In this document: piece by piece, positions 1 through 64,000 of the stretch
Layout: every line of letters begins with the position of its first letter
Numbering within the stretch: position 1 is the stretch's first letter
Source of the DNA: Vicugna vicugna
Lineage: Eukaryota
Direction of reading: 5' to 3'
DNA: 64,000 nt
Assembly (NCBI GenBank): GCA_013265495.1
Contig: MU058039.1
Span: forward strand, 808,591-872,590
Made by a program: the position numbers and the translations under genes
Notes under the pieces: model-generated
Told to the model about the DNA's origin: nothing
The model's database searches: none
The model's input: only the letters and a program-made list of their open reading frames with translations

Positions 1-2492
1 TCTGTGCCAAAGGCAGGGCCTGGCCCATTGTAGGTGTTTGACACATTGTGAGGAGAAGACGAGAGAGGGGCCAGGACAAAGATGGTGTGCACGGAGATCA
101 CAGACCCAGACAAGGCAGACAGAATGCCCTGGACTAGCTCTGCCTCATCCTTTCAGTCTCAACTAAGATGCTGCTGCCTCCAGGAAGTCCTCCCTAACTA
201 GACGGAGTTAGGCACCTCCTCTGGGCCCCCGCAGCCTCCTGGCTTGCATCATCTATCCTGCTCACTCTGCCTTCTGTTTCTCCATCACAGCCCCACTCAG
301 CCTGGGCTGTCACTCTGGGAATGGGTCTGGGTCACTAGGGTGACAGCAGCCCAGGGTTCCTGTCTCACGGAGCACACGCATCTCTTTGCCCGTCTGACTC
401 TCCTGTTCCCCCTAAACCAGAGAGAATCCCATCTTACCTCTGCATGGCCGGGGCCCTCAGGTCTCTCCACCCCTCCACGCCTGCTCAAGAGCCCTTCCCA
501 AGCCACATCGGGGTGAAGAGATGCCGTCGGCTGGGCCTGGGCCTCGCTGATGAAGGGCCCTCCTGCCAAGGAGCCTCTCACAGCAGCGCCTGCTGAGCAC
601 TTGCTCGGCAGTGGCAGCTGCTCCCGCGGCCCCCACCCGCTCAGCGGGGACGCACTAGGAGGCTGGAGAGCATGGAGGTCAAGGGCTTGGCATCCTTCCT
701 GCCTTGTTTTTCTTCCGAGCGCTCATTCACTCGGCAAATGCTTACAAGCACCACACGTCCTGAGAGCTGGGCGGCCCAGGTCCTGAACTCAGTCATAACC
801 ACTCCGTGCCTGTAAAATGTGGGCAAAAATAGCACCTACCTTACTGGGTTCATCCAAGAATCGAACAAGTTAATAGGTGGAAACACTAAGCTCAGTGCTT
901 GACGTGCAGTAAGCCCTGAGGGAACACTGGCTATTTATGCAGTTTTTTGTTAGTACTCCAGTCACCAGGAACAGGCACGTTAATCTGTCATAAGTCAGCT
1001 TTGTGCCTCTGGACTAGAGAGCAGGGTTGAAATAGAATGTCAGCAGGGACCTTCTGGACACCAAAGCCATGTGGGGTCGGGCTTAGAACAGGTCAGCATA
1101 GGACCCTGCATGTCACATCCAAGGGCCACCACGGGTGAGAGCAATGTGGGCAGGACAGCGTCCCACTCTGAGCCTCAGTTGCTGCCCCCCCACCCCATAA
1201 CACGGGGTCATGACAGCATCTCCTTCCTGGCTGACTGGACGTGTGGCCGAGATGTCCCCCGTAGCACCCAGCGTGGTGCCCAGCGAGGGGGTGCAACCAG
1301 GGGACATGGAGCAGCCCGAGTCACCGCCTGACCTCTGTGCTTCCCTGTCACCCTCAGTGAGCTGAGTGAGCTGGCACGGCGGACTCACCCTGTCTGTGCA
1401 GCAGATGCCACTGCCGGCGCCGCTCTCATGTCTGTCACTATCAGCACCTGCGACTTCAGGGGCCTCTTTTCTCTGCCCAGTGTGTCAGACCTGACTCGAC
1501 CAGGTCTCCCCACAGGGACCCTGCCCCATCTCAACACCGTCCTTACATTGAAGACCCATGTTGTGACTTCAGCCTGGCACCCTCCCCTCCCCTCCACTCC
1601 AGACTCACGTGGCCAGTGCCACACCGCTGTCTCCTTGCAGGTGTCTGAGGCATCTCACACTCCACACCTCCAGAAACTACTTTCTGATCCCACCCCCAGT
1701 CTTCCCTACCACCCACCCCATCTCAGTGCCAGCTGCCCGATCATGAAGTCACCCTGGACCCTTCTCTCCGTCTCACACCCATGTCCACTCTCAGGAAATA
1801 CTGTTGACCCCACCTTGCTCTGTCCACCATCATCTCCCTCCTGGACCATCGCAGCAGCCTCCTCACTGCCTGCTCCCCGCTCCCTCCCCTACCCCCCCAC
1901 AGGCTCGTGCCCCACAGGAAGCCAGAGGGACCCTGTGCACACCCGCAACAGGTCACATCCCTCCCTGCTCAGAGCCCTGTGGTGTCTCCATCTCAGTCAG
2001 GGCAGGAGGCAGAGTTCTCATCACAGCCCGCAGAGCCCTGCACAATCCAGCCCTCTCGTTTCTTTGACTGTCTCTCCCACTGCTCTCTGTCTCTCCCTCT
2101 GTCGCAGCCACAAGGGCCTCTTTGGTGTTCTTCAAACCACTTTCCCGCCTCAGGGATTTTCACTGACTGTCTCATCTGCCCAGAATGCTCTTCCCTCAGG
2201 TGCCCTGCTCACTCCCTCCCTTCCTTCAGAGCTTTGTGCAAAAGCCATCTTCTCAGCGAGGCCCCCCAGCATCCTGCAAGGTATACCCACTTCAGTATCC
2301 GGCACCCCAGCCCCTTACCCTGCTGGATGTTTTCCCTGGGCGAGTATCATCTAATAAGTATAATGTATTTATTTAAGTAGAAATGTGTGTATATGTTATA
2401 TAATCGTATTCAGAGTGTGACACAATGTGTTGATTTTTCTGTCTCTCTCACGTTGTCACTCACCGAACTCCCGGCTCTGCTCTTCCCACCAG

Positions 2493-2636
2493 CCACCATC
2501 TCAGCCTCAGAGCTCTCACTGGCCGATGGGCGGGACCGGCCACTGCGACGCCTCGACCCAGGGATGATGCCACTGCCTGACACGGCTGCCGGCCTGGAGT
2601 GGTCCAGCCTGGTGAACGCAGCCAAGGCATACGAAG
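2493..2636 (+). CDS. SIPA1L3: SIPA1L3 internal coding exon (first one inside the window)
   Basis: ccag| ... |gtaggt boundaries, 144 nt. Encodes [47 protein letters not shown], matching the recalled SIPA1L3 C-terminal region. Confidence 0.95.
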
Positions 2637-5151
2637 GTAGGTGCCACCCACTCAACCCCGCCAGATCCCTACCCCCTGCTCTGTTCTGGAAGGATCCACA
2701 GAGGGCCTTGGAGCTTTGAAGGGGAAGCATGCTCCAGTTCCAGAATTAGGGGGAGCAGGGTTCACATCCTGCCCTGTGCCTTGCTCACTGTGCAGTCCTG
2801 GGCCGGTGTCTTCATCTCTCTGGTCCCCCCAATTACTCTGTGACTAGACCCACTGCCTGGGGCCACAGGGAGGAGTCCATGAAATAGCATGTTGCCCAAC
2901 TGAGGGGGTTGCCCAGATTGTGAGAGATAGCTGGCAGTCTTTGCCATTTCCATCCCATGTGACCTTGGACAAGCGGCTTTACCTTTTAAATCTCAGTTTC
3001 CTCACCCGTCAAACCTTGACAGACACGAATATACTCTTCTGGCTCATTTTTCATCTTATAAGCCACAGCTTTACTGTTCCTTCTCCAGAAAGCTCTCCTT
3101 GATATCCCTTAGTCCAGATCAGGCACCTCCTCTGGGTTCCCGTAGCCCTGACCCCTCTACCTGTGCCCTTGCTCTCTGATTATGGTTATGTCTCCCGGCA
3201 GGACCTGGGGCTGTCCCTGTCACCACTGGGTGCCCAGCACAGCTCTGGCACAGAGCAGAATGTATTCACCCAGACCCATACAGTACACATCCTTCTTTCT
3301 TGTTTTCACGTCTGAGCCAGTCCACATCTGGCGAGTGGCCCCAGAGGAAGCGTCCTTCCTCCTTGGCTTCCATTGGTTGCTTCCATCCCATCCTGCAGTG
3401 GCCTCTGGCCACGAGGTGAAGGCTGTCAAGCCTCCGGTAGGGTGAGGGTGTATAGGGTGGGAGGGAGAGCGACAGAGCATACGAGGCCCAGCCTCAGGGC
3501 TACCCCAGCTTCACACTCCAGAGCTGTAGGAGGGGAGGCTGCCAGGCAGTGGTCCTGTGCTACTGAGTCCCGGCAAGCTCCGTGGGGGAGGGGGTTGCCC
3601 AGTGGCACTTCCTGAAGGAGGTGACTCTGTAGCCACGATGACATTACGGAGCATCTGCTCTGAGCCAGCAGGTTGTTGCTTTACAAACATCACCTCTTCT
3701 AATCTCTGGTCTGAGGGAGGTAGTAGGATCCCATTTACAGGTGAGGCAACTGAGGCTCGGCTGCCGCAGAGCCACCTGGCCAGGCTGCATGCCTTTCAGC
3801 GTGTGTAGTTGGTCATGTGTATGTCAGTGAAACCACAATAAGCTGTTTTTAAAAAGTAAAGGAGAGGAGTGATCAGGGGAATAAAAAAAGCCGAGAGCAC
3901 AGGAGAGGGAACTGGGGTCTGCCGAAAGTTGTTGAACCTGGTGATGGGTTCGCGAGGACCCATGGTGCTCTTTTCTCTGTTTGGGGGCCTGTTTGAAACA
4001 GTTTTGATTAAAGTATTTTCAAAGAGAATAAACACTAAATCCAAGATGGAAAATAACAGCTACAAAGGATGTTATTCAGAGAACTGGGGAAATTTCGAGG
4101 TGAGCATCTATTAGGCAGTAATACCGTATAGATGTTAAATTTCCTGAGTACGAGGTTGTGTCACGATACTATAGGAACGCGCCTTTACTTTGTGGAGGTT
4201 CGTAGTGAAGTACGCAGAGGTGAACCAGGATGCCGGCCATTTCCTCTGCAGTGGCCGGGGAGTCGGACAGGCGCCCACGCACATGATGGGGGAGGGAAAG
4301 TGTGGCAAGACGTTAACAGTGGGTGGGTCTCTGGGCGGGCGTTGAGCTTTCACCATGCTCTTCATCCAGTACAGAGATAGAGAGTCGAGTGGGAGCCTGC
4401 CTTTGCCAGGTGGTCGGGTCCTCTCCCTACAGGGGCCACACGCAGCCCCTCCTCCTGGCTGTTCACACCCCGCATGTTCCATTGTTTGGGGGTCCTAGGG
4501 CTCAAGGCTCCAGCTGCTTTGGGGGCACAACAGGCTCTCCCCACTTCTTGCCCTTTCAGAAAGATCCCCTCACAGCCCCATTTGAAAGTGTAGGCACTTG
4601 GCCCCTCCCGCGGAGCCAGTCACGTGTCTGGAGAGGGGCCCCGGAAGCCCCCCCCCCCAGATTTCTTTTCTCTCTTAAGGATACATGATATTCTCTGTTT
4701 CACTTTTCTTTTTGCTCTTGAAATTTCACAGACATTCTCAGAGCTAGAGTGTGATGAACCCCCACGTCCCCATCACCCGGCGTCAGCCCCATCCACTTCT
4801 GGCCATCTTTCCCATACCATTTATTTATGGACGAAACCGGGTCATTTCTGCCCAGTTCGGGTGGTTGCATCCCCACGCTGCATTTAAGTTCTTTCTCTCT
4901 CTCTTGTATTTTGTGTAAACTGGTCGTTGGGTCTGGAGGCTTGCTTGGAATCAGGACTGGTTATTGTTATTTGTGTCCTGAATTGGCTTGGTTTTCTGGC
5001 AAGAATCCATCCTAAATGCCTGTGTGATCTCACCCAAGTGTGGTTGGGAATGTCCTGGAGGTTTGCGGGGCGGGGTTAGTCATTTGGGGAGAGGGGGTGG
5101 CGTGAGGAGGAGCCAGGAGCCCTGCTGACCCCCTTCCTCTTTCTCCCGCAG

Positions 5152-5287
5152 TGCAAAGAGCAGTCTCGCTCTTCTCTCTGAATGACCCAGCTCTGAGCCC
5201 AGACATCCCGCCTGCACACAGCCCTGTGCACAGCCACCTGAGCCTGGAGAGGGGGCCCCCGACCCCCAGGACCACCCCTACCATGAG
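5152..5287 (+). CDS. SIPA1L3: SIPA1L3 coding exon
   Basis: cgcag| ... |gtgagg, 136 nt, phase-compatible with neighbours. Encodes (V)QRAVSLFSLNDPALSPDIPPAHSPVHSHLSLERGPPTPRTTPTM. Confidence 0.95.
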
Positions 5288-7112
5288 GTGAGGCTTCCCC
5301 GGGAGCACCCAGGGGCCTGGCAACCCAAGTCCCTGCAGGCAGTTAAAGAGGGTCACCAGGCGAGAGGCCACTGTGCAGGGCACCCCCACTGCCCCCGCAG
5401 TGGTAGCTGAAGGAGTGACCACCCCTCTCACCTAACAGACTTTGGACCAATCCACGTGCTGGGGCCCACCAGGGACCAAGTCAGGGTTGGCACCATCCTC
5501 CTGGACACTGTGATCAGTACTTCCACAGTCGCTTCACTGTCAACTGTGGAAAACACTAACTACTGCCCCCACCAGTCCCCCGCATTCCCTGCTCTCTGCC
5601 TCACGTCTGTCCCCTCTGAGTCCCTGCTCCCAGCCTTCAGCCTCCCTGCTGTCTGCTCCTGGGTCTCCTCCCCTGCAGATTCCTCAATTATGCACATGTT
5701 CCCCTGACAGCTGCCTCTCACCTCTTCCCTGGCAGGCCCCGCGCTGGGCTGTCTGGGGACCCAGAGGTGACAGAGGCCCTGCCCTCACAAGGCTTCTGGG
5801 GCGGAGGCAGACAGGGAGGCAGACACTTCCCATTTGTCATCTCACATTTAGTGCCACATGTTTGACTGAGCTAGCTTGGCAGAAAGCAGAATGACTGAGA
5901 GGGAGAGAGGATGGAAATGGCATGCTTGCATGTCTGTGGATTTAAATAGTGCATTTCACACTCATCTGCACACTTCACCATGTAGGGGTGTACATACAAC
6001 AGTCGTGCAGTGTACTTTGTGGGCAGTTCAGGTGATTTCCAATGGTGATTTTGACTCTTCTTGTTTTTTGCTTCACACACTGGCTTTAGAGCTCAACCTC
6101 CACCAAAGGTGTGGTCCCGTTTACTTAGCAGAACAAGGCAGTTACTGATGGGGTGCCACAGCAAGGGCAGGGACAGGGTGGGTGTGGAAATGGCAGGGCC
6201 CGTTACCTCCAGGGACACTCCTGGATTCCTTTCACCCCTGAACTGGTGACCCCCTCCTACCTCACCCTGAAGCTGCAGCTGCAGCTCCCCAAGATGCAGG
6301 ACCAGGCAGGGAGGAAAGTGATGGGAAAGGCAGGAGGGCCCAGTCCTCTCTCCTCCATGGGCTGAGACCCCCCACCTCCCTCCCCAGCACCCCCACCGGA
6401 TGTATGTGTCCCACAGCACCCAGTGGAGCCTTCCGCTGGAAGGTGCTGCCCGCTCTTCTCAGCAGGGGCCAGACGGGCCCCAGGCTGGGAAATCTGCACA
6501 GAGCAGGAGCCACAGGCTGGGGGCCTGGGTGCAGCGTCTCTGCCTTAGCCTGGGTTTTGCCTCTGTCCAGCGGGTAACAGGCCACTGCGAGCCGCAAGTT
6601 CCGTCAAGCTGAGACCTCACACGGTACAGGGTGGGTAACAGACAGGCTATTATCACAGTCAGTGTCATCATTATTCCTGTCCACAAGTCAGGCCATGTTC
6701 ATCTGCACACTTAGGTGCCCCAAGAGCTAGAATAGCAGCTGGGTCTGCCGGTACTCAGTGTGGGCTCACACGCGATAGGGGTTTCTCCTTCAGGCACACA
6801 TGTGGTCCATCCTTGGGAGGAATGCACACTTTAGGGCAGGTACACACACAGCTTTCAATGGGCCTGGTGCTCCCACAACCCCCATCCAGATCCACAGGTG
6901 TGCCCTCACCAGGTAGAGCATGGCCAGCAAGAGGGCTGGCTTCCCTCAGAGCTTCCCCTCCAAGCCTCCCCCAGGACTCCAACAAGGAGAGGACTTCCCA
7001 GACCCTCAGGGACAAGAGGGGCCTGTACCCCAAGTTCCTCCCAGCTGTGGGCCAAGAGCCCTCCCTGGAGTCTGGTGGGCCTCTGATCTAACCCTGTCTC
7101 CTGTCTCCCCAG

Positions 7113-7194
7113 CGAGGAGCCGCCCCTGGATCTGACCGGCAAAGTGTACCAGCTGGAAGTGATGCTGAAACAGCTGCACACGGACCTGCAGAAG
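7113..7194 (+). CDS. SIPA1L3: SIPA1L3 penultimate coding exon
   Basis: cccag| ... |gtaggg, 82 nt. Encodes (S)EEPPLDLTGKVYQLEVMLKQLHTDLQK, the start of the coiled coil. Confidence 0.95.
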
Positions 7195-7360
7195 GTAGGG
7201 CTGCCGGGCCGCTGCCTCAGGGCACTTGCCTCCCTGTTTCACTTCCTGGCCTCTCGGGCCAGGGAAACTGCGGTACCTGCCCCCGCCCCACCTCGTGTGG
7301 TCTCGGGGAGGCCACCCAGCTTTGAATGTAGTCATGAGTGAAAAGTAAAAGGTGATAGTA

Positions 7361-7509
7361 GAGGGGAGGGTAGAGCTCAGTGGCAGAGTGCATGCTTAGC
7401 ATATACAAGGTCCTAGGTTCAATCCCCAGTACCTCCAGTAAAATAAATAAAAAATACATACGTAAATACATAAACACAAATAAATAAATGCTAAATATAT
7501 TAATTAATT
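7361..7509 (+). mobile_element. tRNA-derived SINE (camelid Vic-1-like)
   Basis: A box agctcagtgg, B box ggttcaatcc, A-rich tail. TSD AAAAGGTGAYAGYA at 7347-7360 and 7510-7523. Confidence 0.85.
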
Positions 7510-8706
7510 AAAAGGTGACAGCAGCAAAGGCTGGTAAGCACACAGAGAACCTCTCTTACATTCTTGGAGGGAGAATAAATTGGCCCAACCTTTTTGGAAA
7601 ACAATCAGACACTATTTATCAAAACTATACGACCCAGCAGTTGCACCGTGGGAACTCGTCCAGCAGAATTTCAAGCACAGATACTGAGAGGTCTGTGGGC
7701 AAGGATGTCTACTGCTGGCGATAAAAAACTGGAGCCAGTGCAGCTGTCCGTCTGCAAGAGAAGGGTTATGTACATGACAGGGCACCCATGCAGCAGAATA
7801 TTCTGCTGCTGGTTAAAGTCAGAGCAGAAATCTGTGTATTTACAACATACAAAAGAAGTCTGATAACTCCAGTGAAGAACTAAGCAAGCTCAATAAAAAA
7901 TAAATAAATAAAGGCTAACTCCCACTGAAGAAAAACTAAGAACTGCAGGACTGTTTGCTGGAGCATCGTCATGCTTCAGAAATGTTTAACATCCACGGGT
8001 CAGAGGGATATCTAGACGGCGACATTCCACATCGTCCCTTGTACTTACCTCCAGGGTGTGGAAGAGTGAGGAAAAGTCAGACTGGAAGAGAGTTGCACTT
8101 GTTATTTTATATACTTTCGGGCAAAGGCCAAAAGGTGGCAGAGTGTAACGTGGGAGTCTCAAGCCCAGGACTCACAGGGGCCCAGGTTCAAATCCCACCC
8201 CCAACTTAGTGCCATGTGGCCTTGCACAGATCACTGCCTTGGCGTGTTGCGTTCTCCTGGGAGGGCGTCTCGGAGGAGGCAGTGGTGCCTGGACAGGCAG
8301 CCCTGTGTCCACATCCCAGCCCCCAACTTGCTGTGGGAGGCTTGGCCTCCTCTTCTGGGAAAGCGGGTGTAACAGCAGCCCCCAGGGCCCTGGGTGGCTG
8401 TGAGGGAGCAGTGAGGTGATCCCAGTTATACGGTGATGTTGGTCACACGGTTACTCTGCGTCAGGCTGTGTTCTAAGAGCTCAACCTGTGTGACCTCAGG
8501 GAAACCTCTCAACCACCCCCCTTAGAGCGGAGGAAACTGGGGCCCCAGAGAAGAAGTGGCTTGCCTGAGGTTACCCAGCTGTTGAGAAGCAGAGCTGGGA
8601 TTTGATCGCTGGCAGCCTGGCTCTGGACCACGGCCCAGCCAGGGCGCACAGGCCCCGGGGAGCCATTCGCAGGGCACCCCGCTGACGCCCAGCCCCTGCC
8701 CCGCAG

Positions 8707-8850
8707 GAGAAGCAGGACAAGGCGGTGCTGCAGTCGGAGGTGGCCAGCCTGAGGCAGAACAACCAGCGGCTGCAGGAGGAGTCACAGGCTGCCAGCGAGC
8801 AGCTGCGCAAGTTCGCCGAGATCTTCTGCAGGGAGAAGAAGGAGCTCTGA
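8707..8850 (+). CDS. SIPA1L3: SIPA1L3 last coding exon, to the stop codon
   Basis: cgcag| acceptor. Encodes [47 protein letters not shown], then TGA at 8848-8850. Confidence 0.96.
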
Positions 8851-10912
8851 CGGGAGAGGCTGCTGCCCCACCCCTCCGCCCAGGCGGGCCGTGGGCTCCT
8901 GCTCTCCTGTCCCTCAGCCCAGCCTCTGGTTGCAGGCGTGACTGAGATCATCCAGCCAGGGCCCCACCGCCCTCCCAAGGACACGGAAACCAGGGTGGCA
9001 GTGGGACCTGAGGGAGCCTCCCTGGGGCTGTGAGCTGGGGTCTGCTCGTGGTCCTTGAACCCCAGGAGGCGACACAGTCTCTCAGGCCTCCCTCTGAGCT
9101 GCCTACCTGTGGTCCCTGGAGGCTGGGCCGTGCCCACACCGCCCCCCCAGGGGGGGCCACCCTGCCATCCCGTCTAGCCTCTTCCTAGGACCAAGCCATC
9201 CTACAGGTAACTGTAGGAAGGGGATGGAGGGCAGGAGTGAGTCTCCAGACCTCATGGCTCCAGGAGTTCACAAACCAGGTTTCTTCACCACGTACAACAG
9301 CATCTGGGCTTGTGGGGCCAAGACCCCTGCATGAAAAATCACAGTGGGAGACGGCCCATTATTGCCTCGCACCCCGGAGAGCTGAGGGCCGGTGTGGATG
9401 CGGGCCAGGGCTCTCGGTCCCTGGTGCACTGGCTCCAAAAAGCATGGACGTTGTCCCCTCCCAACCCTATCCTCCAAAAAGCAACCAGGAGCACTTTCTT
9501 AGCCTTTCAGTTATTTTCTTGGGGGGGGGGGGTCCCCAGTCTGGAGAGAGGAAACCCCAGCATCCAGAGTCAAATTCTTTGAGGGGAAGCTATTTGCACA
9601 CTTGGGACCATTTCTACGCCTATTCTATCAGTTCCTTGGCTGCCAGAGGCCTCAGGGCCTGGGCCCCTCCACCTTCGAGCTACTGACCCGGCCAGGCCGT
9701 CCCCTCCTCCCCGGCTCCGCCAGCCCTGACCACGACCACACAGCCCCGGCCTCTTCCAGGCACCAGGAGGGGCTCCACGGAGCCCTCAGGCCGGGGCTGG
9801 AGAGAAACAGCCTTCATCTCTTCTCTGCTTTTTTCCCTTTGCAAGAGCCTCTCGGCCCATCCCGCAGGCCCCACCGCAGCGGCGACATCGGACACCCTCA
9901 CCGTGCTCCCCGGGGAGCACTTGGCTGTGCAAACCCCCACAAGACGCTGGTTCTCTAAAGGCAATAAGGGGGCGGCTCTCCAGGCAGCCAAGCCGGTGTG
10001 GTACTATGCTGTTCACCCAGGAAATAGTTTCTTTTTTTCCTTTAAAAACAAACAAAAGTATATATATATATATATTTATTTTTTCATGTAGAGTTGCGCC
10101 AGAATAAGCCTGTGTGGCCACAATCTGTGGATTCCCCCGACCTCAAGCTGAGGACCGAGGCGCGTCCCCCTGTGGGCCGGAGCTTAGTGGGTGGACTTGG
10201 AGGGACAAAGGTGGCTGGGGGAGGGAGGGCCTCAGAGCAGCACACTCGGCTGGGGCCAGCTCTATCCAGAGACCCTGCCACCTTCTCCGCCTTCTCTCTG
10301 CGGCCAGAAACCAAAGGGAGGGAGACTCTGGGGACCTCACAGAACCCAGGCATTTGGGGAGCAAAAGAAAAGGACCTTCATCGCGCCTCCCTGCATCAGC
10401 CTCTGGCCCCTCTCCCCACTGCCGTCTCCTCTTCCTCACTGTGGTGTGAGGCGGTGGCTGTGAGGGGGGCCTGCCGTGTCCTCAGCCCTGGCCAACTACT
10501 GTGATGTCTCTGCCCCTCTTCCCGGATCCCTTTTTGGAAGGTTCTCCAGGACCACCCACCTGCCCCCTTCCCTCAGACCCTAACCTGGAGCCCACCCTCC
10601 CCCACCCTTTTTTTTTAAGTTGTCTCCTCATCTCTTCAGATCATTCGAATCATTTTGGGGACCTAATCATGTACATGGACCAGTGTAAATTATGATTTTT
10701 GGTTTTGTTTTCTGTTATTTTTTTAAGGACCTCAGCGAAGCAAATCTATTTAATTTGAGTTTGGTGTTCTATCTGATGGCTGAAGATAGCAGGGTTTTTT
10801 TTTTCTTCATATGTTGATTTGTTTCATTTGGATTTTTTTATTCTTTATTGTCTCCCCCGCCCCTCATCCCTGTCTTGAGATTGTCTGGCATGTTTCTGGA
10901 GGTTTCAAAGGA

Positions 10913-10918
10913 AATAAA
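10913..10918 (+). terminator. SIPA1L3: Probable SIPA1L3 polyadenylation signal AATAAA
   Basis: AATAAA after a U-rich 3'UTR segment and followed by a GU-rich element (gtggcttgtgtgtt), about 2.1 kb after the stop. Confidence 0.7.
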
Positions 10919-11041
10919 TGTTTCATAGAAGTGGCTTGTGTGTTCACTAGCTGAGCAGCTGCCTGGAGTCCCTGACGAGAGGGTGTGGTCCAGCGTTAGC
11001 CCCTCCTCCTGTCCCCCTGGTCCCAGACACTGTCGTGGCCA

Positions 11042-11062
11042 ACACACACACACACACACACA
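11042..11062. repeat. (AC)n microsatellite
   Basis: Direct reading of an acacac tract. Confidence 0.9.
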
Positions 11063-13058
11063 GACATTTCCCTAAGAACCAGGGAACATCAGCCTCACAA
11101 ACTTCTTTTTCTCGAAACCCAAATGACAGAAATCCAGCACTCTGTAAGAATTTGTTAAGTTGGAAAGAGAAAGCTGTACCTCAGAAGTCATACATTGGAG
11201 GACTGAAAGCCGGCCCCGGCCCACAGAGTTGTGTTAGTTTTAGAATTAATGGTCAACTTTTTAAAATCTGGAGATGGTACAGAAAGAAATCTGGATTAGG
11301 AGCTTGGTGACTCTGTCCTCTGCAGCAAGACTCAGAACTGAGGGCCCCTGCCTCCTCCAGTGGGCCGTGCCCCAGGCCACGCCCTCCCCAGCGCTGGCGC
11401 ATTGACACCCCCGTCCTCGATGGGAGTAGGCCTCCCTCTGCCAGTCATCTAAATGGTGGTTTGGGGTGGAGAGCAGCCCCTGCTTCCAGACCAGGGCTGG
11501 GGAGGTGGAGGTGTCTCAGAAAGATACTGACACATCCGGACCTCAGCCCTGGGCCAGGCCTTCCTCTTGGGGCTCTCCTCGCTGGGGAAGGGTCTTAAGA
11601 CTCCTGGCCCCAGGTCTGCGGCTGCCCTGGTGAACACTTGCCATTTGACCTGAGGATCAGGGTCAAACTTACTTTCCAAATCTCAAAATTCCACGTGGAA
11701 CTCCATGTGAAAATCCCAAAGTCTGGCCTCTTGTGGGAAGTCTAGGTCCAGCTCCGCCTGGATCTGAGAAGCAGGACCCCGTGGCTGGGCCTTTCAAACC
11801 CACCAACTCATTTTACCTGTGACTGAGTTTACTGTTTATGAGCTCAAACCTCATGCTTCTCTGACCCAGACCCTCCCCTCCTGTCAAAAAAAAAAAAGCT
11901 TTTTCCAAAAGGGGTATATATCCTTTTTCCAGAGGAGGTGGACCAGCTATTTCCACATCTCCTAAAAATTCTAGAGTGTTCCAGACATTCTCCCTGTCTC
12001 CACCCTCCTCGAGGCCCCATCTTCAACCCTTGCTGCCCTCCCCCCACCAGCACAGAAACGGCAGAACAAGCTGTTCTCACATCCTCTCCTGGCGCCTGTG
12101 ACACACACCGACTTCCAACACCCTACAGCCCGCGCACGCCAGCCTGTGCTCTCGCCCGAACTGTGCCCTGCTCATCCCTTCCCCATCTTGCCCCAGTTTT
12201 CCACGTCCTCTGCCTTGTCCCCTTCCTCCCCCGTGTCTCTTTCTGCCCCCCCACCCCAACACTGGCTCTCTCCTCACCCAGGCTCTGAATCCCTTCATAC
12301 CTTTGGCTCTCTCCAGATTTTTCTATTGTCTCCCTAAATTCTTTGTGTCCTCTCCCCTGAAGTCTCAGCTCTGTGTCATTATCCTGGGACTTTGCCTGTC
12401 CTGGATCCTAACTAAATCCCTCTCCCCAAATGTGCCCCCCTCTAATTCTCTCTTCCTCTCTCCTATGTTGTTTGCCCTGGTTCTCTGCCTCCCCTCATGG
12501 AATCTCTTCTGCTTCTATCTCCAAATCACTGTCAGTTTCTTCCTTTTCCGTCTCCCCCTATGTGTCTGCTATTTTTTCTTACTATGATTTCCTCTCCCAC
12601 TAAATCTCCATCTCTTCTGCCCTCTTCCCCCATAATTCCTGACTCTCTTCATCTACATCTCTCTCCAGATCTATTTCTTTTCCCTCTTCTGCTTGCTTCT
12701 CTTTTTCTGATTCTCTGTAAATGTGGGACTCTCATATCTGCCTCTCTCCTGACTGCTCCTGTGTCCTGTTTCTCACTCCTCACCCCACTTCACCCCTATC
12801 TGGCTTTCTCCTAACGCCCTGGACCCATCTCTTTCTCTCCTTTTTACCTTCCCCTCTGCCCTTGGCCCCACATCCTGTATAGGGAGCTCCAGGAGATGTC
12901 TGGGCCGAGGATGAAGCTCCTGGCACCCCTGCTCCCTACCGTAGCCCCAGGAGGGGAGGGGCCAGCTCACAGTCTTCATCTTTCCATCCCCTCCCTTCCC
13001 CCAGTCCCCAGCTTCCCGCCTCCCTTCTCACTGCTTCCCGCTGCAGCTGCAGCAGTCC

Positions 13059-13072
13059 GTTGCCAGGGCAAC
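13059..13072. promoter_or_regulatory. RFX X-box-like site GTTGCCAGGGCAAC flanked by two CAGCTG E-boxes
   Basis: One mismatch from the palindromic X-box GTTGCCATGGCAAC. CAGCTG lies at 13044-13049 and 13075-13080. Confidence 0.55.
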
Positions 13073-13323
13073 CACAGCTGGCTGGGTGGGAGCCCCCTCC
13101 ACCCCATCCCCCCCTTCTCCTTTCCAGCGAGGCAGGGAGGAGCTGGGACAAAGCCAGAGAAAGGCGGGGTGCAGGGGGAGCTGGAGGGAGATGGAGGTAG
13201 GGGACAGCTCCAGCTGTTAACCTCAGTTGCTTTTCCCCCAGTGAGGCCCTGTCTCTCCTTCTTGGTGACACCCTAAACCAGCCTAGAGAATGAGGCAGAC
13301 GTGGGCAGAGGGGTCAGGCCCAG

Positions 13324-13329
13324 TTTAAT
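13324..13329 (-). terminator. DPF1: Candidate DPF1 polyadenylation signal ATTAAA
   Basis: tttaat on + reads ATTAAA on -, about 1 kb past the DPF1 stop, at the end of UTR-like sequence. Confidence 0.55.
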
Positions 13330-14344
13330 ACACAGAACAAGTTAATTCACAGCAGAGGCAGGCAATAAAGGAGACTCATTTGCAAGGAGGGGCACGCCTG
13401 GATTGGGGGAGACCCCCCCCAAACCCACCACCTCCCCCACTTGCAGTCTCAATTTCCCTTTTTTTTAAAACCCGAACAACAAACACACACAACCACAAGA
13501 AACAACCACGCCCCCTCGCTGCCCTGAAAATGGCCAGTGAGGGTGGCAGGGGGCAGCCCGGCCTGGCCGGTAGGGAATCGGGGCAGGAGGAGGAGGAAAA
13601 TCTAGTCCTTTGCAGAGTCTGTGCTTCTCATTCCAGCAGGCGCTGGGCAGGGGCCCGCCTTGCCCCACCGGCGACGGCGACGGCCATGGCAGGCACGGTG
13701 GGCAGGGCTCTCAGGGAAGGAGCAGGAACGGAGTTCAGAACCATGGTTCACATCATGCAGTATCCACGGTGGGCGCCAAGAGGGGTCAAGGGGTGGACAC
13801 CACACCCACCTGCCCCGGGCACCGGGGGCATGGTGCCCACCTTGGGTGGGGAGGTGGGACTGGTGGGGAGGGACCGCCAGGCGGGAAGCCGGCAGACTGG
13901 TGCCCAGTAGATGCGCTCAGCAGTGCCCCCCACCCCGCACCCAGCCAGGCCTTATAGGACTCTTTGTATATATTAATTTCTTTTTTTTTTTAGCTTTTTG
14001 ATTTTTTTCTTTAGAAAAAGGTTGTGTCTGTGCCCCCAGCTGGCATCCACCACCCCTCGTGCCCGCCCAGAGGCGGGGTATGGCTTTGAGGGGAGCAGAA
14101 GCCCCTGGTGCTCATTTGCCAAGGGGTGGGGAAGGAGGGAGGAAGGGAGAGGGCCCTGCCGGGCCCCTCAACCCACAGGGCGAACATTCCACTTGCACAG
14201 AGGGGAGGGGGTGGCCCAGCCCCATCTCGGGCTCCCCCTCGCCCCTCCCACTGTGGGGCATTAAGGATGAGGAGAGAGTGGAGGAACTCCAAGAGGCAGG
14301 TAGGCAAGCACCACCCCAGAGGTCCAGGTGAGCCAGAGCCAGGC

Positions 14345-14415
14345 CTAGGTGAGGGTGATGTAGGCAGAGGCCTTCTCTTTCAGGTGCCGAAGACAGAGGT
14401 GACAACTCCAGCTCC
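14345..14415 (-). CDS. DPF1: DPF1 exon 12 (end of PHD2, stop codon)
   Basis: acag| acceptor. Encodes (G)[22 protein letters not shown], then TAG. Confidence 0.96.
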
Positions 14416-14563
14416 CTGTGGGGTGGCCGGGGGACAGGGAGTTAGGCCCAGGTCTGGGGAGGGCTGCCTCAACCCCCTCCCACCCGTGGCCACAATCTTC
14501 TGCAGCAGGAAGACCAGTTTCCAACACCCCCCACCCCTGTGTCATACCCTCCTCTCCTCTCAC

Positions 14564-14645
14564 CTTCCGGGGGCTCGGCCATGGGGGGACTCAGGCAGTA
14601 CATGTGGTAACCCCGATCGCAGTCGTCACAAAACAGCAGCTGGTC
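14564..14645 (-). CDS. DPF1: DPF1 exon 11 (PHD2); an alternative upstream acceptor extends it to 14675
   Basis: ccag|[27 protein letters not shown]|gtgaga, 82 nt. A second in-frame CAG acceptor 30 nt upstream adds [10 protein letters not shown]. Confidence 0.96.
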
Positions 14646-15235
14646 CTGGGGGGTGAGACCCGCCCAGCTGGCACCCTGGGGGCACGGGGGCCAGAAACCG
14701 GGGTGGGGGGCGGGGGCAGGGGCCAGGTCAAAGGGGCTAGGGGCGGTGGTCCCTTCCAAAGACAAAGGGCTCGGAGAAGGTCATCTTTGCAAAACTCTGC
14801 TGGGCTGAGCAAAACCCCCCTGAGAGACTGTCAGTTTGCAGTTTGTAGTTTGGGTTTAATAAGATTCTGTGGGACCCTTAAAATGACACTGTGATGGCCT
14901 GGCAGCAGTGAACATGGGTTTGGGTCCCAGCTGTGCCATTTTCCTAGTTGGGTGGCCTCAGGCAAGTCTATCCCCCTCTCTGAGTTCAGTTTCTTCTCTG
15001 TGAAGTGGGAACAAGAGCGCCTACCTCAGGACAGTCTGGAGGAGCCAGAGAGTGAAGAGCATTAAGTGCCGGGCTCAGTTAATGGACACGAGCAATACTA
15101 ATTTTACAGGGGACTAGTGTTCACGGGGCGGTGGGGGGCCTCCAGGGAAAGACTTTAGGCCCAACTGGCAAAGGCCGAGGTGCCAGGTGGGGCATCCACC
15201 TAGGGGCGTGTCCCAGGGAGGGGGAGGGCACTCAC

Positions 15236-15348
15236 GTCGTTCTCCGAGGTGCCACACAGGCTGCAGGACTTGCACTCGATGCACTGCCAGCGGTAGGTCC
15301 GCACGGCCGCCGTCATGTTCACCGTGAACTGTAAACACGAGGGGTGTC
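15236..15348 (-). CDS. DPF1: DPF1 exon 10 (PHD1/PHD2)
   Basis: ccag|(G)[37 protein letters not shown]|gtgagt, 113 nt. Confidence 0.97.
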
Positions 15349-15527
15349 CTGGGGGCCGAGGGGCAGGGATGCGGTTAGGGGTCTTCGTGCCCCTGGTGGC
15401 CACTGACTCCTGGGGAAGAACTGCACAGCCCCCCATCCCTGGCTCACAAGGCCTGTGAGCTGCTGTGGCCCATGGCCTGACCCTGCCCAGCCCACAGTGC
15501 CCAGCACCCGTCCGGCAGGCAGCGCCG

Positions 15528-16260
15528 CCATGGCCACCAGTCTCCTGCCCAGCCACCATGGCAACCGCACTCTGCTCCCCAGAACACCATGGCAACCGCA
15601 TTCCATTACCCACAGTGCTGTGGCAACCACTTTCTACCACCCACAACACCGGGCAGCCACATTCTGTTAACCGCTGTGCTGAGGCAGCCACATTCCATTA
15701 CCCACAGCAGAATGGCCAACCGGTTCTGTTAACCGCAGTAACGTGGCAACCACAGTCTCCTAGCCACGATGCCATGGCTGCCACTTTCCACCGAGGGGTC
15801 CCCGCACCCCCCGGCAACCCAAGCCTATTGCACACGCTGCCCCAGCAACTACAGTTACCAACAGGTTTGCACAATGTGCCAACCCTACTGGTCAGCCCAC
15901 CACCCAGTGCAGACGCCCAGCCATTACCCCAGGCCACTAGGGCTCCCTTCCGCTACACCCAATCTCCATGACAATGGTGTTTCACTACACATAATACCGT
16001 GACAACCACAATTCATTAGCCATCATGCTGAGGTGACCACAGTCTACTGCCCACAAGTCCACGTTGGGAAACCACATTCTATTAACCACAACCCCATGGC
16101 CAGCACCCTGTTATCCACAGCACCCAGGCAGCGGCAATCTATTACTATCACAACCCACTACGCACAATGTCTTAGCAACCATCTCTCACTGGTCCCCACT
16201 ATCTGATAAGCACATACCAGTACCCGAAATGCCATGCCAACCACATCCCATTATTCCCAG
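15528..16260. repeat. Degenerate ~31-bp-period tandem array in DPF1 intron 9
   Basis: GGCAACC-like cores recur at 15560, 15591, 15622, 15652, 15683, 15714, 15745 and 15776, and again at 15970, 16001 and 16032. Approximate unit: CCATGGCAACCACATTCYATTACCCACARYR. Confidence 0.85.
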
Positions 16261-16439
16261 AGCCTCCCTGACCCCACTCAGTTTCCCACAATACTCAGCG
16301 GTTGAGTCTGGTTATCCTCAGTCCCCTGGGATGCTCTGCATCCCTCTCAGTCCTCACTCCTCTGCTTCCTATCCTCCACATCTGGGTTCCAGGAATCCTC
16401 TCCACCCTGGCCCCCAGAAACTTCAGGTGGAGGCATCAC

Positions 16440-16559
16440 CTGATCGCCCACAGTCAGCACAGGAGATGAGGTCCTCGGGACACCCCGTCTTCTTGGAGCC
16501 ACCCAGACAGAAGTCACAGTAGCCATTGGGGATGACAGTACCGTCAGGAGCCTTCTTGG
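16440..16559 (-). CDS. DPF1: DPF1 exon 9 (start of PHD1)
   Basis: ttgcag|(A)[39 protein letters not shown]|gtgatg, 120 nt. Confidence 0.96.
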
Positions 16560-16649
16560 CTGCAAGACAGTAGGCAGGGGTTGGCGTGGGCAGGCGGGTA
16601 CTCAGTCAAAGGCTGCTGTGGAGGTAGGGGCGGAGGGAGGCGTCCCTAC

Positions 16650-16700
16650 CTGTGTGTTTCCTCTGTGCCTCAGGGACCCAGGCCAATTCTTTGTAAAATT
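16650..16700 (-). CDS. DPF1: DPF1 exon 8 (51 nt, symmetric phase)
   Basis: cccag|(Q)FYKELAWVPEAQRKHT|gtaggg. Confidence 0.93.
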
Positions 16701-17428
16701 CTGGGAGTGGGGGACAGAGAGAGGGGCTCTCACCATAGGCAAGGTTCCACCCTGCCCCCAGTCTCAGCCCCAGGGGTGGACCCCTTGTCCAGGTGTGGAC
16801 GGGGTGGGGAGAGGGAGTATCTACCCCAAAATGTGGGCAGTAGCAAAAGAGAGTTGGAGGAGCCCAAATAATTCTCATCAGGAACCCACCAACTCTTTGA
16901 GCACAACTGATATGTCCTCTTTATTAGGTGAAAACTTGGCAGATACAGCTTTAGGAAGAGCCCCCAGCTTCCCCACTCATACACACTTCTACCACACTGC
17001 CACCCCCAATGAAGCCCTGTCTAAATAAAAATTAGGTAGATACCACTGGCCAAGATCGGGTATGGAGACAGACACTCAGAAGGAAAATTCTGAACACAGA
17101 GGTGCCTGGGTGTGTAGTGGGAATGGGATAAAGAGACTGCCCTCTTCTGCCAAGGGGTGGGTGGGGAGATGGTTTCTCCACTGGCAGAGGCTCCCCACAG
17201 CCTCCCCCAATCCCTCAGCTGTCTGGGTTGGCATGGGATTGGCATGGGTAGAAGCCAAGGGTTCCCAGGCCACGGACCCTGCCCCTCAGCCAAAGCTTAG
17301 AGAAGGGAGAAAGGGAGGCAGGGAGAGAGGGGAGTCATCTATCACCCCCCTCCCCAAGCTCTAATTGAAACAATAAATCAGACCCAGAAATATTACGCCC
17401 GGCCGGGAGCGAGGGAGAGAGATGGTTG

Positions 17429-17442
17429 GTTGCCATGGCAAC
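17429..17442. promoter_or_regulatory. Perfect palindromic RFX X-box GTTGCCATGGCAAC in DPF1 intron 7
   Basis: Exact match to the canonical palindromic X-box. The palindrome extends to 16 bp (17428-17443). Confidence 0.7.
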
Positions 17443-17592
17443 CCCAGAGCCAGCATCCCCTTGGTTGGTGGGGGGAGGGGACCGCTGAGCTGGAGATTTT
17501 CCAGAAATGTCTAACGTGCCCCCTCCCTCCCAGGCTCCTTAGCCCCCACTCCTAGGGCCCCTCACCACCCCACTCCCTGCCCGCCTGCTCAC

Positions 17593-17724
17593 GTTTATGG
17601 TTGTTTTTCCGGTGGAAGGGTAGGGCGTGGCGTTCGGCATTCTCCTCCCCCTCCTCCTCAGCCAGGTGGGTGTGGGTGTAGTGGTAGCTGAGCCCTGGCC
17701 GGTTCTTATACCGTTTCCCACAGA
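17593..17724 (-). CDS. DPF1: DPF1 exon 7 (most of the C2H2 zinc finger; frame-preserving)
   Basis: ccag|(I)[43 protein letters not shown]|gtgagc, 132 nt. Confidence 0.96.
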
Positions 17725-17924
17725 CTGGAGAGTGAGCAGGGAGGGCCAGTCAGCCCTCCCAGCCCATGCTGCCTCCACCCTGGCCTCCAGGATCACACCT
17801 CCCCACTCTGCCAGAGGCCTAAGCATCCCCCCACCAGGATCCAGCACAGGAGGGAGGGAGCCAGGAGGGGAGAGGTCTCTGGGCCCCCTTCTCTCTCTCT
17901 TCCCCCCTCTTCAGAAGGACTCAC

Positions 17925-18003
17925 TATCACAGACATACGGCTTGTCTCGGTCCTCCAGGGAAGCGGTGTCCTGGCGTTTCCGGAGACCTCCGATGCCATA
18001 TGC
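17925..18003 (-). CDS. DPF1: DPF1 exon 6
   Basis: ccag|[26 protein letters not shown]|gtgagt, 79 nt. Confidence 0.96.
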
Positions 18004-18395
18004 CTGGGGGAAGAGTCAGGAGTGAGAGGCCAAGAAAGGGAAGGAACTGAAAGAATTTTTATCACTTGGGCCTGTAAGTCAAATCGCAGCTCTGCCACTT
18101 TCTAGCTGTGGGCCTTGAGAAACTCCCTTGACCTCTACGAGATTCACTTTCCTCATCCATGGCCCAGTGTGAAGACTGTCCTAACCCACTGTACAATCTC
18201 TGTTTTGCAAATGGTTTAATATACCTGAGCCTCAACTGCCTTGTCTGTAAAATGGGCATAAAAATCCCCTACCCCTTCAGGCTTCCCTGGGGATTAAATG
18301 AGGTCACACTGGGGCAGGGACTGAACGTGGTGCATACCCAATCAGTGGGCCTGCACTGACGGGAGGAGTGATGAGGAGAAACTCAGGAGTGATAC

Positions 18396-18485
18396 CTTTC
18401 CTTTGGCCCTGTTCTTCCTCCTGGGAATGTCATCCTCCAAGTCTTCCACTTCGAGATCATGTGGAAACTCCAGCAGCTGCTGTTT
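18396..18485 (-). CDS. DPF1: DPF1 exon 5
   Basis: ccag|[30 protein letters not shown]|gtatca, 90 nt. Confidence 0.96.
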
Positions 18486-18747
18486 CTGGGCATCAAGAGA
18501 AAGGAGACTGAGGTCAAGAAAATAGGGGCGCTTTTCTGCTTTGTAGGGGGTTGGGGGGCAGAGCGGAGATTAGGGGTGGCAGGGCAAATCAGGAGGTCTT
18601 CCAAAAAGAGATGAGGTACAGAAGGATGGAGCCTTAGGCTGCCCAAAGGCCCTAGGGTGCCAGGGGAGATTTCAGGATGGGAACAGGGTGGACCAGGGCA
18701 GGAGGCTGCGGGGAGAGGGCAGCTGCAGCCCCCGGGGGTGGTTCTAC

Positions 18748-18875
18748 CTGACAGTCCATAATGGTCTCCTCCTCCTTTAGCTCAATCTTCTTCTCCCCCG
18801 TCTCTGCGCACAGTAGAGCCTCAAGGACTGGCCCTTCCGGAAGGCCGCCCTCCTTCTTCAAGGGCACTTCACAGT
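18748..18875 (-). CDS. DPF1: DPF1 exon 4
   Basis: ccag|(D)[42 protein letters not shown]|gtagaa, 128 nt. Confidence 0.96.
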
Positions 18876-20252
18876 CTGGGGACAAGGCCATGGTGGGGGA
18901 AGGGGTCAGGCAGAGAAGTCATCCCTGGTGGACTCTTCAAACTGCCCAGATTGGGGAACCATGCTCTGTGCTGGAGGGAAGAGGACTTCCCAACCTCAAC
19001 CAGCAACAAACTCAAAGATTCAACCACACATCCTGGAAAAGATGCCTAGACCTTGGGGAAGGCAGAGCCAGACCCTCAGAGCCACTTGAACACACTCAGG
19101 GGGAGACAAGGCCAGACCTTCATATATACCTAGATACATGTAGGAGACCCGCGCCCCACCCCCTCCAGATCCTTACATCTGGAGAGAACAGACACTCAAA
19201 ACAGGATACACACAGACATAGACAGGGAAGATACAGGCAGATCATCTGAGACAGCTAAACAAAGAGACAGACCCAGACACATGGAGGAGACACAGCCAGA
19301 CCCTTGGGTACACCCAGAGACACTCAGAAAGAGACTATTAGACCATCAGAAACACCCAGATCCACTTGGGAAAGACACAGCCAGACCCCACCATACACCT
19401 GAACACACTTAGAGAAGATACAGACACACCTAGAGAGAACCACTCAGATGGGTACACATATACACAGGGGATATAGACAGTCCCTCTGAAGCAGACACAC
19501 CCCAGCAGACACAGCCAGGTGGACCCACACAGATTCTTGGATATACCCAGACAAGGGAAGGGAAACAGCCAGTGACTCTGATAGTACTGGACACACTCAA
19601 GAAGTGATAAGGCCAGACTCTCGGTTAGAGCAGCACACATGGGGTCGAAACACACCTCATATACCAGACACTCGAGGAAGAGATTCTCCCCGACATTCTG
19701 AAGCATCTGGCCCTCAAAGAAAGAGACAGCCGGACACCCTGATCCACCCACACTCAGGAACAGCTGCACACTCTGATAGACCAGACACACCCAAGGGGAA
19801 GTAAACCTTCTAATATACTTAGAAACACCTGACAAGAGACACAGACACTGAAATCCACTCTATGACCAACGGAAGGAGTTACAACCGGACACTCTGACAC
19901 ACCCAGAGACACTCAGGCACCCACAGGAAGAAATATAGGCAGACACTCTGATACATCCCAGCTCAAAGGGAAGGGATACAAAGACTGGGTTCACCTAGAC
20001 ACATGACAGGTACCACTCTCCTGGAATTCGCCTGGGCCCAAGGAGGAGAAGATACAGTCCAAAGTTCGGTCACTCAAGGAAACCTTGGAGAATCTTTGGA
20101 CTACACCCAGACACACGGGGGCAGACACACAGCCAGCCACTCAGACACTGGCTAGGAGGGACATAAAGGCAGATGCTCAGACGCACACCAGCAGCACCAC
20201 ACACTCCGCGGCCTGTGCTGGGGGCACCGATGGAGGACGAAGCTCCACTCAC

Positions 20253-20360
20253 CGATCTTGTACTCGCAGGGTCTGAGTCTGGGGTCCTCCAGGATGTTGA
20301 GTCTCCGTTTCTTTCTCCAGCAGCGGGCGGGGTACGTATAGATCTGTCCTGGGGCCAAAC
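20253..20360 (-). CDS. DPF1: DPF1 exon 3 (end of Requiem N-terminal domain, basic NLS-like RKKRR)
   Basis: ccag|(G)[35 protein letters not shown]|gtgagt, 108 nt. Confidence 0.97.
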
Positions 20361-20435
20361 CTGGAGTGAGAAGTCGGGTAAGAACGCGGCCGCGAAGCCG
20401 CCGCGCCGCCCCACCCCCGCCCTCCCTGCAGGTAC

Positions 20436-20596
20436 CCGGCCCGCGGTGGGTCTTCTCCATCCAGATGTAGCAGTTGTTCTGGGCCACGCCGGTCTGCGAG
20501 TCAAGGAAGGGCAGGCGCAGGCTGCGCTCGGCGCACAGGCGTGCGTTGTAGCTGCGGCAGTGCTCGATGGCCTCGCGGTAGAAGTCCTCGCCTAGG
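20436..20596 (-). CDS. DPF1: DPF1 exon 2 (Requiem/DPF N-terminal domain)
   Basis: gcag|(S)[53 protein letters not shown]|gtacct, 161 nt. Confidence 0.97.
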
Positions 20597-21545
20597 CTGC
20601 GAGGGGCGGGTGAGCGGGCGGGCAGCTGTCAGCAAGGGCAGGCGCACCCGGTCGCCCAGCACCCCTCCCCCAGCCCGCCCGTCGAGAGTGGGTGGGCCGA
20701 CTCCTCCAACCTCGCCTCTCCCCTCCAGTCGCCCCTGGACCCAGGAACCCCCAACCTGGGGCTTAAGCAGGCCTCGAGCCAACAACGAGTGGATACACAC
20801 AATATAGAAACAGACAAAAATACACCGAGACCCATCCGTACAGGCACATATCCAAATCCACAACTCAAACGAATGGCACATAGTCGCACTGGATTCACAC
20901 ACAAAGAGAGACATATCCCAAGACTCACAAAGGAGAAATTGACACATCTCACATATGTGCACACACAAATATCTACTGAAAAACACAAATATCTCAAGTC
21001 CCATAATGTAGAAACAGACAGATCACACACATTTCCTTGCGTAAATATACAATCACCCAACAAAGACACACAACATGCAAACAGATCACACACTACACAC
21101 ACTTATGCGTCCAAAGATACACACAGATACACAAATGTTAAAAGAGAAAAAATGTTAAAATAAACTACCCACATATGCACTTACACATATATCCAAAGGC
21201 ACAACACAAATCTCACACACACACACACACATACACACTATCCAGATACAGTATACAAAGAAATCATAGATTCACACAGGAGACACAAAGATACACAATA
21301 TAGAAGCCAACATCTAAAATGCCACATATTCAGACACACAAAGATACACACATACACAACATAGAAACAGGCAAATCCACTCATATTCACACAAAAATTT
21401 GCACATAAATACATGCATACCTACATATCCAATGACACAGAACACAAATGATGTACAGTTTCAAAGGACATGCACACACACTCAAAGACGCAAATATCCA
21501 AAGGTACCTAGTGTGGAATAAAAGAAATTAAACACATATCCACAC

Positions 21546-21859
21546 ATATCCAAAAAAAAAAAGCAGAAAACCCCAAACCAGGAAGCAGACAAGTGACACA
21601 GACTCCACATCCCAAGACAAAGGTAATACAGGCTTCACTCAAGTTTACCGAGGCCCCTGCGCCCCTAGGCCATTTCACCTTCTCCCCAACCCCGGGGGTC
21701 GAATATCCAAAAAAAAAAAAGCAGAAAACCCCAAACCAGGACGCAGACAAGTGACACAGACTCCACATCCCAAGACAAAGGTAATACAGGCTTCACTCAA
21801 GTTTACCGAGGCCCCTGCGCCCCTAGGCCATTTCACCTTCTCCCCAACCCCGGGGGTCG
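21546..21859. repeat. Near-perfect tandem duplication (156 + 157 bp)
   Basis: 21546-21701 is repeated at 21703-21859. The copies differ by one substitution (ggaagcag/ggacgcag) and by A11 versus A12. Confidence 0.95.
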
Positions 21860-21979
21860 CAGGGCGGGACATGACCCCCTTTTCCGAAGAGGACCCGAAG
21901 AGGACTCCGAGTTCCCCATACTCTCCACTCCTCCAGGAGCAGCGCGTTGAACACAGTTCTTGCCAGAGACCCATAGTCA

Positions 21980-22400
21980 CACACACTCGCAACCCCGTGC
22001 AGCCCGGCCCACGGTGACAGCCCCCCAGACACCCCATCGGCCCCACCCCCAGCCGCCACACACACACGCCCGCGAGGACCCGCCTGCGCGCCCTCCCCCG
22101 CCTCCCGCCGGCCCGCAGCACCTCAGGGGGCCGGGGATGACCGTGGCCATCTTGCTCCCCGGGTCCTGCCCCCAGCAGGTCCCCGCCGGGCTGGTCCTCC
22201 CAGCGCTCGGGCGGGCGCTGAGGCCGCCCATCCATTCATTCCCGGGGGGCGGGAGCGCCGGGGCCACCGCCAATCAGGACGGCGGGGCGGGCCCGCGCGG
22301 GCCATGCTGGGAGTGGTAGTTCCAGGCCTGGGGCTGGCCGGACCCCGCGGGGAAAGGGGTCAGAGGTAGGGCCTGGGGCACGCACAGCCACTCACGCACG
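21980..22400. promoter_or_regulatory. DPF1: CpG island / DPF1 proximal promoter
   Basis: Dense CpG. CCAAT at 22270-22274, GC box at about 22282-22291, and a ZNF143/SBS-like GAACTACCACTCCCAG on - at 22307-22322. Confidence 0.8.
22122..22231 (-). CDS. DPF1: DPF1 proximal first coding exon (ATG 22231; internal ATG 22150)
   Basis: MGGLSARPSAGRTSPAGTCWGQDPGSKMATVIPGPL, phase-2 donor ag|gtgctg. Joining exons 1-12 gives 1245 nt, or 414 aa plus stop. Confidence 0.9.
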
Positions 22401-22805
22401 CTCACTCATGCACACCTCTGAGTCTCACACTTGGGCCTACACTCACACATGTACACCTGGACTCGCACACACCCACCCACGGCAGCTTACACACACATTC
22501 ACACGTATCCTCACAGCTCCCACGCAGACGCACGCACACTCCCTGTCCCACACCTTCGCACAGACTCACATACATTTACACTCACTTCAGTGCTAAGAGA
22601 CTTAGAGACACCTTACAGGTGCCCACACAAAAGTCCCACCAACGCGTGACTCACTGACACCGCCCCCTCCCCCCAGTCCCTTCTAGCTCCAGAGAACCTT
22701 CTCAGGTCCCCTTTGGGGCTGTCGCTCTCACAGTGAGCCTGCCCTGCTCCACCCCTTCCCAGGCCTGACAGCATCCGTGCCAGTTAGGAGCTATAGCCAT
22801 GCCTC

Positions 22806-23000
22806 CTGGGTTCAAATCCTGGCTCTGCTCCTTGGTGGCCACGTGACCTTGGGCAAATGACTTAAACTTTCTGGGCCTCAGTTTCCTCATCTGTAAAGTG
22901 AGGATGATACCTCATTGGATTATTGGGAGGATTAAATGAGGAAGTATGCATAAAGTGTTTTAAAAGTTTCTTGGCAGATAGTAGGTGTTCAATAAACTCA
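22806..23000 (+). mobile_element. MIR SINE (representative; others near 14900-15100, 18070-18330, 42330-42540, 45850-46050)
   Basis: MIR core: ggttcaaatcctggctctg...gtgaccttgggcaaatgacttaa...cctcagtttcctcatctgtaaagtgagg. Confidence 0.8.
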
Positions 23001-25759
23001 TTCTTCCCACAAAGAGGACCTGATGTGTACTGAGATGCAAAATGGTGACAGCTAACTGTTATTAGAAAGAATAGTGCTGGGCACATAATAGATGCTCAAT
23101 AAATACTTATTGACTAATGAAAATACTGAGTCACCATGTGCCAGGCACAGTTCTTTAACGGGGGTTAACTCATTTGATCCTCATAAAGACCCTCTGGGGT
23201 CTTTTCCAGATTAGAGGGAAATTTACACGCCCTCAGCCCCTGGTGGCTGTTTGAAGGTGGGACAAAGTGGACTCACTCATCCAGATGTCTGTACTCAAAT
23301 GGGTCATCTCCTTCTTTCTCCTACTGTCACCCACATTGACTCTACCAAAGGGATCCCCAGAGAGTGAGCTGACCTACTGAGTCACAACACATGCCCAGGC
23401 CTACACACACACCTGGAACAACCCCCACTCCACCCACCCCCGTCCAAAGTTCATGTTCAGGTTTGAGCCCCCACGTGGATGAAAACCCCCATAAATGTCC
23501 TTGTCCACCAGGGGGCTCTCCAGCAGACAGAAGAGGAATTGGAGCCTTCACTTCTGTCACTGGATGCCCCCTGCCTACCCCCTGGTGAGAGAGACCCCCC
23601 TCAAGATTTTCCACACCCATGGTCACTTCTAAACACACACACACACCTCTAGTCTATATCCCTTCCACAATCACCCCCTGCCCCAGCGTCAACAAGAAGG
23701 AGTGGGTCTCTACTTCACATCCAACCTAGAGCAGGTGGCAAGGGGAGTAAGTCAGGGATGCTGCCATCCTCATGCTCACTCTGGCCTCCAAGTCCCTGTA
23801 GTGGCCACGCCATGTCTCCTCCACAGTCAGCTCTGCCCTCCTCCACCTGACCTGCCAGCTCATCTCACAGAATGTCCTTACCACTTTCCTCTCTCACCAC
23901 CCTCACAGATACCCCAATCCACCCTGACACCTGCTCCCCACACTCCTAGCCTCAGACGCCCTGGCTCACTCCTGCCCCACCCCAGAACTCTTGCATCAGT
24001 TTGGTCAGCTTGGAGCCTGAAGTAGAGCCATCACCTCCCTGGAGGCCCTAGTCCACCAGCAAGATTTGACGCACAGACACAAGCTGACACTTGGAGAGGG
24101 GCCTCTCTTCCTTTCCTTACCCCTTCACAGATCCCTCTCCCACACTGGAGCCTCCCGCCCAAATAATCCTCCTATCCCCCCCGGCGCAGAGCCCAGCGTA
24201 GAAACTGGGCCACAAAGTGAAACCAATATATTGCTACTACTAATAATCACTGCATTTAGTCAGGTCAGGCTCTGTACTGAGTGCTTTACAAACAGCGCAA
24301 CAGCCCCATGAGGTAATAGGATTCCCCCACTCACAGGAGGTAACACTGAGGTGAGAGGGGGGCACGGATTAGAGGCGCAAGATGGGGTTTGAAGGCAGGC
24401 AATCCTCAGGGCTGCACCCTCTGCCTCCCACTCCCCAGAGGATTTGACTCTCACATTGTCTCAGGAGCGCAACCCTGCTCTTGCCCCTGCAGACCCCGCG
24501 GAAGGTAGGAGCAAAGAAGGGTGCTGGCATGCCCACGCCCATGCCTCCAAGGCCCTCCAATGGCTGCCCCACACCTCCTCCAAAAGGTCTGGGCCTGGGT
24601 CAGAGTGAGGAGTCCTGGATGCCTATAGATCCACCAATCTGCACCGGAAGCCCGTCCCAGGCACTTTAGGGGTGTCCCTCCTAGGGGAGGCACGTCTGTG
24701 TGGGACACTTAGAGGGAGAGGAGAGCAGAAGGTATCACCGTCACTCACCACCTCATACAGACCCCAGCCCCATACACGCCCTCCAAGCCCTCTTCGCTCA
24801 CGCAAAGCCACACGTGTAGGCGTGTGCCTTTAACTCCTGCCCCCCTCCTCCCCCAACTTCTCACCAGAAACCAGAAGAAGCTAGGGGCCTTAGGTCTAGC
24901 TACCTGGCACAGGCCTTCTGGAAGGCAGGGTCGGCGGGGGGAGGGGCGCTCCCAGGCCCCTCTCCCCATCCCACCCCCCTACCCCAGCACACGTTGCTCA
25001 AGGTCAAGGCGGCGAATGCAAGGGGTTGGGGGAAGGGTGGGGGAGGTCGCCCCGGCCCCTTTGTGAGGCGCCGCCGGCGTTCGCCCCCCTCCTTCTCCCC
25101 CCAGATCCCAACCCAGGCCGGGGAGGAGGGGGAGGGGAGTGCCGCGCACGCCAGCCAGGGAAGGAGGGCGGGAGCGGTCGCCCGCCTGTCACTCCCAGCC
25201 CGCTGTCACCGCCTGAGGAAGGGGGGTGGGGAGTGCTGGGACCCAGGAGTTCGGGATCCCGAAGAAAGAGCGAGAGAGATAGAAAGAGAGGGAAGAAGAG
25301 AAGTGGAGAGAGCAAGGGATTGTTAGGCGATGGGAGGACCAGGAGAGAGCTAGGTTTGAACCCAGGCGACCAGAATCCCAGCCACTGGGCCCAGGAGGAA
25401 GCTAACGCTCAGAGGAGGCAAGCCAACTGGGAGAAAGGGAGGGAATCCCCGGAGATTGAGGGCGCTCCCAGCACCATCTCCCGAGGCATATGGTCCCCAA
25501 GGGGATGAGAGATGCTTTCCTTAGATGTGTATGGGCGGGGAGCGGGAGGGATCCCACGATCTATGCTGACCCGGGCGTCTGGACTTTAGGTCCTGAAGAC
25601 CCAGAAAGAAAAACGGGGAGACAGTAGGGATCGAACCCGGGACCCCCGACGTCTCAGCTCCCACCCCGCAACCGAGGTCCCCAGAGAAAGAGAAGGAAAG
25701 AGAGGAAGATGCTTTGATGTGAGAGGAAAGGATGGTGAGGACCCTGGAGACTGAGGTCT

Positions 25760-26470
25760 GGACTTAGGCGTTTGTGCTCGCAGCCCCATGCAGGGGCAGG
25801 CCCAGCGCCCCGAGAGACTCGGAGGAGGAGAGAGGGAGGAGGAGGAGAGGGAAGCCCCTACCCCCACTCTGGGTGGGGAAACGGCCTCCGCCACCCCCCA
25901 GCCCGCGCCACATTCCTTCACTGACAGCGACAAAGAAGAGGCGCCCCCGCGACCCTGGAGGGGCTCCCGCCCCCAACCCCAGAGGGTGACAGGGGGTGGC
26001 GAGCCCCCCAGGGGCGGGGGCGCTCACTGGGGGCCCCATTCAACTACCATCGGCGTGCTGCGTCCCCCTCCCCAGCGAGGGCGGGGGAAGGGCTGGGGTA
26101 GGGGGCGGGATGGAGGGACGTGGACGGCGGGGACACTCACGACTTGAGCGGGTTCTGAATGGCGGTGGCCATGACCCGCTCGACTGGGCCGCCTCCGGCC
26201 CGGGGCGCCGCTGCCGCCGCGCGCGGGCCCAGCCCGGCCTGCGCCGCCCGCTCTGCCGCCCAGCGCGCTACGATTTCATTCATTCTTGGGGCTGCGGCGC
26301 GAGCGGAGCGGGGCGGGCCGGGGGCGGGGCTCGGCCAATCCCCGCACCTCCCGGCGCACGACGGGACGTGGAGTCTAGGGGCGCGCGGCGGCGCCCGAGG
26401 GTGCCCCTGTCCGGACTACACGTCCCAGGGGGCGTCGGGAGGATCGCGCGCCCATTGGCTACTGAGGATA
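25760..26470. promoter_or_regulatory. DPF1: CpG island / DPF1 distal promoter
   Basis: Dense CpG with GC boxes. CCAAT at 26335-26339, ATTGG at 26454-26458, and SBS-like GGACTACACGTCCCAG at 26413-26428. Confidence 0.8.
26141..26172 (-). CDS. DPF1: DPF1 distal alternative first coding exon (MATAIQNPLKS)
   Basis: gtcATGgcc...aag tc|gtgagt, a phase-2 donor compatible with exon 2. Matches the recalled rodent neuro-d4 N-terminus and resembles DPF3 MATVIHNPLKA. Would give 388 aa. Confidence 0.9.
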
Positions 26471-27089
26471 CAGGGCGGGGCTGGGCTCCCTCCAGAGCAT
26501 CCTTTCCTCCTCCCTGGGGGTGCTCCATCCCCAGCTGGGGCTCTTCATCCTCCAGGCACCGTGGGCGGAGGAGCAGATTATCTCTGGCTTCTGGGTCTCC
26601 CCAGGGTATGTGTATGACCCCAAGGTCTGTCGGGTATTCTTGTCCATGCCTCCTTGTCTGGGTGTCTCTTCTGTGTAAGCCAGCCTGTAAACAAGCACAA
26701 GGGTTAATCAAGCCTTTGTTCACTTACTTAAGTGCCTGCCCGGCATTCTTCTAGGCACTGGGGATTCAGCGTGACCAACAGACAAAGTCGTTGCCCTCAA
26801 GGAGCTAACCTTTTGGTGGAGAAAAACGGATGATAAACAAGCAAATAAACAGACAAGATCCTTTTAGAGAGTGATAAGTGCCGTAGAGAAAGTGGCTTCT
26901 CTGAGGTGACATTTGAACTGAGGCCTGAGGAATTGCCAAGCATGTGCTAGGAGGGGAGGGGAGAAGAGCTTGGCAAAGTCAAAGATCAGTAAGAAAGCTA
27001 GCGTAGTTAGAGCAGAGTGAGTGAGCGGGGGTGGGGGGGTGACCTTGTAGGGCATTATAAAGAAAATGAATTTTGTTCTAAGTGCAATC

Positions 27090-27870
27090 AATCATCCTTG
27101 ACGCTCCTTTTTCACACACAGCCCAAGTCCATCAGCAAACCCTGTTATCTCTACCTTCACAGAATAGATCCAGAATCCACCCACCCTTCTCCCTTCATGG
27201 CCTCCATCCTGGTACTGCCCATCATCATCTGCCCCCTGGACAGCCATATCTGTTCTCTCCAAGGCAGCTAGAGTGAGCTATCTAAAACATCACAACGCTC
27301 TCTGGCTTAAAACCTCCAATGGCTTCTTTCACACTTAGAATAAAATTTGAAGTCCTCACTGTGCCCTCAAGGCCCTACTCAAACCCATCCCCAACCCTTA
27401 TCCCATTTCTGACCTTATATTCTTCTTTCCCTTGGCTAACTTTGCTTCAGCCACGGTGGCCTCCTCCCTCCCTGTTCCTGGAACATTCCAGTTCCCACTT
27501 CAGCCACAGGACCTTTGTTCTTGATGTCTAGAATGCTCCTCCCCCAGACACCTGCATGGCTCCACCCCTCACTTTATTCAGGTTTCTGAATAAATGTCAC
27601 CTCCTCAGAGATAATCTCAGCTCAAATAGCACCTCTGTAAACTCTCTGTCCTCTTAAGAGCTTTCTTTTCTCCTAATACTTACCATAGTTTGTCATCATG
27701 TTGTAGACCTATTTAGTAATTTGATTTATGGTCTGCCTCCACTCATTCGAATACCAGCTCTGTGAGGTGGGGATTGTTGTTCCATCCACTGCTGTCTCTC
27801 CAGTGCCTAGAACATGGCCTGAATAATAGCAGGAGCTCAACAATTATTTGTTGAATAAATCAATGAATCA
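27090..27870 (+). mobile_element. L2 LINE 3' fragment
   Basis: Ends in a typical L2 terminus: tctccagtgcctagaaca...gagctcaacaattatttgttgaataaatcaatgaat. Boundaries are approximate. Confidence 0.65.
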
Positions 27871-30219
27871 ATTCGTCATTCTGCTCCGTGTCTCTCCCCA
27901 CTGTCTAGCTCTGCAGAGCATGACAGGAGGGAGAGAGAGTCATGGGGGCTCCAGGCTGTGCCCTCCCACACAGGGACACCTGGACAATCTGAAGCGGGTA
28001 GGGGGTGGGGGTGGGAGGGGGCTGTTGTTTTGTATTAAGGAAACTTTCCCAGCAGAGGGCCTGGAGCTAAAGCTCTGAGGCAAAGGGAAGGAAGAGGTTA
28101 GCAGACATATTCACTCATTTCTGGAGTATCTTGGTTCCCAGCGCTGTGCAGCATTCTGAGGACACAGCAATGCATCTGATGGCTCTGCCCCAGGCTCTGC
28201 CTGAAGCTCATGGTCCAGTAGGGTAATAGACCTATTACCATCCAGTGACAGCCAAGGATGGGGGAAGCCCAGGCAGAGGATCAGGGCCAGGATAGAAGAG
28301 GTGCATGGGGCTGTGGGAGCCCAGAGGAGGCTCCTGACCCAGCCTTTTCCTGACCCTCTGACCTCTCTAGACACGGAGAAAGTTCCTGTTCTGACCTCTT
28401 GGGAACCTGATGCCTGATCTTCCTGTCACCAAGTCTTGGGAACAAACAATGTTCCTGTAAGTCTCAACCTCCGGTCACTTCTCCTAACTTGGAACCCAAA
28501 GATTTGGCCACCAGAGGGCACTGTGACCCCAGTCTTTGTCCCCACAGTTTGCTCCCAAATCCTCAGATCCGAGAGGGACATCCTGGGGGCCGTGGGGCCA
28601 GCCAGTGGAGACACTGACTCTGAGCTTCACAGCCTACTTGGGACCTGTTCACCAGGATCTGAACCCCTCCCTTCAAAGGCTCCTGTGGAATCAATAAGAG
28701 ACCCTCTGTCCCAGAACCCAGGGGGCCCAACTTGGGCCCCTGAGGAAGACACTACTGCAACTCCCCATCCCTCTCTTCCTCACTAATTTTTAGAGGATGC
28801 AGCCCTCCCCAAGCTTCCCTTGGGATGTTCAGACATGACCCTCAGAAGCCTCCTGCCAAAATGTACTGAGGTACAGAGGAGGTGAGGCTAGGGGGTCACA
28901 CAATACCAGGGCAATAACAATAGCAATTAATAATAATAACAATAATACATAAAGGTCCCATTGACTTGTCTCCTGCTGTGTGTCACGACCTGTACTGAGC
29001 TTTGCACAGGTTTGACGTCATTATCACATAGACCAAGCAGGACTCCTCAGCTCAGCGTCAGACTAGGCGACTTGGGCTCGTACAGACAATACCCTCGCCA
29101 AGAAACCCCACCCATCGGGGTGGGGAGAGCTGGGATTTGAACCTGGGTCTCACTCAGAAGTGAAACCTCATGCCATCTCCCTGTGATTCTCTGAGGGGAA
29201 TCTGCTCAGGCCCTCCATGAAAATGCCATCCCAGCCCACCCATGCCTCCCCCCAGGCCTAGGGATCCAGGGTCTCTGAAGGCAGATTCCAGAATCCCAGG
29301 TCTCAGAAGGCAACCCCCAAGTCTTCCTAATGACCACCAAAGCCTGAGAATCAAAGTTTGTGTTTGGGGACAAAGGCAGGAAGGAAAAACAAAATGCAGT
29401 TTCAGGGATGGTTCTCAAGCTCTGGGGTGGGGAGGGGCGATGGGGAGGGGCTTGCTCCAGAGGCCACAGAGCCAGTGGTGGAGCGTGGGGTCCACAGGCC
29501 GACTTCCTGTGTCCTGTGTGGCTCTGCTGGAACTTTTTGGCACTTCAGTTTTCTCATCTGTAAAATGGGAGTACTGGATCCAGCCACACAGGTTCGTGGT
29601 AAGGATGTTCTGGGTTCATGTCAAGCCCTTAGTGCTTGGCACATTTCAGCACACAATAAATATCACCAGTGACCCTCACATCATAAATTCCTGTGGCTGA
29701 AAACCTACTGTGTGCTGTGCCCAGGCTGACGGTTGTGTATATATAATCTCAACAGCCCAGAGAGGGGCAATCTCTGGCTGGAGACCACAAAGAAATCACG
29801 ACGTCTGGACTTGGACTCAGGTGTGCTGAACCCAAAGCATCCTTTCGGCTGCCCGGATGGGGTGGTTATGGGAGGAGTCGCGGTCACAGAATCCTCTTAC
29901 CTCTGCCAGGCACCGCACTAACCGTGTACACCTGTGTGACCCTCACAGCTATCCTGAGAGGAGGGATCCAGTGAGACCACATGAGGTATAAAACCTAGGG
30001 TAAGGAGTCTGGGTTTGATTCTGAGGATGGAGGGAAGCCAGTGGAGGGTTTTAAGCATGATCTCATTCTGTTCTAGAAAGATCTCCATGGCTGCAAGTGT
30101 GGGCCAGATGGTGGGAACAAGGGAGGAGGAGGGAGGCCTGAGAGGAGGCTGTGATGGCTCAGGTGGGAGGATGGGTCAGGGTGGGGCCGAGATGGTGATG
30201 AGAGGCAGCAGAAGGTGGC

Positions 30220-30662
30220 CGCTGTAACTGAAGACCACAAACTTGGCTTAGCTAACAGAAGTCTACACTCTCAGAGCTTTAGAAGCCAGAAGTCGGACAT
30301 CAGTATCACCGGGTTGAAATCAAGGTGTCGGCTGGGCCCTACTCCCTCTGGAGGCTCTGGGGGATACTGTGTTCCTTGCCTCTTCCAGTGTCTGTTCCTT
30401 GGCTTGTGGCCAAGTCCCTTCAATCTTCAAGCCTCCTTCTTCACGTCACCTCCTCCTCTGTGTGTATGCATCTGTTCCTCTGCTTCTCTCTTAGAAGGAG
30501 ACTTATAAGTGATGGTATTTAAGGCCACTTGGAAGTCCAGGATACTCTCTCCATCTCAAGATCCTTGACGTCTCAGGAGCCTTTGATCCTGCAAAGACTC
30601 TTTTTCCTTATAAGGGATGAGGACCTGGTAGCTTTGGGGTGCCATGATTCTGCCTACCACAG
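30220..30662 (-). mobile_element. MaLR LTR (MLT1-like)
   Basis: MLT1 antisense hallmarks: gaccacaaacttggctta...agaagccagaagtc...atcaaggtgtcggc...attctgcctaccaca. Confidence 0.7.
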
Positions 30663-30926
30663 CAGAGCAGGCAGCATTTGTGGCTGGATGATTTATGGAG
30701 CATGAGGGTAAGAGTGTGGAGTGTGAAGAAGGATTCCAACCTCTATGGTCCAAGCTACTGCAGGGATGGAGTCACCATCGCTGAGAAGGGGCTGGAGTGG
30801 GAGAGGCAGGTTGGGGAGAGCCCTGGAGCCTGGCTTCAAAAGTGGAAGCACTGGGTTTGAGATGGACATCGGGCATCCAAGTGGGGCTGCTGGGTAAGCC
30901 TGGAGGTTCAGTTAAAGAGAGAAATT

Positions 30927-31050
30927 GGGGGGGGTATAGCTCAGTAGCAGAGTGTGTGCTTAGCACACATGAGGTCCTGGGTTCAATACCCAGTACCTCC
31001 ATTAAAATAAATAAATAAACCTAATTACCTCTCCCCCCCAAAAAAGAGAG
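30927..31050 (+). mobile_element. tRNA-derived SINE (Vic-1-like)
   Basis: ggggtatagctcagtagcagag...ggttcaatacccagtacctcc, followed by an aaataaacctaattacc tail. Confidence 0.85.
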
Positions 31051-32038
31051 AGAGAGATTTGGGTGCATAAAGTGAGGCTGGATGAGCTCCAGGGAGTGAA
31101 GCAAACCAAGGTGGAGACCTGGGGCTGGCCATCAGTGACAGATCCGGAAGATGAGGAGGAACCTGCAGGGGTACTCGGAGGAAGTCAGCAGGGAGCCTGG
31201 AGGAGACCAGAGAGGGTGACCAGTGTCTCAGGAGCAAAGTGAAGAAAGCATTTCCAGGGACAGGGGTTGTTTGCCAGGCCAATGCAGCCGACGGGTGAAG
31301 TCAGAGGAGGCCTGGGATGTGATTTAGATAAGCACAAGGGAGACCCTGACAAGGGCACATCCGAGGAGCAGGAGATAGAGGCGAGGGTAGAACGGGAACA
31401 TTTGATTGGGAAGGGCGGGAAAGAGAACTGGAGACCTCTCTAGTGAGAAACAGGGTTGTAGCTGGAGAAGGTCAAGACAGATTTGTTTTGTCCTTTGTTT
31501 GAAGAAGGAAGAAGTTACCATAGGTTTGTAAGCCAGCGGCAATGATCAGGTATGAGAAGGAAAGGGGACGGAGGAGCATTGCTGGAGCCATGACGGAGAC
31601 AAGAGAACATGCAGGAAGTCCTCCAGTGGAGGTTGGGCCTGAGGGAGGGCTGATCATGGCGACAGGAGGAGCAGGAGGCGTGGGCGGAGCTGCTGCCAGG
31701 AGACAGGAGACCGAGAACATTCTCTTCTATGGCTTCAGTGAAATAAGCTGGGAGCAGGGATGGGAGAAAAGAAAGAGGACACTCTGGAACAGTCGATGGA
31801 GCGTGAGAGGGTGACCAGACAGCGGGGACATGGCAGGGCGGCCCGGCAGCACCGAGGACACCTTGAGGGGCCAGTCAGAAGCTCAGAGTGAGAACTTGAG
31901 TTTCCTCCCGCTACGCTCCCAGATCAGGGCTCAGGCATGGAGTAAACGCCAAGGTTGGTTTAACCAGGTTGAGAGTTTCCCAAGTGAGAATAACAAATAA
32001 GGGAGGGAGTTAGAGGTGGATCCAAGGGAGCCATTTTG

Positions 32039-32323
32039 CTTTGTTTTGGTTTTTTGGTGAAGGGAGATAATTAGGTTTATTTATCTCCTGGGCTTATATC
32101 CAGAAGGAACCCTACTTCAGGATGACACCTGCACCCCAATGTTCATAGCAGCACTATTTACAATAGCCAAGACATGGAAACAGCCTAAATGTCCATCAAC
32201 AGATGACTGGATAATTAGGTTTATTTATTTATTTATTGTTAGAGAAGGTGCTGAGGATTGAACCCAGGACCTCATGCATGCTAAGCATGCGCTCTACCAC
32301 TTGAGCTATGCTCTCTCCACTAG
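32039..32323 (-). mobile_element. Vic-1-like SINE interrupted by an L1 fragment
   Basis: Antisense A and B boxes. 14-bp TSD AGGGAGCCATTTTG at 32025-32038 and 32324-32337. Confidence 0.88.
32085..32210 (+). mobile_element. Internal L1 ORF2 C-terminal fragment (126 bp)
   Basis: Translates as LLGLYPEGTLLQDDTCTPMFIAALFTIAKTWKQPKCPSTDDW. Flanked by a duplicated ATAATTAGGTTTATTTAT. Confidence 0.9.
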
Positions 32324-32617
32324 AGGGAGCCATTTTGATGGGTAACCACACACTTGTGGGGCTGAAGGACGGTGAAAAGGGAGTCTCATTAATGGGACTG
32401 TAGGTCCCGGCAGAGTTGGGATGCTGGAAGCAGGGTGCGGAGAGGGAGAGGGTGGATAGAGACTGAGAAGCTTGAAACTGAAATTGGAAGGGCCGCAGTT
32501 ATCAGGGGTGGAGGGAGGGCTGCAGTCCGGCAGAGGACCAGCTCACTGGAAGAGAGGCCAAGGGGTCCAAGGAGCATCTACCTGGACATGATGATTGTGT
32601 CAGAAGTCAGTGGTGAT

Positions 32618-32749
32618 GGGGGGGGATGGTATCACTCAAGTGGTAGAGTGTGCTTAGCATGCATGAGGTTCGGGGTTCAATCCCTAGCACCTCCCCTAAG
32701 AATAAATTAAAAAATAAACCTAATTACCTCCTCTCCCTGCCCCCAAAGA
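32618..32749 (+). mobile_element. tRNA-derived SINE (Vic-1-like)
   Basis: ctcaagtggtagagtgtgcttagc...ggttcaatccctag plus tail. Imperfect TSD agaagtcagtggtga / agaagtgagcggtga. Confidence 0.82.
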
Positions 32750-34369
32750 AGAAGTGAGCGGTGAGCCAGGTGGAAAATGTAAGAGTCTATGATCCCCACA
32801 ACAGCAGCCTCTGACTCCAGCGCCCACCCCGTCCAACCCTTGGGAGGTATCTCTAACCAGAAAAGTGGGCTTGGGTTCTACTGGGTGGGTGGTCAGGTTT
32901 GGGAACTAGATTTGCTGCTTCAGCTCCATCAAAGACCCACATGTGAAAGGTAAATTGATAAAGTGAATAGGAAAAAAAAAATGTGGCCTACTCTTGCCAC
33001 TTAGGAGCAGGAGAAAAAAATTTTTTTTTTATCTTTCAAAAGAAAAACAATAAAGTAAAAAATAATCAATTCATTTGCCCCCCAGAAGTCAAGAATTTCT
33101 TTGGCCAAGTCTGAAGTGTGGAGGGGAAAGGTCTTTTTACCCAAGGGGGCTAGATCAACTGGATATGAAAATGAGAATTTAAAAGAAAAAGGAACATCAA
33201 CCCTTACTCAAATCAAACATAAAAATTAACCCAAAATGAATCCTGGACTTGAATGTAACACCTAAAACTATAAACCTTCTAGAAGGAAATAGAGGGAAAA
33301 AATCTTTGTTACCTTGGAGTAGACCAACATGGGGTCTCATGACCTAGGTTTTTCAACAAACAATTGGTTTTAAAGACAAAGAGGGAGGGGGTGCTCTTTG
33401 CTTTTGTGTGCCGGGCACCAGTGTGAACCTAAGCATCCAGCAGAGTCCATGGGCCCCTGTTCGGAATCAAGTTTATAAAGGTGTAAAATGCACAGGACTG
33501 CAAAGGAAACTCATTGTATTAATCCAAAGTTACTTTTAAAAAAAAGTGCTATAGTAATATATGTGCCTTTTAAAGAAAAAGACCTGGCTGCAAACCCAAT
33601 AACTACCATAATTTCTGAGCAGTGCTGAGTAAAACCAGTGTTTCAAGATATCTGCAACCACTGTGATGTGCTATGAAACATCTGTGATTTATTTTGGTGA
33701 CAGAGTCCTAGGTTCTGCCAACAGTACCGTGATTCGTTGCCAACATTCGTAATTTACAGAAATATTTAATGTCAGTTAGCAGTTCGTGAAAACAAAGATG
33801 CCATTTTTTTCCCCACCAAAGGTGATAGACTCCAAGAACTCTGGGCCCCTTGGAGGTCCCAGGACTCCAGCTTAAGAACCCCTGCAGATTAAAAATGCAG
33901 CGTGTACATCTTGTGTAGCTCCTGATTTGAACCAACCCATTTAAAAAGACATTTCTGAGACAACTGGGATATTTAAACAGAGTATGTGTTACAAGATAGT
34001 GAGGAAATATTGTTAAGTGTTTGGTCTGATAATGGCATTGTGGTTACGATTTTTGTAAAGTCATTATTTGGTTGAGATAGATAATGAAGTGTTTGAGATA
34101 GATAATTACAGGCAGGGTTGGTTGTGTGTGTGTGTGTGTGTGTGGCTTAAACTTAGGGTTCGTTTTAAAGTCTTACAACTAGAGGGGAGTGAGGGAACTT
34201 TCTGAGGTGATGGCGATGTTCTATTTCTTAATAAAGATTGGGGTTACACAGGTATAAGCAGTTGTCAAAATCCATGGAACTGCACACTTAAGGTTTTACA
34301 TTTCTCAGTGTACAAATTTTACCTTAAAAATAAGTAAATAAATCTTGAACTCTAGGTAATGGGATGCAT

Positions 34370-34806
34370 GTAAGTTTCCCAGGGCTACCATAACAAAATA
34401 CCACAAACTGGGTGGCTTAAAACAACAGAAATTTACTCTCTCATGGTCCTAGAGGCTAGAAGTCTGAAATCAAGGTGTTCACTGGGCCATGCTCTCTCGA
34501 AGCTTCTAGAAGAGGATCCTTCCTTGCCTCTTTCAAGCTTCTGGTCCATCCCAGGAGTCCCTTGGCTTGTGGTTGCTTCACTGCAGTCTCTGCCTGTCTT
34601 CACAGGCCTTCTCCCTGTGTCTCTGTGTCTTCGCACGGCTGTCTTCTCATAAGGGCACCAGTCATACTGAGTTAGGAGCCTCTAGCGTGACCTCCTCTTA
34701 ACTAAGTACATCTGCATCTTATTTGGAAATAAGGTCACATTCTACAGTACTGGGGGTTAGAACTTCAACCAGGCTTTTTGGGGGGACAAAATTCAACTCA
34801 TAATCA
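34370..34806 (-). mobile_element. MaLR LTR (MLT1-like)
   Basis: ccataacaaaataccacaaactgggtggcttaaaacaacagaaatttactctctca...ctgggggttagaacttcaac. Confidence 0.8.
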
Positions 34807-35399
34807 TGTGCTTGCTAAGCTCCAGTTCTAACCACCCCTTTGAGTTACTCATCGCTAAGTACTCGCATGTGTATGTGTGACGCCCATGTTAACACACTTC
34901 TGTTTGTTTTTCTCTCGTTAGTCAGTCTTTTGTCTGTCTCATTTATAGGGCTCCAGGCAGAGAATCTTGGACTGGAGAGGGAAAACGATTTCTTTCCTCC
35001 ACTGCAAGTCCAGGGGACTCCTTGAGATGAGAAAGGTTGAAACTAAGAGTCTGGGAAGAGTTCACAGGTCAGAGACCTGGAGAGTAGAGAGCTGCTCAGG
35101 GAGAGGTCAGCAGAGACGCCTCTGAGTAGTCAGCAGGGCGCTGATCAGTGAGGAAACGGCCTATTTCATCTGCACTGTACTATCCTGAAACTACCGGCTA
35201 CCTGAAAGGATTAGAGAACAGCGCCCACACTTACCCAGGGCCCCCAGTAGTGCCTGTCCCCACCAGCCAGACTGGAAAACCTCATCCTTCATGGGGTGGT
35301 GAGTGAAATACTCAGGAAGTTCCTGCCTCCGTAGTGGGAACAATTAGGCTTAGACGGAGCACTGCTCAGAGCCCACCTCAGACAACATGAATGTAAAAC

Positions 35400-36500
35400 C
35401 CCAAAGCATCAAACTGCCTCCACGTCACAACCCAGAACAAACCTCGACAGTACTCATAAGAACGCAGAAACTAGTCAGCACTCAACAAGGCAAAACCAAA
35501 GCTCACTGAGCATTCAGAGAAGCAGCAAAACATGATGAAATTAATCAGGAACTGAAACTGACCCCAAACTGACACACATGTTAGAACTATCAACAAGGAC
35601 ATGAGAACCATTATCACAACTCTGTTCCATATGCTCAAAAAGTTAACTAGAGACATGGAAGATAGACAACAGACCCAAACTGAACCTCTTGAGATTAAAA
35701 ACTACAGAGGATGTGATGAGAAAAATTACATTGGATGGAAATAAGACAGATCACACATTGCTGGAAAAAAAGACTCCTGAATCTGAAGGAGAAGCAGTCC
35801 AAAATGAAACATATGGGAAAAAAATAGAAAAAAAAAATGAAAAGAGCATCACTGAGCTGTGGGACAATTTGAAGCAACCTAATATATAGTGAATATGAGT
35901 TCTCAAACAAAGGGGGAGGGCAGAAAAATATCTGAAGAAATGATGGCCCCCAAATTTCCAAATCTAATGAAAACTATAAATCCACAGACCCCAAAAGTGC
36001 AACCAAACCCAACCCATAAAATGTGAACAGAACTATACCAACACACCTGATCATCAAATCGCTCAAAACCAGCAAGGTAGAGAAAATTCTTAAAAGCAGC
36101 CATAGACTATGTGAGGCAGGGCGAATATAGCTCAAGTGGTAGAGAGCATGCTTGGCATACACAAGGTCCTGGGTTCAATCTGCAGTATCTCCTGTAAAAA
36201 TAAATAAATAAGTAAACCTAATTACCAAAAAACAAAAATTTTTTAAAAAGTTTAAAGGAAAAAGCAGCCAGAGAAAAAGACATCTTAACTACAGAGGAAT
36301 AAAGATAAAAACATCAGATTTCTTGTCAGAAACCATTTGAGCAGGTGAGCAGTATCTTTTAAAGTATTGCAGTTGAAACCCCAAACTGTCAACCTAGCAT
36401 TCAATACCCAGGGAAAACATCTTTCCAAAACAAAGGCAACTAAATGGAATATTATTCAGCCATAAAAAGAAATGACTTACTGATACATGTGATGAATTGG
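35400..36500 (+). mobile_element. Old L1 (L1M-type, ORF1 region) fragment
   Basis: A-rich decayed ORF1-like sequence (gagctgtgggacaatttgaagcaacctaatata; ccaaatttccaaatctaatgaaaactataaatccacaga). Boundaries are approximate. Confidence 0.65.
36113..36259 (+). mobile_element. tRNA-derived SINE (Vic-1-like) inside the L1
   Basis: tatagctcaagtggtagag...ggttcaatc, flanked by repeated aaaagcagcca. Confidence 0.82.
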
Positions 36501-37469
36501 GAGACCTGGATGAACTGGGAGAGTACCAAGTTAGGTGAAGTAAGACAAGCCTTTTGAGCAGGTACTTCTGGTGGGAGCCACCAGACAGATCAAAACAAAC
36601 AACCATAATTCTTTGAGAAGGTCCGTTCTGCTGCCTCCAGAACCAACAATGCAGGCTGTTGTCTCCAAGGCTGCTGCTGCTGACCTGGATGGAACCAGGG
36701 TAGGTTAAAGTGCACACAGTTTTTTCACTGGGACTCAGTTATTTTTTTCTGTGATATGACTTTGCCACTGAGCCATCAAGAGTTGGAGTCTAGTTCCTCT
36801 CCCCGTGAATTTGGATTGACCTTAGCGACTGGGTTGTAACCCACAGGTTGGGATGGATGTGATGTTGCATCACTAAGAAGGCAAATTCCAGAGAAGGCTT
36901 GTGGCTCCCACCCTGACTGCTTACAACACTTTCACAAACCTCCATGCTGGGAGGAAGCTCAAGTTATGCAGAGGCCACATGACCTTTATGTCATTCAGCC
37001 CAGGCACCAGACACATGAGTAAAGAAGCTTCCAGATAACTTCAAATTCAGCCATTTGAGGCACCCCCAGTGACACAGATTTTCCTAGCTGGGGTACCAGA
37101 CACTGTGCAGCAGAGACAAGTAATCTTTGCTGTCTGTCTGAATGCCTGACCCACAGAATCATGAGCATAGTAGAAGGGTTGTGGCACCATCTCACTCAGG
37201 GCAAAAGAACAAGATCCTCATGGTACCCCATAAAGCACCACACAGTCTGACCCCATCATCTCTCTGATCTGGGCTCCTCCCACTCTCCCCCTCACTCACT
37301 CTGTCCCAGCCATAGGGCCTCCTCCACTGACAATCCAACAAGCAGTATACTTCTACCTCAGGGCCTTTGCACTGGCTGTTCTTTTTGCCCAGAATAGTCT
37401 TTCCCAAGTTGTCCCCCTCCCTGTCTCAGGTTCTTTGCTCAAATGTCCTAGTGATGCTTCTGACTCCCT

Positions 37470-38225
37470 GTATTAATTTCTGATGACTGCTATAATGTGT
37501 TACCACAAACATAGTGGCTAAAAACATCACAAATCATCTAATAGTTCCGGAGGTCAGAAGTCTGAAATGGGTCTGATGGGGCTAAAATCAAGCTGTAAGT
37601 GGAGCTGTGTTCTTGTGAAGGTTCTAGGGGAGAGTGTGTTTCCTTACCTTTTCCAGCTTCTAGGACCCACTGACCCTCCTTGGTTCATGGCCCCTCCTCG
37701 GCTCATGGCCCCTCCTCCATCTTCAAAGCACAACCTCTGTTTCCATCCTTCCATTTCACTTACTCTGACCCTCTTGCCTCCTTCTTTGAGGATCCTTGTG
37801 AGTTACACTGGGCCCATGTGGATAATCCAGAATAATCCTCTCATTTCAAGATCCTTAAGGAGGAAAGGGTGGGATGGGAAAGGATAACTTGAGAGTAGAG
37901 GATTTGCAGATACTAACTACCATACATAAAATAGATCAACAACAAGGTCCTCCTGTATAGCACAAGGAACTATATTCGATATCCTGTAATAGTCCATAAT
38001 GAAAAAGAATATGAAAACATATATATATACACATATATATGTATAACTGAATCACTATGCTGTACACCTGAAATTAACACAACATTGTAAATCAGCTATA
38101 CATCAATTTAAAAAAAGATCCTTAATCATATCTGCAAAGTCCCTTTTGCCATATAAGGGAACAAATTCACAGGTTCTGGGGATAGGATGTGAACATTTTG
38201 GGGGGCCATGTTTCTGTCTACCAAC
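37470..38225 (-). mobile_element. MaLR LTR (MLT1-like) split by an L1 3' end
   Basis: taccacaaacatagtggct...ggaggtcagaagtctgaaat. The element resumes after 38125 with tctgcaaagtcccttttgccatataagg. Confidence 0.7.
37859..38114 (+). mobile_element. 5'-truncated L1 3' end (artiodactyl-type)
   Basis: gaatcactatgctgtacacctgaaattaacacaacattgtaaatcagctata plus A tail. TSD AAGATCCTTAA at 37848-37858 and 38115-38125. Confidence 0.85.
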
Positions 38226-38856
38226 CACCCTATTGAAAATTGCAATCTTCCCTACCCAAGCACTTCCAATCTCTTTGTTGTTTAATTTTTTTTCTCTTTT
38301 CCCCCCTCAGCTTAATTTTTTCCATAGTTTTTATCACTTTCTAACATAGTACATAATCCACTAATTTATGATATTGCTTATTATGGGCTTTGCCCTGCTA
38401 GAGCATTGGCTCCTGAAATACCCTGGCACCTGGGATAGTACCAGACACGTAATAGGTGCTCAAAAATATCATGAATGAGTGAATGGGTTACTCTCCAGAA
38501 GACTGGACCATGATCCACTCCCACAGGCGGTGCGAGGGCTGCCATGTTTCCCAGCGCCAGGTCCAGGTATTGATCTGACTCACTCACTGTATTACCACCT
38601 ACTGCATGCATGCTTTCTGGGCTGTTCTGTTGGTCCCTGCCTTTGCAACTCCTGCCAACTGTATTATCCAGCTTTCTAAATTTTGTCCCATCAATAGATG
38701 TTAAATGATATCTCATTGTTGTGTTAAGTTGCGTCTTTCAGATTACTATTGATTTTAAGAATTTCCCAATGTGCTGGTGAACAGTTTGGTTTGGGCTTCC
38801 TGACCTCATAATTCTCTGCTTGTGCCCCTTGCATATTTTTCTATCATGGTTGCTAT

Positions 38857-38998
38857 CTTTCTTTTTTTTTTTTATTTTGGCAAGGGGGAATTAATTGGGT
38901 TTGTTTATTTTTTTTTTCAATACAGGTACTGGAGATTGAACCCAGGACCTCATGAATGCTAAGCTTGCGCTCTACCACTTGAACTATACCCTTCCCCA
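38857..38998 (-). mobile_element. tRNA-derived SINE (Vic-1-like)
   Basis: Antisense gattgaacccaggacc...ctctaccacttgaactatacc, flanked by repeated ggttgctat. Confidence 0.82.
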
Positions 38999-39553
38999 CA
39001 AAGGTTGCTATTTTTCTATGCTGATTTGCAGGAGTTCCTAGTAGCTTCTGAATTTTAATCACGCATCCATTTTAAATGTGGCAAATATCTTCTCTCATTC
39101 TGTCCATTAAATACTAACTTTATCTAGGATGTCTTTCCTTGAAAAGAGACTCAATTTTGATATGAGCAAATTCATCACTTTTTTTTTTTTTGCCTTCTGG
39201 TTTATACTTTAGAAGTTTTGTTTTCGAAGTCTTTCCCCACCCTGAATTCACTGATCCTCTTATCCCCAGGTGCATAACAAGCTGTGCTAGACTTGGTGGT
39301 GTGAAACAGCAAGCGTTTCCCACATTTATCTCTCACGGTTCTGGGAGTGACTAGGCTTAGCTGAGCAGTTCTCACTTGGGGTCCCTCATGCCATTGACGC
39401 CAGATGGTGTCTAGGCCTGGAGTCATCTCATCCAGGCTTTCTCACTCACAAGTCTAGTAGTTGATGCCAGCTATTGGCTAGAACACAAAGCCTCTCCATT
39501 TGCCCTGGGCTTCCTTACAACATGGCAGCCGGATTCCAAGAAAAAGCATCCCA

Positions 39554-39712
39554 GAGGAGGCTGTAGCTCAGTGGTAGAGTGTGTAATTAGCATGCACAAG
39601 GTCCTGGGTTCAATCCCTAGTACCTACATTAAAAAAAGAAATGAATTTATTTATAAATTATAAATAAACTTAACCCAAAAAATAAATTTTAAAAAATTAA
39701 ATTAAATTAAAA
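39554..39712 (+). mobile_element. tRNA-derived SINE (Vic-1-like)
   Basis: gtagctcagtggtagag...ggttcaatccctagtacc plus an A-rich tail. Confidence 0.82.
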
Positions 39713-39770
39713 GAAGAGAATCCCAAGAGAGCCAAGCTGAAGCCTTTTATGACCCAGCCTGAGAAGTCAC

Positions 39771-40150
39771 TGTTATGAACTGAAATTGGGTGTCCCACCA
39801 AAATTTATATATTGAAGCCCTAATCCCCAATGGGGTGGTATTTGGAGATGGGGCCTTTGGGAGGTAATAAGAGTTAGATGAGGTCATGAAGGCAGGATCC
39901 TGTTTGGATGGGAATTGTGTCCTTATAAGAAGAGACACCAGGGAACTTGCTCTCTCTCTTTCTGCCAGGTATGAGGTCACAGTGAGGAGGCAGCTGACTG
40001 CAAGCCAGGGAAAGAGCCCTCACCAGAACTCAACCCTGCTGGCCCCCTGATCATGGACTTCTCAGCCTCTAAAACTGTGAGAGAATTAATTTCTGTTGTT
40101 TAAACCACCCACTCTGTGGGACTTCATAATGGCAGGCTGAGCAGATTAAG
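39771..40150 (+). mobile_element. MaLR LTR (MLT1A-like) nested in an older MLT
   Basis: Starts tgttatgaactgaa...gtgtccc...tgaagccctaatccccaat...tggagatggggcctttggg. Confidence 0.75.
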
Positions 40151-40694
40151 AAACTCACCCAGCATTACTTGCAACACATTTTTTTTGTTAGAAATGTGTC
40201 ACTTGAGGCTGGTCCATTTTCAAGACAAGGGGGATGAGACCCCACCTTTTGATGAGAGATGTCTCAAAGAATTTGTGGACATATCACTGTGATAGCCTCC
40301 CCCATTTTCTTTTATTAACTCCATAGTTTAGGTCTTTATTTCATTTGGAGTCTACCTTTGTTTATGGTGTGAGGTAAGGATGCTTTCCCCCCCTCCATAT
40401 AGAGAGCCAGTTTTACCGCTGCCACAATGAATAATCCATCCTTTCCCATGGAATGGCAGTGTCACCTCTATCATTTTGTTAAGTCCCTAGACATGCCAGT
40501 GTCTGCCTGTGACTCTATTCTGTTCCTTTGCTTTGTTCATCTGTTCCTGCCTCAATACCATAGTTTTTATTAACATGGCTTTGCCATGTAGCTTAGTAGT
40601 TGATAAAGCAAGCCCTCCCCTCTTTCCTTTTTAATGTTGACTTAGTTATTTGTACACCTTTATTCCTCATACAAATTTTAGAATAGATTTTATC

Positions 40695-40845
40695 GGGGGG
40701 AGGGTATAGCTCAGTGGTAGAGCACATGCCTAGAATGCATGAGGTCCTGGGTTCAATCCCCAGTACCTCCGTTAAAAAGTAAATAAAAATAAATAAACCT
40801 GATTACCTCCCCCCCAAAATAAATAAAAACAAAGTTAAAAGAAAA
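40695..40845 (+). mobile_element. tRNA-derived SINE (Vic-1-like), young copy
   Basis: gggggagggtatagctcagtggtagag...ggttcaatccccagtacctcc. TSD agattttatc on both sides. Confidence 0.88.
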
Positions 40846-41165
40846 AGATTTTATCAAGCATCTCAAAAAAATCCATCCAGAATTCTGATTGAGATTGCTT
40901 TGAAGTTATCAGCTGATTTGGAGAGAACTGACATGTGGCTAATATTCAGAGATCTTACGCAGAGGCATGAGTGGTCTCATTTTTTTTCAGATTATCTTTT
41001 ATATCCTTTATAGGCATATTAATGTTTTTTTCCATCAAGGCCTTATGTATATTTGATTAAGTTATTAGGTAAGCTATAGTTTTGGTTGCTACTGAGGACC
41101 CCACCAGTTGTTTAAATTGTGTTTTGATTGATTATTACGGAGTTACTGAAATGATATTGATTCTT

Positions 41166-41236
41166 TTTTCTTTTTTATTATATATATTATTTTATTAATT
41201 TTCTCAAACCCTTGAGTCAAGGGCTGACTTTCAATA
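41166..41236 (-). pseudogene. Retroposed fragment of the extreme 3' end of 28S rRNA with A-rich tail
   Basis: Minus strand 41236-41205 reads TATTGAAAGTCAGCCCTTGACTCAAGGGTTTG, 30/32 identical to the recalled mammalian 28S terminus. It is followed by an A-rich tail, with TGATTCTT on both flanks. Confidence 0.75.
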
Positions 41237-41527
41237 ATGATGATTCTTGTAGTCTTATCCTAAATCAACCATGATCCATCCTTCATGAAGAGCCTTCCTA
41301 CTCTCTTTATTATGAAAGTGAGAAGTATTTCTAAAACATGTTGGCCAATCGTATCATCAATGCCAGTCCATTTCTAATATTTATCATTCTAATTAGCAAA
41401 GCCCCTGGTGTTGATCAAAGATGGGTGAGTACCTTGCAGGAGCTACCTCTCCAGTCAGTTCTTAAACGCTAACTGACCAGCCCTGGAGTTAACTGACCTT
41501 CGGGGCGTAGCTGAAAACCAACTCATA

Positions 41528-41609
41528 TAGACAGTAGGGGGCGCTGAGGCCTCACTTCTATTCGAGGAGGGTTACTGTGCACGGAGAATGTGGCCAGCAG
41601 GAGGCGCTA
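41528..41609 (+). promoter_or_regulatory. Two tandem CTCF-like motifs
   Basis: tagacagtagggggcgctg (41528-41546) and tggccagcaggaggcgcta (41591-41609), compared with the consensus TGGCCACCAGGGGGCGCTA. Confidence 0.65.
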
Positions 41610-43612
41610 TTATTGGGCAAGCACCTACTGTGTGCCAGGCACTGTGGCAGACATTAGGAATACAGCCATGCCTAAGGAGTTAATATTCTGAAAGGTGGGG
41701 GGGGGGATGGACAGACAATAAATTAAACTAATACATAATTAAATTCTGTGAGGAAAATAAATTATTGTGACAAGATAGTGACGAGGTGGCTCCGTAGATG
41801 AAGGGCTCAAGGACAGCTGACCAGAATTTCATCTAAGTGATGAGGGACTCTGGGCGGAGAGCTCATGGCAGAGGAAACGTCCGTGGGTCCTGGACGGGAA
41901 GAGCCCCGTAGGAGTGAAGGTGAGAAAGGGGATAGTAGCGCAGGTGAAGGGCAGAGAGGAGAGGGATGAAGGCAGAGTGATGAGAGGTGATGGGGCGGGG
42001 AGTTGAGGGGGGCACTTTGGTTTCTCTTCAGAAGCCAAAGGAAGCCTGTGAAAGGAGCAGGGTGAATAGAGACTAAGGTGAACGCGAAAAAGCATTATTT
42101 GGCTGCTAAGTGGGAAACAAGACCATAGACTCTGGGAGATAGGGTGAGGTGAATGTGGCCACAATGCCAGGTGGTGTGTCAGGCACGCTGTGCCCCTTGT
42201 GAAACTTCCTTATCTGAGGGCCTGTGATTCAGCATTCCCAAGGGACATCTTACTGGCCAGGGATGGTGGCTGTAAGGAACTAACTGTCCAGCCCTCCCTG
42301 CAATGATAAGGGTGATAACAATGCTTATTATGTGCCTGACACTAGTCTATGATCTGTGCATTTAAACCTCACAACCACTCTGGGAAATGGTACTATTATA
42401 ATCATCTTGATTTTACAGATATGGAAACTGAGGTACAGAGAGGTTGAGTGACTTGCTCAAGATCACATAGCTAGGAAGTAGGTCAGATGGCATTTGAATC
42501 CAGGCACTAACCCTAGAGTCCATGATCTTACCTGCTATAGTATGCTGCTTCCCAATCCTTTGGTGGTAGCCTTGCTCTCAAATTGTATTGCTCTTTAGAT
42601 AATATCTCAGTGAGCCATCAGCAGTCATTAACACCTCAGTATAAATTAGTCCACCTTTTCCTGCCACTGAAGAATAGCAATCATCGTTATGGTTTATTAG
42701 AGACACTATAGTGTAGAAGTAGTTGGGTTCTGGGGTCATAACGCCTGGGACTGAAGCCCAGTGCCACTTCCCAGCTGAGTGACCTTAGGCAAATGACATC
42801 ACTAATCTGGGCCTCAGTTTCCTCATCCATGAAGAACCCATTTTCCAGATGAGGAATCTGAGAAGCCCAGCACATGGCACACCCAAGACTTAGCTTGAAT
42901 GCCAGAAGGAGAGATTCCTCCATTACATTCTCTATTCAGTTGTGTGGAAGGAGGGGGCGCTGGGAGCCTGAGGTCGGTCTGTCTGCATGGGGACAGCAAA
43001 GTCACCTGAGGGCTGGATGGACCAGGTGATCATGGATGTCCCTCTTCTTCCAGGTCAGCTTCTCTTCCTACCAGCCTGGAGCTCAGACCCCTGGGATGGG
43101 TGCCTGATCCTGGCAGGGCTGCTGAGTGGCACGGGATGGGCATGGGGTGTGGGATCCCTGTTTATTCAGTAGAGGCAAGGTGGGAGATGTGCTTTGCTCT
43201 GGGGGAAGGTACCCCAGCTCTGGCCCAGCCCCAAGCCTAGCACAGCCACAGCCCCACTCCATCCCCTGACCGTACACAGCTGGGACCATTGGCCCCAAAC
43301 AGACCTACTGTTTAAATAATGAACTCCTTCCAGTTTTTGGTAAACAGCTACTACCCACTTCTGAAATCCTAGCCCTTCCCCTGAAAGTCTTCAGGGCCCC
43401 CTTATACTCCAGCATGAGCATGCCCCAGCCCAGGGGGCATCCTTGAGCCATCTCTGGGGGACTTGTCCACCCTAATTGGTAAGTGGGCCTGCCAATATTT
43501 GGTCTCTTCCCTGGCTCAGCCCTAATGTCAATTCCTCCACCCACCAGTTCAGAGTCCTCAGATATGGGTACCCATTTCACACAACCCCTATGCATCCTTC
43601 AAAGCCCTGCCT

Positions 43613-43746
43613 AGGGAGAGGGTATGGCTCAGTGGTAGTGTGTGCCTAGCATGCATGAGGTCCTGGGTTCAAACCCCAGTACCTCCATTAAATAAATAAA
43701 TAAATCTAATTACCTCTCCCACTAGGGAAAAAAAAAAGTAAAAATA
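43613..43746 (+). mobile_element. tRNA-derived SINE (Vic-1-like)
   Basis: gggagagggtatggctcagtggtag...ggttcaaaccccagtacctcc plus tail. Confidence 0.85.
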
Positions 43747-44480
43747 AAACCCTGGCCGAGATGTCACTTTATTTAGGAAGCCCTCCAAGATTTCTTCACC
43801 ACCCGACAAGTGAATGGCTCCTCCCACACCCTGGGCTCCCAAGTATCTTGGATCATTTCACACATTTTGCTCTAAACTTCCATCCGCAGGCTCTTCTTCC
43901 CCACCAGTGTGTGAGCACCTGGATGCTAGGGACCACCTTCTGCTCATCTTTGTGGCCTCAATACCAATGGCCCTATTAAGCATACAATAGGTGCCCAATA
44001 AAATCTACAGAGTAGATGAATGGTTTGTTCATGTGCGCTGTGGTTATATCAGGCACATTCCATCCTGTGCATCTCCTGTGGCCCAGAGATCACAGGCGGT
44101 CACCCCCACAGGAGCCCCCCTAGTGCCACCCACACGCTGAGGCCCTGCCTGCTGGGACTGGGCCAAGGCTGGGGGGAGGTGGACAGGATATGAGTCCCAG
44201 GGGTGTGAGGTCAGCAGGGCCTGTTCTCATGCTCTCTGGCTGCAGAATGACTCTCCATCTGTCCGGGAGCCGGGGTGCTTGGACCAGAGGAGAAGCAGCC
44301 GGAGAGAGGGAGGCGGGGGGAGGAGCTCAGGGCTGCTCCCAAAGCAACCAGGAGAGGAAAAACAGGCACACAGTGTTATTGTTACAGAACCATTAAATAC
44401 AACTTACAAACAAGCCAGGACAGTGTTGGGGGTTGGAGGGGACGGAGAGGGAGGGAGGGTGTCACAGAAGCCAGAGAGGG

Positions 44481-44609
44481 TCAGGGAGGTGCGGTCCGGG
44501 CACAGTCCTGGAGGGGGCTCAGGCTGCCGTCACCAGAGGGACTGGGTTGGCGGAGGCCTGGCTGCTTGTGGAGGCCTCGCAGCTTCACCAGCAGCTCCTG
44601 GACAAAGTC
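44481..44609 (-). CDS. PPP1R14A: PPP1R14A (CPI-17) exon 4, to the stop codon
   Basis: ctcag|DFVQELLVKLRGLHKQPGLRQPSPSGDGSLSPLQDCARTAPP, then TGA. Confidence 0.96.
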   Translation of the reverse strand, partial: DFVQELLVKLRGLHKQPGLRQPSPSGDGSLSPLQDCARTAPP

Positions 44610-44769
44610 CTGAGGACAGAGAGGGGGCATTGAGAACAAGAGGAGGGGCGGGCATTCCCTGCCCAGCCCAGCCCTTTGGACCTGGGCCCCTCTTTCTCCC
44701 ACTTCCTGATCAATGAGAAGGGGTGGAGGTGGAGTTAAGGAGGGGTAGAGGCTGCAGATGGAGAAGGAT

Positions 44770-44950
44770 GCAAGGTGGGGAGAGAAAGAGACAGAGACCA
44801 GAGACAGGGAGACAGAGATGGAGAGAGAAAGAGACTGAGATATGGATGCAGGGACAGAGAGAAACAGAGAGAGATGCAGAGAAAGAGAGACAGAGGGAGA
44901 GACAAAGGAATAGAGAAAGAAACAGAGCCATAGAGAGACATTGAGACATA
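44770..44950. repeat. GA-rich low-complexity tract (gagaca/gagaga)
   Basis: Direct reading. Confidence 0.8.
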
Positions 44951-45487
44951 TCTTAGGCTAAGAGATCACCAGGAAGGTCCCTGGGGACAGAGGCCTGAGC
45001 TGGCTCCAGGGCAGACAGACACACAGTGACGTTTGTCCGATAGGCAGCCCAGAGCTGGTTAGAGAAACATGAATATTTTTCCCTTTTAAAGCAGAGAAGG
45101 AAGTGGGAGGGGCTGGGCCGCTGAGCTTCAGAGCCTGAAAGGATGGAGGGCCCCCGGAGAGGTGGGGAGGGGAGCCCCAGGGTGGTGGAGGCTGAGCCGG
45201 CCGACAGAGCACAGCACAGACAGAAATAGGAGACAGATGGGGGAGCGTCTCAGCAGGGAGGAGATAATGGAGTCCCCGTGGCAGATGGAGAGAGAGGACA
45301 GGAGTGATGAAGACAAAAGACACCACTGGAGATGGGGAAAGGGCTGTGAGTGAGACAGGGCTCCCCAGAGTTCCCTCTGCAGGTCCTGGGCACCGCCAGT
45401 CTGCCCTCCTCCCCGGAGACCACCCCCCCACCCCAATCAGGATCCAGAGGGCAGAAGAGGGCCTGTGATGGGGGATGGAAAACTCAC

Positions 45488-45520
45488 CTCTGTGGGGTTC
45501 AAGCACGACTTTAGGAGTCC
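45488..45520 (-). CDS. PPP1R14A: PPP1R14A exon 3 (33 nt)
   Basis: tttag|GLLKSCLNPTE|gtgagt, preceded by a long polypyrimidine tract. Confidence 0.93.
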
Positions 45521-46138
45521 CTAAAGATCCCCCGCAAAAAAAAAAAAAGAGAAGAAAAGAAAATAGTAAATGACTAACATCTAGGCCCTTCCAGCCCCTT
45601 CCTTTTCTCAACAAAGCCCCACAGCAGCAAGACAAAATGGAAGTCAGACTCCAGGTGGACTTCCCATGTGGCTTCAAGGGAGGAACAAGGCTTGAGGGTC
45701 TTATAGAGCAACTGGGGGCAGGGTTGAGTCAAGAAACTCAGCACCAGGACCAGCGCTAGATCCAGAGAGGGCCAGAAGGTCACACAGCGTTTCCTGCCTC
45801 TGGGAGAGCACAGGCCTAAAGAGCAAGGACACTGCGTCCAGACCACCTGGCTTGGACTCCCAGTTGTGCTCTCTCTGAGCTGTGTGACCCTAAGCCAGAG
45901 ACTGAATCTCTCTGGGCCCCATCTTCCTTATCTGGAAAATGGAGATAATAGCAGTAACAATGAAACGGAGATAATAAACCCTTCTAGGGTTTTGTGAGGA
46001 TTAAATGAGTTAATAAGTGTAAAGCAATTGAAACAGTGCCTGGCACATAGGACGTGCTAGATGAACACATTAACCGTGGATGTGATTTTTAGGGAGGTGC
46101 AGGGGAGAGGGCTGGGGGTGGCTTTCCCTTCCACCTAC

Positions 46139-46219
46139 TTGGATTTTCCGGCTTCTCTCCTCTTCACTCTCTAGTTCCAACAGTTCATCGATGTTGACCT
46201 CATCAGGCATATCTGCCTC
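46139..46219 (-). CDS. PPP1R14A: PPP1R14A exon 2
   Basis: ttag|EADMPDEVNIDELLELESEEERSRKIQ|gtaggt, 81 nt. Confidence 0.96.
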
Positions 46220-48229
46220 CTAAGGCCAGGAGGGAAGGGTAGTCAGGGTCCCTCTCCCCTCCCTTCCCCGCCTTTGTCCAGGGCTCTGAAGGAGCCCCGG
46301 GGGCCCCAGGGCCCAGCTGGCAGGTTCTGGAGCAATAATGTGGCAGTCAGGGACAGCACCACCAAGGCGGGACATCTGGGTGTTGGGGGGAGGGATGACA
46401 GATGGGTTGACAGAGGCCCGGGAGCCGGTACCAGCTGGGATGCTGGCCTCTGGGCCTTAGGAGCCTCAGATGCTGGCACAGGTCTCTCCTCTTGGCCTCA
46501 GTTCCCACAACGGGAAACAGGCCTGGTCGAGTGTTGGAATGTCTGATTCTGGGATTCAGGAGAGGGGCTGGCTCTGCCCTTTCAAGGGAAAATTTAAGCA
46601 CTAGGTGCAGGGGAGGGGAGCTGGCAGGCCAGAGCCTGCTAGGGGTGGCCCTTTACCCCAGGGGACGGGGAGGGAGGGGCGTGCTTGGGCTAGCCCCCAG
46701 TGCCAAAGTGCCACCCTTATGAGTCCAGGAGGCCCTACAAGGTGGGTAGGTGGGTGGGAAAAGCCATGAGCCCAGCTCTCAGCAGCCAAGACGGGGGACC
46801 CTTGTATGGCTTCTTGGGGCAAAGGGCCAAATACTGGCTGGCTTAGTACCCCTGTAGGGGACAGAACCCAGCTGTCTGAGCAAGAGATCCCAGAGACCAT
46901 TGATTTTTTTGCCTCCCCTACCCAAAGTCCTGCTGACTCTGCTGTGGACTTCAGGACTGGGTGGTCCGGGGATTGTGTATGGAGACAGGGCTCTGGAGTG
47001 TCCATAAGTGTGTTACCCGCCTGTGTGAGTCTCTGGGTGTGAGCCAGAGCCTGATGCCAAGATGCCAGCATCGGCACGAGGGTGCCGAGGGACGTGACAT
47101 TCTGTGCGACTTATACAGGGACTACCGTCCTATGGCTTAGCTGTGTTTGCCTTACCGCCATGTGTCATTGTATCCTACGTTCATCAGTAAGTGACCACAG
47201 GGTCACTTGGGTCCTGGAGAGCCTGGTGAGCTATAGTGCCCGCTATCTGAGGATGACATCATAGGAAGCCACCTACAACTAGCAACTGCCCTCTGTGTGA
47301 GGCCACTCAGAAAATGAGTCTGAGAACAGAGGGCCCTCATGTCATCGCGAGGGGCCCAGGCTTCTTCCTGCTTCGTGCTGTGCTGACAAGGCTCTGTGGT
47401 CCCATGTGTCTGTGCACTGATACCCGTGACTGTGTTCTGCACATGGGTGTGTTGTACAAAGTGTGACTTCGAGCAGAGACTCAAGAGAAAGGTCATGTCT
47501 GTCTGTCAATTATGAGACAACACAGAAGGCTGTAGCTTATGCTTCTGTGTGTCCTCGGGCAGCTGCAGTGTCTGCCACTGTACGTCGGTGATGCCCGTAG
47601 CTTACGCGGTTTTCTGTCTGGGTGTAGCTATAATTTCTGTTATTTTATGTCTGTGCGTGGCTGCAGCATCTGTCATTGCGTTTACACGTGATTATCGTTT
47701 TTGCTTTTGGGAGATAATGGATGGTCGTTACTTGAATCATGGGGTGTCGGGGTAGCTGTCCTAGCTTGTACCGTCTGAGTCGCTACAGCTGGTGCTGTGT
47801 GTGTCTATAGCTCCAGAATGGCTGTAGCTGGAGGCCTTTTATATGGGTGCCGTTGCTGTGTTGGGTCTGCATTTGGCTGTGGTCTGTGCTGTTGTGGCGG
47901 TGAGAGCCTGTGTCTGTAGCATATGTTGATCTGTAAGTGACCACAGCTTGTGTCCTGGAGAACCTGTGTGTGGCTGTTGCTTCTGTCACTGTCTGTGAGG
48001 GGCCACAGCTGGTCACTGTGCACGTCTGTGAATGCTGATGCTTCCTTTGCTGTGTGGCTCCATGTGATTGTATCTTCCCTGTCACCGTGTCTATGTTTGG
48101 CTTTAAGACATCCTCCTCCCCCCCCACCCCCACCCCCGTCCTTTCTCCAGATATGGCCACTCTAGCTCCCTAACTTTGCCTGCTCACCTCCCATATGCTA
48201 AAACCCTGGCCCTCTCCTGATGTTTGGAC

Positions 48230-48990
48230 CCAAGCGTGCGTCTCTGTGTGTGCAGAGTGCCATGGAAGGTGGACGGCGGGGCCTATGAGTCCCAGGGTGT
48301 GCGTTCTGCGCAAACGAAGCTGCGCGTGCAGCAGCGAGCACAAGCAACCAGAGACCCCCACCCAGGCGTAGGGAGTTGGGACCCGGGGTCTGTGGGTCCG
48401 GGACTCCCCCCTGCGCCCCCCCCCCCTCCTCGCCTCACCCTGCCGCGGTACAGCTCTTCCAAGCGCCCGTCGATCCACTTCTCCACGTCCAGCCGCCGCT
48501 GCAGCTCCCGCCGATCATACTTGACGGTGACACGCGCGTGTCGCTTCTGCAGACCCCCGGGGCTACCCCCAGGCCCGCGGGCCCGCGATGGAGACTGCAG
48601 CTTGCTCAGCACGCGCTTGCCCAGCCGCTGAGCTGCCATCGCGGTCCTGGCTCCGGCCCCGGCGCAGCGCTGTGCGCTTTCGCCTCGCGCCCGGGGGACC
48701 TCTTACGGGCCGGGGCGGGGCCGGCCGGGGGCGGGGGCTCAGGCTCGCCGGGGGGCCGGCCCCGCCCCAGCCCCCCGGGGCCTCAGTTTCCCCGCCTGCA
48801 GCGCCAGGACTGGTCGCGGCCGCGCGCTCCGGGGTGAAGCCCGCGGCGGTGCCTGGCCTAGGTATGGGCGGGGTCCCGGAGCCCCGGGCCGGGGCCCGGC
48901 GGCTGGGGCTCCCGGGTCCTGGATCCCGCGGGGCGGGTCCCAGGATGGGCTCTCGGGGACCCGGCCTGTCTGCGCCCTCTGGCGGTTGCA
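48230..48990. promoter_or_regulatory. PPP1R14A: CpG island / PPP1R14A promoter
   Basis: Dense CpG with several GGGGCGGGG boxes at 48710-48770 and a CTCF-like motif on - at 48970-48987. Confidence 0.85.
48439..48639 (-). CDS. PPP1R14A: PPP1R14A exon 1 (PKC-potentiated PP1 inhibitor, includes Thr38)
   Basis: MAAQRLGKRVLSKLQSPSRARGPGGSPGGLQKRHARVTVKYDRRELQRRLDVEKWIDGRLEELYRGR|gtgagg. The four exons sum to 147 aa. Confidence 0.98.
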
Positions 48991-49544
48991 AGGGACTGTG
49001 CAGGAGCCCCTGTGTTAACCTATTCTCTTTTCAAGGGAAGATCAAGCCAGAGTACTCACAGCACATCATTATTTCGTTTTTTCATTTATTCACTCATCCA
49101 TGCATCCATTCGCTCATATCCACACACTCTATTCAGCAAATATTCATTTGCTGTCATAACGTCTGAGATTTTAAGCCCCATCTATCTCCCTCTTTCTCGC
49201 TCGCTCTCAGACTCCTCATGCCAGATAGTATCCAGGGGTCCTCTCCCTCTCTGGTCATTTCCAGTCTCCCCCTCCCCAACTCCCCTAGGCAATGGGGATA
49301 GATCAGTGAACAAAACAGACCAGTCCTCATGAAGTTGGCATTCTTGTGGTGGAGACAAGCAGTAACGTAAGTAAGTATAGCATATTACAGTTTATTAGAA
49401 GACGATCAGTTCTATGGAGAAATATGAAGCAGAGAAAGAGAAATGGATTGAGGGTGGGGTTGCAATTTTAGCGAGAACAATTTAGCGAGAGCAAGAATTA
49501 ATTTAAAACTTTAAAACTTCTATTTGGCCCTGTCCTTCTCCTGC

Positions 49545-50190
49545 TTAAGACTATCCATAATTAGGCAATGTTTTCTTAGATATGATACCAAAAGCAAAGC
49601 AAGAAAAGAAAAAAATAAATTGGACACCATCAAAATTTTGAACTTTGGTGTTTCAAAGAACATCATCAAGAAAGTGGAGAGACACAACATTGTAAAATGA
49701 CTGTAACTCAATAAAAAAAGTTAAAAAAAAAAGAAAGTGAAGAGACAACCCACAGAATGAGAGAGAGATACATGGAATCATGTATCTGAGTAGGTACTTG
49801 TATTTAAAATAAAGAAGTCATGGAATTCAATAGTAATAAGATGACCCAATTAAAAAATAGACAAAGGATCTGAAAAGACATTTATCTAAAAAAGACATAC
49901 AAAAGCCAATAAGCACATGAAAAGATGCTCAAAATCATGTGGAAAATGCAAAGCAAAACGGCAATGAGACAACACTTCACACAGTAGGTTGGCCATAATT
50001 TTCTCAAAATGGAAACTACCAAGTGTTGGCAAGGATGTGGAGGAATCAAAACCCTTATGATGGGGATGTAAAATGGAACAGCTATTTTGGAAAACAGCCT
50101 GGCAGTTCCTTAAAAGTTTAAACTTAGAGTTACCATACGATCCAGCAACTCCATTCTTAGGTATATGCCAGAGAATTGAAAACATGCCAG
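49545..50190 (+). mobile_element. Old L1 ORF2 3' fragment
   Basis: gccaataagcacatgaaaagatgctca...ttaccatacgatccagcaactccattcttaggtatat. Confidence 0.8.
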
Positions 50191-50439
50191 GCACAGTCCC
50201 ATCCTAGCACCTTTGCACTAGCTGTTCCCTCTCTCAGGAAAGCTCTTCCCTAGAATGACATCAACGGGGTTCACGTCTTCTCCCTGAGATGTCACCTGTG
50301 CTATGAGGGCTCCTCTGACCATCCTATTTCATACTGCAACTCCCATACTCCTTACCTGGCTCTATGTTTTATCCATAACACTCACTGCCTTTTAACATTG
50401 TATATAATTTACTCATTTTATTTATTGTCTGTTTTCCAA

Positions 50440-52527
50440 GTAGTGGTATACTAAAGGGAGGGAAATAGGGGTGGTCCACCTTGGGTATAGGCAAAATGGG
50501 GTGCACTGTCTGTAGAGAACTTTAAAATAATAATAAAACTGACCCAAAGTTGGCCAAGTTTTTATTATAGCATATGCACTGACAAATTCAAAACCGTATC
50601 AGCGATAAAAATAATCCTCCCACCCCCAGGAAACAATCATTTGTTGGTGTACTTACTGAACAATTGATGCAATACTGTTGAGTTTTAATAATATATATGT
50701 AAGCTTCAAATTAAATATTTTTATTACTGTCTCCTCTATTAAAAATTGTATGTGTATTAGTTTTCTCTTACTGTGTAATTAATTACCACCAACTTAGTGG
50801 CTTAAAATAACACACATTTCTTATTTCAAAGTTTCTGTGGATCCAGTCTAGTCATGGCTTAGCTGGGCCCTCTGCTCCAGGGCCTCACCAGACTGCAATT
50901 CAGGTGTCAGTCAGGGCTGTCATCTCATCAGAGGCTCGACTGGGGAAAGATCTGCTTCCATTTGCTTGCGGTTGTAGGGATAAGGTCTTCATTTTCTTGC
51001 TGGCTATTAGTGGGGTTTGCTGTCGGCTCCTAGGGGCCACCTACAATTCCTTGCCATGTGGCCTTCTCCATAGATTCTTTGACAAATGTGATGGCTCATA
51101 TCTTCCAAAGCCAGCAATGGAAAGTGTCTCTCTTTCCAGTTCCACAAAGACAGAGTTTCATATAATATCATGTAAACACAAACCTCCTTTGCCATTTTCT
51201 ATTGGTTAGAAGCAAGTTCCAGGTCCTGCTCCCACTTGAAGGGAAGGGATTATACAGGCCATAAACATGGTAGCTGTCCAATATCTGTTTGCCACAATAT
51301 TCTATAGGGAAGTTAATATAGGGAACTCCCAAATATACGGTTGACCTCTGTCCTATGAAGACTCAGCTATGTGTGTTCATTCTGAAAATAAGTTCATAAC
51401 AATTTGGAATCATTTGGGCTTGTGTCAGGCACAGTTTGAGTCTCCAATGTCTGTGATTCAACATATTCTTGCATCTAAATAATAGATTAGAAATTAAAAT
51501 TATAGCACAATGATTATAAAGATGAAGAAATTATTCTGTCATTCTACATGTTTTTGGGAGTTTTTGTGTTTAAAATTTTAAACAGTGAATCAGGGTATGA
51601 ACTCGGAGGTATAATATTTTTATTTGTTAAGTACAAATTTTCATTCCTACATGAAATATTTTACTGAATTTGAGTAATATCTTTAAAATGGAAATTTATT
51701 CATTTTCAATTATTAATTTTAAAGTGAAAGCACAAATATCATAATGATTCTTACATGATTATTATTAAAAATAATTTTTTGGTAGACAGGAGGAGGTATA
51801 AAAATATTATCCACCGCAGGTGTTGTTACTGAACGTGCAAAGCCAATTTACTGACAAGGGCTTGTGGTAAAGGAAAGCATAGTGTTTATTTGCAGGGTGC
51901 CCAGCAAGGATAATGAGCAGCTCATGCTCAAAAGACTTGAAATCTCCGATGGCTTTCAGGAAAGGGATTTTAAGGGCCACATTTGGGGTGAGGCTTGCAG
52001 CACATGGACCTTTTTCTGATTGGTTGGGGTGGTGATGTTTTGAGAATCTTAATCATCAACCTTCTGGGGTCTACTTGCTTGTGGTCAGCATGTAATTGCC
52101 ATCCTCCACCTGGACGGGGTCTTAGTTTCTGCAGAACAACTGAAAGATACGTGTCAGATTTTTATGCATACCCCTTGAGGGGGAACGTCTGACTCTTTTT
52201 ATCACTGAACTATTGTTTCTTGCCTGTTTCCATTGTTTCTGCATTCCCAAACGTCCCTAATTAGTAACTGCTTAAGATCTTTAGAACTCAGGGAAGGCCT
52301 TGGAGCCTTTGTCTACAAACAATAAACAGAGGACTTTTGGACCTGGGAGGGCCCTACAGAGTCCTGCTCAGTTTCAGCCCTGCCTTTTCTTTGATGCTCT
52401 TCTGTCCTGAGGGAAACAGGGGCGGGACAAGAAAGGGAATAAAGTTTTGGATAGAGAGGTTAATCATAAACATGAACTCGGTTTAGGGGGCTTGGTTTCA
52501 GTGTCAGATATGCTAGATTCCTCACTG
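50440..52527. mobile_element. Probable hAT-type DNA transposon relic containing an MLT1-like LTR (~50755-51270) and a solo LTR
   Basis: Degenerate inverted ends (tagtggtatacta... / ...ctagattcctcactg) around an AT-rich body. The family assignment is from memory. Confidence 0.4.
51824..52500 (-). mobile_element. Solo ERV LTR (677 bp, ERV1-type 4-bp TSD)
   Basis: TG...CA termini (tgttactgaac ... ttggtttca), with GTGT duplicated at 51820-51823 and 52501-52504. AATAAA on - near 51886-51891. Confidence 0.7.
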
Positions 52528-53859
52528 TTCTCAACACTAGAAAGTGAGTTTCAACAGGCCAGGAATTTTGCTTTGTTCACTGTTGTATCTTCTCCAGCAT
52601 TGACAACAGTACTTGGCTCACAGTGGGTGCTCAAAGAATGTGCGGAATGAACGAACAGATGTGTGAATGAATCAACAGGCCTGTGCCTCCTCTCCAGCCT
52701 CAGCTCTCACTGCAGTTCTGTTTTTCAGCTCAAGCCTGGGTTTTAGTGGGATGGGGTAGGGGTATGGGGTTCAGGTGCTGAAGAGAACTCCGGCCTCACA
52801 TTTCAGACTCTTGAGTCCCAGGTCCTCAATGCAAGATTAAAGAAGATGGTGGGAATAAAACTTTGTTTAAGGTAAACACCATTCTGATAACCCAGTTAAG
52901 GCTCTTCACATATTAGTAGGTCAAGAGGGAGTCTGAGTAGTGGGGGTGGCCCTGGCTCCAATAATGCACTGATGTCTTTCTTGCTTCAGGACTTCTGCAT
53001 TTGTTGTTTGTTTGGAATGTCTGTCCTTCAGCCCTATTTATCCTTCAGGGTTCATTATCAAAACCACCTCCCCCACCTCCCAGTCCTCTGTTATTTTCCA
53101 TCCCAGCCCCCAATCCATTTGCTTCATAGCATTGTTGGGTATTTTCAATAATACTGCACTTAAGTCATCCTGTTGGTCATCCTCTGTTTTTATGCCTGCC
53201 CTAATGCACCCCTCTTTCGGGATTCAGCTCATACATCCCTCTTTCAGGAAGCCTGCCCTGGCCCCCAATCTGCTGAGATGCCTCCTCTGGGTTTCACTCC
53301 TTTCAGGCCTGATTACTCTACATGTGCTTCCCCATCACAGCCCTGACATCTATTCTTGCCTGGTGAAGTATTTGTCTTCACCTCAGGACTGGGAACCGTG
53401 GACGCAGGATGTGGGGCTCTTGCTCATTCATGGCTCTATTACCTTCTCTGGCAAGCCCTCTATGAACCTCTCTCAGGCTGAATGGGGAACTTATCTGGGC
53501 TCCCAGGTCTTGCACCACCGAAGCCCCTGATCACTCAGACTGTGCTTCCTACATCACATCCCTAATCACTCTGCCCTATGCTTCTGTCATCACTACTCTG
53601 GTCGGTTTCTGTCTGGTGACGCAGGGACTGCTCTGGCGTGGTCACCCCTGGATTTCCTGCAACACTCCGAGTAGGCGCTCAGTGAACGCTGAATTTAGGA
53701 ACGAATCCCTGGCCCTCAATGGAAGGCTGAGGCGAGGCAGGCAAAAACCACAAGTTTCCAATAAGAGCACGACTGCGTCCTCTTCTCTCACCCTGAGGCC
53801 CAGTCCACGCTCGAAGGTGCTCGTACCTAGTGATCTATCTCCAAGGCAAGGGCATCAGG

Positions 53860-54620
53860 AGCCCCGGGACTCAGCGGGAGAGCGCCTCCTCCCGGGCTAA
53901 AGTCCTACCCGGAGCGGAGCCAACGCAAGCCCCGCCCCCTTCCCCCAGCGCCAAGGGCGGGCCCAGGTGCGCTCTGGGAGGAGGAGGGCCGCTCAGGTGC
54001 CTGCTCCCTGCGCCTGCGCTCTACACACCCCGCCTCGCCAGGTGCGCCCCGCCCCCTCCCTGGCATCCACCTTCGGTAGCTGCTTCCCGGCGGCCGCCAT
54101 TGCCTCAAGCGCCCGCCAAGCGTTTGTGGGTGTAGCTGGGTTCTGAACTGGGGGAGAGTCGGGGGCGAGCGAGGAACGGACTGAAGCATCGTGGGCAAAA
54201 GAGGCAGGGTGACCGCACACCTAAGGTCCGAGAAAGGGGCTTCCCGGGCACCTGCTGTGTGGCGAGAGCCAGCGCAGCACCCCGCGGACCCTTCTGCGAA
54301 CGCCCGCACCTGAGCGCGAGGCGCTCCCGTGCGCGTGCGCGGGAAGGGTCTTCCCGCACCTGATCGCGAGACCCCAACGGCTGGCAGCTCGCGGCCTTGC
54401 CTGGGTGGCCGGGTGGAGCTCGTCATGGCGCAGCTGTGTGGGCCGAAGCGGTGCTGGGCTCTCCTCGCCCTGCTGGCATCGCTGCTCCTCTCTGGGGCTG
54501 AGGCGGCCGATGGAGAACGTGGCGTCCACGGTGAGGTTCGGGGCGGGTCTCCCGGGAGGAGTGGAGGGCCGAGAGGCCGAAGGAGGGGCGTTAGGGGCAG
54601 AGTTGGGGGTGTAAGTTGGG
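53860..54620. promoter_or_regulatory. SPINT2: CpG island / SPINT2 promoter with six CAGGTG E-boxes
   Basis: Dense CpG with GC boxes. CAGGTG at 53964, 53994 and 54039; CACCTG at 54249, 54307 and 54357. Confidence 0.85.
54425..54530 (+). CDS. SPINT2: SPINT2 (HAI-2) exon 1, signal peptide
   Basis: gtcATGg Kozak context. Encodes MAQLCGPKRCWALLALLASLLLSGAEAADGERGVH, 106 nt, donor g|gtgagg. Lies head-to-head with PPP1R14A as in human. No Kunitz-domain exon is seen in the window. Confidence 0.93.
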
Positions 54621-57600
54621 GTCCGTGGGGGCCTGGGCACGGTCTGAGCGAGGAGAATTGGCGGGGGTGGGGGAAGTTGGGAGCGACTTGGTGACTCTTA
54701 GATGGTGTCGTGGAGCCAGCCCTGGGAGGTAGAACCTTGAGAAGGAGATTTGGGAGCCCCTGGGAGGGAGGACAGGCGGAGGAGCCGGGCTGGGGAAAGT
54801 TTCCTGAGGGGGAGGGAGGAGACTAGGGCTGTTGACCTAGAAGGAGTGGCTTTGGCCGTTCCTGTGGCAGGAAGAGGGTGAGGGGCCAAACTGAAGACCA
54901 GCCTCTTCCTGGCAGCGGAAAGTTCCGGGGCCCAAGAAAGTCCTAGGAGGCCTGCCTCAGAGGGCGGGGCTTGGATTAGGTGACTTGGTGGCTGTTTTAG
55001 CCTCAGGGAGGAGGCCCTCACCCCTCCCCCACCTTTGGAAATTGGACAGCGGCCTCCTGAGAAACCTTTCTGGTTCATATGCAGTAGAGCGCCTTCCAGA
55101 AGAAAGGTGGATACCCAAAGGAAGGCGAAGAAAAGCGGAAGTATTGGGGGGCACTTTGTCACGGTGCAAGGGTGGGAGCCCCTTATTATAAGAATATTGG
55201 CATTGAGAAGCTGGGCTTGGATTCTTTGGACTGATCGTTAGAGGCTGGTGGAGGATAAGGCCCAATTTAAACCTCTACAGTGTAAGGAAGTTTGGCCGGA
55301 AAGGTCTTTTTGAATAAGTGTAGGTCTAACCTTAACTGATTCAGACATCTAAGCACAAGCAGGCTTTGAAAATAACACTCTTGAATTCATTGATTCAGCA
55401 AAACTTATTGAGCCCCTGCTATGTGTCAGGGACAGTGCTGGCAGCGGTGATAACAGTTGTGACTCAGCCAGGCCAGGTCCCTGCATGTACAGAGCTTATA
55501 TTCTAGTGGGGTAGACAGAGACAGTGAGTAAACATTTAAATAATGAGCACTCACCACAGTATTAAATTACTAAGACGTAATTGAACAGGGTGAAGTAGAC
55601 AAACAGGGATGAGGTAAGATGATGGGGGCCACTTTAGTTCAGGTGGTCAGGGAAGGGCTCTCTGAGGAGGGTGACATCTTAGCTCTATCATGAAGAATGA
55701 GCAGTGGCAGCAACGTGGAGACCTTGAGGACTAGTGTCCAGTTGGAAGTAATGAAGTATGAAGGCCTTGAGGCTGGAACAAGCTTGGTGGTATTCGAGGA
55801 AAATACAACCAGCATGGCTGGAGTCGGAGGGTGTTGGGGGCGTGGAATTGGAGGAGAATGTGGGGTGGGAGAAGTAGGCAGGAGCCAGGTGGCTTTATAG
55901 GCCAGCATGTTAGATGGAAAGAGAGAAAGTAGGATATGTCTGCACCAAGATATCACCAGTGGTGATTTCTGAAGATTTAATTTCCCTATGTCTGAGGCAG
56001 AGAGGGAAAAATGAGTCACAGTGGGAGAGGGGCTGTCAAGAGCCAGTGGGGAAGGTAAAACAAAAAACAAGAGCCAGTGGGGAGAGACTCAGCTCCAGAG
56101 GACCGGCAATTAAGAATGCAGGTGTTAATCATTTTTGCAATCTGAACTGGAATTTGTCAGCCCTTCTGGGCTTTTTTAGAGGAAGAAGTTGTGTTAGGAT
56201 GTACCTTCCAGTTACGTGGCCTCGGATTTTATCAAAACTGAGTTTGGGGATAACATCTATTGCTTACCCTGAGCTCGTATGCATTATTTAATCCTTGAAA
56301 CAACCTGGTGTGGTGGTGAAGTTACAGATCTTGCTAAGGTCACACAGTAGTGACAGAGCTGGGTCTTGCTGCAGAGGTCGTCTCTGTTCCCAATGGCTTT
56401 GTCGGCTGCTGCAGCTGGCTGGACCTACTGACCTTTCAGAAGTACTCCTGTCTGGCTGGGTAAACTAATGCCCTTGCTTATCTGAAGTTCTGTTTGTTTG
56501 AAAGCTTTCAACAGCTTAATTTGAGGTAGGAGGTGGTTTTGATTCTCTCTCTGTCTGCCCCTTCTGATTGCTTTGGTTTTTCTCTGGTAGTAATGTCATC
56601 CACTAAGAGTTGAGGTGTTTCTGCAGCCACACACAGCTGTGCAAGTACCTCCAGATGAGTATGGTGGAGGTGGGGGAGAGTGCGTAATGAATGTATATAA
56701 GAGGGAGATCATAATGGTCTGTCAAAGAATAGTCTGTGTGAAGACATGAGGGGGCTGAGGGGTGGTGTAAAGGTGGTAGGACCAGTGGATTGTTGGAGTT
56801 GAGGTTTTGAAGGGAGTGAGCTAGAAAGATAGGATGCAGTGGGCAGTGAGTGAGATGCATGAAACTGAGGTTCTGAGGAGGCTGCAGTTATTGAGACAAA
56901 GGTCTAGGTGTGACCCTGGAAGGGAGCTTCTGAGGGGAGGACAGGATCACTGAAGGAGAGGAAGTCTAGGAGCCAAGAGGCCAGGATGGTTGGAGGATCA
57001 ACTACCTGGATCTGGAAATCCCCAAGAATGATGACAGGAGCAGCAGCAAGAGTGAGCGTGAGCCAGCAGCTAAAACCATGAAGTGAGGAGTAGTGATCTG
57101 GGGCTGCAGATAAGCCACAGGTGAGGTACATTTACTCTGATGACGAAATTCGTCAGATGTTGAGAGAGTGGAGGGAGAGTGATGTAGAAGCAGCACTCAC
57201 CTGGAAGGGCCCAAAAGAAGCTATACCCTCAGCAGAGAGCTGGGTTCAGTTAGAGTAAGAAAGTGGCAAGAATGTTCGGAGAAGAGATTGAGGGAATGAA
57301 AGGTTTTGCTTAAGATAGGTCATAAGTACCAGAGACTCCAGGAGTTAGGGGAAGGGAGATGGCAACAAAACAGTATGTATGGGGATGAAGGGGGACTCAG
57401 GAGTCTGGGGCTGATACAGTCATAAGCAAGTGATAGGAGAGTCGTGTGGTCTCGAGACTGACAGTGTTGGTGAGGCACTGGGTGGTGGAGGGCAGAAAGG
57501 GAGGGGTGAGGGATGTAGTGGACACTTGGAGGCTTGGCACAGTGTCCTGACTCCAGACGTCTGCAGAGGGAGGTGGGGGAAAGCTGATACTGCCCCGGGT

Positions 57601-60600
57601 GTTCCTAGCGTTCAGGGAGAGTTCCACTCCACCATGGATGCATGTAGAGATTACAGACTGGCTGTTCCCACAAGGCCTCAAACAGGCTTTAGGTGACTTG
57701 TACAGTTTCTAGAATTGAAAATTTTTTATGGAAAATTTTGATTTTTGGCTTTGCCTGAAAGATATGAAGATCTGGCAGCACCAGGCCAGTGTTCCCACAT
57801 AGTACCCATGGGCTGGTGCTGAGTGCTTCTTTTGGAAAGGACGTCTTTCTCAGTCTGTGTTTATTCACTTGGCCTGCCCTCTGTATTTTCTAATGACTCC
57901 CATGTTAAGTATATGCCCCATTTAGTAAATAGAGGTAGATAAAATATAATAGCTCCTTATAAATTGTACAGTGCGGTGACTGTGTGCATGTATGTTATTG
58001 TTGTTAGGAAACACCCTTTCAGGTGGCCACAAATGTGCATTTTTTTTCTCTTCTCAGGTGATAAGTCCTAGTATTTGGAGTGCCTCCCAAATACATAATT
58101 TTGATGAATATGAGGGCAGATAATATATTCTTTTTCAGGGTAATATATTCCTTTTCAGAATAGAACCTCAAAAATTCCTTTCGGGAGCAGTCAGTTAAGT
58201 GTAGTTCCTGCTGCCAGTAGCTTCGGCCAGGCCTTGGGCATCATAACTTGTGTTAATGGTTCCTTGGCTCATAGTCCTTTGTTGATTGTTCTTGGGAATT
58301 TCCACTGGAGACAAGTGCGGCAGCATTTGTGTGAGAGCCTCCACCACACTTTCAAGTGATCGTCCATTTGCATCAACCCGCCTGGGTTAATTTGTTTCCC
58401 CAGAACTCTGACTGAAAGAATGAACTTTCCAGCAGATCTCCAATAAGCATGTTATTAGTCATCATTCCTTTCTCTTCTCCTCACCTCTATGGATAGTGGT
58501 AAATTGAGTGGTCAAAGAGACGATGACAGATAAGAGTGGAAGTGTAGCTGGTGTTGGTGATCAGCTGGGAGTTCTCTAAGGCAGCATCTTGTATCCTTGT
58601 CCTTCACAGGAGAGGCGCTTGTTTTAATTGCAGGCAAGACAGTTTGGTTCCAGGACAGTTTGAAATATTTATCACTGAGTTATTCAACACATATTTATTG
58701 AGCACCTACCAAGTGCCAGGCACAGTTTTAGACCCTGGAAGCAAAGCACTGAATGAAACAGATGACACCCCCCACCCCATCCATGGCAGTTAAGGTGTAA
58801 TGAGAGGAAAACAATACAAAAACCAAAAAATGAACAGTGAATAAATATTTGGGGATGAGTGCTATAAGGAAATGTAAGGTAAGGTTTGTGTGCTTAGTAC
58901 TGAAAACATGGCCTTTGAGACCCAAATGGTGCCAGTCCCCTAAAGAACATTAAGGGGCTTGCCTTTAGGTACACTAAGGGAAAGTGGACCCTTGCCAGTA
59001 GAAATATTCCCTGGCCCAGGTCGGCATTTGAGAGCTCAGCCTGTGATAAAACAGATTTCTCTTTCACCCAACCCCCTACCTGTTTCTCATTTTACCTACC
59101 CTCAGAGTCATTTGCAACACTCCAGCTGGCCTCCAGGTAGTTGGCTAGTCAACCAAACCTGTGTTTGCCCTATTCAGAGGCTGAGAGCAATAAGTAATGA
59201 GGTAGCCTTTGATTCGTGTGAGATAGGAGAGAACCCTGAAGGGGTCACACTGAAATGACTTAACCCCAGGAGGCCTTGGTGGTCCACTGGTCACATGACT
59301 AATGAGGAATTCACAGATGACCCCCAGAAGCACTAGTGTCTGGATTATGGACATCCTTCTGTGTTCCTAGTCACAAATGTCATTTCACGTGTTGTTTCTG
59401 ATGAGGTCTTCTTGAAAACTCCTTATGAAGGAATTCTGGAACTTGGATGCTGAGGCCCAGGAACTACTTAACCTTCAAGTTTATTTGAAGCACATTTTTC
59501 GTTATTGGGAAGCTATTTTAGAGGTGAGGGCGAATGTTTGAGATGGATCTCACCAACAGAGTCCTGGGTTCCTGGCTTTAGAAGCCCCTTAATTTGAAAT
59601 CCCTGAGTTCATATGTGGTGCTTTGTGTGTGTCCTAGAGTTGGTCATTTAGAGGGTAGGGCATGTTCTTGTGGAGGTGGGGGGATGATGAAAAAATATTA
59701 GATATTACAATAGTTTGTGACCTCCTACAGGGCCACACAGATATACAGTATGTCTGTGGTATTGAAATTTAATGGGCTGATTAGGAAAAATATGTCTAAA
59801 AAGTCACCTTAGGGAGAGTGAGAAAAAGATTGAGAAACATTGCTTTAGGGAGAGTCCATTAGCTTTCATCAATTTCTGAAAAAGTTCTATATTTCAAAAA
59901 AGGTTAAGAGCCCCTGAATGTGAATTAACAGACAATTCCATGAAAGTCTTTGAAACTGCTTGTTTCCTTCCAAATTATTCAGATGGATTTCTATAATTCT
60001 AGTTATGGATTTTGGTAAGGGTAGAATTTATAGTTCCACTTGAGTGATGAATATGAGGTGACAGTGGGTAGCAGTGGTGGCTTGCCTTGTGCCGATAGTT
60101 TATGGAATGTAAACCTTTCTGTCTAAATATTTTATATCTAAAATGCCAAGATTTTATATCTAAAACACCAAGATTTTATGAGCCTTACAATTTAAGTTGG
60201 ATTTGTCATTGTAAATGTTCTTTCCTCATACATACCTAGGGGTTATTTTAAAGTTTCTGAGTTACTTATCCTAACGACAACTTCCAGACACCTGAAACTA
60301 GAGGACATGGGTAATTAATAGCTTTCTGTAGTAGAAACAGAAGCCCAAAAGTATGTAGAACCTATCCAGCTAACCAAAATAGGTGGATTTATAGATCACC
60401 TTGAAATAAGACTGATTATGAAATAAATGTCAACTTTGGAACTTGGCATGGTAGAATTAAAACAACTTTGAACACATTCCTGATCTTCAGTACCTCTTCA
60501 CTCACAGAAAACTTTAAGATTCTCTCATTCCTTAAGGAAAAGGTAACTTGAAGTCCAAATGGGTAGCCAAGCCATAATTGTTCTTATTTTCCCATCTCTA

Positions 60601-61439
60601 ACCTCTTAATCTCCTGATATTGTGGTGTTGCAGGACTTTGATCTATGTGATAGTCTACCATTGCCTTACTGTAGGTGAAGTTAAGGAATTCTGTATCTTC
60701 AGCCACAGCAGGTGGTTGCACAGCAAAAAAAGGGAAGGAGTGATGGTTGAGTTAGTTTGATCAACTCATTGGCTTGAGTTTGTGCTTTTGGTTTTTAGTA
60801 TTCCCTATATCCTGTCAGTCACCACATTCAGTTGGACTCTAGTGAAATTTGTCATCCTCTTTGACTTCATTCCCACTGTTCCTGCATTAGTCTGGTCTTC
60901 ATAAAAATATAGTATCTACTATTTATTCAAAGCTTTGTGCCAAATGTTTTAAGCACTTACAATAGAGTGAAAAAAATCCTTTAATTCTCATAACACTCTT
61001 AATGATATTGATCTGTGTGTCCAAGAAGTCCCTTGCATTTGAGTTGTTTTTAAGAAATGCATCTGCAGGCTCACAGAATTTATCTCATCAGGGCCCATGG
61101 AGGGAAAGCCAACTGAATTTCCCCACTTTATTACTTACCAGTGATTTCAATACATTGAGCAATCTCAAACAAGCCATTGTCAAGATAGCCTCAAGATTAA
61201 TGAATGGTGTATTCCACAGCAGGAAACGAAAGTCTAGATGTCACAAAAGGGGTCATTTTGCTAGCAAACTTGTCAAAAAAACCCCTTTTATACTAACTAG
61301 ATCCAGAATGGATGTAAATCACACAGAGAGGCCTTTACTGCAACCTGGGCTGAGTTGCATTTATAATGTCTTCAAATTAGTTCTCTTGCTAACATTCTTA
61401 GCTTTTACTTTAACCTAAAGGGATTTTAAAGAGAAAATT

Positions 61440-62295
61440 CCTGTTTACTACAGAATATTTCCGATACCAGATATGTGGGTTTTTCCATATCAGGCCATTC
61501 TCTGCAGACACAGATTGGGTGGATTAGGGTGTCTGACAGTTTAACTCGGTTCTGACGCTAACTGCATCTGGTGAGCACAGATCCTGCAGGTTAAGGTCTC
61601 ATTCCCACCAGGCTGCTCCTCCCCCACTCAGATGCCAGCCACAAGTCACCTGTCATTTTGACCAACCTGCTATAAATCAAGGGTTCCCACAACCCCCTCC
61701 AGTTCAGTAATTTGCTTAGAATGGCTCACAGAACTCAGGGAAACACGTTTACCAGTTTATTATAAAGGATACAAATGAACAGCCAGATGAAGACAGAGGT
61801 ATGGAAGGGTCCCCAGTGTAGGAGCTTCTGTCCCTGTGGAGTTTGGGGTGAGCCATCCTCCTGGCACATGGATGTGTTCACCTACTCAGGAGCTCTCATG
61901 CCTTTGGTTGGGGTATTTTATGGAAGATTCATCACATAGGCATGATTATTAACTCAATATCCCATCCCTCCCCACTCCCTGGAGGATAGTGGGTGGGGCT
62001 GAAAGTTCCAACCCTTTCATCTTGCCTTGGTTTTTCTGACAACCAACCCCCATCCAGAAGCTTTCTAGGTCCTCCCACCCAAGACACTGGTTATATCATT
62101 AGCATACAAAAAGACAGTCTTATCCCTCCAGAGATTGCCAGGGTTTTAGTTCTTATGTCAGAAACCCAAGTCAAAGAACAAATATTAGAATAGCAGATGC
62201 TCCAGCACTCAGGAAATTACAAGGGTTTTAGGAGCTCTAAATTAGGAAGGGGGGAACAGGAGCAGGGACTAAATACGTATTGCTGATTATGTTGC
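61440..62295. mobile_element. LTR element (MER21-like) in SPINT2 intron 1
   Basis: Recalled motifs: gatcctgcaggttaagg...cactcagatgccagccacaag...gggttcccacaaccccctc...ggctcacagaactcagggaaacac. Confidence 0.55.
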
Positions 62296-64000
62296 AGATA
62301 TGATGGGTCCACAATCAGAGCTTTGTCTTATGTTCCTAAGCTCCTAATAGTCTGATTTAGATACTCCAAGCCTCTGAAATCTACGGTTTTTTAATTAGCC
62401 ACACCTAAATCAGAATATGGGGCTTGCTGAATTGAAGAATATCGATCAGGTTTATACATTTTCCAGCTTTATTGGGAAGTTTATACCTTTTTTGTTGCAT
62501 TTATTGTTTTCTTGTTATGAAGTGCATGTGCAGGGAGGTTAGGAAAGCTGCCTTCCGTTCCCATCCCAATACCGGGCTAGTGAGAGGCAGCCAGGGATTC
62601 CTGCACACACTGGTCCTTTACTAGAACATCTTCCTCTATTCTACCCTACACACTTTTGCCAAGTGCCTCTTCCTTATTGTCACTCCCCTATACCAGAATC
62701 TTTGCTCATTTCCTTTGTACCTTGTATGGCTTACAAACCCTTTGAATTTAGGGTGTAATTATAATACTTTGTGTGATTTTTTTTTTCTTCTATCCAAGCC
62801 AGTCTTGTGGCTCTAACTTAATTGTGAGTGCCTACAGGGCAAGGACCACGTTCACAGTGAGTGCCTTCTACGTAGGATGGCTGCTCAGCTCAGTTTACCT
62901 TGAAGGGTTCCAGTTTATGCCATCATATGTCCCAGTGTCTTAACTATTTTCACTCTAAAGTGTCTTGATCTTGAGGGTAAATTATATTATTATGCTGCTT
63001 AGATGGATTAGCTATTCACCAAGTACTTATTGCTTAGTATTGCTCAAGATACTAGGGAATTTAGTACATTCAGTTCTATTTACCAGGTAGTTTACAGTAT
63101 TTTGACTGAAGAATTTAAGCAAACAAAAGGGATGACCATAATCCACTATCCAGATAAAGCCCTTAAAAAAATTAAAATGTATTTGTAAGATTAGAATTCT
63201 CAGATTGTACTAAAGGAACCGTGGAAAAGCCTCACCCTCCTATAGTCTCTTTCCCTAAAGCTAGTCATACATGTGTCTAAATTAAAAGTTTAAAAAGAGA
63301 GCATAATATTTAAGCCATTCTTTTGCTTTTTTTCTTTCTTAGTCTTGGACACTTTCCTATACCAGCACATACACACTTGCCAGTTTTTAACAACTCTTGA
63401 GTATTCGATTATGTGGATATCTCACAAGTTATTTCACTAGCATGAACATGGTGTTCAAGTGGTGAATTTTCAGCTTTTTTAAACTGTGCACACCAGACCC
63501 TTGTGAATGTGGTAATAGTTACCCCTGTTCTTTGAAACTCTTGAATTAATTGACTCTTCCTTGTTTGTTTTTTGATACTGAGGAGTGAACTCTACTCTTA
63601 TTTTTGTGTGTGTGTCAGATAGTATTTTCAGCCATCTGAGGATTATTGCAGCAAATCATTTCCCTTTGCCCATTATCCTTAGAATTCTAAGTGGTTTTAA
63701 TGAAAAGAGTAAAGCTGTTTTTAGTGGTGGAATGGTGTGCTGCAGTGTTTTTGGCAAAGAATAAAACCTGAGGAGTGTGTGGTCAGTGTTGTTATAAGAA
63801 ATGTGAGCCCTAGGAGTCTATGTGATAGTCAGATAGTCAGATGGTCAGATAGATTTCTGACCACACATGTAGGACTTTCTGAGTTATGCAACATGATGAG
63901 GGTGGAAAATCTGAGCAGGGTGTTTTTATAAACATTCTTTAAAGAAATGATTGGCGAACTGCAGCTTGTGGTCACTGCCTACATGTGGCCTGCAAGCTGA

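Follow-up and report, generated by a model that had tools for sequence, protein, structure and literature searches.

The X-box consensus is GTNRCC(N0-3)RGYAAC (PMC5752003). Its full site is represented by JASPAR RFX2 MA0600.1 and its half site by RFX5 MA0510.1, and functional X-boxes far from a transcription start site (TSS) are the exception (PMC5838959). RFX1 (MDBP) binds such sites if they are methylated or if T replaces methyl-C (PMC3185043). Repeat DNA supplies a conserved neuronal cis-element in exapted SINE enhancers such as POMC nPE2 (PMC2000970), and CpG deamination has been described as an efficient maker of transcription factor (TF) sites (PMC3228489). Old intronic minisatellites and VNTR regulatory elements form a further group of comparable systems.

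The window, the whole 64-kb stretch of DNA analysed here, contains a decayed 31-bp tandem array in an intron of DPF1 that resembles each of these systems in part. It shares with RFX X-box elements a set of RGYAAC half-sites, one near-full box and, judged by distance, apparent RFX1/2/3 occupancy in mouse. However, it consists of direct half-site repeats at 31 bp and lies 10.7 kb inside the gene. The tandem 31-bp unit and local duplications are those of a minisatellite, whereas the array is no longer homogenised (64% identity), shows unit-by-unit orthology among mammals and has one constrained sub-block. Unlike exapted SINEs, the source is a local tandem repeat rather than a transposon, and its product is a candidate enhancer. 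As in the sites made by CpG deamination, deamination would complete a TF site, but the factor here would be RFX, a word absent from PMC3228489. No description of the DPF1 intron array was found in the literature searched, which left most subscription papers outside. The best explanation, to which we give a probability of roughly 0.68, is that co-option turned three units of an old minisatellite into a candidate RFX half-site element, the other units being a relic. The tandem origin, the CpG decay and the localised constraint on three units are established by the comparisons below. The array and its host intron are located as follows.

15480-16320, no strand assigned: decayed 31-bp tandem array of about 20-27 units, with 64% mean pairwise identity among the 15 best units.
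15349-16439: host intron, 1,091 bp.
16440-16559, minus strand: DPF1 exon before the intron (first half of PHD1).
15236-15348, minus strand: DPF1 exon after the intron (second half of PHD1 and start of PHD2), matching DPF3 and DPF2 PHD fingers.

The DPF gene is on the minus strand, and the array sits in the intron between two PHD-finger exons. We take the gene to be DPF1 from its earlier label and from its convergent neighbour, which ends at about 10930 and is presumably SIPA1L3. Over 53 aa, exon 2 is identical to a cat protein listed in UniRef as 'DPF1-3 N-terminal domain', and a DPF1 poly(A)-like signal lies at 13324. The host was previously numbered intron 9, which holds if the exons at 17594-17725 and 16651-16700 are counted. 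In mouse, Dpf1 and Sipa1l3 have peaks in common (PMC7498320 supplement).

Several other features of the gene were recorded. Two alternative first coding exons, at 26141-26172 (MATAIQNPLK..) and 22121-22152 (MATVIPGPL..), have separate CpG-rich promoters about 4 kb apart. Beside the proximal promoter, in intron 1, a 158-bp direct duplication that is 98% identical (21546-21859) is either very recent or an assembly artefact. Degenerate AGACAC/ACACA-rich short-period repeats, A+C rich on the plus strand, occupy 18880-20190 (intron 3) and 20780-21540 (intron 1) and are possibly further decayed tandem arrays. Near the ends of the host intron, an 18-nt pair (15349-15366 and 16400-16417) is 78% complementary; it may join the 5' end of the intron to the polypyrimidine tract or be due to chance.

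The 31-bp period is recovered both by lag self-comparison and by TRF. Self-identity at lag 31 is 0.429 over 15528-16260. In 300 dinucleotide shuffles, the highest value at any lag from 10 to 59 has a mean of 0.316 and never exceeds 0.350, and no part of the 64 kb has stronger lag-31 windows than the array. TRF detects it at 15578-15707 with period 31 (score 110) and period 61 (score 146). These head-to-tail units, recurring above chance, characterise a minisatellite. Further lag peaks, at 61/62 and 123, are traces of local duplications of two and four units. At about 15480-16320 the array covers some 78% of the intron and is wider than the 15528-16260 first noted. In a wraparound profile alignment 27 units pass the threshold, 15 of them well aligned; the fringe units are over-fitted, because the profile was fitted on these same units. 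All 15 core positions listed earlier are present and in register, and the roughly 20 diverged units are real, but they do not keep a strict period: some steps measure 30, 37, 35, 29 and 47 bp, and a 126-bp poorly aligned stretch interrupts the 31-bp register. Exact GGCAAC occurs in only five cores and CCATGGCAAC in two, and RGYAAC half-sites number eight on the plus strand and one on the minus strand. Among sequencing runs sharing more than 0.18 of its words, the region occurs in only two organisms, A and B, both close. In 14 DNA-like runs from these two, 0.92-0.97 of the region's words are present, which fits a fixed array.

The units also preserve a record of their decay. The 15 best units are 20% diverged from the consensus at non-CpG columns. 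Three adjacent column pairs are a TG/CA/CG/TA mix in 13 of 15 units each (0.32 expected under column shuffling, p=0.001), and two further pairs show CG/CA. The founding unit therefore had up to five CpGs, which were lost by deamination, and this pattern together with the tandem units bears out the earlier proposal of an old minisatellite. CG is retained just before the core in four of the 15 units; since this CpG sits directly before the core, the CCATGGCAAC form would derive from a CG form. The contrast between kept cores and drifted spacers that had been described among units is slight at most. Mean column identity is 0.69 for the 10-base core and 0.61 for the rest (15 units, p=0.12); for the hexamer it is 0.77 versus 0.61 (15 units), with a one-sided p=0.036 for a segment picked post hoc. 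Of the four invariant columns, only one belongs to the core; the other three are in the spacer.

More distant sequences were also searched. A metagenome scan with the exon next to the array intron returned three loci. The fish-like dpf1 locus L003, with the same two exons and a 2.3-kb intron, has no 31-bp period (best profile score 9), and none is found in 930 bp of the fish-like DPF paralogue L002. Locus L001 was rejected as a chance match to the exon; at positions 1558-1756 it carries a 31-bp tandem repeat of 6.4 copies that is unlike and unrelated to the DPF1 unit (score 2). A prokaryote genome scan gave 0 matches to the conserved 24-mer.

In other mammals, the orthologous intron was read through spurious off-frame ORFs in predicted proteins by frameshift-tolerant alignment to the window. 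Silent positions are invisible in such protein readings, and the matches were selected for likeness to the query. Eight readings were used: P0011-P0014 (four of 123 candidates), P0035-P0037 (three of four matches) and P0039 (one of five candidates), among which P0013 and P0037 share changes and so are not independent. Seven extra readings for the other intron end took one member each from seven of the eight clusters that extend into the intron; P0005 was omitted for its resemblance to P0021. P0038 (an unrelated 879-aa protein), P0033 and P0034 (near copies of P0013), and P0001 and P0006 (gene models without intron sequence) were left out. The frames themselves are not proteins, since the orthologues shift frame and the open frames have no Pfam match, although short exon controls, one of them off-frame, likewise gave none; a protein-coding array was rejected on these two grounds. 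The readings divide the array as follows.

15553-15644, no strand assigned: block A, 92 bp, three units with cores at 15560, 15591 and 15622.
15587-15612, plus strand: best-kept stretch, the RFX half-site CCATGGCAAC and the following spacer, with a CpG that is apparently retained.
15645-15790, no strand assigned: block B, five units of uneven, intermediate conservation.
15791-16320, no strand assigned: remainder of the array, whose tested end (16190-16311) diverges like the flanking intron and whose 15835-16190 segment is almost without orthologue coverage.

Conservation is concentrated in block A. There, 213 of 238 codons are identical with two indel events across the eight readings, compared with 141/235 and 26 events in the flank at 15369-15522, 154/212 and 14 events in block B, 84/148 and eight events at the far array end, and 140/233 and 34 events in the flank at 16312-16430. 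In the six readings that span both, block A retains 159/178 codons against 141/235 for the flank (pooled p=7e-12; five of six singly p<0.05), corresponding in simulation to nucleotide divergences of about 5% and 20%. All eight readings peak on the same units, though the queries spanned 350-510 bp. Identity is highest at 15586-15616 (77/80 codons), and at the codon-fixed positions of 15587-15612 none of the eight readings has an inferred substitution, with a 2-base gap near 15609 in P0014. The best-kept unit of block B (15679-15709, 40/47 codons) carries a second copy of the block A spacer. By these protein-level readings block A, and block A only, qualifies as a conserved non-coding element, with an estimated divergence well below that of the neighbouring intron, and it is likely to be functional.

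The readings show that the array is present outside the window's own lineage as well. The 20% flank divergence far exceeds that of organisms A and B, and the array therefore predates the window's lineage. Unit-specific features align one to one; thus, homogenisation ended before the sampled lineages split. Two further predictions find no support. Cores are not kept better than spacers across species (in block A, 5/24 core versus 6/41 spacer positions changed, p=0.52), and the array as a whole is not kept as a phased cluster, its constraint peaking in three units and dropping at the far end to that of the flank. Of the five core changes, those at 15561, 15562 and 15624 yield GACAAC, which RFX tolerates, or GGTAAC, another RFX-compatible form. 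The latter fits the RFX consensus as quoted in PMC5752003. Block A spacing is free of indels in seven of eight readings and is broken elsewhere in the array. Exact phasing is not obligatory, because P0014 has two block A gaps and the adjoining unit in the window is 30 bp.

The array holds no zero-mismatch X-box and five one-mismatch places. Three full or near-full X-boxes lie in and around it.

15552-15565, plus strand: near-full X-box, one mismatch to GTNRCC(N0-3)RGYAAC.
17429-17442, no strand assigned: palindromic X-box without a mismatch, in a DPF1 intron further upstream; it may be the counterpart of mouse peak +9395.
13059-13072, no strand assigned: X-box without a mismatch, about 250 bp past the poly(A)-like signal of DPF1; it may be the counterpart of mouse peaks +13816/+13830.

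The latter two are the sole zero-mismatch X-boxes in 64 kb, and the array lies between them. The surroundings of the intronic box (17330-17480) resemble a conserved non-coding element (TAATTGAAACAATAAATCA and adjoining sequence). With a length of about 13.6 kb, mouse Dpf1 would end shortly before +13.8 kb, so that this position, like the box at 13065, would lie just beyond the gene. ChIP-seq in mouse ependymal cells gives Dpf1 peaks at about -208, +9395 (RFX3 only), +11324/+11378/+11350 (RFX1/2/3) and +13816/+13830 (RFX1/3) (PMC7498320 Table S8). Among these the middle peak alone is common to RFX1, RFX2 and RFX3; its numbers (39 of 7440, 53 of 1250 and 589 of 9318) are not positional and are below those of the peaks mapping to the perfect boxes (PMC7498320), and we infer that these numbers are ranks. 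Dpf1 has no row in the supplements of PMC4498915 and PMC10884155 as available. An RFX1 peak far from a promoter is also listed for mouse Daw1, at +22834 besides the promoter peak (PMC7498320 Table S8).

The mouse peaks were mapped by distance only, from a TSS estimated at 26300, upstream of the ATG at 26172, and not from mouse sequence or exon coordinates. A single scale of 0.95 puts them at 17435, 15590 and 13065, the largest residual being 102 bp; the best triple among all one-mismatch sites and both promoters is 17440, 15560 and 13070 (89 bp). When the outer peaks are pinned on the two perfect X-boxes, the middle peak falls at 15478-15531. Random offsets match the fixed triple equally well in 0.085% of 20,000 draws, whereas 9% of random offset sets fit equally well if any triple of 15 X-box-like sites is allowed. 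Mappings without the array or from the proximal promoter (22250) were rejected for their worse fit, with residuals of at least 313 bp. The distances suggest RFX1/2/3 binding at the orthologous mouse site. For the RFX link first drawn from the half-sites alone, they are independent support, while the phased cluster and the core bias that accompanied it are not borne out. About 170 bp upstream of distal exon 1, a CCAAT box stands beside an X-box-like word (26445-26480), possibly the counterpart of the mouse peaks at -214/-202 in the promoter.

Candidate targets are DPF1, in neurons, and neighbouring genes such as SIPA1L3. The mouse data come from ependymal cells, which are not neurons. In these cells, Table S1 of PMC7498320 gives no fold change for Dpf1 in any Rfx knockout, while Sipa1l3 is slightly down in Rfx3-/- (logFC -0.46) and Spint2 is down in Rfx2-/- (-0.97). 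A simple reading as an enhancer of Dpf1 is weakened, because Dpf1 is unchanged in Rfx-knockout ependyma.

Other explanations account for parts of these data. Block A could be truly conserved for the site of another factor, RUNX-like, TEAD-like or a zinc-finger protein that recognises the entire unit, with RFX incidental or bound elsewhere. RUNX-like and TEAD-like motifs are ACCRCA and RCATTCC, respectively. Spacers as conserved as cores would suit such a site, as would RCATTCC at 15598 in the invariant stretch, its repetition at 15690 within the unit that ranks next in conservation, and the eight occurrences of AACCRCA in the array. However, motif counts in a repeat are not independent, these motifs are consensus words rather than matrix matches, and a three-factor RFX peak maps to block A by distance; this alternative is unlikely. 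Quite improbable is a role at the pre-mRNA level, with block A serving either as a GU-rich splicing element that binds protein or as a hairpin some 200 nt before the 3' splice site. Block A does lie 200-300 nt from the acceptor, and folding of the transcribed strand is somewhat more stable than that of shuffled sequence (z is -3.25 at 15540-15660 and -2.64 across the array). Against this, G/U-rich repeats fold easily, the opposite strand gives z -0.98, and the array has no Rfam match. The structure lends no support to the splicing idea raised earlier, in that eight of the 17 changes inferred at paired positions disrupt pairing and no compensatory change occurs. A hidden exon is disfavoured by the lack of a pyrimidine tract before the GGTAATG donor-like words.

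A neutral minisatellite relic, in which the RFX likeness is a chance trait of the founding unit and the conservation a search artefact, would explain most of the array, which does behave so, and the matches were indeed chosen for likeness to the query. It is very improbable for block A, given that the flank is about four times more diverged in the same readings, that eight of eight peak on the same units, and that a CpG in the best unit reads as kept while its equivalents have decayed in most others. Alternatively, an old transposable element could have contributed the array as its internal or subterminal repeat, which would be compatible with later co-option. Internal minisatellites are common in old DNA transposons and LTRs. 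Against this origin, no second copy occurs in the other 63 kb of the window (best profile score 12.6 versus 41 in the array), five of the eight protein matches carry the DPF1 intron flank and none resembles a copy from elsewhere, and the array edges lack a convincing terminal inverted repeat. We give this origin the least credence.

For the co-option of three minisatellite units, the following course may be envisaged. Tandem amplification of a CpG-rich 31-bp unit produced the array in the DPF1 intron before the sampled lineages split, a step for which the evidence is partial. The array then ceased homogenising and decayed mostly by methyl-CpG deamination. Decay of CpG to CpA before the core would have turned a site that RFX1 reads only if methylated into the ordinary CCATGGCAAC form. 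Three adjacent units, and a few more weakly, probably came under purifying selection; their conservation is observed, and its cause is proposed. Block A would bind RFX1/2/3 jointly through a series of half-sites, each about three helical turns from the next (31 bp is 2.95 turns at 10.5 bp), probably with a partner that recognises the spacer; the amplified unit may, however, simply have had this length. Equal conservation of core and spacer is not expected from RFX alone, and a second factor or a shape requirement could explain it. Together with the two bracketing perfect X-boxes, block A may act as an intronic cis-regulatory element. Because the full-X-box and core-over-spacer tests fail, it is neither a classical X-box nor a proven phased cluster. 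It would be best read as an intronic, putatively RFX-bound conserved element. A stronger version, in which a deamination-edited minisatellite became a helically phased half-site array that binds RFX1/2/3 cooperatively and better than the perfect palindromic X-boxes next to it, and drives DPF1, the neuron-specific BAF subunit, in an RFX-to-BAF loop, is doubtful.

With some 25 even-aged sister units in one intron, three frozen and the rest drifting, the locus is a built-in experiment on selection from repeat to TF site. If the mouse mapping holds, the strongest Dpf1 RFX site is a run of half-sites and not either palindrome, so that half-site cooperativity and helical spacing would be directly testable. 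BAF activity in neurons is reported to open X-box sites (bioRxiv 10.1101/2023.10.13.562244), and RFX control of a neuronal BAF subunit, if true, would form a feedback link. Should the phased-array reading also prove true, conserved enhancers would have an overlooked source in decayed minisatellites whose age puts them beyond the reach of repeat annotation.
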